Source: Vicugna vicugna (Eukaryota). From it: a DNA stretch of 64,000 nt. Position numbers and translations under genes: made by a program. The notes under the pieces were generated by a model. It did no database searches, had not been told where the DNA came from, and saw nothing but the letters and a program-made list of their open reading frames with translations. The stretch lies in assembly GCA_013265495.1 (NCBI GenBank), contig MU058153.1, forward strand, positions 870,001-934,000. The letters are read 5' to 3'. Shown here piece after piece: positions 1 to 64,000 of this stretch. Positions within the stretch are counted from its first letter, which is position 1. Each line of letters opens with the position of its first letter.

Positions 1-501
1 GTTTGGGAAGTTTTCAGTCATGATTTCTTCAAATACCTTTTCAATCCCCTTTGTTCTTTCTTCCCCTTCTGGAACCCCTATTATGCATAGATTGGCATGC
101 TTTATGTCATCCCATAGGTCCCTTATATTGTTTTCATTGTATTTTATTTGTTTTTCTCTCAGCTGTTCTGATTGGGTGCTTTCTATTGTCCTGTCTTCTA
201 GGTCACTTATTCATTCCTCTGCATTATCTAGCCTGCTTTGTACAGCCTTTAGGTCAGCTCTCATCTCAGCCAATGAGTTTACTAATTCTACTTGGTTCTT
301 CTTTATAGCTTCTATTTCATTTTTGACATATTTTATATCTTTAAACACTATTTCTTTTAGTTCCTTCAGTACTTTGGTCAGTCCTTTTTTGAAATCTTGA
401 TCTAGTAGGCCATCAATGTCTATTTCCTTGATCGTGCTTTCAGGGGATTTCTCTTGATCTTTTAATTGGGAGAGGTTCCTCTGCTTCTTCATATTGCTCA
501 T
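1..501 (-). pseudogene. ORF1: L1 ORF1p N-terminal part with an in-frame nonsense codon at 213-211
   Basis: Track ORF 211..501 (MSNMKKQRNLSQLKDQEKSPE...RLDNAEE*) continues in the same frame as ISDLEDRTIESTQSEQLREKQIKYNENNIRDLWDDIKHANLCIIGVPEGEERTKGIEKVFEEIMTENFPN, a typical ORF1p coiled-coil to RRM transition. Confidence 0.93.
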
Positions 502-1780
502 ATCTCTCTGACACTGTGGCTTAAGGAGTATCAGCTATCTAGTTCTCCTGGAGATGGTGTGCTCTTAATGATTTTATTGAGGTCTTTGTGTCTTCACCCT
601 GTTTCGTGAACTCAGCTTGCTGTTTCTAGAGGCCCTCTGTTGGCACCCTCATCTGTGCTGCTCCCAGTGGCTGTCGGCTGGCAGATCATGCCCCCTCCTA
701 ACACTGGGTCAGGTGCTGAGCTCTTACCCTGTGGGCAGGTGGGTCATGACCCCCCCCCCAGCACCATGGTCCGGTGCTGCATTCCTGCCAAGAAGGTGGG
801 TGGCCGCCCTCCCTTTCCCAGCACAGATCGCTCCACTGCTCTGTGCAGCTGCCTGCTCTGCCTCTGGTCAGCACTCCGGAGGCGGGCTCTGGAAAGACCA
901 CAGAACGGCCCCATCCCTGCTCTGTGCCAAATCTCAGCTCCTTGTTTGTCTTGGTGGCACAAGTTCTCTGAGGTGCCAGGGCAGAAAGATCCTAATGTCT
1001 TGGGCTGTAAACAAGTCTCAGTCCTGCCTAGGAGGTTGCGGAGCCCCCAGGTGCAGATTCAGGTCTCAGCCCCTCCCGGACCCGGGCACTGCGCACTGGA
1101 GAAGATGGCGGCTGTGGCTGCACCCTGCCTCTCTTCTCGCGAGAAGCACCAGTAATGGCGGTGCAGGTCTGAGGAGACAAAGGCTATGGCGCCCTTCCCC
1201 GCAGGGCACACCAGCCGTGTTGCTTCGCTTTTATCACAATTTATGGAGGACTGAGGTTGTTCTGCTCCATATCCCCTCCCAGCCACGGCGTACAGCACCC
1301 TGCAGTCCTCCAGGGCTGCCTCAGTGCAGCCGCCTCATTGCTCTGCCTAGCTCGGGCAGCCCGTCCTGGCCCCAGCTGCCAGCTCCCATCTCGGGCTGGG
1401 TGTCGTGGGGACCCTCCATGCCCGTTTAACTCAGTTCTGTCAGTCAAGGGATGCTCGGGGCAGATCTGAGCCTCGGAGGCTCCCCCTCCATCCCGCTGGC
1501 CTCTACATTGGATGGGGGGAGACCCAGAGAATGAGCACCAGTCCTCATTTGTTGCTCCCTCCCTGGGGGATTGGTCCTGCACTGTTTTGGTTTTTCTTCT
1601 TTCTTTTTTCCTTTTCTCCTACAAGATTTTTGGTGTCTTTGTCTTTCGAAGAGTGACATTCTGTCGGAGTTCAGCAGGTGCTCTGGTTGGCTGAGTAGGT
1701 CCGTAGATGTGAGTTTTGGTGTATTTGTGGGAGAGGGTGAGCTACGAGCATCCTTTACTCCATCATCTTGCTTCATGTCC
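502..1780 (-). promoter_or_regulatory. L1 5'UTR internal Pol II promoter region, GC-rich with partial CpG decay
   Basis: Lies upstream of ORF1 and is much more GC/CpG-rich than the flanks. Promoter role is inferred from L1 biology. Confidence 0.7.
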
Positions 1781-3059
1781 GAGAATGCTTTCTTTAGAGT
1801 GGAGTAGTGCTTTCTGCTGCATTTGTGAATTTTATGGAAGAGGAACTTTATGTGGACATTGGTAAGATTTCATAATTCTGACATGCACTAATTATGCCAA
1901 AGCATGTGGGTGGTGAATCAATAGTTTTCCAGGAAAATTGAGTAACACTCCACTACACATTGAACTTCTTTAAAAACAATTACTTTTCAATGATTCAGAG
2001 GAAAAGGGAGCCAAAAGAATAGTAATATGCTCAATTCCAGATCCTGTTATCTGCTACAGGGGGACAATAATAACCTTTATAAATGCTGAGGGCCAGCATT
2101 TCCTGCTAGGGGATCACTTAGAGCTTTATTCTCCAGCTTGTACAGACTTTCTGCCCTATCATCCTCAAATTGTTATGTTTATCTGATGCTTTTACATTGT
2201 CTCAGTGCTGCTCCCCAAGCTTCAAGTGTCATATTCTTGACTTGAGATTCACAGTTAAATGAACCAAAATGCAGAGCCATTACTTTCTGCCTTTTTGTCT
2301 CCAGTGACTTGTGTAACACTATGTTTTTCTGTTTGATATTTGCAATAGAAATATTAGCTGTCAACAAGAAGAAAAAAAAAAGATATGAATGATGCTGTGA
2401 AGGTCTCTGAAGGGGAAAAATCATTTAAACCTGAAATTTTTAACTGAGACTTCCTTTGTCAAAAAGGGAGAAGAAAAAAAATAGTCAATAGAAAGACTAA
2501 GAAGAGGTTTCAATTCTGCAGTCTTTTCATTAAGAAGAGTTGAATATTTCTTCAATTATTTTTTGTCACAAACAGGTGACTTAAATGGGTGCTTAAAAAA
2601 ATCAAACAGGCAATAAGTCATCTGGAATTTTCCCCAATACCTAATTTATGGATAGACTATATACAATGTATGGCCAGGGTCAAATATAAGGACTGGTAGG
2701 GATATCCCAGATGATCTAACTCGGGTTTTTTTATATCATAATTAAGTAAACTTAAAACCAAAAAAAAAAAAAAAGATATATGCCCAATACGAAAGCAGAG
2801 CAGGGTATGCTGACTTCTAAAGGTGATATTTCCCTCAACAGTCCAATTAAAGATGTGCTGCAGTGCAATTGCTTCATATAAATTCATGTGAACAAAATGT
2901 AACTTGGATTTATAAACACTTAGTCAAGTAAAATTAATTCTTTCACTTTGGTTTTTTGCCATGGTTTTCTAATAATAATGATAATAATAATGAGAAGGAG
3001 GAGAAGAAGAAGTTAGATCTCATTCAGGCTTCAATCATGGATAGTTTGTGAGCTGTGAG

Positions 3060-3490
3060 TAAAGGAAGTTGTAATTCCCAGGAGCCAGCATGGCTTCCCT
3101 GTGAAGATGGTGGCACACTTCCCTCATAGTCTTCTCTAGGGTTCCTTCACTGGCAGTTTAGGAGCTAATTGTTCCCTTGTTTGACTGCATTTTGGAAAGA
3201 CAATTGATGAAAATATCTCAAAGTCCTTATGAACAAGATAGAGAAATAAATGTTAGACGGTAGTACAAATTGGTGGATCCATAGTTGATTTTTAAATTGA
3301 TGTTAGTCTTGTCATTTTTAAAGTCTGTCTTAAAGGAGAAGGATTCACTTCCCTTTGGCGATTTCAGAGCATGGTACCAGGCCCAATGGGCAGAGGTCAA
3401 AGATATAATTTGATTGATTTTAAAATATGATGGAATTTCTTAGAAGTGGTGAACTTCCCATCGCTGGAAGTATTCAACCAAAGAGATAAA
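3060..3490 (+). mobile_element. Ancient CR1/L3 LINE relic (RT-region fragment plus 3'-end fragment)
   Basis: AGCCAGCATGGCTTC...CCTCATAGTCTTCT...GGTGGATCCATAGTTG resembles the CR1 RT region; GTGGTGAACTTCCCATCGCTGGAAGTATTCAA resembles the L3 3' end. Confidence 0.6.
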
Positions 3491-3529
3491 AAACCTACAT
3501 CTGACAGGGGTTGAGACAGTCTACTACTA

Positions 3530-5215
3530 CAACAGTTCTCAGAACATTTGGTGTCAAGATCCATTTATATTCATACAAAATGACTGAAGATCCACAAAAA
3601 GCTTTTGTTATGTGCACTGTATCTATTAATAAAATGAAACAGAAACTTTTAAAACACTTACTAATTCAGTTAAAGATAATAGCAAATGTGTTACAGGTTA
3701 ACGTAAATAAGAGTTGTATGAAAATATCTATTTTTTAGTATGATTTAGTGAGAAGAGTTGCATTTTGCATTTCTCTGGTTTAACAGCAGAAAGCTGGATT
3801 CTCCTATCTGTTTCTCATTCAGTCTTTTGAGATACGTGGTTTTATTTTAAGTGCAGAAAAAGAAAAATATGCCCTAACACAGATCTGTGGTTTGAAAGGA
3901 AGTGGTATGACCATATTTTAATTACCCTTTCAGATGATTGTGGATATGTGAAAACTCAACAAGTAGAAGTTTCTTTTTTTTTTTTTTATCTTAGCCCATT
4001 TTTTTCTTTCTTTTTTTCTTTTTTTTTTTTTAAGTATAGTCAGTTTACAATGTGTCAATTTCTGGTGTACAGCATAATATTTCAGTCATACATATACATA
4101 CATACATTTGTTTTCATACTCTTTCATTATAGGTTGCTAAAAGATATTGAATATAGCTCCTTCTGCTATACAGTAGAAACTTGTTTATCAATTTTATATA
4201 TAGTGGTTAATAGCTGCAAATCTCAAACTCTCAATTTTTCCCTCCCCATAACCATTCCCCCCTGGTAACCGTAAGTTTGTTTTCTATGTCTGTGAGTAAA
4301 ACTTTCTTAAAGGTTAACTGCCATGGGGAATCTGGAACCACACCAATGAACCTTTCTGTTAAATCACAAGGCATTGTCCTTTGATCTTTTACCCATGTGT
4401 GATTTTGTAACAACATGGGTTAGTCATTTAGAAAATACAAGTTCACTGGGTCATACAGATCTTCTAACTATTGACAAATTTTACTATATGGCAACAAAAT
4501 GCCACATTTATTAATATCACCTATTCTTTAAGAATTGGGAAGCAATCAAGCTGACTGTGATGGACAGACACAGCCTTCCAAAATTTTATTTTTCTTCTCA
4601 AAAGATCAAATTTGATCATAAGTCACAAATAGTGTCAGTTGTTTTCTTTGACGTGACAGGCTTTGTCAATTTTGGTACAAATGCCTGCCAAGTATCCAAG
4701 TATGAAAAACCATAGTTTGTCAGTTGTTTTATTGGATGAAAATGGAGTTTGATGAAAAAAGCATCTAGTTCAGCTCACAGCTCAATCATACAGAGTGTTT
4801 TTCTTTGAGATGACCGTTATACTTCCATAGGTAGAAGAAGCACTTTCTTTGTATTTCACATTTTTTCACAGAATTAAAAAAAAATCTGTTATTCAGAAGT
4901 CAAGATTAAATATAATTAATGACATTTGCTGCTTCATCAAGGACAATCTTAAGCAAAAATGGACATTGTTTTGTTACCAGAATGTGAGTTTGAAATACGA
5001 TGACTACTGGTTTAGTCTAGTACCACCACCTTGGTTCCTGCTAAGGTCCACTTTTTACCCCACCACTGCTTCTGCACCATCAGTGAAAATATCAACTCAC
5101 TGAAAAAGGCAAACAGTGTCTTAGTATCGGTATAAATATTCTTCTGATCTTGTGAAATCCTGAGATGGTTTAGGGACGCTCCAGTGTTCCATGAACCACA
5201 CTTTCAGAATCACTG
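3530..5215 (-). mobile_element. hAT-Charlie DNA transposon fossil (Charlie1a-like), interrupted by an L1 tail
   Basis: Degenerate TIRs CAACAGTTCTCAG (3530) and TCAGAATCACTG (ends 5215). Minus-strand internal sequence ACTGATGGTGCAGAAGCAGTGGTGGGGTAAAA matches recalled Charlie1. Confidence 0.85.
3976..4294 (-). mobile_element. 5'-truncated L1 3'UTR with poly(A), inserted into Charlie1
   Basis: Poly-T then AAGTATAGTCAGTTTACAATGTG... TSD AGTAGAAGTTTCTT (3962-3975) / AGTAAAACTTTCTT (4295-4308), 12/14 identical. Confidence 0.9.
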
Positions 5216-5239
5216 ATCCGGTGATTAATAACACAGAAT

Positions 5240-5420
5240 CTGGATTAGGCTTCTTGTTTTGAATTCTGGCTGAGCTACTTAACAAATTGTGTGACTTTGG
5301 GAAAGACACACATTTCTGAGCCTGTTTCCTCTTCTATAAAGTGGGGAAAATAGGACAGTGGTGCATAGTTAAGGAGAAAATGCTATAAACCAAGTAGCAC
5401 ACTGCTTGACACATGTCACT
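5240..5420 (+). mobile_element. MIR SINE
   Basis: MIR core TGTGTGACTTTGGGAAAG...CTGAGCCTGTTTCCTCTTCTATAAAGTGGGG. Confidence 0.7.
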
Positions 5421-5784
5421 GTTATGATGATGATAATTCAGTTGTTGCATTGTGAAAGACAGTAAGGTTGTGTGATTTTGACCAATTAGAAGTTAGAATA
5501 AATTACCTTTAAAATACATTCAATTGTGAGATTCTCTTATTATTTTTGACTTGTAAAAACAACCAGTATTGTTACCACAAAACTTAGGATACAGCTGCAG
5601 CAAGAGATATTAAGAGGGAGAGGTTTAATCTTTCCTACCTCCAATCGAAGTCAACCCAAATAAACACGCCTATTAAGTGAAAACAGAAAGCATGTAGGTA
5701 GAATTGACTTCAAGCCTACCCCTTCCAACCATCCCTTCTGCTTAAAAGTCTGGTGCCATACCTTTGCCATGTTTCTGACTTTAT

Positions 5785-6005
5785 GCATTGTGGCACAGGG
5801 GTTAATGAGGGCTGTGAAACCTGAGTTCCTGAGTTTGAATCCCACTTCGGCCTCTTAATAGCAGTGGGGCTATGGGCATTTTTCTTAACCACTCTGAACC
5901 TCAGTGTTCTCCTCTGAAAGATGAGGGTAACATTTGCATCTACTTCATGGAGCGGGTATGAAGATTCACATTTGTAAAGTGCCTACAGCAATGTCTAATA
6001 CAGAA
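5785..6005 (+). mobile_element. MIR SINE
   Basis: GAGTTTGAATCCCACTTCGGCC...CTTAACCACTCTGAACCTCAGTGTTCTCCTCTG. Confidence 0.75.
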
Positions 6006-7489
6006 TGGATATTGAAAAAAAAAAGCTCTCAATTTTCTTCCTCAGAAAGATACTATTTCTGGCAAACTTTTACATGCCTAATGGGCAGTGTGTATATTTC
6101 ATGTTTTTATAGAACTGTCCTTAGCTTGGGATTAGAAAGTTGAATAAGCCCATTTTATATCCTCGGAGGCTCTTAGAGTTAAAAGGTAAAGGTGACTTTA
6201 GAAGAATTGTCAGTGAGCATGAATTTCATAACTACATGGCAGATGAGGAGAGAAAAGGGTGATGTATTCAAAATATGTAACAGCCAATAAGCCATGACTA
6301 CTGACCAAGAAAACAAATGCTGGTCCTGCACCAGAGCAGAGACCTGAATTCTTGGCTGGCATTTGCCCCTCATTTGCTAGATTGTAGGGGATCCAGCCAA
6401 GTAGAATGACCACAGCATTTTATGTGGGCCCAGCATAGCTGTACTCATGCATATCAGCTAATTCATTCCAAAAGAAATGGCAAGCGTGCCTTTCCTGGCT
6501 GCCGATCAGTTTGTTTTATCCCCTCTCAATATTAGGGAAGGAATAATTTCCAGAGCGAAGTGAGGATGTTCAGGGATTTACGCACAGGAATCCTATTCCT
6601 AGCTGCTTATGAACTTCAACAGGTGGAGTAAGTTGAAGAACCAGCCTGTATTATCACCAAAGACAAAGAGCATCCTCCCCTGCAAGTAACCTTTGTACCT
6701 CAGAGCCAATATACCTGGTTCATCATGGAGCTGGGTCCATGGGAGTGAGGAAGAAGGACCATAATTGGAAACGATGCTGAGAAAGTATCATCGTCTTACT
6801 CAGCATAACTATAGCTAGGAAGCCTTTGAGTCATCGCTGCTAACTTCACTTAAAAAAAAATACAAAACCCAAAAAAACTGCTGTACTCCTGTGAGCAGAC
6901 ACTGCCGGAGCCAATGTATCTGTGGTGGAACCAGCTGGACTCGATCCCGTCCTGCAACTCATCAAAAGCCTTGTGAGGTCAGTTACTGTTGCAGAATCTC
7001 CTCAGCATTGATCCTCCCAGAGGCAGGAAGAGTTCAGCTGGGTTTTTGAATCCCACAAGGAGTCAGAGGCATTGGCACTTAGCAAATCCTCTTTTAATTC
7101 GCTCACTGAGAAAATTCAATCAAGACATCATTAAAAGAAGAGACCAGCAGGGCACCATTTGTCAGGTCTGTCTTTGAGCTATCCCTGCGTGTCAAGGGGT
7201 GGTAAGTGATGACAGAATTATATTTTCTTGCTTCTGAATAAGCTTCTGTCAAACAGCCCACAATTCTTTTAAAGTCAGAAACCAAGAAAAATTATATATG
7301 TGTATATATATATACCCATTACCCACCTGTGCCCAGCAGTAGACAACCAATTAAGCAACACCACAGTTCCACGCTCGACAGCACATTGAATTTGGAAACC
7401 TCCAGGGAGTACTGGAATCGTGAATGAAGGATGCCAGTTGAAAAGCAGGGGTTTCTGGAGAGTGATTGGGAAACAGGCAGAGCAAAAAT

Positions 7490-7960
7490 TACGAGGAACT
7501 TTGAAGTCAGACAGACAAAGGAGTAAATCAAAATTCAGACCTTTGTTATTTTAGGCAAGTTATTAAACTCTGTGTGTTTCTGTTCTCTCATGTATAAAAA
7601 AAAGAAATAATACTACTTCCCAGGTGTTTCATAGTAAAACAGTCAATTTATATCAAGAGTTTGGCAAATTGAAACTGTTTCCTTGGGCTGAACTCCTCTC
7701 TTTACGTAGACATGGGCAGGTTCAGAAGGTGTTGTCAGCAGGCTGTTAGGATTGGAATCCCACCTCTGCCACATCCCAGATGATTGACCTGGGAGAGGAT
7801 ACCGTATTTCTTCAAATTTCAGTTTGCTTAGACATAGCTTAAAATAAAAGCGTATCCTATGTCAGAGGGTTTCTGTGAGGTTGTATACTAGGTACAGTAT
7901 TATGCAAAAAGTGCTTGCAGAGTTCCATGGAAGGAACCGTAACTCCGTGAACATAGCTTA
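7490..7960 (+). mobile_element. Two adjacent degenerate MIR SINEs (~7490-7680 and ~7740-7960)
   Basis: TTTGAAGTCAGACAGAC...TTAGGCAAGTTATTAAACTCTG; GGAATCCCACCTCTGCCAC...TGACCTGGG. Confidence 0.6.
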
Positions 7961-8534
7961 TGTTGTGATTAATTATCTACTTATGAAGCTGAAGGAAAAC
8001 ATTTGTCTCGCCTTTGCAGCATGAGTATTTTTGACAAAGTGACAATGTCTCATTCTCGTATTTTTATATTTCATACTTCAAATTCTTGTATTTTCATCAC
8101 TTTTGCATTTTATGATTTGTTACAGTTCAAAAATACTAAATATTGCTCTATAAATTATAGAACTATATAATATATTATGATAGGTTTAATTACAGAGTAC
8201 CACTGTTCTCAAGGCTAATATGAACAATAATAACTAAATTTTAACTCTTAACCATTGTTCTTTTTTTTTTTTTTGGTATTAGAGCAATAAAAAATGGAGA
8301 ACTACTTTTTTATATTCATAAATGGTACAATAGCACCTCTATAGTTTTCTCAACACTGCCTGCAGCCCCAATTCTCTTTCTGTTTGATTTGAACTTGTCA
8401 CCCTTTAAAATCATGTCAGGCATTTCTTTACCAATTTCTTTCCTCAGTCTACCGAGCATAGCTAGTTTTTTCTCTTCTCATCACTTCCAGAGGACCCTGA
8501 ACCAAATCTCTTTTGTGGCAGATCACACTGGTTT

Positions 8535-8930
8535 TCTTTTTATTTTGAAACAAGTTCAAATTTACAGAAAAGTTGCAAGCATAATTTGAACTTCCATATA
8601 CCCTTTAACTAAACCAGTTTTACTATTTTTGCTACATTTGTTTTATAGTGTGTGTATAATTTTAACAATTATATATATATGGCTTATGTTTTTAATTATG
8701 TGAGAGTAGGTTATATTCATCATGCTTTCTTATCCCTTACTTTTAACTACAGTACAGTTAAATATAGGATATTTAACGTTGACACAATAATGTTATCAAA
8801 TCTGCAATGTTATTCTTGTCCAGTTGTTCCAAGAATGTCATTCATAGCTTGTTTAACTTCAATATTGGATGCAGTTTAGGATCATGAATGCATATGGAGT
8901 TTAGTTGTCATATATCGTTGGTCCCTCATA
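8535..8930 (-). mobile_element. Old L1M 3'-end fragment
   Basis: TTTTATTTTGAAACAAGTTCAAATTTACAGAAAAGTTGCAAG, the typical antisense terminus of old L1M. Confidence 0.7.
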
Positions 8931-8944
8931 CTGATTTTTTAGCT

Positions 8945-9100
8945 GTTTACTTTCTAGCCTTCCCTATTAGGCTTCTGCATTTTGAAGACGGGATTATTTT
9001 GTGTTTTCTATTATAATTATTTCATCACCTAACATGGTAAATGGATATACTTACTACATGTTCATTATGAATGGCTGAATCAATGAATAAACTAAATGAA
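8945..9100 (+). mobile_element. L2 3' tail
   Basis: Degenerate L2 terminus ending in TGAATGGCTGAATCAATGAATAA. Confidence 0.5.
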
Positions 9101-10970
9101 CCGGGAATATTGGAACAAGATTTTATTTGAACATATTTGGCAGACTGTCACCAAAACAACGGCAGCGTGAGCCAAAACTGCAACCACAAAAACAAACAAA
9201 CAAAGATACGGTACTACAGAAGACCCTTGGAATCTCATGGGAAACTAACCAGGGCATTTGTGAATAATCATAGCTTTTTATTCCTCTATTTCTCTCATTT
9301 GATGTATGTCAGAAGATGGGAAAGTGTGTGAACAATAACATAGAAAAAATTGAGAATATTATATTAATTAGAGTCCGTTGTAAAAAATATATGAGAATTT
9401 CCCAAAGGGTGTTGTTGGAATTAGGTGAAGGATAGTTGTGAGACCTGCATGCACTGGTATTTGAGCTAGAATTAAGGGGCTAGAGAAGCAGAAAGGAAGT
9501 ACAGGGGAAGGAGTGAGGATGAGATGAGGAAAACAGTACAAGCTACCGTGTAAAGCAGGAGTGTAAGCAGGGTAGGGGCACATATTAAATACTATTGAGT
9601 CCTCTTAGGTTTCAATGTAGGTTCTAGGGTTTTGCGTGAAATTAGAAGGCTAAGGTCTCTGGAATTGACTTGATAAGCCATACCAAGTTATTGAAGGTCT
9701 CTAAATAGGGTTCTCTTTGATAAGAGTTGTGGTTCAACTAAACGGAGATGCATCTATCTTCTAGGAAGTATGTAACCCATTCCTATTTCAGAAAAGATAA
9801 AATATGGCAAAAGTAGTTTATGGAACCTCGGTGTGCATGACATGAACATTCAGTGGTTCAAATATATGGTGGTGATATTACTTCATGGTCATTAAAACTT
9901 AAGGAGAAAATGGTTTGGGCTTTTATTTTTAATGATAAACTGGTTAAGACCTTTGAGATTTTCCATATCCCAGAGCTTAATATCTGCTAAACTACAGGAA
10001 AAAAAGAAAGAAAAAAGAATGCATCTGTGTTACTATAGTTACGGTGAAGTACTTTTTTCTTCCATTAATCGAGAAACAAAACAACAAAAACAAAAAGAGA
10101 GATAAATTTATCTTCTTCTAGTCAGCAATAACTTAGAGGAAGAAAAAGCAATAGACTCAGAACTGGTTTAAGTTTTAATGACAGACTCATTCCCTCTGAA
10201 ATACGTACAGGGAAGAAAAAAGTGTGCACTTCAAAAGACAGCGGTGGTGACCCCAAATATCATTGTTTTTATGACAAACGAAGGCTATTGGAAGGAATCC
10301 TGAAAATTATTAACAAGCCACAGAGACCCCTTGCCTTCTTGCTCTTCGCACCTTCAAAGGCAGGCATAGCTGGAGTTCCATTAATGAGTGTCAGAGAGAT
10401 CAGACGGTGATTTCCACACTACAGACCATCAGTTGTCATGACAGTCGGATGCGTTTTTTTTAGGTCAGACCTAACTGTTTCTTCCTTGGACTGGAGGCGG
10501 AGTGGGTGTCAACCAGCTTTCCCCATGAGAATTGATGACTCTCCATTCTCCCGTGGAATTTCATCATAATTCAGTTGATACAAAGATGGTGTCTTTATCT
10601 AGTCCTTCTAACTGAAGGTATGAAGTTGCAGCAACTCAGACAAGAGTCTTTTCCTTTATTTGGAGGGGTCTCCATGGCTAATTCATACCTTGACAAGGTG
10701 AAGTTCAACATGTCTTCTTTTTCCTTTCATGCTTTTATTGCTCTTACCGTATATATAGGGATACATAGCCATTGCATTTGAGCTCATAGCAGAATTGAAG
10801 ACCAGTTCATTCAACTGCCCAGACATCATGTCCCCTCATTTCTTCCTCTCTTATGCTTCCATGTTATTTTATTAATAGTATCATTATAGAACTGAACATA
10901 TCACATCCCAATAATCTGGTTAAGTATCTTCTTCTCCATTAAATGGTTAAGCTGCTGCTTCTTTATGAGA

Positions 10971-11178
10971 CTGAGTTCTCCGATAACGTAGCCACTAGCC
11001 ATATGTGGCTATTGAAATTAAAATTCATATAATAAAATAAAATTAAATTAAAGTTTCCTCAGTCACTCTAGCCACATTTTGCATACTCAATAATCACATA
11101 TGGCTAGTGGTTACCATATTGGGCAGAGTTAGTATAAAACATCTCTATCATTACAGAAATTTCAGTTGGGTAATTCTG
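10971..11178 (-). mobile_element. MER3 (hAT-Charlie MITE)
   Basis: GTAGCCACTAGCCATATGTGGCTATT...CACATATGGCTAGTGGTTACCATATTGG internal inverted structure; ~208 bp. Confidence 0.88.
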
Positions 11179-11186
11179 ATCTAGAC

Positions 11187-11329
11187 TCTTAGTACTCAAA
11201 GGGTGGTCCACAGACCAGCAGCACCAGCTCTTCCTAGAAGTACAGACTCTTGAACCCCATCCCCAAACTGGTCTGCAGCTGCAATGTTACAGGGTCATTT
11301 GCATTCACATTAAAGTGTGTAAAGTACAG
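11187..11329 (+). mobile_element. MER5A/MER5A1 (hAT-Charlie MITE)
   Basis: TACTCAAAGGGTGGTCCACAGACCAGCAGCACC...CACATTAAAGTGTG, flanked by ATCTAGAC / GTCTAGTT. Confidence 0.8.
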
Positions 11330-12429
11330 GTCTAGTTAATAATCATAGTATACAGTGAGTGTTTCTAGAATGGATAAACAAATGAATGAAAATCACTCTC
11401 CTTTATTTGACATAAAGGAAAAGAAAGGAAGCCTTCAGAGTCTCGTGAATCATTTTTAGATTAGAATCACCAATTTCTCCTTGGCATCCTTATTTCCCTT
11501 TCAATATCATTGTATTTTTTAGGGAGAATAAATGAAGGATTAGGCTATGTAAACTACATAGTTGATGTATGACTGAATGAAGTATTTTACATTTTTCAGC
11601 CTCTGTTTCAGGGTATCTCATTCATCAAAATGTATTAGGATGCCTCCATAATTTCTGTCTGCCATTTCTTAGCTGTTGGTTCTAGGGGGTGACAATCGTG
11701 GAGATGTTTCTAGATGCCTCAAGAGAAACGCTGGATGATTTATCTGGAAGTATTTGTGGCAAGTTAGTTGTGGGGAATTTAAGTTTGTTTGAATAGAGAA
11801 CTGCGGGGTATATCATTTTCTCCCTCTTCTGGGACCTTAAGGGGAAATAAGACATGTCAGGGAAATTTTCCCTTTGTTTAAAAATATTATAGATACTAAT
11901 CTTTAATGGTTTGTTGTGTAAATACTTTTCTAAGCTGAAGGACTCATCTTGAAATAAAGATTGTTAGGGAGAAAATCCTTGATACTTCTCTGTATTGGTA
12001 TTATCACCTTGGTTAATGGAATATTGTAGCTTATAGATTTTTTTTAAATGAATTTTTGTTTTCAGACTACTTGCTCTATCTTCTTTAATTTGGATGGGTA
12101 TGTTGGGTTTATCTGTGTCATCATTGGTATTTCAAAGGGACAGCTCATTTCCTGAATTCCAAGGAAAGATCACCAAATGGTATTTTGAATGTGTAGTGTG
12201 CATGACAGTGTGTGTAATTTCTGCCCTGCCCTAGGAAAAACTTCTGTCTGAACATCATCCTTGTTCCAGCCTGAGCTGGAGAGTTGAAAGCTACTTATGT
12301 TGGTGGTGAAGCTATAGGGTAGAGATGCACAAACAATAAAACTCTTCTGCAGAAACAAGGAAAAAGTAAAGATGCTTGCCACAAATGAGCTTGACTAAAC
12401 CACCCACATTGCAAATATCTTGAGTCTCA

Positions 12430-12590
12430 GCTGTGCTATTCACTGTGACCTCAGATCTGTCATTTCACCTCCTTAGGCCTCTGTTACCTTAGACGTGAAA
12501 TGAACGTAAGAATAGCACCTTTCTCGTGGGATTGTTGTGAGGTTGTTTGAAGAATTAAATAATTTAATATAAATTGGATGCTTGGTGCCT
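12430..12590 (+). mobile_element. MIR SINE
   Basis: AATAGCACCTTTCTCGTGGGATTGTTGTGAGG MIR core. Confidence 0.65.
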
Positions 12591-12711
12591 GCAGATATGA
12601 GTGTTGCTGTTTTTTTTGTTTGTTTGGGCTGTGTCCACTCTGAGAACAAAGCTCAGGTTCTCATAGGGTTTACCTGGTCTAGGCATTTACATAAACTTAA
12701 AGAGATTTTTA

Positions 12712-12900
12712 AAATTTAATTTAATGTTCTTATTTCCTTATAGTCGATTTACAATGTTGTGTTAATTTCTGGTGTACAGCGTAGTGATTCAGTTATACAT
12801 GTATATATTCTTTTTGACATTTTTTTCCGTTATAGATTATTACAAGATACTGAATATAGTTCCCTGTGCTACTTAGTAGGACCTTGTTGTTTATCTATTT
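12712..12900 (-). mobile_element. Short L1 3'UTR fragment
   Basis: TATAGTCGATTTACAATGTTGTGTTAATTTCTGGTGTACAGC...GGACCTTGTTGTTTATCTATTT. Confidence 0.88.
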
Positions 12901-12986
12901 GAAAAAATTTTTGAACTTAGTACCTTTTGAATACGTGGAAAGAAGATGCAAATATGAATAACCACTTGTTTTGCAAAGAGGACTGT

Positions 12987-13039
12987 ATGCTAATGTTATA
13001 AGTCGATTACACTTCAATAAAAAATAAGAATTAAAAAAA
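12987..13039 (+). mobile_element. Extremely truncated L1 tail (~50 bp)
   Basis: ATGTTATAAGTCGATTACACTTCAATAAAAAA is the L1 terminus; flanks AGAGGACTGT / AGAGAACTAT resemble a TSD. Confidence 0.6.
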
Positions 13040-13860
13040 GAGAGAACTATCTTATTTACCCTCAGATGGGCACTAAATGTTAAGATTCATCAGCCAGTGA
13101 CACGTAATATGATGCTGGAAATAGAAATGAACTGAACTTGAAGCAAGAAGGAAAGGAAAACTTCATTTATCAGAGACTGAAAGTCAAGAAATAGAGTGAT
13201 CATTGAGAAGGAAAGTTCCTCTGAGAAACTAAAATTCATGAGAAATATTAGTAATTAAGTGGATGAACAGTCCTTGAAATTCAGTTTCTCTGAAGAAAAG
13301 ATGCCCAGAGCAGACTTCAGTGTATCCTATATTGGACGGAAGAGAAAAATACAAACACCATAATGTTTACAAATACAAAAAAAAAATTATGAGACCATTT
13401 AGAGGAGCTCCATTATATAATAAAGCCCTTGGCCAGGAGTTCAGGTCCCACTTGTTTACACACATGGGCTGTGAAGCCCTAGGTGTTCCATGCTCCCTTC
13501 TCGACCCCACACTCAGCTAATACATTGATGGATACTGATGTCACAACAGCAAGTACCCTGACATTCCAACACACCACTTAAAATGGTTAAAGGAACATTG
13601 AACAATCAGAGGCTCTCTTATGCTCCAGCATTTTCCAAATAGGACACAACTCAGTTCTGAGTCATGTTACGTGAAGCCATTGAATTCTTCTCCCCTCTTT
13701 TATCTAACCATCTTCACAAGAATGATATGGGGCCATGCTGTTTTCAGGGCTGTAAGTATTAAACAGTAAGTGGTTTAATATTTGGGCTCTTTTCCCTGAC
13801 TTTGAGATGGCTAAGACACCTTGGATTTGAAAAATTTGTTCTGTAAAAAATAGCAAAGAT

Positions 13861-13893
<33 letters not shown>

Positions 13894-13985
13894 AACACAC
13901 ATATATGCACATATACACATGTATACATTTATATGTCTGCATTATATGTTATATGTATTATATGACATGTATGTAATATATATAA
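13861..13985. repeat. (CA)n microsatellite grading into TA/CA low-complexity sequence
   Basis: Directly visible. Confidence 0.95.
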
Positions 13986-15464
13986 AATAGTTCATATTCA
14001 TCTCCTGATGAATATGCATAGAGCAATGATCTGCTCAGAATAGGACCTTCAAAATGATTGACTGAATGAATCCACTCTGACATTTATTCATTTAGTTTTT
14101 AACCAATATTTATTGGTTAAAATAGTAAAGTCAGATGCCTATGGCCCAAAATATGCTACTTGCATAAGTTATTTAAAAATCATGACAATATTTTTATCTA
14201 TAAAATCAATTTAATAAAAATATTATTTCCCTGCTCTAGTGCCACCTCTTCCAGGAAGCCCTCCCAGACTACAATCACAGGTGATTTCTCTACTAACTGT
14301 CATAAACCTCTGCCAACCCTTACAGGGCTCTTAACACAACAATATGAAAACTATATTATGAGCCCCTGGAAGGCCATAACAAAGTTTGATTCATATTTAC
14401 CATCAATAGGACTGCTATCTGGGAAATCCTCTACTCAGTGAAGATAAGGCCAGTCATAACTGCAGACCCTTTATTCAGGTAGTGTGGGGAAGGCGGAGGG
14501 AAAGGCAGAGTCATCACAGTAGGGCAAGGAGCAGGGAAAGGAAGCTGCAGTTTGGAAGGAGCAGTGTCAATGAGGGGAAAATCAATGGGGGAGGGGGGAG
14601 AAGGAAGCAGTTAGTGAGGCCAGACGCAGGAGAGCAAGAAGTGGCAGGTGGTCCACAGGCGCCAGGGAGGGTGCCCGGGCAGTGATCCAGATGAACCTGG
14701 AGTCTATAGGAGAGAAAGAGAGGATCGGGGGTCTAAAGAACAGGAAGAACAGAAGGGAAATCATAGAGATCCTAAATGCAAAAACTGTCATACTAAACGC
14801 ACTTTGGGAAGAGGTTAGTGCTTCTTGAATCAGAGCTAGACTGCAGTCTGAAGTCTTGCTGTGTCCCGTGAGAGCTGTGAGCTGTGGTCAACTCACCCAG
14901 CCTCACCTGTGAACGCTGCCTCTGCTCCGCCTCCCGTCTCCAGTGGGAACAGAATCCCAGGTCAGCTGAGGGCCAGTCTGGCTTCTCCGACTCTAAACTT
15001 ACCTTATGTCTTCCATGCTAGACTGCAAACTTAAAGGACTTTCTAAGTCTCTATTTAAATATATATGTACATATACATACGTATATGTCTATATATAAAT
15101 ATATGTACCTGCAAACATAAAAACAGATAAAGGTGTACACAAAGGACTTTAATGAAATGTCCTGTTTTGCTTTTGGTTAAGGATGGGCCTGTAACATGCT
15201 AATGGAATCATGTCTGCTCGAGATCATCTCTACTCACAAATACTTCAACTAGACTCTGAATTCAGAGACTAGCTCCTTCAAGGCAAATTCAGTGTTTGTT
15301 TCTGCTTTCTTTTTTGTTGTTGATGTTTGCTTGAGTTTTTGGTTTTGTTTTAATTTGTTTCCGCCACTTGCAGCCTCTCAACATGGTGTCCGGGGTGTCT
15401 GATATAAAGTGATAATGAAAACCATAGCTACCACGTGAGGCTTCTTTGCCATGCAGCAGGCTGT

Positions 15465-15690
15465 GTATGATGGCTTTTCATTCTCACAACCTCCCTGGGA
15501 GGTTGATACTACCGTTGCACTAATTTTACGGATGAAGGAACCGAGATGCACTGAGGAATGGAAGTCGGTATTTGTAATAACTCTCATTCACAGATGAGAA
15601 AACCACGGCATCAAGAGATCAAATAATGTGCCCAAATCACATAGGTAGTGAGCAGTGGAGTTCAGATTCAAAACCAGATGTTCCCCTTTC
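15465..15690 (-). mobile_element. Two MIR fragments
   Basis: TTTTACGGATGAAGGAACCGAG and ACAGATGAGAAAACCACGGC...TGCCCAAATCACATAG antisense cores. Confidence 0.7.
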
Positions 15691-17160
15691 GTGCATTTTT
15701 TAAGCGTTTCCCAAATATTCGCATTTCTGCATTTTATGAAAATAAGGCTAAGAAAACATTGCCAGTGAGATTCTTTACAGGTAGATGGGCCATCTTTGCA
15801 TATGGCTAAGTAAGATCAAACACTTAAAACGTTTATTTGTGTCTGTGGCTTTCTTCGAAAGATACCTCATCTCTCTCCCCAGGATTTGCTGACAAGACAA
15901 AATGTGTTTTTGATGTGACAAAATGTGATGTTTGGTTTTGTTAACCCTGGATGCTTTTTGGAAGGAGAGCTGTGCTGGTGAAAACTAAGACTCAGTGCTA
16001 AGTGATGCATTTCTATAATACATCCATGAATAATTACTTAGAGCTTTTCATAGCCTTTTCATTTTCATCATCTTCATTGATTCTTGAGCTATCTGGTGAG
16101 GTAGTCAGGGAAGAATTATGGCTGGAGTTCAGATCCCCTCTCTTCCACTGACTGTATGACATTGGGAAATTGTTTAGTTTCTGTGTGACTCCGTAGAATA
16201 TGCACACTGGTCTGAAACAATTTCTTCCATTTTGAGTTTTGTGTCATTGATGAGACTTACCTGAGAAATTACGTTCATGGGTGTAACCAAAGATGAGTAC
16301 AGACTTAGTCTGTTTCTTCATACCACTTGCAGAATAGTAAAATTAAAAGACCTAGTAAACATTCACTTGATAGCATTGAATTATTTAAATATATACTCAT
16401 TGAACCTATGTTAACATAGAAGGAAGATTTGTCATTTTATGTACATCAATTAAAACAGGTTGTAATAAAAATAATAATAATTATGCATCTGAAAAATTAA
16501 CCTTCCTTTAGGTCTAATGATAGCACTGTTAATTGATCATTCCAGGCAATGAAGATCTTAATCTTTTGCATTTGTAAAAAGTGTCCAGGTATTTACTCCT
16601 TTTCACACAACTGAACGCACATCAGCCTCCTGTAATAAGCCCACATAGTTTAAATTCAGAATTTAAATTAAGAAGTAAGTCTTAATAAGTTTACTTAGCT
16701 ACTCAATTTACTAATAAGGCATTTTTCCTGCTTCCTGGCCTGTTTATCTCAAATAATATTCTTGCAGAACTGTGAGACTATTTCCAGCTTCCATCTCAGA
16801 AATGGTGAGGTAATTAGAAGAAAAATTAATCTGCCCTGAAGTTCACAGTCACTTTCCAGAATTCAGTGAAGTGAGTTTGCGCCTTTTGGGCTTAGATGAG
16901 AACATGGGTGGATCTTCCTGTCTGTTGAGGAAATGGACAACACCCTGTATGTTTACAGGAGGATTAAAGGTCCTTTCACTTATCTTGCCTGGTTGGTGTG
17001 TCTTAAATGCTTTAAAGAGGATTTGCTTGGGTCAGATACTTGCCCAAGACCACACAGAAAAGCAGCTTTTTGATCTTGTCTGTATTTAGATTCTTTGCCC
17101 TGGAAGAAGGTTTTTGTTTATTATAACGGATTATTATTCTGGATACACTAAAGCCTAGAT

Positions 17161-17785
17161 CAGGGGCCAGTGACCATTTTCAGTAAAGGACCATGTATTA
17201 GTTTCCTATTGCTGCTGTAACACACAAACTTAGTGGCTTAATGTAACACCAGTATATTCTCTTATAGTTCTGGAGGTCAGAACTCTGGGCTTAAACCAAA
17301 CTGTGAGGGGTCTTGCTTTCCCTCTGGAGGCTCCAGGGAAGAATCCATTTTCCAGTTTCTAGAGGCTGCATGTCTTCTTTGGCTTATGGTCCCTTCCTTC
17401 ATCTCTACAGCTAGCAGTGTATCATCTTTTTCCTCTTTGACATCTGCTTCCATCCTCACATTTTCTGACTCTGATCCTCTTATCAGGACCCTTATTATCC
17501 TTAATCGTCTCTGCAAAGTCCCTTTTACCATGTAAGGTAATAACATAATCTCAGGTTCCAGGGACTGGGATCTGGACATCTTTGAGGGGCCGTAAGTCTC
17601 CTTATCATAGGCCAGATAGTAAATATTTTAGATTTTGAAAGTCAGACAGTTTATGTGGCAACTACTCAACTCCGCTATAGGCAGTTTGTAAACAAATGGG
17701 CATGGCTGTGTTCCAGTAAAACTTTATTTACAAAAACAATCAATGGTCAGGATTTGGCCCAAGGGCTCTAGTTTGAAAGCCTCTA
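17161..17785 (+). mobile_element. MER58A (hAT-Charlie) split by an MLT1 LTR
   Basis: CAGGGGCCAG...GTAAAGGACCA | GGCCAGATAGTAAATATTTTAG...AAAACTTTATTTACAAAAACA; 8-bp TSD GCCTAGAT (17153-17160) / GTCTAGAC (17786-17793). Confidence 0.88.
17194..17609 (-). mobile_element. MaLR solo LTR (MLT1C/D-like)
   Basis: TGTATTAGTTTCCTATTGCTGCTGTAACA...GGACATCTTTGAGGGGCC; 5-bp TSD GACCA (17189-17193) / GGCCA (17610-17614). Confidence 0.88.
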
Positions 17786-19726
17786 GTCTAGACACATAGC
17801 ATCTTACATGGATGTTCCTAAAAAATATTTCTTGATTATGTTTAAATAAGTAAGTAAATAAGTCAGTAAATACATAATAAGCAGATCGGTCAACCAGTCA
17901 ATCAGGGATTGGGCAGACGTCCTTACGGATTTGGGGGCTTGGTGTTCTAAGGAAAAACTCCTACTGAATAGAAAACTTTTCCCACACATTTTTTTCATAG
18001 CTCCTAGATCCTGACCTCAATACGAGATTAACTCTCACTCTGTAAATCCGTCCCCTTGCCATAGACACTGTACAGATGCATTGATGCAAATGGAATCCAG
18101 AGGATCACGATTGACTTCCTTTTTACTCTCTATGTAACGTGGAGCTGTTTTGAAAATATAAATGCCTATTAACGAAAGACCAGTTGTGCATTTTTTAAAA
18201 GTCATGAAAGATACACAGAAGAAGAAATTATGAATCTGATAGTAACAAGTTTGCTATGATTTTTATCTCCAAAACCTTGAAACCTTAAAGAGTTTGGAAC
18301 ACAGATCATAGACACCATGGGAGAAATGTTTGCAGCCCATCTTCTTGCCTCCTAGTAACCAAATGAAGCCTCGATGTTGCAAGTGAAGTGGAACAACTCT
18401 GTTACCTGTGCTAATCATCTTTTGATCCTTGCCATGTGAATAGATTCATGATCTGACATTTGCTATTCTAGTCACAATAGCTCTTGTCTCAGCAATTCAA
18501 TTTTCAGTGTCTCACGAATTTAATACCTGCTCTATTATCAGAGGACTTGTGATAACTTATACAGCTGAACCTTTTCCAAATTTCCTGTTCATCTTAACCT
18601 TTCCACCTTTCCATCTGGGTGTAGAGGATGGCCTTGTGAAAAGGCAGATTTTTTCAACATACTTTCATCACGCATGGCTATGTGCTAGAGTTTCAGTGTG
18701 ACCAGGACACAAGATCTCAAATGCGTCAGAGAATGGACAGCTTCGGTTGGATTTAGACAGAAAAAGAAAAAGCGAAAGCACTAAAGATGCATATAATTTG
18801 AGCCTTTTGAAGGACTGCTTTTCCCTTGAATCTCCAAAGTTGTTTTCAGTCATGGCAGTAGCCTCTAACACCCAGAAGGAAACTCCCCATCTCTGACTCT
18901 TTCCAAACCTGTGCATCTTTGGGTAAATGGCCAGGTTTCAGAATCTAACTCGGGAGACATTCCACCTCTCAGCAATTTTCAGGTAACTGAGATCTACCTT
19001 GAGCCCAGGGACTAAGTATCAATTCTCTGACTTGGGTGAGCAGCACCTTTAGCTTTCACCAGTGCCAGAACATGCCCCGTCAGGCAGATATTGCAAAGAG
19101 AACTGTGGAACTTAATTTCCATGAAGAGATGGAGGAGGACCAGTTATCTCTAGTATATAGAAGCTGAATTATGTTATCAATCCATAGAATAATCCCTTTG
19201 TCTCCCCACAGACTTGATCCAGAAAGATTAGTCACTGAAACTTACTTTTATTGTATACGCACATACATACTGCAAATAAAACAACAAAGTAAAAATAAAC
19301 AATTATGTATTTATTGAGTTCAAATTTATAAATTTTCAATTAGAGAACAAAATTTGAAATCACTGTTGACATCTAATTATTATTCTTTTATTTGGCTAGA
19401 TATCAAAAAGGAAGTACAAATTCACATGCATTAGAAGTTTGGTAATGAAACTTTTTAAATGCAATTTTAAAATTTTTTTCATAAATACTTTTGTCATAAA
19501 TTTTTGTGGGTTTTTTGAAATTTTATGAATTTTTTTCATAAATAGTACAAAAGAGCTTTCAATAAGAATAGTAGAAAAGCCTTCCTTCCTTTCTCCTTTT
19601 CTTCTTTCATGTAACATATTCTTATTGATTGCATATATGCACCAGCCCTTACTTATAATCCAAATAAAATTAACATCATCAAACATTTTATAATTGCTTA
19701 TGTTTCTTATTAAAAAGTGAAAGTCA

Positions 19727-20490
19727 CATACGAGTGATCTCATATGGTATTTTTCTTTCTCTTTCTGGCTTACTTCACTTAGAATGACATTCTCCAGGGA
19801 CATCCATGTTGCTACAAATGGCATTATGTTGTCGGTTTTTATGGCTGAATAGTATTCTGTTGTATAAATATACCGCCTCTTCTTTATGCAGTCATCTGTT
19901 AATGCACATTTAGGCTGTTTCCATGTCTTGGCTATTGTAAACAGTGCTGCTATGAACATTGGGGTGCAGGTGTCTTTTTGAAGTAGGGTTCCTTCTGGAT
20001 ATATGCCCAGGAGCGGGATTCCTGGGTCATATGATAAGTATATTCCTAGTCTTTTGAGGAATCTCCATACTGTTTTCCACAGTGGCTGCACCAAACTGCA
20101 TCCCACCAGCAGTGTAGGAGAGTTCCCTTTTCTCCACAACCTCTCCAGCATTTGTCGTTTGTGGACTTTTGAATGATGGCCATTCTGACCAAAAAAAAGA
20201 ACATAAATACAAAACAGAAACAGACTCATAGACATAGAATACAAACTTGTGGTTGCCAAGGGGGCAGGAGACTGGGATTCAAAATTTGTAGATACTGACA
20301 GGCATATGCAGAATAGATAAACAAGATTACTATATAGCACAGGGAAATATATACAAGATCTTGTGGTAGCTCACAGCAAAAAAAAAGTGTGGCAATGAAT
20401 ATATGTATGTTCATGTACAACTAAAAAATTGAGCTCTACACTGGAATTTGATACAACATTGTAAAAGGACTATAACTCAATAAAAAAAAG
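19727..20490 (+). mobile_element. Young L1 insertion with 5' inversion: inverted ORF2 C-terminus 19727-20190, sense 3'UTR and poly(A) 20191-20489
   Basis: Minus strand of the left part encodes LVQPLWKTVWRFL...YSAIK...ILSEVSQKEKEKYHM; the right part is a plus-strand L1 tail. AAAGTCA is repeated at 19720-19726 and 20487-20493. Confidence 0.92.
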
Positions 20491-21001
20491 TCAGGAAAAA
20501 GCACTTAACGTAAAAGAAAGCCAAAAATGTCTATTAATATGATGCTGCTAGGGACTGTTGTGTTTACTTATTTGTGCATAACATGATGCTAATGCCATTA
20601 AAGGAGCAATCACGGAGCAGATGTGCTTAAACCTCAGCGTTTGATTGAACATGACACACTTTCGCTAGAATACTATGCTCACTCGTAATTTTACGTGAAC
20701 AGACTTGCTCGGGGATAAATTTTAAAATAAAGAAAAGTGCAGGGTAACAATCTTGCAAATTGGAAACAGCTTTAAAAATGCTTAAATATAGGTGCAGAAA
20801 TGACAGGGGTCATTTTATTACAAAGTCTGATGTGCGCTCAAATACAACTAAACTGAACACAAAATTTACACATCAGTGGTTTCCACTGGGTTAAAAATTT
20901 GTCATTAAATGTGATTGGTTATGTCCATAGTTTTGCAGTACATTTTCATACTGAATATTATAAACAAAATAGTTTTGTGGTCATTTGTTTGTTTGTTATA
21001 C

Positions 21002-21118
21002 TAAGGTGACCAACTGTCTTGGTTTGCCTGGGACTGTAGGGCAGTGTTTCAGAAACTTGGAAGTTTTAGTGATAAACTTAGGAAGTTCTGGGCAAAATGG
21101 GACAAGTCGTTCATTCTA
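21002..21118 (+). mobile_element. MER94 (hAT-Blackjack MITE)
   Basis: TAAGGTGACCAACTGTCTTGGTTTGCCTGGGAC...TTCTGGGCAAAATGGGACAAGTCGTTCATTCTA, with GTTATAC on both flanks. Confidence 0.8.
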
Positions 21119-21228
21119 GTTATACCCCTTGAACCCTATAGTTACGTGAGAAAGTGTTTTAGAAATCACTGTGCTAAGTTCTGTGTCCTTAATAAGGCTG
21201 TAATTAATTGCAAGAAGTTCACCTAGTC

Positions 21229-21385
21229 CACTGGGTTTCAATTCTGGCTCTGCATTATAATTATCTCCGGAGGGTTTTAAAAGTATTGATGCCCAGGCTT
21301 ACCGAAGACCAATTACATTAGAGTCAATCCATTTTAAAGGCTCCCAGGTGATTCTAATGTGTAACAGAGGTGACAGCCGTTGCTC
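21229..21385 (-). mobile_element. MER5-family MITE
   Basis: TTTTAAAAGTATTGATGCCCAGG...CTCCCAGGTGATTCTAATGTG. Confidence 0.7.
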
Positions 21386-21533
21386 CTGGGTTCTCTGAAT
21401 AGCAGTCCACACAGTCAGGCAGAGCAATGGCAGAATGAAGAAATAACCCCTGCCCAAGGATAACTAGACCAACCCTATACTGCCCTTGACATGAACTTGC
21501 CCAGTAGTGGGGGAGGCTGCCCGAGTTTTCTTT

Positions 21534-21911
21534 TTCTTTTATTTATTTTATATATATCTTTATATATTTTGTATACATATATAATTGAAGTATAGTCAGT
21601 TTACAATGTGTCAGTTTCTGGCGTGCAGCACAATGCTTCAGCCATATAGGAACATACGTATATTAATTTTCATACTCTCTTTCACCATAAGTTACTGCAA
21701 GATATTGAATATAGTTCCCCGTGCTATACAGTATGAACTTGTTGTTTATCAGGTTTTGTGAAAATTCTCCTTTATTTTGAAACGAGAAAGATTCTGCCAG
21801 AGTTCAGTAGGTGTTCAGTGCAATTCAGGGGGTTTGTAGATGTCATTCTTGGTGGATTTGTGGGAGAAGGGAGCTGTGAGTCTCTTTGCTCCACCGTCTT
21901 GGCTCCTCCCG
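21534..21911 (-). mobile_element. Bipartite mini-L1: L1 5' end (21911-21750) fused to L1 3'UTR/poly(A) (21749-21534), no ORFs
   Basis: Head GGGAGGAGCCAAGACGGTGGAG...CTCCCACAAAT aligns to the L1 start at 1780-1623; the tail matches other L1 tails in the window; perfect 11-bp TSD GAGTTTTCTTT (21523-21533, 21912-21922). Confidence 0.9.
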
Positions 21912-22449
21912 GAGTTTTCTTTATAAAGCTTGCTACTCTCCATCTCTCTGACTCCTCCCCATGTAGCAGTCTTGTACATCAATATCAGGTCTGAATTCTG
22001 TAAACTGTTCTAGAAACTGAGAATTCAAAATTTGAGATTTTAAGGGTTAGAGTAAATAGACTAGACATTTTTAGAGAACAAAGATTGTGACTTGTTTAAT
22101 TCTAACTCATAGGGCTAGGCACACAGTTTTCAATTTATTTGACAAATCATAGAGTTTTCCCTTTTCTAATTTCCCTTAACCTAAGAAATGAAGAGCTTCA
22201 TCCAAATAGTCCATTTATGTAACTAAGTCATCAAGTATTAACTGTCATGTGCCACTTGGTCCAGCCTTCATGGGATGCACAGACTTACAGGGAATATTGA
22301 AATTCTAATCAGACAATGATTTTAATGAATGCTCTAATTTGTCAGAGTAGCTCTTTCTTGATTTTTATTAAATGTTATATAAATTATGTACAAGACATTC
22401 TTCTAAACATTTATATATATAAATTTATCTACTCCTTGTTATAAACTCA

Positions 22450-22615
22450 TGACCTAGGTAATGTTGTAGTCATCCTCATTTTACAGTTGAGGAAAGCGGG
22501 AGCATCAGTTAGTTAATTAAACTGCCAAAGCCACAAGGCTGGCAAGTAAGAGGACTAGACTTCAAACAGAAGCAGTTTTGCTCTGGGGTCCATGCCCTTA
22601 ATACTTCCTTTATAC
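22450..22615 (-). mobile_element. MIR SINE
   Basis: CATCCTCATTTTACAGTTGAGGAAAGC...CCAAAGCCACAAGGCTGGCAAGT. Confidence 0.72.
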
Positions 22616-23859
22616 CAACTCCTGTCAGAATGGAAATTGGTTTAAAAAACAAAAATAAAAACAAACAACAAAACAAAACAAAACCAAAAAACCCTGCATT
22701 GGAACCCACTCGATGACATTACATAAAGAAAGGGAATGTTAAGATTCTAGTTTTCATATACTCTCCCTTACCAAGTTCAAAGACTCTCCCTGGTGAGTCA
22801 GAGCAAGGAAGATAAGCCCCAGCTTGGGCACCCAGGCAATACACTTATTAGTACCATCTTCTCTGTCATTATATTCAGAAAATCATGGTTGGGTGATTGG
22901 GACAGGACTCTTGAACATTTTATAGTCCCAATCCCACATTTAGATGAGAAAACAATTTTAAGTGAATCTGGAAATAACTCAGAAAATGCAACTAAATATT
23001 ATGAACCCTGAAAAAGAGAATTAAAAAGTGGGAGAGCATAGGAGAGGGAAAGAGAGAGGCAGAGGGATACCTGTGAAAGAAATAGTCAAATGTGTCTCGA
23101 ATGGATAAACTCACAACAGAGTTGCATCTCATCCCCTCCTGCCGAGTGCTTCTGGAAAACTAAGAGCACCCACAGGAATGCTTAGTGTGGGTTCTAGCCT
23201 ACCTGTTACCTATAATTGCCAGAAACTTGCACCCCGCTTTTCCTGTCTTTTTTACAGCTTCTACTTCCTTTTTTTGCAAATTCTTTTAGAAAAAAATTTA
23301 CTGCCACTATATGCCTTTAAAAAAGTCAGTGAGCATGCCCCAGTTTCTGTCTTTAGATTGGGCAGAAATGTCAAGTGTCAGCACAGTGTTGACTTCCATT
23401 CAGATGTAGGGAGAAGGGTCTCCTTCCTGATTCTATGACAAACATTGTCTTGGGACAGAGTCAGCTCTGCATGTGCCCAGAATTTTCATATCTTCACTAA
23501 AAATTACTTCCATTAGATTTTGCTCTGAATTCTCTCTCCCCATGGGGAACCAAAATCAGTCCAAGGTACCTGGCAGGTATCCAACTTTTTCTTCCAATTA
23601 AACTTCTCTTTTATTCCTCCAGTCATAGAAAAAAATACTTTATGCATATGAAGAGATTTATAAAACTGCCTTTGGGGTCTGGATGGGAATGGGGTCGGAG
23701 TAAAGAGACTTTATTCTAATGGGAGAGAGAAAGGGGATGCCAGTCCAGAATCCGTTGTTATAAAAGTACAGACGTAGAGAAGAGCGGAATCAGGAATTTT
23801 GCTGATTTTCAGGTAGACACATAAGGACCTTTATGAAAGTTAACATGACATAGTACTAC

Positions 23860-24050
23860 GTTTCTTGTATTTTCAAGTTATTCCAATTTCTCCTTATTTC
23901 TTCACCAAAACTCCATGAGGTGAGCATAAAAAGGTAATATTATCCGCTTAATACAAATGAGAAATTTCGATCCATTTGCTAGTCATTTCATTTAAGGTCC
24001 CTTGGTAAATACATAGCAGATCTTGTATTAAACAGTGCCCAATTTTTCTG
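23860..24050 (-). mobile_element. Degenerate MIR SINE
   Basis: CTCCATGAGGTGAG...TATTATCCGCTTAATACAAATGAGAAA. Confidence 0.5.
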
Positions 24051-24764
24051 AATATTGAACTGGGCATGCCAGAAGTTAATATTTTCTATTGCAGACTGTA
24101 TCAGCCAGCAAATTGCAGTGCTCGCTATCTAAAGCACTGAAACTCAGGCAGAATGTTTGCTGATAATGTATAAGAATTCTTTCTTAAAAGACTCTGGACA
24201 GAATGTTAGTCAGCCAATAAGTACAAGAACCTACTTTAGTCTCCAGGAATGAAATAAAGAATTTAGAGGGTCATTGAGTTTGCTGAATTTTCACAGTGGA
24301 TCAGCAGAAAGTTATTTGTTCCAGGCATCCCAGTCACTTGCGCTGCGCTTGGATATGTAATGTTCTGTGACTCTTAGGTCAAGGGCTATCAGGCTCACTT
24401 TCTCGTCCACAATCAGGCCCTTTGTGAGTGAAGCACACAGGAATATAATCAAAGCCAAAAAGGCCAGTTGGCTTCAGGGCTATGTCAACATAACGTCAAA
24501 TTTTAATTTGGAGAAGACTGCATCGGGCTACGTGAATGAGAACTGCATGGTGCTCGTGTGGAACTAGACTCGCTGAACAAAGCAATTTGTCTCCCATGTG
24601 TGTGGAACATATGGGTTTTTCTATAGTGATGCAGAGGTGTTAATCAAGATTTGGTAAGGAGAGTCAGAATACAATGAAGAGTTTTCTGGGTGTCAGAATT
24701 TGCCAAAACAGAGGAGAATCTTTGTTAAATTATAGTTGTTAATTTCCAACTATATATAGTTGAA

Positions 24765-26920
24765 GTAGGTTTGTAAATGTTCTGCTGAGGAATTCCATAT
24801 CTATATTCATTGGGTATATTGGCCTGTAATTTTTTTATAGTGTCTTTGTCTGGATTTGGTGTCAGGGTAATTTTGGCCATGTAGAATGAATTTAGGAGTG
24901 TTCTGCCCTCTTCAGTTTTTGTTGTTGTTGTTGTTTTTGGTTTTTTTTTGGAATAGTTTGAGAATGATGGATATTAACCCTTCTTTATATGTCTGTTAGA
25001 ATTCCCCTGTGAATCCATCTGGCTCTGGACTTTGTTGGAAATTTTTTGATTGCTGATTCAATTTTAATACTAGTAATCAGCCTGTTCAGATTATATATTT
25101 CTTGCTGATTTAGTCTTGGAAGATTTTATGTTCCTAGGAACTTATCCATCTCTTTTAAGTTGTTCAATTTGTTGGCATAAAACTGGGCATAGTATTTTCC
25201 TATGATTGTTTGTATCTCTGTGATATTAGCTGTAATTTCTCCTCTCTCATTTTTTTTTTTTAATTTGGGTCTTCTCTCTTTTGTTCCTTAATGAGCCTGG
25301 ATAAAGGCTTATCAATTTTGTTTAGCTTTTTAAAAGAAAAACAGGTCTTGATTTTATTGATTTTTTTTCTATCTTTTGGTCTCTGTTTTATTTATTTCCT
25401 CTCTTCAAGAGAAGTAAAATACCTAGGAATAAACTTAACCAAGGATGTGAAAGACCTATACGCTGAAAACTATAAGACATTCATGAAGGAAATTGAAGAT
25501 GATACAAATAAATGGAAAGACATTACTTGTTCATGGATTGGAGGAATTAATATTGTTAAAATGTTCATGCTACCCAAAGCAATCTATAGATTTAATGCAG
25601 TCTCTATCAAGATACTCATGACATTTTTCACAGAACTGGAACAAATAATCCTAAAATTTGTATGAAACCACACAAGACTCAGGATAAGCAAAGCAATCTT
25701 GAGGAAAAACAAAACAAAACTAGAGATATCATGCCCTTGACTTTGGATTACACTACAAAACTACACACATCGAAATAATAAGGTACTGACACAAAAACAA
25801 ACACATAGATCAATGAAACAGACTAGAGAGCCTAAAAGTAACACCATATACCTATAGACAGTTAATCTGTGACAGAAGAGATAAAAATACACAACGGTCT
25901 CTTTAATAAGGGTGTTGGGGAAAATGGATAGCTAAATGTAAAAGAATGAAAGTAGAACATTTTCTCACAACATATAAAAAATAAACTTAAAATGGATAAA
26001 GACCTAAATGTAATACTGGAAACTATTAAACTCCTAGAAGAACACATAGACAGTACACACTTGGACATAAGTCATAGCAGTATATTTTTTGATCCATCTC
26101 CTCAGACCAATTAAACAGATTGGACCTAATTAAATTCAAAAGTTTTTGTGCAGTGAAGGAAACCATCAATAAAATGAAAATACAATCTACTGAATGAGAG
26201 GAGATATTTGCAAATGATATATCTAACAAGGGGTTAATACCCAACATATATAAAAAGCTCATACCACTCAATATGAAAAAAAAATTAAAATGAGCAGAAG
26301 ACCTGAATAGACATTTTTCCAAAGAAGACATAAAAAGATGCTCAACATCACTAATCATCAGGGAAATACAAATCAAAACCATAATGAGATATCACCTCAC
26401 ACATGTGAGAATGACTATCATGACAAAGACAGCAAATAATAATTTTTGGTGAGGATCTGGAGAAGAGGGAACCCTCATTCATTGTTGTGGCAATGTAAAT
26501 TTGTAGAACCACCATGAAAAACAGTATGGAGGTTTCTCAAATAATTAAGAGTAGAAGTACCATATTGTCCAGCAATTATACTCCTGAATATATATCTGAA
26601 GAAAACAATAACACTAATTCCAAAAGATACATGCAACCCAGTGTTCCTAGCAACATTATTTACACTAATCAAGGTATGGAGGCAACCTAAATGTCCATGA
26701 GCAGACAAATGGATAAAGAAGATATGTTATATTTACAGTGGAATATTACTCAGCCATAAAAAAGAATGATGTTTGCCATTGGCAGCAACATGAATGGACA
26801 TGGAGGTATTACACTTAGTGAAGTAAGTCAGAGAAAGACAAATACTGTATGCTATCACTTAAATGTGAAATCTAAAAAATAAAACAAGTGAACATAACAA
26901 AACAGAAAGAGACTCATAGA
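24765..26920 (+). mobile_element. Older L1 with inversion: antisense ORF2 piece 24765-25405, sense ORF2 3' half and start of 3'UTR 25406-26920; no poly(A)
   Basis: Track ORF 25291..25665 contains [49 protein letters not shown] (ORF2). The left part is antisense to the pre-RT/early RT region. Many stops and frameshifts. Confidence 0.9.
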
Positions 26921-28044
26921 TCCTGGGTCGTTCCCAAAGTTCTCTGGCCCAATCTCTGGGATCAAGCTGAAGAAATGGTCACACACTAAGCAGAATTTCT
27001 AGAACTTCTGCTGTTGCCCTAGAACCCCCAGCCAGTCAAGACCCCACATCATTTCCAATGATGTTTGCTAGGAAAAAAACTGCAAATGTAGGTGCCAAGC
27101 CACAGCCACTGTTTGTATCCAGAAGGGACGACCCAGAACTACTCACCTGCTGGCTCTCTGGAATCACTCTATTATCGCATCAATCACACAATAACACGAC
27201 CCTGTATCTTACATGATTGAATTACTTGGGCTAGTTTGTTATATTGAGGCAGGGTTTGCCATACTTGATATAGCTTCAGTTTAATCAGAAATGGGTCTTT
27301 AAAAAAGTGATACTGTAGTATTAACATCCTTATAATACCAATACTTCACAAAATTGATTATAAGGAGATGTTCCTCGATTGCATGCATAGCATCTTGCCT
27401 GGTATTCCAAGATATTATTTTGGAATTTTATTCCAAAAATTTGTAAATCAACCTGTAAGTTATTCCTTGTTTTTTAAAGATGTAAACTTTACCTAAATTT
27501 ATGTATTCATGCAGTTGATGCCAAGGGGATCCTATGCATAGTAGAAAAGTTTAAACAATTGATGGAAGAAAAGCAAAAAGAAAGAAAAGCCCTTTGCAGT
27601 GGGTGGCCTGACAAGCTCTGCAGCCCTGCAGCCCTTCTGCCCTAATGCTGTATAGACTGACAGCAGGAGGGTTTGCTAGTTTCTCCCCTGTGTTATTAGA
27701 TTTCCTTGTAATTAATGTCTAGCTATTTGGCGGTAGATCTATGATTTTTCCTTAGATGAATTCCTAAGACTCTTGATCACGTTGAAGTTAAGAATTACGT
27801 AAGGTACAGTGGCATACAGCTTTTCTCTGTAACATGATTAAATAAGACAGAAAATATGAGAAAGTTTGTTTAAAAGTATTAAGACTGTATTTTATCCTCA
27901 GTTAGGCTCGATTGTTACTTTAGAGCAAGGAAGAATGGTATTGAAAGGACCAAGAATGCCCAAAAGTTGTTGCCTGCAACTGAACCTTTTGGAAGTTTCC
28001 CGCTGTTTATGCCAGACTGGTTGGGGAATCCTTGCTGGTTCACT

Positions 28045-28350
28045 CATTGGTTCATTTTTATCTACAGGACATCAGTTCAGTATTCAGTGTATCCAGTAGC
28101 ATGAGCAGAATGTTGAAAGCCTGAAGATAGATGTGTCAGCCATTGGGATACCTTTCCGAAATGTAAAGTCTAGTGAGGAAAACAGGTGTATGAAATTACA
28201 CACAGCTTCGCATCTTCATTAAGGTGACAAGGCAAATTATAATGCCATACATTCAGAGGTCCAGAGAAGGTGAGGATCATTACTATGAGTTAGAGGAGTC
28301 AAGGAGGCCTTTCTTAAAGAGATGTGGTTCATGTTTGGAACTGAAGAGTA
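28045..28350 (-). mobile_element. L2 fragment
   Basis: TCACTCATTGGTTCATT start; AGTCTAGTGAGGAAAACAG; GTCAAGGAGGCCTTTCTTAAAGAGATG. Confidence 0.55.
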
Positions 28351-29429
28351 GGTGGTACCTCCCTTTCCCACTGCTCATCCTGTAAAAGTCAGGAAAAGGG
28401 AAAATCTTGGTAATAAATTGTGGAACTATTACTATGCAGACCAAATAATTTGCTTTTCCAAACTTCCCTTACTTGTCTTTCATAAGAGCTTATAATTTCT
28501 AAATAGGATCCCTCTCTGGAGAGCTTTTTAATGAACTGTGTTATGAAAGTAGGATACTGTCTCAAATCTGAAAAAAAAAGTCATTATACTTTAAAGGAGA
28601 AACATTGTAGAAAAAATGTTATTTTATGAAGCCCTCCTTATTAGTACCTTTGCATGCTTATTAGCACCGTTTTATTCAGAGGGCTGTATTTACCCTGTTT
28701 TTAAGTAGTTGATTTTGCAACTGTGTAGGAGTAAAAGTGTCTGAATTATACAGACAAAAACATGCGTGCCTCATGCACGTGTATGTGGGTGCCCATGTGT
28801 TTGTGGTCAGAGGTAGAAAGTAAGAAGTCTATGCCAGGGACAGAAGGAGTCATGCAGAGCTGCCTTGAGTAAACTATTGACTTGCAAGTACAGGAAGAAA
28901 TTTAACGACTTGTTGTGATGTGCTTCTGTGGGAAGAACAGCATCCCCAGCGCTTAGGATCATGGACAAGGGAGGTCCCTCTTGAAGCTTCTTGGACCTCT
29001 GTCCATCTGTTCTGCTTCTCCCTGACCATAGATGCACCTGGTGGGCTTCCTGTTAAGCCAGTCTCAATGAAGTATTTACATAATTCACATTTGCATTGCT
29101 GAAGGGGTACCCCTCAAATACAACAATGTATAATTCTAGAAAAAGAGAAAACACCATGATTAAAAGGGCGAGAGAGCTCAGAGAAAGCATACGCATGGCC
29201 AAAAGAGGAAAAGTATTAGAACTTCTAAGTCAACATCAATTTCAGAGTAAAGAATTACATGGAATGAAAAGGGGGGAAGGAAAACTAAGTGTCAAAACCA
29301 GTCTCCAAAGCTAGTCTGCATGCTTCCCAAGTCTCCAAAATAAACCCTGACGGTGTTGTCTCTGCGGAGGAGTCTTGTAGTCTCAAGAGACTGGCTATTG
29401 GAGTCACAAAGGCTTGGATACCATCCCTC

Positions 29430-29860
29430 TTCTTTGACTTCCTAGCTGTTCTATCTGTGTATGTTTCTCTGTCACTTGGATTGCTAATTTCACCATTCTT
29501 AACCATCAGAATAGTAATGTCTACCTGATAATAGCTTTGAAAGGATGAAGAGAAAACCATGTAAGATTTGGGCATTATTTGCATCCCACATATGCATTAA
29601 ATGAACAGTAGCTAACTTTTCTAAGCAAGCCATGATAAACAAATAATAATAATCTAACACTGCATGTACGAACTTATTGAACCCTTAGACCAAATCTTGA
29701 AATAATTACTTTTATGTCCATTTCACAGATTAGAAAACTGAGGCATAGAGACATTAAATATCTTTCCCAGGGCTGTAAAGCCAGGAAGTAACTGGACCAG
29801 AAGGAAACCTGAGGCAGTCCTCCTGCAGAGACTAAGCTCCCAGACCCCGTGCTCTACTCG
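29430..29860. mobile_element. Two oppositely oriented MIRs (+ ~29430-29640, - ~29650-29860)
   Basis: AATAGTAATGTCTACCTGATAATAG; CATTTCACAGATTAGAAAACTGAGGCATAGAG. Confidence 0.6.
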
Positions 29861-30789
29861 TTAAAGATTGACTATCAATAGTGTTGTCATTACTACTTCC
29901 GTCTTCTTGTCCTACTGGGATATTGTCACTTCTGATTGTCTTCTTAATTTTATATTTAAAACACCCCTTAACTGAGCACTCTCTTTTAGGATTAGTATCC
30001 TTTAGTGATCACTTGTTTGTAAAGGATTGTTTTATGGTAGGACTTGCTGCACACAGTTGTGGATATTGTCCAAATTCTCCAGAGATAAGATATAAGTTAA
30101 AATATTTAAATGTCAGCATATTAATTTTTCTGTAACTCTAGGCAGCAAAATGGATATATGTACAATTTATGTACATAATAAAATCTGTGTAAACACATGC
30201 TGTGACCTACTTTCCTCCAAGCCCGCCTTGTTTTTTATATCTATACTACCTTTTTGCATCAGGAAAAAAAATCTTTTCTGTTTTTTCCCTCTCCCGTAGT
30301 TTCCTCCTCCCTGTCAGACTGAACTAACAAGCACAGCAGAATGCAGCTCACGTCACCCAATGTGTGTTTCAGTATTGAACCCAGTGGTCTCATCCTAGAC
30401 AATATATCTTGACGTAGAATCCATCTCTTCATCTGGGAAGAGTTTTGGAAAACAAGCCTTCTTTCTGTTTGGTAGCTTTTTATTTGAGAGCTCAGCAGAA
30501 ATAACACAAAACAATTCACTGTCAAAGTTTCGAGAAAATCAATACACAGCTTACCTCCCTGTCTCTACCCTCCAGATTTTATTATATATTACAATGGACT
30601 TATTTCAATAAGAACAGTGCTGCATTATTTCCATTACTTTCTCTATGTTGCAGCTAATATTTCACCTTAGTGGAAGGATATTAGATACTAGGGGCTTATC
30701 TGGGCTCTTCCTGAACTGATTCATCCGTTTATTCATCCAAAATATTGCACAGCTTTGACAAAGAATGTGAGAGTTCTCTATGTTCAGAC

Positions 30790-31100
30790 ATGAAAAGATG
30801 CTTAAGATATATTAAGTTAAAAAAAGCGAATTGCAAAACAATATGTTTATCAGGATCTGATAATTTTGTCTTTTCCAAAAAATAAAATCAAAATGATTCC
30901 ATGTGTATGTATGTCTACAGAAAAACTCTGGAAAAGTATTTTCCAGAATGTCAGCATCAGTCACCTACCTCTGAGAAATAAATTTACTTGGGTAAGAGGG
31001 CAGTGAGGGACAAGATGAAACATTCTTTTTTACTTACACACTTTTGTTGGGTTTTATAAAGATTTTTTGTATTGTTTAGTTTTGTACTGCATAGTATTAC
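30790..31100 (+). mobile_element. Old L1ME-type 3'UTR fragment
   Basis: CATGAAAAGATGCTTAAGATATATTAAGTTAAAAAAAGC...CAAAACAATATG. Confidence 0.55.
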
Positions 31101-31667
31101 TACAGTAATTAGAAATATACAATTTATATCCTATCAGTTATTACAGAATTCCACGTGTATGCAAAGACCAATGGGGAAGTTCTGAATTTGGTGATATTAT
31201 AATCTAACAGATGGGAAAACACAAGTGAAAACCATCATTACAATACAAAGAGACAAAATTAATCAGTCGCATAAGAGAAGTGCACGTATATTTGAGATTA
31301 GGAGAAAATTAACATCTCATTGTGCATATCAAGGACATAGATAAGTGGCATCTGATTGAGAAGGAAAGGGTTTTAGCAGGTCAGGCTGAGGTGTTCAACT
31401 GGAAGGGATATCTGTCTTTTCTCCTTTCTCTTGCGAGTGACAAGAATATGGTAGACACTGAATAAATGAGGATGTAGGAAAGAGAAAAGAAGGAAAGGAG
31501 ATGTGATGTGTAATGGAGCAATCCCCTGGTCATGGACATTTAGAGCTGGAGGAGTATAGAGATTATCTTGTTTCATGCTTGAATGCTCTTCAGAAGCAAC
31601 ATGGTGCCCCATTGCGGGTAGGACCTCAGCATATAATTTTCTTTTCTTCCCTTCAGTCAAGAAATTT

Positions 31668-32063
31668 CACCTTTTCAGTTAAAAGATTCACTTTACAGCT
31701 TCTCTTTGGCAAATCCAAGTTGTCAGCATCACTACTCTTGTGCCCCAGGGCCATTCTTAAGTAAAATAAGAGTTACTGAAACACAAGCACTGTGGTACCC
31801 CGACGGTCGATCTGATAACTGAGAAGGTTACTAAGTGACCATCGGGGAGGATGCACTGAACAAAAGGATGATTCCCATCCCAGGCAGGACAGGCTGGACT
31901 ATGTGAGATTTCATCAAGCTACTCAGGATGGCGTGTAACTTAAAACCTATGAATTGTTTATTTCTGTAATTTTCACTTGATATTTTTTGGACTGTGATTG
32001 ACTTTGGGTAACTGAAACAGCAACATCAAAACCAGTGTATAAGGCAGGGGAGGGGCTACTGTA
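31668..32063 (+). mobile_element. Tigger2a/MER28-like TcMar DNA transposon fragment
   Basis: CAGCATCACTACTCTTG...GTCGATCTGATAACTGAG...TATGAATTGTTTATTTCTG...GGGGCTACTG followed by TA. Confidence 0.82.
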
Positions 32064-33359
32064 TACCACGGTCCCTTCCTTTCTTGAAGACATTGGATTT
32101 CTGGATGCCACCACTGATTTGCTTTTAACAGCAAAGATCTATCTTGAAAGGATTTCTAAAAGAATTTATATGTATCCTTATGCCTGTGACTGGTACCCAT
32201 TTCATGAGTTTTTAAATTGTGGTCATAGGAACTCCAGGGCATACTGTGTATTAAGGGGTAAGATTGTGTTCAACTGCTTATAATTTGTGTGGGTTTATAC
32301 AGTCTATTTAAAGGTTATTTTGCTTTACTTCCTGTGGTAAATTAGCCAGAATAAATTGGTATCAAATTAGAAAAAATAGCTACTTCACTGGCTGATCTGG
32401 TAGAGGATGGCCGGTGGCAGAGAGAGATGGCCAAGCTGAATGCCACTGAGGAGAGCAGAGTTCTTACAACAGGCAGAACGAGCCTCAGTGCACAGCCCAA
32501 CGTGCACAGTGGCACTGAGGACGTACACGCGGAGATGAATAGGAAAGATGCCGGAGTCTGTATTTTAAAACGTGGCCATCTCTTTTTATTGACAAGCATT
32601 TGTCCAAAGTGAAGCGTTGTTGAATGTTAATATATGGGCCAAGATTACCAAGAACAAAATAACAGTTTTGACTTATGCTTCAAAACTCTCTAAAAAGGTA
32701 TTTTCTGGAGCATAATTTCAGGGGAAAGAAAGGATCGAGTGATTGGATCAAACAAATCAGATGTTTGCAGTATCATCCAAGGACTGAGAGCCAGCTGCTT
32801 TGGAAGTCTTCCCCTGCACTGTCTAGCTTCCCGGAGGTGCAGGGGAAGGGCAGCCACCTCCGGAACCCATGTCCCTCCCCTAGCAGAGAGCTTTTGGGAG
32901 ACAGAGGTCCTAGATAAATTGTCCAGCATAAGCTTCTGTTCACAGGATCAGCAAACTTCAGCACTTCAGCCCATGGGTTTCTTAATGCCAGAGGCAGTGT
33001 GTTTGCCTCCTTTCCAGTGGAGCTGGGGAAATAGTGGATCTGTGTTTTGCAAGTCTTGCAGCTGTATAGGTTTCTGTATTGAAGGCAAACTCCCTCAACA
33101 GGGAAGGTCAATACAATTATTCTTGAAAATAAAAATCTCACAACTGATAGATGCAGACGAAATTTCTTCTTCTCAAAGGATATGGTCCAAATGTATTGCT
33201 GAGACATCTGTGAATACTAAATAATTCTAAGTGTCTTTTTTAATACAAATATTAATCACGAAGGCTTAAACTCTTCCCCAGCTAGTAATATGATACTCCC
33301 TTTGTTTACTGATAGAATTATCCTCTGATAATCTGTTGATTTTGAAAATGATTCTTTAC

Positions 33360-33560
33360 AACTCATCCAAGGGAAACCAATATTTGTGAAGTAGCTAAGA
33401 GGTGTTAGACATAATGTTCAGTGTTTACGTTTAGTACCGAAGGCAATCTAAAATAGTGCAATTTCAGCAAAGAAAGCTGAAGCTTAGGGAAGTCAAGTGT
33501 TTTGCCTAATACAGTATGTCAGAACCCGGAGTAAAATCAGGTCACTCTTTTCTCTGGAAG
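33360..33560 (-). mobile_element. Degenerate MIR SINE
   Basis: AAGCTGAAGCTTAGGGAAGTCAAGTGTTTTGCCTAA. Confidence 0.5.
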
Positions 33561-34074
33561 TCGAGATGGGGAAGACGGAGGGCTAAGTGCATCAGGACCT
33601 TGTGCCTAATCTCTGTAGACCTAACATAATAGGTCCAGCTTTTCATAGGTTTTGATTATATGTATCAAGACTGCGCTCTGTTGGGAGTGAAGGGTATTTC
33701 TCACTAGAATGAAGAGAACAATGGATGTGAACATGTTAAAGATCTCTCCATATGGGGAGATAGTTTTGGAAACAACTGCCTTCATCACTTTTATAAACGG
33801 TTCCCCACCCGCTTGCACCACCCCGCCCCTCTACCAACTGAAGTCCGTTCCAAATGGTGGAACCCAGCTTATATGAATCTGTGTAATGTCTGTTAAAAAC
33901 TGAATAAAATCTCTCAGAGCCAACAAGGAAGCTTTGTTTAAATGGTCCCTAACTCAGCTTTAAAGCCTTCTAGTAATGCAAGGATACCCAACCATAGCCA
34001 ACAAGCGAGTTCTTAGAATTGCATTTTCTTTGGCAGGAAGGTTTTTTTTTTTTTTTTTTTAAGTGCTGGAATGG

Positions 34075-34690
34075 AGTGTAATGGAGAATCATGGTTAGGA
34101 ATATGGGGTTTGAAGTCAGGCAACTGAGAATTGTAACCCAGTAGAGTCATTTGTGTGACTGTGAGTCACTTACTTAAACTCTTCAAGCATCAATATGCTC
34201 CTCTAAACTCAGGGAGAGAAAACTGCCTGCCTGCAGAGACTCTGTGAGCAGCACACCGAGCACAGCACCCAGCACTCAGTCACTGAGCATTTCCTGCCTC
34301 CAAGGAGTAAGCTACGTCTGACTTACACGTCACCTGATAGGAAACAGCTCCGTGAGGTGGAGGTGATTTTGTTACCAGTTTATATTTAAGAAAACTGAAG
34401 CTTACAGAAGTTTACATAAAATATGACTAAAGTCACACATATTTAGGCCATAATATGAATGTAGGTTTGCATCTACTTTCAACACCTGAGCTCCTAAGTG
34501 TGTTCTTATTCGTTTTACACCTGAGATCCTCCTGTCACCGTGAAGTACATTAAGTGTGTCTTTGCCAATATAGGAAATTAGTCATAGAGACTCTGGGGCG
34601 TGAAATGACTTGCTCATGGTCACGTGGTTGGTAAGTGGTGGAGCTGGTATGGGGACCCAGGTCTGTGTGATACTATTTTGTCTTTACTAC
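34075..34690. mobile_element. Cluster of three MIR fragments (+ ~34075-34290, - ~34320-34500, - ~34540-34690)
   Basis: TTTGAAGTCAGGCAACTGAG; AAGAAAACTGAAGCTTACAGAAG; TGACTTGCTCATGGTCACGTGGTTGGTAAGTGGTGGAGCTGG. Confidence 0.65.
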
Positions 34691-35062
34691 TGGTAGCTCC
34701 CTCTCCTTTACTTCATTGAATTCTCCATCTGAATACGTTCTGTCCTTCAGGTTTCTTTCTGCAATGCAGACCCCACACTGTCTGTGCCCAGCATGAATCC
34801 CTCACTGATTCCACATCGCCTACATCTTTGTAGAACCTGCCTGGCTCTCCCTGATTGGAATCCTGCCTCCCTCTGTCATTTCACCTCTTGGTGCACTACC
34901 AACGCCTTTGGATACATCCTCCAGTGTAATGCACTACTTGGACTCCCCCGTGCTTGCCATGTTGTTTTCTGTCTTTCTGCATTGGTTCATACCTGAATGC
35001 ACTTACCCGTCTTGTCTACCCTGTGACTTCCTGTTCATCTTCCAGCACCGTCTCTGAAGTCC

Positions 35063-35534
35063 TAGTGCACAAGTAAAACTAGCTGCTCAAAGGTGGCAGC
35101 TGTCAAAGCATGCCACCTGGCCTGCTGCTGGGAACACGACTGATTGGCAGCCCACGCTGCTGCTTCCTGTGTCCACCAGGGCTCTTGCTGCTGGGCTGTG
35201 CTTCCCTCGCTCTGCTCCCAGCCAATGAATGCTGCTGGCTTGGGCCCATTCATAAGAAACACAGGACTCCTCAAATGGGGAACTGCAGCTCAAGGACTTC
35301 CCACTGGCCTAGCCACACCTCTCTTTAAAATGCACTGCAGTTCTGGAATCTCTCCAGCCCAGCTTCTTTCCTTCCATTCTCCTTCACACCCATCAGACTT
35401 CTGCTGTAGTCTGAAAGCTCGCCATTCTTTCTCTTGATCATTCCCACGTTATGCTTCACAGGCATTCCCAGTCCATTTCTGATGTTTTTATTCCCATCTT
35501 AGTGTCTGCCTCTTGGTGGACCTGAACAAATATA
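35063..35534 (+). mobile_element. ERVL solo LTR (LTR16-like) within L2-derived sequence
   Basis: TGCTCCCAGCCAATG...GCTCAAGGACTTCCCACTGGCCTAGCC...TGTCTGCCTCTTGGTGGACCTGAAC. Confidence 0.7.
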
Positions 35535-36509
35535 GCCTAAAGGGTGTCTTTCTCTACCCTGTACACATACCGTCACAAATAAAATATCACATGTACTGTT
35601 TCACTTTTCTCTTGCTCCTAGTTAGATTATGAGGCCAGTCAAATTAGGGAAACATTGTATTACTTCTTTTATTTTTAGTCCTTCGCATGCTGCTTGGTAC
35701 TTAGGACTTAATGAGCAGCTGGATAAATGAATGCTAAAGTTACGATGTTACTTCACATGAGTTTATTTAAGTCCAGACAAGCAGAACACTGTGTTTACTT
35801 CTCAGCCAACACTGTTAGTTAGTGTGAAGTTACCTGGACATCAGTCTAGGGTCACAGATGCTAGGTTTGTGTTTCAGAGTACTGCCATTTAGCTTCCAAA
35901 GGCCCAAAATATTTTCCTGAATTCAAATGAGTTTTTATGCTTATGAACTTAATTTAACTAAAGTTGAAATCTTGAAGTCTCACTGAATATCTCTCATCAC
36001 TAAATGAAGCAGCCTTGATTAATCACTCTGAGCATTTCAAAATATTCTGTCAGTTAGCCTATATTTAACATAAGCATGTGTAAAATCTATATGAGAACAC
36101 TCATTAGTAGGAAAGTGTATTCTTAGAGAGCTACAAATTCAGACAGTAATTCTTCTTAATATTTCAAGTGAGGAGTAGGATATAGAACATTTCTATTCAT
36201 TACTGGTGTATCCATTACAAACCTGTTCTGATCCATACAAATCAGAATGTATTAGAACTTATTATTACTACTTCTTTGTTGTTGAGTTATTTATGGTAGA
36301 AACAAAGACTGATTATATAGTCCATTTATAATTAAATTTGCTCTTCGCACAAAATTACACTGGTTTGACCACAACTGAAATTCTATGTCATTGCTTGACC
36401 CCAGACACTTTCTTACTTTGTTTCAGTCCATTTTACATACTTGGGATCTCTTTTAGAATTTTTTTATATATGATCTTCTAAATATATTTTGGGGTTTTGT
36501 ACTGTAGGT

Positions 36510-37280
36510 AATGATAATAAATATCATTTACTGAGTGTCTATTATGTGAAAGAAAAATTAAGTCTTAAATGCTATTTTCCCCATTTCCCAAATGAGAGAC
36601 TAGGAATCAGAGAAGTAAAATAACTTGGGGGTGATTGTATAACTAGTAACTGGGTCATCAGTGACTTGAACTCAGATCTGCCTAATTGGCAGACTGTCTA
36701 GTCGTAGTTCAGCTGTCTAAAGTTTTGACTATGAAATTTGAATATTAATCTACTAAATCATAGAACTTTAATCTATGGAAGAAAGGAAGGAAGGAAACTG
36801 AATGTATATTTTAAAAACATGTCAAAAGGAGACTGTGAAAGATGTAGAGGATGGTAGAGAAAACCAGCAAAAGGGAGGTGTGGAAGCTAGTCACTGACAA
36901 AGTCCAAGCAGGAAGTGGTAAAAGTCTGATTTGTCATCAAGGATATGGGCAGGAGAACCTAAGACTGGAGAAACATTTCTAAACCCAGTGAGTCAGCAAT
37001 GTATGAACTGTGGACTTCTTGGTCAGATCGCCAAGTCACCATGTATCTGTTTCCTCTCCTGTAAAACCGAGATAATAAAATCTATTTCAGTGTTACCAGG
37101 AGCTTCAAATAATGGCATATTTCCATATACTTGTATGTTACATTGTGTGAGTCTAAGCACTTTGATGGACACTTTATTTATACTAGGAATTCACTCCTCA
37201 CAACAACTCCAGTAGCTCAGTACTGTAATTCCAGTTTTACAGATGAGGAAAGTGAGACACAGTGAAGTGAAGCAAAAAAG
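36510..37280. mobile_element. MIR fragments (- ~36510-36690, + ~36950-37080, - ~37100-37280)
   Basis: TGTTTCCTCTCCTGTAAAACCGAGATAATAA; TTTTACAGATGAGGAAAGTGAGACACAG. Confidence 0.62.
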
Positions 37281-39712
37281 TGATGGTGCTGTGGCAACAT
37301 GAGATTAAAATAGAAGCATACATTATATGTCTGCCAAATAGTAGGTTCTTTATAAATGAGTGTAATTATGCACCTTGACTAATGCCCTTGAGAAGTAGAA
37401 CCAAATCTGATGCATTTTTGTAACAAGGTAATCCAGCAAGTGGCATAAACAGAACTTTGGTTGGATCCTCATGGACAGTGCAGGTACTGTCCTTGGTGCT
37501 GGAGATAAGCTAGTGAACTAAACCAGCCTCTGCCTTCATAGTATTTTCTTACTGCTGGAACCGATGTTCCAATGCCTACGTGATTGAGTAAAGGCAGCAT
37601 AGTTACAAACCTTTTCAAAAATTATTTTCTGAGACTTTTTTTTTCCTGTAAATGTTTGCTCGGAGAGCTGCCAGAGGAACAAGACTCTAAACTTTCTCCA
37701 CTTTACTGCATTTTCAGTGAGGACTAGGGGAATAAATTTGTTTCAGATCCTTTCTTGAGCCCTTTCCCTTTTCATAGAGATAACTTTAGACTCTGGACTG
37801 TTACAGGCTCAAAGCTAGCTACAAACTAGCTTCTTATTTTCTGTTACATCTTCGGCTTTTAAAATAGTACCTAAAACAATGAGCACTGAATTACAGCATG
37901 TTGAGTGAATGGATGAGTGAATGACTAAATAAGGACATTTTTCACTTTTAAGGCTATCCATTCCTTACATACAGTAAGATGATCCCTATGGGAAAAAAAA
38001 CTAAGTATTTAAGAATTAATTACCAACTGGCATGTGCTAGGATTTATGTTTGCTTGAAGAAGATACAGCAATTTGAAAGTGGTTCTTAAGAGTCATTTTA
38101 ACAAGCACTGAAGAGGTAGTTTTTGGCTACATTTATGTGAGCACCAGAACCACAGCATCTCTGAATTTCAGAAGTGTCATTGTGCCATTTTTACAATTAA
38201 ATCTCATTTTCAAAATTCAGATCACAAACAAGTTTGTAAAAACATTAATGTTCAAAATGAAGATGTCACTCAGTCTTACATCATGCCCAATAAATCATGA
38301 GAAAAAAATTTTTTATGTTTTTCCATCTCATCCTTGTACATGGACACATATAGCATGCATGTAATTACAGAAAATATGCTATTTTGAAAAGCCCTTCTTT
38401 CATGTGATATTATATCATGAGCATGCTTATATAGCACTGTGGAATTATATGATTATCACTTTCATATCTGGATAGTATTTTGTCCACTGGCCCCAACCCT
38501 ATGTGGCCACCCACTCACTCACCTTCAGTAGGCTTGTGGAATTTTATCAGTTCCCAGTTGTGCCTAAGAGCATCTATTTGCAAGAAAGAATCATTATATT
38601 GTAGCATTTTCTAGTTGAAGAAGAGCTTGAAATTCATACATTTAAATAAGTCTCTCCATTTGAGGATCAAGACACAGAGACTGAGGGGCAGTGGGAGGCA
38701 GAGTAGCCTGGTGAGAAGAATGGTGGAGGGCCAGGAGGACGTTCTTCAACTGTGATGTTAATTATTTGATCTGGAACCATCCCTTATCTTCTTTGTGCCT
38801 CAGTTTTCTCGAGTCTGCTCGCTTAGATTATTTTGGGGGGGGAATGTCATGTTTATTTACCTAAGATTCCCTACCTGGCTCAAACTAACCAATGGCATTT
38901 CCAAACCAATTTGTACAACACCAAATCAAAATAAATCATGTAATATGCTTACATAAGATTATGAAAATAATAGTATGAACAGGTTCAACATAGTCTACCT
39001 GCTGCTGTAATTTTTACTGTAATGATAATGACTTGAATCAAGTCTCTACTTGGTGTGGGATAAGCGTATTCTAAAGCAATTCCTTAGTTTGTTATCATGC
39101 AGAGTGAATTAGCTATAGGGCTTCCCCATCCTTCTTCTGAAACTTATTTCTATGACAATTCAGAATCATTGTAGAGCTCTCAACCAAATGAAGAAAGGTC
39201 AGAGGGAGATTAAGGTTTTTTCTTTTCTATGACAGAATAGCTGTTTATCAGAAAGAAACAAACTGTCAGAACTGGAGGAGGACCCAGGGTCTGCTCATTC
39301 ATCTTCGCACCCTGCTAATAAGGCACCATCACTCCTGATGGAACATTCTCCAGTGATTCTTTTTAAGTGACTCTAGCAGTGGCACTTCCAATTAGATTGA
39401 TATTTGTCATAATTGTTTCACTGGCTCTTGGTAATCACAGAGTGAATTACTGCTATTACTCTCCAACATTGCAATGAATCAATCCACAGAGGCAATTATG
39501 AAGAGTGAATGACTGAGGACACATAGTAACTAGTCTGTCTCCAGTAACTAGATACCATAATAATCAGGTCCTAAAGAATTTTATCAATTAGTCTGTTGTT
39601 TTTATTTTTAACTCATTATGAGGCTTCCAGATACTAAACTTCTTCAGTTAGGTGTCAAAGTGACTGGCCTTTGGGAACTCTGCTGTATTGGCTCCAAATG
39701 ATACATTCTGAG

Positions 39713-39970
39713 GATGACAACATGATAACTGTAGCTAAAAACACAGTAATTGTATATTTGAAAGTCGCGAAGAGAATAAATTTTAAGTTCTCATCAGAAG
39801 GGAAAAATTGCCACAATGTGAGGTGATGGATGTTAACTAAATTTACTGTGTTAATCATGTATATTGTGTCTGTATAAAAATACATAAACCAAATCATTAT
39901 GTTATACACTTTAAATGTATGCAGTGTTATATGTCAATTATATCTCAATGAAACTGGATAAAAAAAGAAA
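39713..39970 (+). mobile_element. L1MA-type 3' end with A-tail
   Basis: TTGTATATTTGAAAGTCGCGAAGAGA...GAGGTGATGGATGTTAACTAA...TCAATTATATCTCAATGAAACTGGATAAAAAAA. Confidence 0.85.
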
Positions 39971-39999
39971 AACATAACTTTGAATAAAAATTTTTTTTG

Positions 40000-40200
40000 T
40001 CACAATTGTGCCTAAGTCAGTTTCACCGTTTACTAGTTGTGTGTCCTTGTACAAATTACCCAATCTCCCTATGCCTGTGTTTCCATGTTTAGATAGGGAT
40101 ACTTACACCTGCAACCACACAGGGTTATCTGAGAATTAGACAGAACAATACAGGCAATCCCTTTGAGTACTGCTCTCTATACAGTAAGTGCTCAAAGCTG
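40000..40200 (+). mobile_element. MIR SINE
   Basis: TTTACTAGTTGTGTGTCCTTG...ACAGTAAGTGCTCAA. Confidence 0.65.
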
Positions 40201-40559
40201 CTAGATTTTATATATACCAGATGATTTTCTTCTGGTCCTGTAAATCAGGCAAATATAAGTTGTCAATTTTTAGGTGTTAATAATAGTTATTGTGGTAGAA
40301 AATAGCCTACTTTAGAATCAAAAGATCCAACTTTAGTCCTGAGTTCACCACAAATTAGCTTTATGAACCAAGACAGATCTCCGAAAATCACTGAAAGTGA
40401 ACTGTGTGTGTAAAGTGGTAACACAATACATAATTGTATCAGGATTGGAGTAAGGCTCAACTATGTTGTATACTCAAGTTGTTCACGTCTTGTTGAATAC
40501 ATTTTGATACTCAAATAACATTTTCTACTGACTGTCACATGTTATTTACTCTGCTTGCT

Positions 40560-41720
40560 TAATGAGAATAACGACTTTTAAAAATCTATACGTGAAAGAT
40601 ACAGTATCCTAGGTGGAACAAGGGCTTTGAAGAAAATTAAGGAGAGAATAAGGATAGAGAAGGGCAGGCAGAGGGTGCCCCACTTTTGATAGGGTAGCCA
40701 GGGAAGCCTCTGCTGAGAAAAGGGGCACATCTCAGTAAATAACCAGGGGAGGTGTGCGAGAGGTTCACCTGGATCCACAGAAGAGCTTTTCAGGGAGAGG
40801 GAGCAGCAGAGGCAAAGCCCGAGGGTGAAATGCACCTGGCATTTCTGAGCAACAGCCGGGAGGTCATGTGGTGTGAGCAGAGTGAACAGGAAGAGAGATC
40901 TGAGAGCTAACATGGGCCCGGCTCGTGTAGGATTTCACCCGTCCTTTTTGGAGAGTTTGGCTTTTATTAGAACGAGATAAAGCTACTGGAAGCTTTTGAG
41001 CACAGAAAAGACATAATCTGATTTACTTTTCATGAACTCATTCTAGCTGCTATTTTGACGATAGACAAAAGGAAGGGCTAGGGTAAAGTAGGTCTCCGCT
41101 GCGATGAAACTTAATGGGGGTCCAAAAAAAAAAAAAAAAACCTTAACAGGGGTCATAGTGGCTTGGACCAGCATTGTAGAAGTGGATGTGGAGAAGAGTG
41201 GTCACATTTTGACATATTTTGGATCAGTGAAGTTAACACCACCGAAATTTGTTAATACACTTGACATGGAGTATGGGAGAAAAAGTGGAGGCAAGGTTTT
41301 GGGAATGAGAAAGTGGTAGGATGGAGTTGCCATTACCTGGGAAGAAACTGTAGGCAGAGCAAACTGGGGTGACAGGAAGCACAGTTTCCGATATGCTCAT
41401 TTCAAATTGGCTATTAGAACTCAGCGTGGGTCTATCAGGTAAGCAGGATGGTGCCCGTGCAGAGGTCTGCCCTGAAATAGAAGTTTGACAATCCCAGACG
41501 TAAGGGTGATATTTAAAATCATACGGCTGGATTAGATCTGGAAGGGAGTTAGTCTAATAGAAAACAGGAGACGTTCAAGATGTGAGCCGTGGTGCACTGC
41601 ATTATTATAAGGCTGGGGAAATGAGAAAACAATTTCAGAGGAGACTTAAGAAAGTGTCACCCTCACTTGAAGATGGAAAACTGGAGAGAATGATGTTTTG
41701 GAAGCCAAGTTTAACAAAAA
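40560..41720 (-). mobile_element. L2 (L2a-like) LINE fragment
   Basis: CAGGGAAGCCTCTGCTGAG...GAGCAGCAGAGGCAAAGCCC...GGAAGCTTTTGAGCA...GATGGAGTTGCCATT...GGAAGCCAAG. Confidence 0.8.
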
Positions 41721-44700
41721 AGAAGTTTTATTTGAAAAGATGTATCAGATTGGTATAACGTAAGGACTTAACTATAGCATGACTGTGTCTGATTTACACC
41801 AAAATAGAGTAAGGAGAAATTATTCATTAGATTTGAATGTCCATTGTGTGCACAGGGAAGATGGTGATTAAAGGAAAAAGAACAATAAGAGAAAAGCAAA
41901 AACACAAACCAAAACAAAACAAAACAAAAAGCTCTCACAGATAAAACATCCTCTCTGCCTTTAAAGCTCCAAGGCAGGGAAACAGAATTAGGAACCTTGG
42001 TTATAAGTCTCATAATGAATGACAGTCAGTAGTCTGTGGGACTATAGATGAGGTAGCAATTAATTCGGAAGGCAGCTTCTGAGGGAAAAAGGTCATATAT
42101 AAGCTGGGTAGTAAAGAATGACTGTAAGTCTGTTGGGCAGAAAATAGGGTTGGACAGAAGGATAATGACATTGCAGGCAGATAAGATAGCACGGGCAATA
42201 CCGCAGATGTGTGAAAACGCAGAAGGTGTTCAGGGGAGGAGAAATAAATTCATTTGACTAAAATAGAGTTCGAAAAGAAAAATGGGGGCAAAATAGCAGT
42301 AGACACACCATTTTTTTCCTTTATGGAAAATCCTGCTGAACAGTCCAGTAGAAAGAAAAATTTGAAAAAGTGAGACATTTATCCAGAACCAAATATAATA
42401 ATTACTATCATTTTTTAAAAGGCCTTTTCTATTTTGGGAAAAGCCTCAAGCAGGACGTATTGTAAAGTGAATGTACATTTGGAGAAATATACAGAAATAC
42501 AAATTGTTCCCTGTAGGTTACTCCAATAGGTAGATGTTAATTTCAAATAATTTTGCTCGGGCTGTTTTCTAACTTCCTTACATGTAACGTTGTGTTTTAA
42601 CTTTATCTCTTGCCCAGAAATGGTTCTCTGTATTGCGAGGCTGCGAGATCACCCAGGGAGAGCGGGGCCAATTAAGCCGGACCACCTGACACGCTGAATG
42701 TATGTGAGTACGACATTAACAGCTTTGAGAAAGGTTGTCTTGTATGTGGCTTAAGGCGCTCTGGAGGATGTAGACCGTGGATTGAGACGGTTCATGGCTG
42801 GATGCTCGGCCCGGGCAAGCTCTCACTGGTGAGTGGGGTATGCCTGTGCACCTGTGACAAGGCTTGATTTCTCCTCTAAGGATGTGCATTGCGTTTCCGC
42901 CGGGAGTGACTGTCTCTCATAACTGCTCTGCCTCTCGTAAAATTTGAAAGCCTGCTTTCTGAGCACAGCTGCATATACTACTTCTTCCACTCCCCTACTC
43001 CTGCTGAGCCACACTTACCTTCCTTTGATCTTTCTCTGTCACTTTGGCCCATCGGGCACCACATTTAATTTTATCTGCCCTCCTGAATCCGAAGTCCGCC
43101 AACTGGACAGTTCTCTCTAAACCTCTTGTCCTCTTTCTCTCCTGCCATACTCGCCTTGCCAATTGGCAAGTTAGTATTTATGTAATTACTTGATTATTTT
43201 CTGTGCCTTTTTCTAGACCAAATGCTCCATGCAGGTAAGGATCGTGCATGTTTGCCGACATATCACAGGTGGTCAGCATTTCCGGGCTGCCTGACCCTGC
43301 CTGGTCCTGAGTGGCATCTGGGCCCTATGATGCTCCAGCCCTTTTCAAAATCTCAGTTCTCTGGGGGCTCAAATCTTCCCCTGATTATCTCAGTTTCAGA
43401 TAAAACAGCCTCTTGCTTTCTAGAAAAGATGAGGCTCTCTGATGTGAGCATCACTGAATTTTTCTTTAGACCTTAAAATATCTCCGTGTCTGTCCATAGT
43501 CTATTTCCTGTTTCCCAGAATAACTTCGTAAGCACATTAGATTTTAATCCTAACATTTTACATTTCTTTCTCAACTTTCTTAAATCCGTTATTCCTCCTT
43601 GATTTGCATTTTTCCATTTTTCTGGTTCCTTCCACACAGGCAAAAAAACCAACATGCTTTTTATGTTTTTTATCCTGGAGAAAATTCATGCAACTAAAAT
43701 CAAAACAAAACAAGCCTCCTTCATCTCACTAGTATCTTAGTTTTCCCCCCACTTAGCCCCTTTTACCCATTCAAACTTCTCTGCAGAACAGTCAGTGTCC
43801 TTTGCCAACTCATGGTAAATTCAACAAAAGAAGGGGCTATATTTATTTTGCAGTACAGTGTATTTCCAGTACCGAGCACAATAGCTAAAATGGTAGGGGC
43901 TCAATAATTAAATGAGTTCATTTTAGCCACCCTTTCACTTCCCACTGTCTACCTGAGTGTGAAAATGTTGCTTCAAGCACTGCTTAAATTACTCTTACCA
44001 AAATAACTAACCACAATAACTCCTTTCTCTGTATTATTCAATCCATGACCAAGTTTCAGACACTTCCCATGTATTTTATATCATAATTTATCTTAATTAC
44101 TGTTAGCTGTATTTGCCTCATCACTTCATCAGGGCCGTGGCCCCTAGGGCTCAGGACAATTCACGTGGTATTTCCATAGCCCCGTAACTCTTAAAAAGGT
44201 GTTTATTGGTCAGTAATTACTAATGAATTGAATTAATACCTTTAACTGTTGAAGAGTCCTCCAGCATTGCTGTAACCACGTTAGTATTGCGTTTGATGAG
44301 ACATTTTGTTCCTAAAATAAAAATGGGAAAACACAATGGGATAGCCTTTTATAAACCATTTCAAATCATTAAAATAATAATTTTAGAAAGCTATGCCAAA
44401 TGAATCATGATATATGTGCTTTGTATCTATCACCCCTTTGTATAAACAATTAGACATATCTATCCATATGTATGTTATACATACATGTACATACATATAC
44501 ATGTGAAGACCTTGGTGTAACCACTTGATAAAAGAACCAGCATTGCTTAAATTATTTCTAAGAAAATAAGATTCTCTTCCAGGTCCTTTAAATGTACCCA
44601 GTAAATGCACGCAAGAGGAGATAGAAAAACCCTAAGAAACTGTTTCAGGAACCTGAACAGAGATTTACGAATTATTCTACACTTACCTTCCTGCTGTCCT

Positions 44701-45429
44701 CATTTTTGCCCTTCTTAAATAGGCTCTCATTTTTCACTTCTTCCAACTGTTTGATTCACTTCTTCCTCCAACTCACATGTATTTGCAGCCTGATTTGAGT
44801 GTATTCACCCGAGGTCTGATCTTCTAAGACTTCTCTGGGACACCACGTCCTGGATGACCTGTGGACTACATGTAGTGAAACCATGGAGGAGAACTTACAG
44901 CCATAGGAAAGAGATTAGGCAAATCCAAAGTGATTACTCAGTGACTTGTCGGCCGAATAATTTACTGTTTAATTAACTTTTCTGCTTCCTGTTTAGTTGT
45001 AACTTTATATAAAGAGAAATACCTTTTTTAAGAAAATATGGTGGATTTAAGTTGCTTTCTCCCAGCAAAAAGTCTTGCGTGTGACCCTCACACAGATTTA
45101 AAATTTGAATTTTATTGCTTATGTGATGCTCACTCAGAGGACTGTTGTTTGTCATGGAGACCTCAGCAAAACCTAAATAATTCCCAAAGCTGTAACATTT
45201 TAAAAATTTAGATATGGTGTCAATTCAGGGAAACCATAAAGGTTTATTGATAATCACTTAATTTGGGAGGTCTCTCTGTCTCTAATTCAGTAACTTGGAT
45301 GACTGCATGATCTATGCCTCTTCTGTAATTATTTGGTGTGTGCATTGGGCTAATTCTTGCAAACCAGTCTGTATGGGATGCGTCAGAGGCACTAACCGAG
45401 AAGGACCCCCAGTTCTATTACTTCATTCT

Positions 45430-45906
45430 CTGGGTTCCATGTAGCTGTTCAGGTGGACATCCTTTATTTGCTCCCCCTGTGTCACTCTGTGTTGGAGGCT
45501 GACCTACTATATCAATGCCTTGATCACTGGGCTCTAGGCCCCTTTTGGCCAGCAGGAAGCCCCAGCAAGAGACAATAAGAAAGGAAGAATGAGATCGAGG
45601 GGTTCATTCCGCAGGATCCTTCTCTGTAAGTTCATCTCAAGCTGGCTGGATCTGTTCAGGTCTGTGTTTTTCAAGGCTGCCTTCTGTACATGAAATATGT
45701 AGATGCCGTCTGCATAAACGGCCTTGTCTTCCACTCTCTTGTCACCAAGAGATCTTAACTCCTTTCTTCTTACTAGCTTAGAGTTCTGCATCCTGGCTTC
45801 TCTGCATCCTGGTTACCTCTTTGTAAACAGCCCCTTTTAAAATATACTGTCTTCAAATTACCTTAATCTGAGTGTGCCAGCTATTGTTTATCAGAACTCT
45901 GGTATA
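45430..45906 (+). mobile_element. ERVL solo LTR (LTR33-like)
   Basis: GGAGGCTGACCT...TTTGGCCAGCAGGAAGCCCCAGCAAGAGA...CTTCAAATTACCTTAATCTGAGTGTGCCA. Confidence 0.7.
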
Positions 45907-46785
45907 ATGTCTCTTTTTGAGATTCTTTAATTAACATCATATTGACTACAACTTTGCAATCTGATCACTAATACTGGTGAACAGCAAACTCAGTGTAAGT
46001 ATTTAAGTAATAGGCATGAACCAAGTGTCAATACAGAAAGAGGTCCTGAGAAAATATGAGAAACTATTGCATTAGCAATGTTTGTTGTTTCCTTCTACAT
46101 TTAGATTGGCCCCTAAAATATAATCAATAACTGAATTATTAGGAGGTGATACCATGTTGGGTGTACTTTGTCTTTTTTTGTGTGTGGATGGACAGCACCA
46201 AAGTTGTACTAGATCTGCCAGGATATGCAAGTCAAACTTTCACCAATTTAATGTTTCCTTTTAGAAGGTTAATTGACTGATGGGACCAGTAGGTGAGATC
46301 TTTTGGACCTTGACAAAGGCGTAAATTTGGTGTGAGTGGTCATGTTTACAAAAGAGAAGTTTGGCTATAGTGATATTGTTGGCATTCAACAAGTCAGAGA
46401 TTTTTTCTAATGATTTGCTTTTATTATTTGTGTTTTTAAAGAGGAAATGTCTAAAAGCAACAGAATAGGATCTCTTTCATCTGAGAAAAACTCAAATGAG
46501 AAATATGCTTCTTTTATTTAATTATACAAGTTAGCCCCAAACCTTTTTTAATGTCTAGTTCAAAGGAGAGAGGCAGCTTCTGATAGTAAACTTAGTACTA
46601 TATATAATCACCCACCAAAACATTTCCACAGCATTTGAATATTTGAAATTTGGTTGCCACTTCGAAACTATCAAAGCAATTGTAGACCTGTTATGGAAAG
46701 TTTGAGAAATTGAGAAAAATAAGTTTATAACTCGAACCTAGAACTCTTATAATTTCAGTACATTGACCTCAGTTTTCTTATATAG

Positions 46786-47140
46786 TTTTGTTTTCATTGA
46801 AGTATTGTTGATTTATAATGTTGTGTTAGTTTCTGGAGTACAGCATAGTGATTAAATTATGCATATATATATATATACACACACACACACACTTTTTCAA
46901 TATAGGTTATTACAAGATGTTGAATATAATTCCCTGTGCTATACAGTAGGGCCTTGTTGTTTATCTATTTTATATACAGTAGTTAGCATCTGCAAATCCT
47001 GAACTTTAAATGTATCCCTGTCCTCTTTCCCCCAGTAATCGTAAGTTTGTTTTCTATATTGTGAGTGTGTTTATATTTTGTAAACAATTTCACTTGTGTT
47101 ATTCTTTTTAGATTTCACAGGTAAATGATACCATATAATG
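46786..47140 (-). mobile_element. L1 3'UTR fragment with internal (TA)n(CA)n
   Basis: ATTGAAGTATTGTTGATTTATAATGTTGTGTTAGTTTCTGG...TTTTTAGATTTCACAGGTAAATGATACCATA. Confidence 0.88.
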
Positions 47141-47612
47141 TTTGGAAACTATAAACAAAACAAAAAGATAATTTATATGGTTTTAATCTTAGTGCACAAA
47201 CAATATTTGCATCCATAAGCCAAGAATTTTTCCAAATTCCTACATAGTTTTATAATAATTACTTCTAGACATCTTTTAAAAAAAATTCTTGCCACAGAGT
47301 GAATGTTCAATAAATGTTACTGATTATTTAATGAAACAGATACTTAATGCAATTTTAAAGATAGATTGCTTCAATGATAATGACATTCTTTGATACGCAC
47401 TTAACTCCATATAGTGAATTAGCACATTTCATTAATTCTGAGATGCATGTTTTAAAAAAAAATTTCCAACTCTAAAAATGAAGCACATTTTATTAAAGTG
47501 CAAAACAGTTTAATTTTCAGAATATTTTTCTTTTGTATGATTCATAAAATAGCTAGGAGCCCATGATATCTTAATATTTCAATTTTGGAGATTAGATTAC
47601 CAGACATTGGTG

Positions 47613-47616
<4 letters not shown>

Positions 47617-47662
<46 letters not shown>

Positions 47663-47672
47663 CATGCGCACG
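47617..47672. repeat. (TG)n microsatellite followed by (CG)n and alternating purine-pyrimidine
   Basis: TGTG...TGCGCGCGTGCATGCGCACG directly visible. Confidence 0.95.
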
Positions 47673-48559
47673 AATGTGGCAATGAATTCTGGAAGAAAGA
47701 TTATACCTCCTCACTTAAATGCTGTCTGGAAGTCCATGAAAATTGCTACAAAAAATCCTGTAAAATTGAGACAGTGAAACAAAAAGAAACTGGTTTATTC
47801 CACTGCTTCAGTTATAGTGTTTTTAAGAAAATATTTATACCATATTTCCCTTTTAAATCTTTAAATAATATTTGAAGTCAAGTATGTTTTGGGTCAACTT
47901 ACAAAGAAAAAACATTTATGTTGATTTTAGGAAAAAGTATTAAAAGTAAATGAAAATATTATCCTCCCTCTGAGATAACATCTTCTTTTTGAAAATGATT
48001 GCACAGTGGCCTAATACACATACCGCTTCTCCCAGTAATTCAGCTGAAATCAAGTTCTGGGTGGAACAGCAAAGTGAGCTAAAATATGTCAAAAAATGCC
48101 TCTGAGTACTTCCCACTTGCAGGCAAAGACATCACTTAGTTACAACAGTAGAAATTACATTTTAATCAATATGCCCTTTGCTATTAATCCATTTTTGACT
48201 GCCAGAAGAGATTGTAATAACATGATAGGAAAATCAGCTATCTAATGAATCATTGCAAAGAAAAAAGTGTTGGAATTTGTTCATTTTTAACTTAGCATGT
48301 ATAGCATTGACATGTATACTCTGCGTTCTTGCAACTCTTGAAAGCACCTAGAATTTTTAGTATACTCAGGATGTCTTTCGTGGCAACTTAAAAAAATCAT
48401 CTGTGGTTTTCGTTGGTGACATAAATTGATCAGCCACCAGCAGGTCCACATTTTCTTACCTCTGGTAAGGACTAAATGTCTGATGATATTGTTAATGGCC
48501 AATGCCTGTTCTAACATAGATATAAGCTAGGTTTTACTTTTACCAAAATCCCCTTATTT

Positions 48560-49070
48560 TTGACAGAATTTATTTTATAAAGCAGCAATGCACATTCATT
48601 TTAGAAATAGCACAGCATGCACAGAAAACATAAGGTCTTGAACACTCATGACACTCTTTTGGTAAACATAACTTTCATTATCACGGATGCACAGATGCAT
48701 TCAAAGATTTTCTCTATGTACATATCTCAATTTTTAATTTATTGTAAATATTTTTTTCCTTTTAGTAAGTATGTGTGTAAATTTTTTTTAATTCTGTGTG
48801 GTATTTCTTTGTATCTTGATGTATTTAGCTAATACTCTGATGTTAAAGTATATTGTATCCAAAGTTATATTGCCAGGAAAGTGCCAGGATGAACATGCAC
48901 ATAAATTTGGGGGCTGTCCTTCAATATTTTAGTTGAATAAATTCCCCCTAAGTAAAATATTAGGGTAGCAGACACATATAATTTGAGCATTTTACATCCC
49001 AGCTGTATATCCAAATAAAGTTTTTAGCAGTATAGGAGAGTGATTCAATAATTTTTTTAATATTTACCAA
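48560..49070 (-). mobile_element. Old L1ME-type 3' fragment
   Basis: GAATAAATTCCCCCTAAGTAAAAT...CAGCAGTATAGGAGAGTG resembles an old L1 antisense 3' region. Confidence 0.45.
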
Positions 49071-49076
49071 TCAGAA

Positions 49077-49431
49077 ATCTTAGTCCATTTGGGTTGCTCT
49101 AACAAAATACCATAGATCAGGTGGTTTAAGCAGCAAACATTTATTTCTCATGGTTCTGGAGACTGGATGTCTAAGGTCAAGGAACCAACAAATTGGGTGT
49201 CTGGTGAGCCCTCTCTCCCTGGTCCATAAATAGCCGTCCTTTCTCTGTGTCTTCATGTGGCAGAGGATGAGAGGAAGCTCTCTGGTGTCTCATAAGGATG
49301 CTAATCCCATTATGGAGGCTTCACCCTCATGACTTAAGTACCTCCCAAAGACCGACCTCCAAATGCCATTACCTTGGGGATTGGGTTTCCACATGTGAAT
49401 TAGGGTGGACACAGACGTTCATTCTATAGCA
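49077..49431 (-). mobile_element. MaLR solo LTR (MLT1A/A0-like)
   Basis: TCTTAGTCCATTTGGGTTGCTCTAACAAAATACCATAGA...ATTTATTTCTCATGGTTCTGGAGACTGG...TTCATTCTATAGCA. Confidence 0.88.
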
Positions 49432-50284
49432 CATGACAGTGCTCTCCTATTATTAATTTGATTTTTCTTCATCCTTAATAAGCATTAATATTTTCCATAC
49501 ATTTATTATAATTTATTTATTTATTTAGTTAGTTAGTTAGTTAATTGTGTACTCATGACCCCATCTGGGTTGTGTTTACTGAGGACACACAAAGAGGAAA
49601 GAACATAGTGTAGAACGTGGAGGTCACAGGGGAGAAGGAGAGACGGCATTCTCCCCAGTAAGCCTCACGCCTACTGGAAGGCAATCTCTTCCCCTGGAGA
49701 CTTGTGATGAATTTGGCATTTGTACTGAATGCCAAAGCAAACATGCAATTTAGTGAAACTCCAGTCTGACTGGTTGTCAGCATTTAGGTTGATTAAAGGA
49801 AAAATAACTCAGATTTTAACTTTATTTTTTAAGCCACCTGTTAGCAGGTGGTATCAGCGCTGTTAACAGTGAAGGTTAGGATCTTTCTACATGAAAGTAA
49901 GAGCTTAAAGGAAATCAGAAACATTTATCGGCTACAGTGCTTGAAGTGTTGGACTAAGAATTTACTTACCTTATGTTCTTTTTGTCAATAGACACATGAT
50001 TTTTTGTTTCAGCATCCATTTTATTCATCTTTATTTTCCCAGTGCCTAGAATAATGCCCATCATATAGTAAAAGTTCAAGAAATGCATAATTGTCTCTGG
50101 TTCACAGGTAATAAAAACCAGTGGTCAAAGAAACTGAGTAATTTTTTACCTGAGTCACACAGCTCGAAAGGAAGAGTCTCAAAATTTAGCAGAAGTTTGT
50201 CCAAACCCAAACGCTTAGCTCTATGTATTTCATATGACATCATTTCCTAAGATAATATTGCTCTTGGTATACATTCTGTCTTGT

Positions 50285-50620
50285 TATATTCTCATTCTAA
50301 TGCAAGATAGACTAGATAATGCTGTGGAACAAATAACCCAACCATCTCAATGGCTTAAAAAAAGCACAAGTTCCTTCTCGTGTGTTTCATGTAATGACTG
50401 CTTGTTAGCCAAGGGCTTTGCTCCTCATTGTCTTCAGTCCAGAGTCCAGGGTGAGGGAGCAGATCCTCCCTGGACCTTTCATGGTTTTCTAGGATAAGGA
50501 AAAAAGAACAAGTCTTGTCCTGGCTTGTTAATCTCCAGCCAGAGGTGATGTGATAAACCTGCTGGTATTTCGCTGGTCAAGGCAAGTCACCTAATTTCAC
50601 ACGTATTGTGAAACTTCATG
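50285..50620 (-). mobile_element. Old MaLR LTR (MLT1J/K/L-like)
   Basis: ATGCTGTGGAACAAATAACCCAACCATCTCAATGGCTTAA...GGTCAAGGCAAGTCAC. Confidence 0.65.
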
Positions 50621-50738
50621 GGAGCTTGAGGGTGGGAAAGTGAAACTGAGTGGGCCCAGGGTAGTTGCTTACAATTTGTAAGTGAGAGAGGATGACGGAA
50701 GAATCTGAGTCTGAGAAGGAGGAATGAAGATGGGACAC

Positions 50739-51176
50739 AGTGATAGTTAATTTTATTTGTCATCTTGACTGGGCCACACTACCTAGATATTTGATCAAAT
50801 GTTATTCTGGATGTTTCTGGGAAGATTATTTTTGGCTGAGATTAACATTTAAGTGAATAGACTCAGTAAAGCAGATTACTTTACATGATGTGAGTGGGCC
50901 ATTCAACCAGTTGAAGACCTTCATCGGACAAAGACTGACCTCTCTTGAGTGAGGAGGAATTCTGCCTGCTGTCTGTCTTTGGACTGGAACTGCAAATATT
51001 CCTGACAGAGCAAGGTCTTCATTTTAAAAAGATCACATTTGAATAGATAAAAGATAATATCCAATGATCTCCACAAGCATTAGTCCACCTTCTAACAGGC
51101 AGCGCAATCCTCAGGCAGACAGAACACCGAGGTTAATATATATAGAGAGAAAATGTATATGGTCCAATAGGACAAT

Positions 51177-51210
<34 letters not shown>

Positions 51211-51240
51211 CCTGTGGGTTTTGTTTCTCTGGGCAGATGA
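50739..51240 (+). mobile_element. MLT2 (ERVL) LTR with (CA)n near the 3' end
   Basis: TGATAGTTAATTTTATTTGTCATCTTGACTGGGCCAC...AGTAAAGCAGATTAC...(CA)n TCCTGTGGGTTTTGTTTCTCTGG. Confidence 0.8.
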
Positions 51241-51299
51241 TAGGCCCCTCTCACAGCTGGTAGGTAATGGGAATAAACACTTCTGGAGGATTGGATACG

Positions 51300-52472
51300 T
51301 TCTTTGATTAGGTATAAGCGATAAGTCTGCTCTATAGGAGGCGTTCCTCTGTTCATGAATTTCCAGTTTCTGTTCTTTTGGTTTGTCCTTTTGGAATATT
51401 GCACTTTTTTCACCATCATTCTTGGTTGCATCCAAAATGTACCTTGGAAAACATGCTCTCCTAGGAGAGATGAGCAGCTTTTTCAACCCACTTTCTACCC
51501 CAAGGGCCTTTTTAAAATGTCGAGCGTAAATCTTTGTCTCAAAGGCTTAGCTGATTCCTTGCTTATCCCTGTGCTGTTAGCTACTCTAGTGGTGCTTTTT
51601 AAGGCGTGTGACTTAGCTTTTGCCATATTTCTTTGGCTTCCTCTTCTTTCTCTCTCTAGGCTGAATCATGGGCACCCAGAGCTTATGAGGTTTCAGTGAG
51701 AGAAGAGCAGTCTTTGTCTCTAATTTCATAGCCACCGTGACCAGTTGAAATGAATTACAGGGCAGCTGAATCCCTACTCTGACTCCGTCGTCACTTCAGG
51801 GCTTTTAACAATGGGTGTGCTGGTCATGCTTTGATTGGATCCCTACTTACAGCCTGAGTTTTAATGAACTTTGCCCCTGAAGGTCTTCTTGTTTCTCTTG
51901 TTTTATATTTTTATGCTGCAAACCCTTGAATTCATGGACTGTCTTTAGTCTCTATAATTACTAATTATTAGTGGGTTGATTATTTTCTGAGTTCATGTCT
52001 TTTTCTTTTTTCCTAGGGGTTTGCTAAACATAAACACAGAGAATTAACATTCTAGGGTCTAATTTCTTCCCTAAAGATACAAGTTTATGAGTTCTATGGA
52101 ATAAGGTGACATCTTCACCAAATGCTTTGCTGTTACATAAGAGAGGTTACCATCTTTTCTGTTTCCTTTAATAATTTTCTATTTTTGTCTGCTACGCCAA
52201 GGTCACACATTATTCAGGACTGCTGGCTGAGAAACGTTTCATCTTTATGCTTCCATGTTTGCTGAAGGAGACAAACAGGAGCATCAGTATTGCACACTGA
52301 ATATTACCTCCTCCACCCAAAAGTGACCTATGTGATTTCCCCTTACATGTTAATGAACACAACAACATACGTGGCCATAATTAACTTCAGAGGGGTAGGG
52401 ATGTGCGATCCTACTACTTGCCTGCAGGAAAAACTAGACATTCTGAGTGAACAGTACTAGTGACTGCTACAT
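51300..52472 (-). mobile_element. Degenerate MaLR internal sequence plus MLT1J/K-like LTR end
   Basis: CACCAAATGCTTTGCTGTTACATAAGAGAGGTTACC resembles MaLR internal; TGAGTGAACAGTACTAGTGACTGCTACA resembles an old MLT1 terminus. Confidence 0.5.
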
Positions 52473-53683
52473 TCTCATTCCCATCCACACTTTATTTTTG
52501 AGAAGAATGCCAGGCTATATTTTCCAAGAGGGCAACACCATTTTTTTTATCGTATTTTTGCCTTGATAAAAATAAATAGGTACTCTGTAAACATTTGTTA
52601 AATTCAATGAACTGTCAGGAACTACCCAAAGGCAATAGCACTAAAGGCTCACTGAGTTTTGGACTTTTCTTAACCAATAGCAACTTTATTCTTCCTCAGT
52701 TGCAAATATCGTCACATGAGTCCTAAACACTGATCACACAGCTCTACAAAGATAATAGCTGGGGTTGCAGAAATAGCGTATTCAATCTTAGGACAACCAT
52801 CCTCGGTAAGGAGAGCAATCAGTCATTTTTCTAGGGGACAAATATATTCTCATTAAACAGTGTAAAATTTTCATTAAAAGGTACTCGTTATCTGTACTCC
52901 AAAAATCTGAAAACTGGAATCGTGTGGTGATGGGTTTGGGGAGGGAAGAAGGGAGAAAGAAATGAGAGGGACAGAGAAACAAAGAGGTTAATTTATTGTT
53001 CTTAAGTGTTGAATCACATATACCTACCCTTCTCTCCCCTGAAGTAAAAATAAAATTGCTTTGCAATGTACAAAACTGGTCTGCAAAATCCCTGATAATT
53101 AAGAGAATCCCCCAACTTTGAATTTGTTGTACCAAGTGAGAAGCTGAGCCATTTGTCTTCAGGAAGCAGTGGGTTTTAGGATGTTTGTACGGAGTAGCAC
53201 AGAATAGAGGATTCCAAGAATGCAGTTTTTGCTGGACCTACAACATACTGAACTGTATCCCCCTTAGAGCATCGGTGCTCATTTACAAAGATCCAGATTG
53301 TATTCGTTTTTCATTGCTGATGTAGTAAATGAAAACAAAGTTAGTGGCTTAAAACAATCAAGTTGATGTCTTGTAATTCTATATGCTGGAAGTCTGACCA
53401 CAGGTCTCCAATCCAGGTGTCAGGAGGACTGCGTCCCTTTCTGGAGGCTCTAGGGGAGGATCTGTTTCTTTGCTAATTAAAATTGAGTTTCTTGCAGTTG
53501 GAGGGCTGGGATCCCTGTTTCCTTGCTGGCTGTCAGCTCAGGGTCATTCTCAGCTCCCTGAGGCTATTCATGTTTCCTGGCTGGTGGTCTTCCCCACCTT
53601 TAAAGCCACTGACGGCAGGTCAAGTCCTTCCCACACTCTGAATCTCTCCAGCCCATTCTTCTGCCTTTCTCTTCCACTTTTAA

Positions 53684-54235
53684 TTATTTGTTTCATCTTT
53701 TTGTTGTTGTTGTTATATGTCTTCTCACGTTGAGAACGTAACTGTTATGATGAACGGCTATTTTATGTACTGAAGTGATTAAGGATACATGATTTTTCTT
53801 GATAAAATCTAGTTTTTAAGTTTTCTTGTTTCTATTAGGATTTTTTTTTCCTGTCTGGGAAATACTATCATCCTCTAAGTTTAGATAGATGCTTTTTTTG
53901 GTTTTCTTCCAGTGGTTTAGGATTTTAGCCTTTATGAATAAGTCTTTGATTTGTATGTATGGTATGAGATATGAATACTGTGTTTGTTATCATACATGTA
54001 GTACTGTGTTTTTTCCAGCATACTTTTTTGAAAGGCTTTTCTCTTCTCTATTGAATAGCCTTAACATTTTTGTCAAAAACCAATTAACTGTATACCTATG
54101 GGACTATATGTAGATTCTCTATTCTGCTCCATTGATTTATTTTTCTATCTTTATGTCAATATCTCAATCAACCATTTGATTAATATAGCTGTATAAGTTT
54201 GGAGAGCAGCTATGTGATTCCTATAACTTGGTTCT
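53684..54235 (-). mobile_element. Highly diverged L1M ORF2 3'-region fragment
   Basis: TTTGTCAAAAACCAATTAACTGTATA...TTCTCTATTCTGCTCCATTGATTTAT antisense L1 signature. Confidence 0.75.
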
Positions 54236-54663
54236 TTTGTTTTTAAATTGAAGTATAGTAGTTTACAGTGTTGTGTCAATTTCTGGTGCATAGCATAATA
54301 GTTCTGTCATACATATACGGACTTACATTTGTTTTCATATTATTTTTCATTATATGTTACTACAAGATGCTGAATATGGTTTCCTGTACTATACAGTATA
54401 AACTTGTTTATTTATATTATGTATAATAGTACCTGAAAATCTTGAACTCCCCATTTATCCTTTTCCACCCTCTTCCCCGCCTGGTAACCATAGGTTTGTT
54501 TTCTGTGTCTGTGAGTCTGTTTCTGTTTTGTAAATAAGTTCATTTGGCCTTTTTTTTTTTTTTTTGGATTCCACATATAAGTGATATCATATCACCCTGA
54601 TACCTAAGCCAGACAAAGAAACTACCAAAAAAGAAAACTCTAAGCCAATAGTGTTGATGAGCG
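54236..54663 (-). mobile_element. Young L1 3' end (54236-54592) with a short inverted RT-domain piece (54591-54663)
   Basis: Minus-strand L1 tail up to CCACATATAAGTGATATCATAT, then plus-strand ATCACCCTGATACCTAAGCCAGACAAAG... encoding ITLIPKPDKETTKKENSKPIVLMS. Confidence 0.88.
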
Positions 54664-55269
54664 TAAGGATTCATTTAATTAGATTGGACCCGTCTGGATA
54701 ATCCAAGATTATATCCTCATTTCAAGGTTTTTAACTTAAATCATATCTGCTAAATAAATAAATAAATAAATGAAACCCTTTTCCATATAATGTAACAAAT
54801 TAGGACATGGACATTTGGGAGGTTGCATTTTTCTGCCTACCACCGAGGTCTAAGTGTCATATCCACGTGTGGGCTTCTCTGAGATAAATGAATGAACAGA
54901 ATCATCAGAGTTTCCTGTGAGAAGTAAACTGGAAGCTAGCCATTAATGGATTTGGAAAAACCTAAATGCAGTTCATTGTATCAACATGTGGGAAACACTG
55001 GTATACCTTTCTCAAGACAAAAATATATAACATTTATTATGCTTAGCTCAGAACTGTTCCTACCTGAAGCCCCATAAACAATGCACTGAGGGGCATGCAA
55101 CGAAGATGCTATCTCATTAGTTCAGGAATGTGAAAGTACTTTGTGGGCCCAGAAATAATTATAAAAAGTAAAATGTTCTCCTTTAACATTTTCACTATGT
55201 TATGATTCTGAACGTGTGACCGTATCTGCTGAACGGGTCCTACAAATATGAATACAAATATGGACATGT

Positions 55270-55350
55270 GATTAAACTTGGCAGAAGTGGATTTAATTAA
55301 CCTGGAGAAGAGAAAAATCAAGGAGTATTTGAAAGATGTCTTTATTTTAA
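55270..55350 (+). mobile_element. Possible CR1/L3 relic
   Basis: TTAACCTGGAGAAGAGAAAAATCAAGGAG resembles CR1 AGCCTGGAGAAGAGAAGGCTCAGGG. Confidence 0.35.
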
Positions 55351-55834
55351 TAAGGGGGCAATATAGGAATGATAATTAGCAATGTTCTTTGCATTCTTTG
55401 GGATTGAAGTGGTCCAAAGTGAATGCTTGCTTCCAGGATACTGATTTCTGTTCAACACAAGGAAGATTTTCTAGTAATCTGAGCAGTCTAAAAGTGCAGG
55501 AGACTGCATCATAAAACTGTAAAGGTCCTGTCACTAGAGGTCAGCCAGCAGTGGTGCATGAGCCCTTTGCAGGGGTGTTTTGGATAGGGCTTTAAGCACT
55601 AAAGAGATGGCTTATACACAATTTTTAGTAAAGTGGTCATTTTTTTCCAAATCAAATTCTCCAAGTCTTAGTCTGACAATATTTCTGTCTAGCTTCTTAT
55701 GTCTTTCAAACATGTGAAAATTAAATGTGAAGTTGTTTGAAATAAACTAAATACCATTATTGAAAAGGATAACATCTACGTGAAATGTGCATATTTCTAT
55801 GTAGTAATGATTAGAAACATATCAGCTTATTACT

Positions 55835-56330
55835 GCACACTGTTCATTTGTTAATATTTGTTTTATGTGAAGCATTCTCCCAGCGTTGCGTTTGGTTTTG
55901 AGGATACAGGCAGGCCTAGATTTCACAAAACTTACGGATTGATGGGGGAGGCAGAGGGTAAACTAATGAGCAAATGAACAAAATCATTTATCACAGATTA
56001 TGTTATAAAGAAGGTAAGCAGGATGGTGGGTTAAAAAGAATAACAGAAAGACCAGTTTAAATAAGGTAATTAGGGAAGAATTTTCAGAGGAGCTGACATT
56101 TAAACTGAATGTGAAGTGTAGGAAGGGGCCAGCCCCTTTACATAACCTTATGAGTTATTAATCCTTTCAATAACCCTATGAATTGAGAACTATTATTGTC
56201 TTAATTTCATAGAGGAAGAAACTGAGACTTAGCTAAGATTTACCTGCACAAGTTTAAATGCTAAAGCATGGTAAAGCTGTAAAATCCCTGTTGGAGCTGG
56301 AATCCATGAACTTTAGTTTTTAGGCCCCTT
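55835..56330 (-). mobile_element. L2 fragment (~55835-56135) followed by MIR (~56140-56330)
   Basis: TAGGGAAGAATTTTCAGAGGAGCTGACATTTAAACTGA; TTTCATAGAGGAAGAAACTGAGACTTAG. Confidence 0.65.
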
Positions 56331-57910
56331 CTGACCGAGTTTCTGTGACTGAAACTGACTAGTACGACTTGGATAGAGTGAACACGGGGACACGCTAGTC
56401 CCTCTCTGTAGGGCCAGTGATTTACGAGTAGCTTGAAGAATGCTAAACTTCCATGAAAGAGTTAGAATATTGTGACTCAGGAATATATCCTAAACCAGGT
56501 GAAACTGGTGACAGTTCTTTTTGTTTGTTTGTTTGTTTTTTGGACATCGATTGTGGTAGATGCAAAGACAAAAATTGGTGGAAGAGAATTTCCCAGTTGA
56601 CTTTGATGCCATTTGGACATTGTTGATGTATTATATGTACATTGGTCTAAAAAAAGAAATTCAGGGATTCAGGAGGACTGTACCCATTGAAGACAAATAG
56701 TGCCTTATCTTGGGTCTAACTCATCACTGAGGGTAGGGCTATGTCAGGAGGCAGAGCAGGATGTGGTACTACTGTGTAACTGCTACTGTGTAACATTGCG
56801 GGCAGCCACTGCATTTCTCCAAACTCAGTTTCCTCTTCATGCTCAAAGGCTTTCTGACAATGTTAGTGACAAATCTGTAAAAGCCAATCTCTTCTTCATA
56901 TTTAAAAAGTTAGTGGAAGCAAAGATGTAAGTTCAAGATTCATGCAAAAATGGAACTCCAGGGAAGAATGCCATCTTCAGAGACACTTGCTTAAAGGGAA
57001 CATAATGCACCTTGTAGACAGTTCTAGAAAATACTGTTGGTATAAATTCCCCCCAAATAGAAAGTAGATAAATTGTTAACTTTACAAATAGATTTCTTTT
57101 TCTCTTTTGAATGTTTGCCTACAATTCTTCAAATTTGTCTATGCCTTAATGCCAGCATTATATATTTATTTGGCAAACATCCACTCTCTTTTTAAATTCA
57201 GAACACCCGCCCACCCACACACACACTAGCATTAATTTGAGTTTGAGAAGGCTGTGTATATACCATTAACACGTACATCCTCATAATAAAAATTTACAAA
57301 AGCTTATTTTACATTAGGGGATGAAAGAGCTGTGTCCCAGATCACACTTGTCCTTATGCAGAAGCTCACTGGAAATTCTTACTGAAGGATAAAACTCTTG
57401 AAAGGGCTTCTGATCTACCAATCATACAAGATTAATGTTATCTTCATATATTCAGCATACTGATATTGAGTTATTTCTATGAGCCAGGCATTGTCCCAGG
57501 CATGTGGAATCCAAAACAGACATAAGGCATTGTTGCTCTGCTCAATAAACAAGAGTTTTGATATGCAAAGTATGTCAAGCTCACACTGATTTTGTTATTG
57601 CAATGGTATTTGATAATGCAAATATTGAGCATCTACTTTGGGTGTAACTGTGAGGCAAGGGCTTTGCACATGTTACTCAAGCCTACCCTATTTCACTATG
57701 CCAAAAAGCATTACTTATTTTATATAAATTATATCAATGGTGGCCCCTTGAATTATAGAATGTGATGGTTCTCATTGGATCTGAATGATGCTGAAGCTAC
57801 AATGATAATATTACCCTGTGAAGTCTATTGCTATAATACTATAAGCAGATAATTCATGATTACCTCTAGTTTTTTTATAAGTGGAAGTCATATATTAGAA
57901 GTCATTTAAA

Positions 57911-58088
57911 GGGGGAGGGTGTAGCTCAGTGACAGAGTGTGTGCTTAGCATGCATGAGGTCCTGGGTTCAATCCCCAGCACCTCCATCAAAAATAAATAA
58001 ATAAACCTAATTACCTCTCTTCCTCCAAAAAACCTCAGACAGCAACAAAAAGTAATAAAATTGAAAAAAGCAAAAAAAAAAAAAGAAC
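57911..58088 (+). mobile_element. tRNA-Ala(AGC)-derived SINE (camelid Vic-1 type)
   Basis: Head GGGGGAGGGTGTAGCTCAGTGACAGAGTGTGTGCTTAGCATGCATGAGGTCCTGGGTTCAATCCCCAGCACCTCCA (decayed A box, B box GGTTCAATCC), then AAATAAATAAACCTAATTACCTC and an A-tail; degenerate TSD AGAAGTCATTTAAA / AGAAAGCAGTTTAAA. Confidence 0.88.
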
Positions 58089-60129
58089 AGAAAGCAGTTT
58101 AAACATTTTTAAAAAAGTTATTTATATCATTTATCTTAGGAGAAAAATAATGCCTTGCAACAGCTCTCAGTACTAGGTATATGCACAAACTACAGATCCA
58201 GCCACTTTTTAAAAGCTGAACATTCACAGGTTGAGAGGCCATGCAGAATTTTTGCTTAACCTTCTCCTTATAGAGAGCCACCCAAGATGTCTTGCAGGAA
58301 TAATCTGTCTAAGGTACAGCTACATGTTTCTGTTTTTGTTTTTTTTTTTCCTAGCCACATTATGGAGATAAGGAAAAACACCACCACCTGATGACAGGAT
58401 TAGAGCTATGACCCCAAAGTTTTAGAATTTAAATGTGAAAATTTTACCTCCTATTGAATGAGAAAAAAACATACATATGTCAAGGTCAATTGGGTTTTTT
58501 GTCTGAACAGTGACATTCATCAACTCTTTATTTTTGTCTAGCACAAGGAAAGAGTATTTTTATGTAGCTATAGTAAAAGTTTATGTAAATATATATTTAA
58601 TGATGACAAACATCAGTAGAGCAGAGGGGCAGAAGTTAAAAGGAGCTAAGACATGAAAAATTTAAAGCAGTGGATTTGGATGTCATCAATCACAATTTAC
58701 GTTCTAGAAGGGGAGATAGACTGTGCATTACTAGTCTTACTATACCAACATTCTCAGATTTGCCACCCACACAGTTTACACCTTTGAATATACCCAAGAT
58801 AGTTCATTAATTCTAAGTTTCTTTTTAATGTTTAATACTTAATGGAGAGAAGCTGTGATAGCTCAAAAAAAAAAAAGTAAGAAAAGTTGGTGCTGATGAT
58901 GATTCTGCAAAGAAAACTCATCTTTATTTAAATACAGATTAAAATAAGGACTATGTGCTACTAGAGTGTTAATGTAGTTATTTAGCAGAAAGAAAGAGAA
59001 TGCCAGCTTAATGTGTCCATCGGCTTTGTACTTTTTTTTGATACAGTTGTGTTATTTTGTTTCAGGACCATAATTTTGCCTTCCTGCTGCTCCTTTCCCC
59101 ACCTTAATACCCCAGCCAAGCTGGATGCAAATGTTCTAGTTTGTGTGAACAAGCTGGATAAATGTTACTGGAGTAAATTTGTTACCACTCCAGGAAAACA
59201 TCTCAAAGCATGTACCATGGTGGGTTGGTAGGCCAGTGATTAGACAGGTATAAATTTTTACTGTTGTAACTCTTATGAAATAAACCATAAGATATAGTTG
59301 GAAAATACTGGAAATACTATATTGTATTTAGTTTTCCTCTAAGAAATGGCTTAATTGGTTTTGTCTACTGCAATTACCTAAATTCATCTAATGGACTTGA
59401 TATACAGATTTCATGATGCTCTTAAAAATCACACTTATAAATTCATGAATATGAATATCAACCAGTGTTTTACCTTCAAATTAAGGTTGATTAAATGTCT
59501 TAAATAGCTGTCATTTAAAAAAAAATTCTTTCTGAATTTTAATGAACATATCTTATTAAGCCCTAGGATTCCCATGATTTTTAGACCTCATATCAAATGG
59601 GATTGACTACATTTTTCTTGAATTGCTTCATATGTGTGAGTTGTATTTCCATAAGATTAAAGTTTTCTTAATAATACTCTAGGTCTTTTTCATCTCTATA
59701 TTCTTCTCATCAAATTCTTCTTGCTTCCTAAGCCTCTCCTGTTTCTCTTGGGTATTGCATAGAATGAAATAGATGCTCCATATATACTTTATGAATTAAA
59801 TAATGCTATTTTCGATCTCCTGTAGCACCCATAGCAGCCTAGATTATACAGAAGGAACACAGTAAATTCCCATTGATCAATGATAGATAGGTCCTGAACC
59901 TATGTGTGAGAATCTTAGCCTCCACACAGTCACATCAGTATTCTTACCAGATTGTGCAACACTTTTTAAAAAAAAAAAAAAAAAAGGTCTCATTTTGATT
60001 CTTAATATTGTGTGACTCAAAGATGATCTTATTTCTGAATATTGAAGTACAATTATAAAAGGAAGGAAATAAGAAATGAAGAGAATTCCCCACGGTGATT
60101 TAAAATAAGAGTTGGGTGTTAAATTGCCT

Positions 60130-60365
60130 GATCTTAATCAAGGCAGGTGGGCAGAGTGCAAAGGGGTTGTTTTCTGAGATCCTAAAAACATGGTTCAAGT
60201 ATGACTCCTCAATACCTTTGTGAATTTGGCAAGTCATTGACCTTTCTGAGGTTCAGTTGTCTCCTTTCAACAAAAGTATAGTAATTAAATATGCTATGCG
60301 GGATGGTTCTGAGAATTAAAGAAACTGCCCTGTATAGAAAGCCTGTAAAGAATGCTTCACAAAGA
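60130..60365 (+). mobile_element. MIR SINE
   Basis: TTGTGAATTTGGCAAGTCATTGACCTTTCTGAGGTTCAGTT...GGTTCTGAGAATTAAA. Confidence 0.65.
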
Positions 60366-61079
60366 CGGAAGAAGGTCAAAAGCTGTGAACTTCAGGTTTC
60401 CTCTCACTCGGTTACACTTGCATAATACAATTGGCAAAGAAAAGTTAGTAACTTACTGAAACCGGATACATGGGGCTGGGATATACATTTCATTAATAGA
60501 AAAAAAAGCATTGGGCTATGTTGGAAATTTCTGTGGATACACCACCTAAACGCATGGGCTAAGTCATTTGAAAATTCTCATTGTGTTAACTGCTTGATTG
60601 CCATGTTTTGTTTGTCTGCTTTTTGTTGTTTTAATAGCCATCTTTTCACTATTTTTCATCCTTTTCAGTGTAGACTTACATGATCATTATGTGAAAGTGA
60701 ATTTCCAAATATTGTCTGATGACGCCTATACCAAGGTAAATTCAGTGAATGCAAGCTATAATTCATCAACTCAATGGTTAAAACCACAACCTAAAATATA
60801 AAACAAATAACATTTTATATAAACAAGAATTGATTCAAAAATGGATAATGTATAGCTTATCCATTGTTGACAAAAGTTTCTCATTTAAAGGAGGAAAGAA
60901 AGCAAGATGCTATATTCAACTCCAAAGGTTCAATGGTGATGTTATAAGAATGTTTACATTAATGTCTACTATATAATATAAAGTAAAAGACACCTTACAA
61001 AGTGTTAGTTGGTCCATATGTTACCTCATTTGCATTAATTGCTAGTACGGGTGTAATGTCAGAGGCAAAATTACGCTCT

Positions 61080-61195
61080 GTTCTGCCTTTCTCACCTCCT
61101 AGTTGTACATTCCCTCAATGGCATGGTACTGCTCCCATAATGCCCAGCACTGTACTTTACTAGGAGTTCAATAAATGTTTGTTGAATTGAATCAC
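61080..61195 (+). mobile_element. L2 3' tail
   Basis: TGCCCAGCACTGTAC...TAGGAGTTCAATAAATGTTTGTTGAATTGAAT. Confidence 0.7.
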
Positions 61196-63366
61196 CACAT
61201 TAACATGTAAACTGTGAGATCGCAGAGTTTACAGCCAGTAAATCTTATTTTAAAAATCTAGGTTTACACAAGTTTGCATATTATGTAGAAAATGAACAAA
61301 TTAAGCTTAAATCCAGTGCCTAATTTATATGCATTTCCATAAATTCATTTTAATAGTTTGAAGGGTTACCACTGACCAACAAGTTGGATAGGACACTAAG
61401 ATGACCTAATTCCTTTTAGGGGAATTGATAATTTTTTAGAAGATTGCCCAGATTTTTGTTTAGTTAACAATTAACATTTTTTTTCCAGATATACCTTCTT
61501 TGGAGATTTTTATTTAGGGTTATTCATTCACCAGTTTTTGAGCCCTATTGCTTTGTTGACTTCATGTGCTTGGTTTGACAGACACTGTTGGATGCTTCTT
61601 TGATAAGTAAAACTGATCAGGCCTTGCGAGTAAAGGATGATAACAAGTCACTGAAGCAGTTTAAAGATTTACCTCTTTGTCAAATTGTTGTTTTATTAAA
61701 TAGTCACATTTCATTCAAGAAAGAGAACATGCTTGTGGCTTGTGGCATCCCAACCTTAGGCACCTTTTGTTTCGAGAAGCTCAGATCAGCCTGTTGTAGG
61801 AATTGGCCTCTTGTCAATTTAAAGAGAAATCAAGCTGGCTTCTTCACAATTTCTTCTACCTTCATTCTCATTTGTCTATCCAAGTAGGGCAGTGCTATAA
61901 ATCTTCGTGTAAAGTCTCAGAAAGAAATATCCAGTGTGATGTTTATAAACCATGGTCCCTAGTCAGTATGCAAAAAACAAACAAACCAAGGGTGCCTTGC
62001 TTTTTCTAATGCAGTGCCCCTAAATTGAAGTTATGTGCCTGATCAGGTAAAAGCAATAGCTATGTTTCATATTTCATAGCATCCTTATCCTAGCTTCTTA
62101 TATCTACTCAAGTAAGTTTAAGTGAAAGATATTGAAATTATTTAACAGGATGAGATGTAGCAAGATATTTTTGACAGGGTTTCCAAAGAAACCACAAAAC
62201 AATAACGCGGTGAATCCTGATTTTAGAACAAATTCAACTTCTAGATAATTTGTGAAGCAACATTGATATTTAGGAACTTAAAAAAATTTTTAAGGAAAAC
62301 CCACAGCTCAGTTTCCAATCAGTCAAGACGTTGAAAAATGTATTTCTGTTGGGAACAAAGAAAGAATGGGGCTCAGTGCAAAAAGAAGAAGCTGTAGAGA
62401 GGAGGACTTGGATCTAAGGCTACACTCTTCCAAGGTGTTCAGTTGATGAAGTCTTTGTCTTGCAGTCACCGAGCTTCGTTCTGTGTTTCTGTGATCACAA
62501 TGCAGTTTTTACACTCTGCAATTATCTTTAATTGTAAGGATACGCAACCCCTTATTAAGCTAAAAGGAAGATAGTAGCTGTGCATTTTAAAGAACTTATG
62601 AACTCCAGTAGCCTGTTTTGGGTTCTGAATGATTCTGACACCCTCTTGAATAGTGAGTGCCCCCATTTTGTCCCTTGTTTTTGATGAGTTTCTTAAAGCA
62701 AAAAATGCTGGGGACATTCTCTTAATAACTTGCCTCACTGCAGCGTGGTTAGCAGAGATGCATCTGAAGGTGAGCCGCTCCTACATGTCCAGCGGGAGGG
62801 AAAGGTAACTTACACCACAGGTGCTACTTATCTGAGCAGAAAGATGAAGAGAGTTCTCTAACACCTCCCTCTGTATCAGTGACTGTGGTTTCAGCCAAAG
62901 ACCTTGAATTGTCTGATGGAAGATGTTACTTGATTCTGAAAAGATAGTTCAGTTGATAGCATATAAGCCACTGATGTATTTGTGTACATCTGTGTTTGTC
63001 AGCCTGGAAAACAGCCCCCCGAACAACACGTACACACACATGCAAACCACCACCACCACCTCATCACCGTTATATATTGGAACCCTGTCATTCCAGGTCC
63101 CGCTCAAGGACAACTGTTTTAGTGGAGCTGTTTTTGTTTGCTCCTCTGCTCACTCCACATGTCAAAATGAATCACTCCTTTCACTAGTATTGCCTTAATG
63201 CAATGTTTGTAACGCTATTTAGCCTATATTTTATTCTGCCTCATATCATTATAAGATATTCACATGGCTGTTACCCCTAACAGCTTGTAAATACCCTGAA
63301 AGCAAGTAATAATGGTTTTTACTCTTTGTGCTTTCTTCCCAGTGAGTGAATAATATATACAGACAG

Positions 63367-63367
<1 letters not shown>

Positions 63368-63398
<31 letters not shown>
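63368..63398. repeat. (CA)n microsatellite
   Basis: Directly visible. Confidence 0.95.
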
Positions 63399-63399
<1 letters not shown>

Positions 63400-64000
63400 T
63401 TATCCATCTATATAAACACACACATGTATACATATGGAGACTACAGAGTATAAATAGAATATATGCACGTATGATTATATGCCATATAATATGAACTTTA
63501 AAAGAGAGAAAGAGATTACCTTTTCTTATATATTAGCTGCTGAAAAGGCAATAAAATCATCCCATTTGCCAGGTCACTGCCCCTGTTCCAGTAAGAGTGT
63601 TATATCAAATTATACTGCCAATCGTGTGTATTTAAAAGTTAACACTATAACACAAGCAACTGAATTCAATCCCTCTTCCTCCTCTCCATAAAAGAAAAAT
63701 CAATGATTTGAAACAAGCAGGTTGATCGGATCTTGCAGTGCAGCAGGGTTCTCCCCGCAGATCCTTGGGGATGTCAGAATTACCCTGCCCTCCCACACTC
63801 CCCTCCACGCATCTCATCTCTGTCTTCTGACAGCGAGTCTGCCTCTCCCTTCTTCTCCTCTGTTCATATTTATGATTCACTCAGAGGATATCCTTAGCGT
63901 GCCCATCAGACAGTAATTTCCAGGTTGGAAAAAACTGGTAGAGGTGTGCTCCAACTCTCACAAAACCTTTTGAAAAATGCTGTATCAAGTAATTGCACAA

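Follow-up and report, generated by a model that had tools for sequence, protein, structure and literature searches.

The minus strand at 21523..21922 of the window, the 64,000-nucleotide stretch of Vicugna vicugna contig MU058153.1 that we analyzed (assembly GCA_013265495.1, positions 870,001 to 934,000), carries an insert of 390 bases that consists of two L1 ends only, fused at 21750/21749. Read along the minus strand, the element opens with an 11-bp TSD copy (AAAGAAAACTC, 21912..21922), continues with 161–162 nt of an L1 5′ end (21750..21911; the first base, 21911, may be untemplated) and passes through the join (21749..21750) into the final 166 nt of an L1 3′ UTR (21584..21749). A decayed poly(A)/AT-rich tail follows (21534..21583), with an AATAAA at 21547-21542, and the 3′ TSD copy lies at 21523..21533. 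Together, the L1 sequence 3′ of the join and the tail make up 216 nt. The initial annotation had described an L1 5′ end of about 160 nt and a tail of about 215 nt within one 11-bp TSD, and this description was borne out.

Both parts of the insert have relatives in the window. The 5′ part (21911-21750) aligns with the 5′ end of a related, unspliced L1 at 1770-1658 on the minus strand, with 73% identity over 113 nt (E 4e-12), and the tail (21750-21583) aligns with five L1 tails at 71–76% (E 8e-40 to 8e-15). Within 21750..21911 lies a decayed motif that we take to be a YY1-like start motif. Six-frame translation of the insert yielded no L1 ORF, in keeping with the earlier description of an element devoid of both ORFs, and the absence of ORFs means that the insert would have had to be mobilized in trans. 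An open antisense frame runs across the join; no relative of it was found, and its two matches were unrelated large repeat proteins.

The two TSD copies are identical at 11 of 11 bp, or at 12 of 13 when extended, and the same 11-mer is also present at two other places in the window, on the opposite strand. Because one TSD encloses both L1 ends, the insert is a single insertion, and an origin by two separate insertions was rejected. On the plus strand the insertion site reads 5′-...CTTT/A, a variant form of TTTT/A, the L1 endonuclease consensus quoted in the accessible text of PMC5860796. The TSD, the A-rich tail and the L1-type cut site identify the insert as the product of one TPRT event. A tRNA-type SINE with a tRNA, 7SL or 5S head was rejected as well: the insert had no Rfam match at E up to 1, ARAGORN found no tRNA in it, and its best A box and B box matches each carried two mismatches to the box consensus.

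Several other features of the window were recorded. A purine-rich stretch at 21961-21935 (minus strand), 25 nt upstream of the insert, loosely resembles an L1 start by eye and is probably there by chance. The related L1 mentioned above is a diverged copy at 1-1780 (minus strand) that comprises a 5′ UTR and the first part of a broken ORF1 and runs off the window. At 19724-20488, the end of a minus-strand L1 ORF2 adjoins a plus-strand L1 tail, an arrangement like that of an ordinary 5′-inverted (twin-primed) L1 insertion; no TSD was located there. On the plus strand at 57915-57986, a tRNA-Ala-like head is followed by an A-rich tail; this feature is single in the window and probably represents the camelid tRNA-Ala SINE vic-1 or a tRNA retrocopy.

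Recurrence of the join

Sixteen DNA-type runs from three organisms contained 0.88–0.94 of the words of 20520-23500. Four runs (X2, X17, X19 and X20) were aligned to 21730-22029, a segment that includes only 20 letters of the tail, which excludes plain L1 tails; 20 aligned tail letters lie below the 31-letter bridging threshold. In X2, a single record (record 17) spans the whole segment with 0 differences at a depth of 36.3. Overall, 29 of the 409 aligned X2 contigs overrun an end of the segment, and since the unique flank is covered by record 17 only, the 28 others pass all 20 tail letters and hence show the same join in other insertions. Contigs overrunning an end numbered 11 of 120 in X17, 4 of 79 in X19 and 9 of 135 in X20, three runs that contain small shares of the stretch and none of which covers the unique flank. 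Contigs of the RNA runs leave that flank uncovered and hence carry no information about whether this copy is expressed. The idea put forward in the initial annotation that the element could be part of a family is thus not refuted by a single-copy state, as many other copies cross the same join, and contigs of such copies do so without a gap.

These contigs bear directly on the reading that the join is a one-off, produced when a full-length L1 at this locus lost its middle or when the assembly went wrong. Record 17 repeats the join exactly in an independent-looking run, albeit one whose record may be the window's own source. Beyond the further X2 contigs at the join, two records that cross it, X19 9 and X20 25, have about 530 letters of different sequence upstream, although the two may be one other locus seen twice. 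We largely rejected a one-off event or assembly artefact, for which nothing but the age of the copy speaks and which in the face of these records is very improbable.

Depth gave a similar picture of recurrence, falling across the join only to 0.69–0.90 of its prior value. The X2 depth in two tail bins, after subtraction of this locus and one gapped contig, corresponded to 67–79 and 106–125 single-copy loci, on the understanding that summed depth is no formal copy number and that contigs may be alleles of one locus. Our lower estimate is about a hundred copies. If an unspliced copy resembling the window's L1 were forced across the join, it would add 12 mismatches in 20 letters. By this sum, three of the six gap-free crossing records listed (X19 9, X19 10 and X20 25) differ too little to be forced unspliced parents; the same sum does not separate the other three. 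Four of the records listed end at 21754, three of them with 16–301 unaligned letters, and these may be unspliced parents. A 3-nt gap at 21744 in X20 26, a further record across the join, agrees with the shorter form of the tail found in three tails of the window and hints weakly that there was more than one parent. In X2, loose ends at 21905 (7 contigs) and 21910 (15 contigs), with an agreement of about 0.5, lead into unrelated T-rich flanks and show many distinct insertion sites for the 5′ end, spliced or not.

The window copy itself differs from the run majority at 11–13 of 106 places in 21762-21867, mostly by private letters. A rate of 5e-9 per site per year, calculated from values for rate and generation time in the accessible text of PMC8605555, would place its age at 20–25 million years, or more at slower rates. 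The window copy is dead and decayed.

Breakpoints and candidate splice sites

The initial annotation proposed that the missing segment begins with GT and ends with AG. In the related L1 of the window (minus strand, 1617..1770), the place that matches the join is followed, as it had noted, by GTAGGA at 1622-1617, one of only two GTRRG motifs in 1281 nt of this 5′ UTR. The register is ambiguous by 1 nt: G21750 was set on G1622 in five of six scoring schemes, with a tie in the sixth. As G21750 doubles as the last letter of the acceptor AG, a putative exon-exon junction at 21749..21750 would contain a 1-nt (G) microhomology. With T at 21753, as in one X19 loose-end consensus, the splice register reaches 8/11 against 7/11 with no indel, as judged by eye.

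Other artiodactyl L1s provide evidence on the putative donor. In the pig L1 consensus 5′ ends given in the supplement of PMC6501411, the homologous place lies about 167 nt from the start and has GT in 22 of the 28 shown (L1B and L1C) and GC in 6 shown of L1D, the youngest family, with a register that is uncertain by 1 nt against pig L1 and with 29 of 61 pig matches listed, 28 of them 5′ ends. The pig donor, GT in the older L1B and L1C and GC in L1D, looks as if the active lineage had weakened it. A working donor about 160–165 nt into artiodactyl L1s has been published, in agreement with the donor at about 160 nt suggested by the initial annotation: in buffalo and cattle, according to the accessible passages of PMC7947781, an ASIP exon is joined by splicing to the first 160–165 nt of L1, and we likened the end of this 165-nt exon to the join by length alone. 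One X19 contig, with a loose end at 21768, departs from the family 5′ end at the donor place and continues into sequence unlike both the tail and the A-rich UTR, which is, in this single contig, as expected of a used donor. The 15 letters that follow the join in this loose end are absent from the window, and no loose end at 21750 was present among the 24 listed. As a separate observation, the loose end at 21768 could represent a host exon fusion driven by an L1 promoter, or a retrocopy of one.

On the acceptor side, AG precedes ATAAAC in three of the five window tails, and AATAG stands directly before ATAAAC in the three tails for which the initial annotation had reported it. The two tails most like the insert (4185 and 54408, both 76%) have no AG before ATAAAC. 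The motif yTRAC occurs exactly 17 nt before the join in three of the four tails that reach that far. In the tail at 46965..46987 (minus strand), CTAAC is followed after 17 nt by the first AG and then by ATAAAC, an arrangement of a putative branch point and acceptor in which the AG is the first one behind the branch-point-like motif. No polypyrimidine tract precedes the putative acceptor, as the initial annotation had cautioned; a good branch point can offset a poor polypyrimidine tract. The six pig tails shown read GG at the acceptor place, which suggests that the acceptor may be lineage-limited. Elsewhere in the window, the homology of an L1 tail at 12900-12739 (minus strand) begins about 6 nt before the putative acceptor AG, and the sequence upstream of it is not an L1 5′ end. 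What stands of the proposed GT...AG segment is thus a GT within 1 nt of the join, in the window L1 as in most pig 5′ ends shown, and an AG in the majority of window tails; its register stays ambiguous by 1 nt, and the AG is missing from the two tails most alike.

The same breakpoints could have arisen by an internal deletion, or by a jump of the reverse transcriptase at the 1-nt microhomology, with later amplification from a master copy. The ambiguous register is compatible with such an event, the letters of the window favor the non-splice register, and the acceptor is weak. R2 SIDEs, RIME and Bov-A reportedly arose likewise. Internal deletion is also the accepted origin of other bipartite LINEs in the accessible text of Kojima 2018 (PMC5786205). 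However, the breakpoints coincide with a conserved donor and with an AG that follows a branch-like motif. Given the local frequencies of GT (3.2%) and AG (6.0%), a deletion with random ends would hit both in 0.4% of cases, or in 1.2% with 1 nt of play. Neither pairing nor a longer homology was found that would guide a jump: the donor and acceptor regions paired no better than shuffles in a comparison of diverged copies only, and the idea that RNA pairing had guided a template jump was rejected at this level. On balance we regard a deletion or jump as an unlikely origin of the join.

Discussion

With moderate confidence, we favor the reading that an L1 RNA was spliced from its 5′ UTR to its 3′ UTR and was then repeatedly mobilized in trans by intact L1s, giving copies that were mostly dead ends. 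Splicing as such, whatever the later fate of the copies, is likely. Under the favored reading, the 5′ UTR of an extinct camelid L1 subfamily would have contained a splice donor at about nt 160, with a branch point and an AG lying about 170 nt ahead of the poly(A) tail. Splicing in the germ line would have removed both ORFs as one multi-kb intron, leaving a polyadenylated, non-coding RNA with about 330 nt ahead of its tail. The ORF2p of intact L1s, probably together with ORF1p, would have copied this RNA into the genome in trans by TPRT about a hundred times or more, and the outcome would be abundant, processed-pseudogene-like copies of L1 itself, one of which, old and decayed, lies in the window. 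Most copies probably derive afresh from full-length L1s. The exact GT and AG ends of the true parent L1 are putative; contigs cannot show a spliced RNA. For the spliced, retroposed L1 of the initial annotation, one TPRT insertion and many copies with the same join are supported, with the splicing itself likely and its register ambiguous by 1 nt.

The closest relatives of the insert are the SpIREs of human L1 (Larson et al. 2018, PMC5860796), which, in the accessible text of that paper, share the deletion from a 5′ UTR donor, the TPRT hallmarks and the presence of many independent copies (116 SpIRE97/622). The insert shows the SpIRE hallmarks of a TSD (11 bp, against a range of 6–25 bp), an A-rich tail and a cut site (CTTT/A). 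In contrast, SpIREs use an acceptor in the 5′ UTR or ORF1, keep ORF2 and are near full length, as described in those passages, whereas the insert has its putative acceptor in the 3′ UTR, lacks both ORFs, measures 0.39 kb and is wholly trans-dependent. The insert lacks the SpIRE feature of a retained ORF2 with an acceptor in the 5′ UTR or ORF1. In the way it works it resembles a human SpIRE, except that neither ORF survives.

ORF-absent bipartite LINEs (RIME, the Vingi-1_EE derivatives, Bov-A, RTESINE and WALLSI3) resemble the insert in consisting only of 5′ and 3′ LINE ends, in having no ORF and in being multi-copy. In the accessible text of Kojima 2018 (PMC5786205) they are reported from RTE, Ingi, Vingi and R2 only and are ascribed to internal deletion, and the word 'splic' has 0 occurrences there. 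They thus belong to non-L1 clades, whereas the insert is L1 and probably spliced, and its self-amplification is putative. The chimeric ASIP transcripts have the same artiodactyl L1 first exon of 160–165 nt, but in the passages available from PMC7947781 this exon is spliced to a host exon rather than to L1's own tail, and the product is not retroposed. HAL1 (half-L1) is likewise a non-autonomous, internally shortened L1, but keeps ORF1, whereas the insert has no ORF. No description of such an ORF-less L1 family was found in the openly accessible literature, including camelid TE papers and passages of PMC13174262, a search to which Repbase and Dfam were external. Short motifs of the 5′ part had 0 matches in metagenome contigs, viral contigs and prokaryote genomes, and 0 in the supplement of the giraffe paper; the text of the 248-genome TE paper contains 0 mentions of camel, alpaca or Vicugna.

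An alternative to repeated trans-mobilization from full-length parents is that mini-copies of the same splice birth kept the promoter in their first 160 nt, or used a host promoter, and served as masters of a self-propagating, Pol II-transcribed, SINE-like parasite of L1. The L1 start region is retained, and bipartite LINEs of other clades do propagate themselves, according to the accessible text of PMC5786205. The peak X2 depth over the best-conserved 5′ part corresponds to about 1200 loci, and in all four runs join-crossing copies amount to at least 5–11% of the peak 5′-end depth, against about 2% for human SpIREs among full-length L1s (PMC5860796), though SpIREs can move in cis; the ratio is, however, biased upward, since parents are clipped at the mismatch cluster 21762-21792. 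Against self-propagation, the tables of letters did not separate crossing copies from parents, so that no diagnostic letters were tied to the former, and the tail variant differs in one record that crosses the join. Furthermore, the accessible passages of PMC5860796 describe human SpIREs as dead ends with reduced promoter strength, and pig L1 5′ UTRs are weak promoters. We hold self-propagation to be doubtful, and our preference stays with trans-mobilization of RNAs from full-length L1s. Equally tentative is the broader conjecture that one 5′ UTR-to-3′ UTR splice could have founded an ORF-less, Pol II, SINE-like family from L1 alone, in a clade not known to give rise to bipartite ORF-less derivatives. 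The burden of such a family may have driven the loss of the donor from L1 lineages.

The insert extends the fossils of L1 splicing beyond primates, to the extreme in which both ORFs would be spliced out. It also fills a stated gap, as ORF-less bipartite derivatives have been reported for four LINE clades but not for L1. Repeat annotation would probably split such copies into two unrelated L1 fragments. If the copies copied themselves, they would reveal how a SINE-like element can arise with no Pol III head; otherwise, they are a variant of SpIREs. Because the RNA would be mobile only in trans, a hundred or more copies would constitute a natural measure of how leaky the cis-preference of L1 is, and the copies would document, with dates, germ-line splicing of L1.
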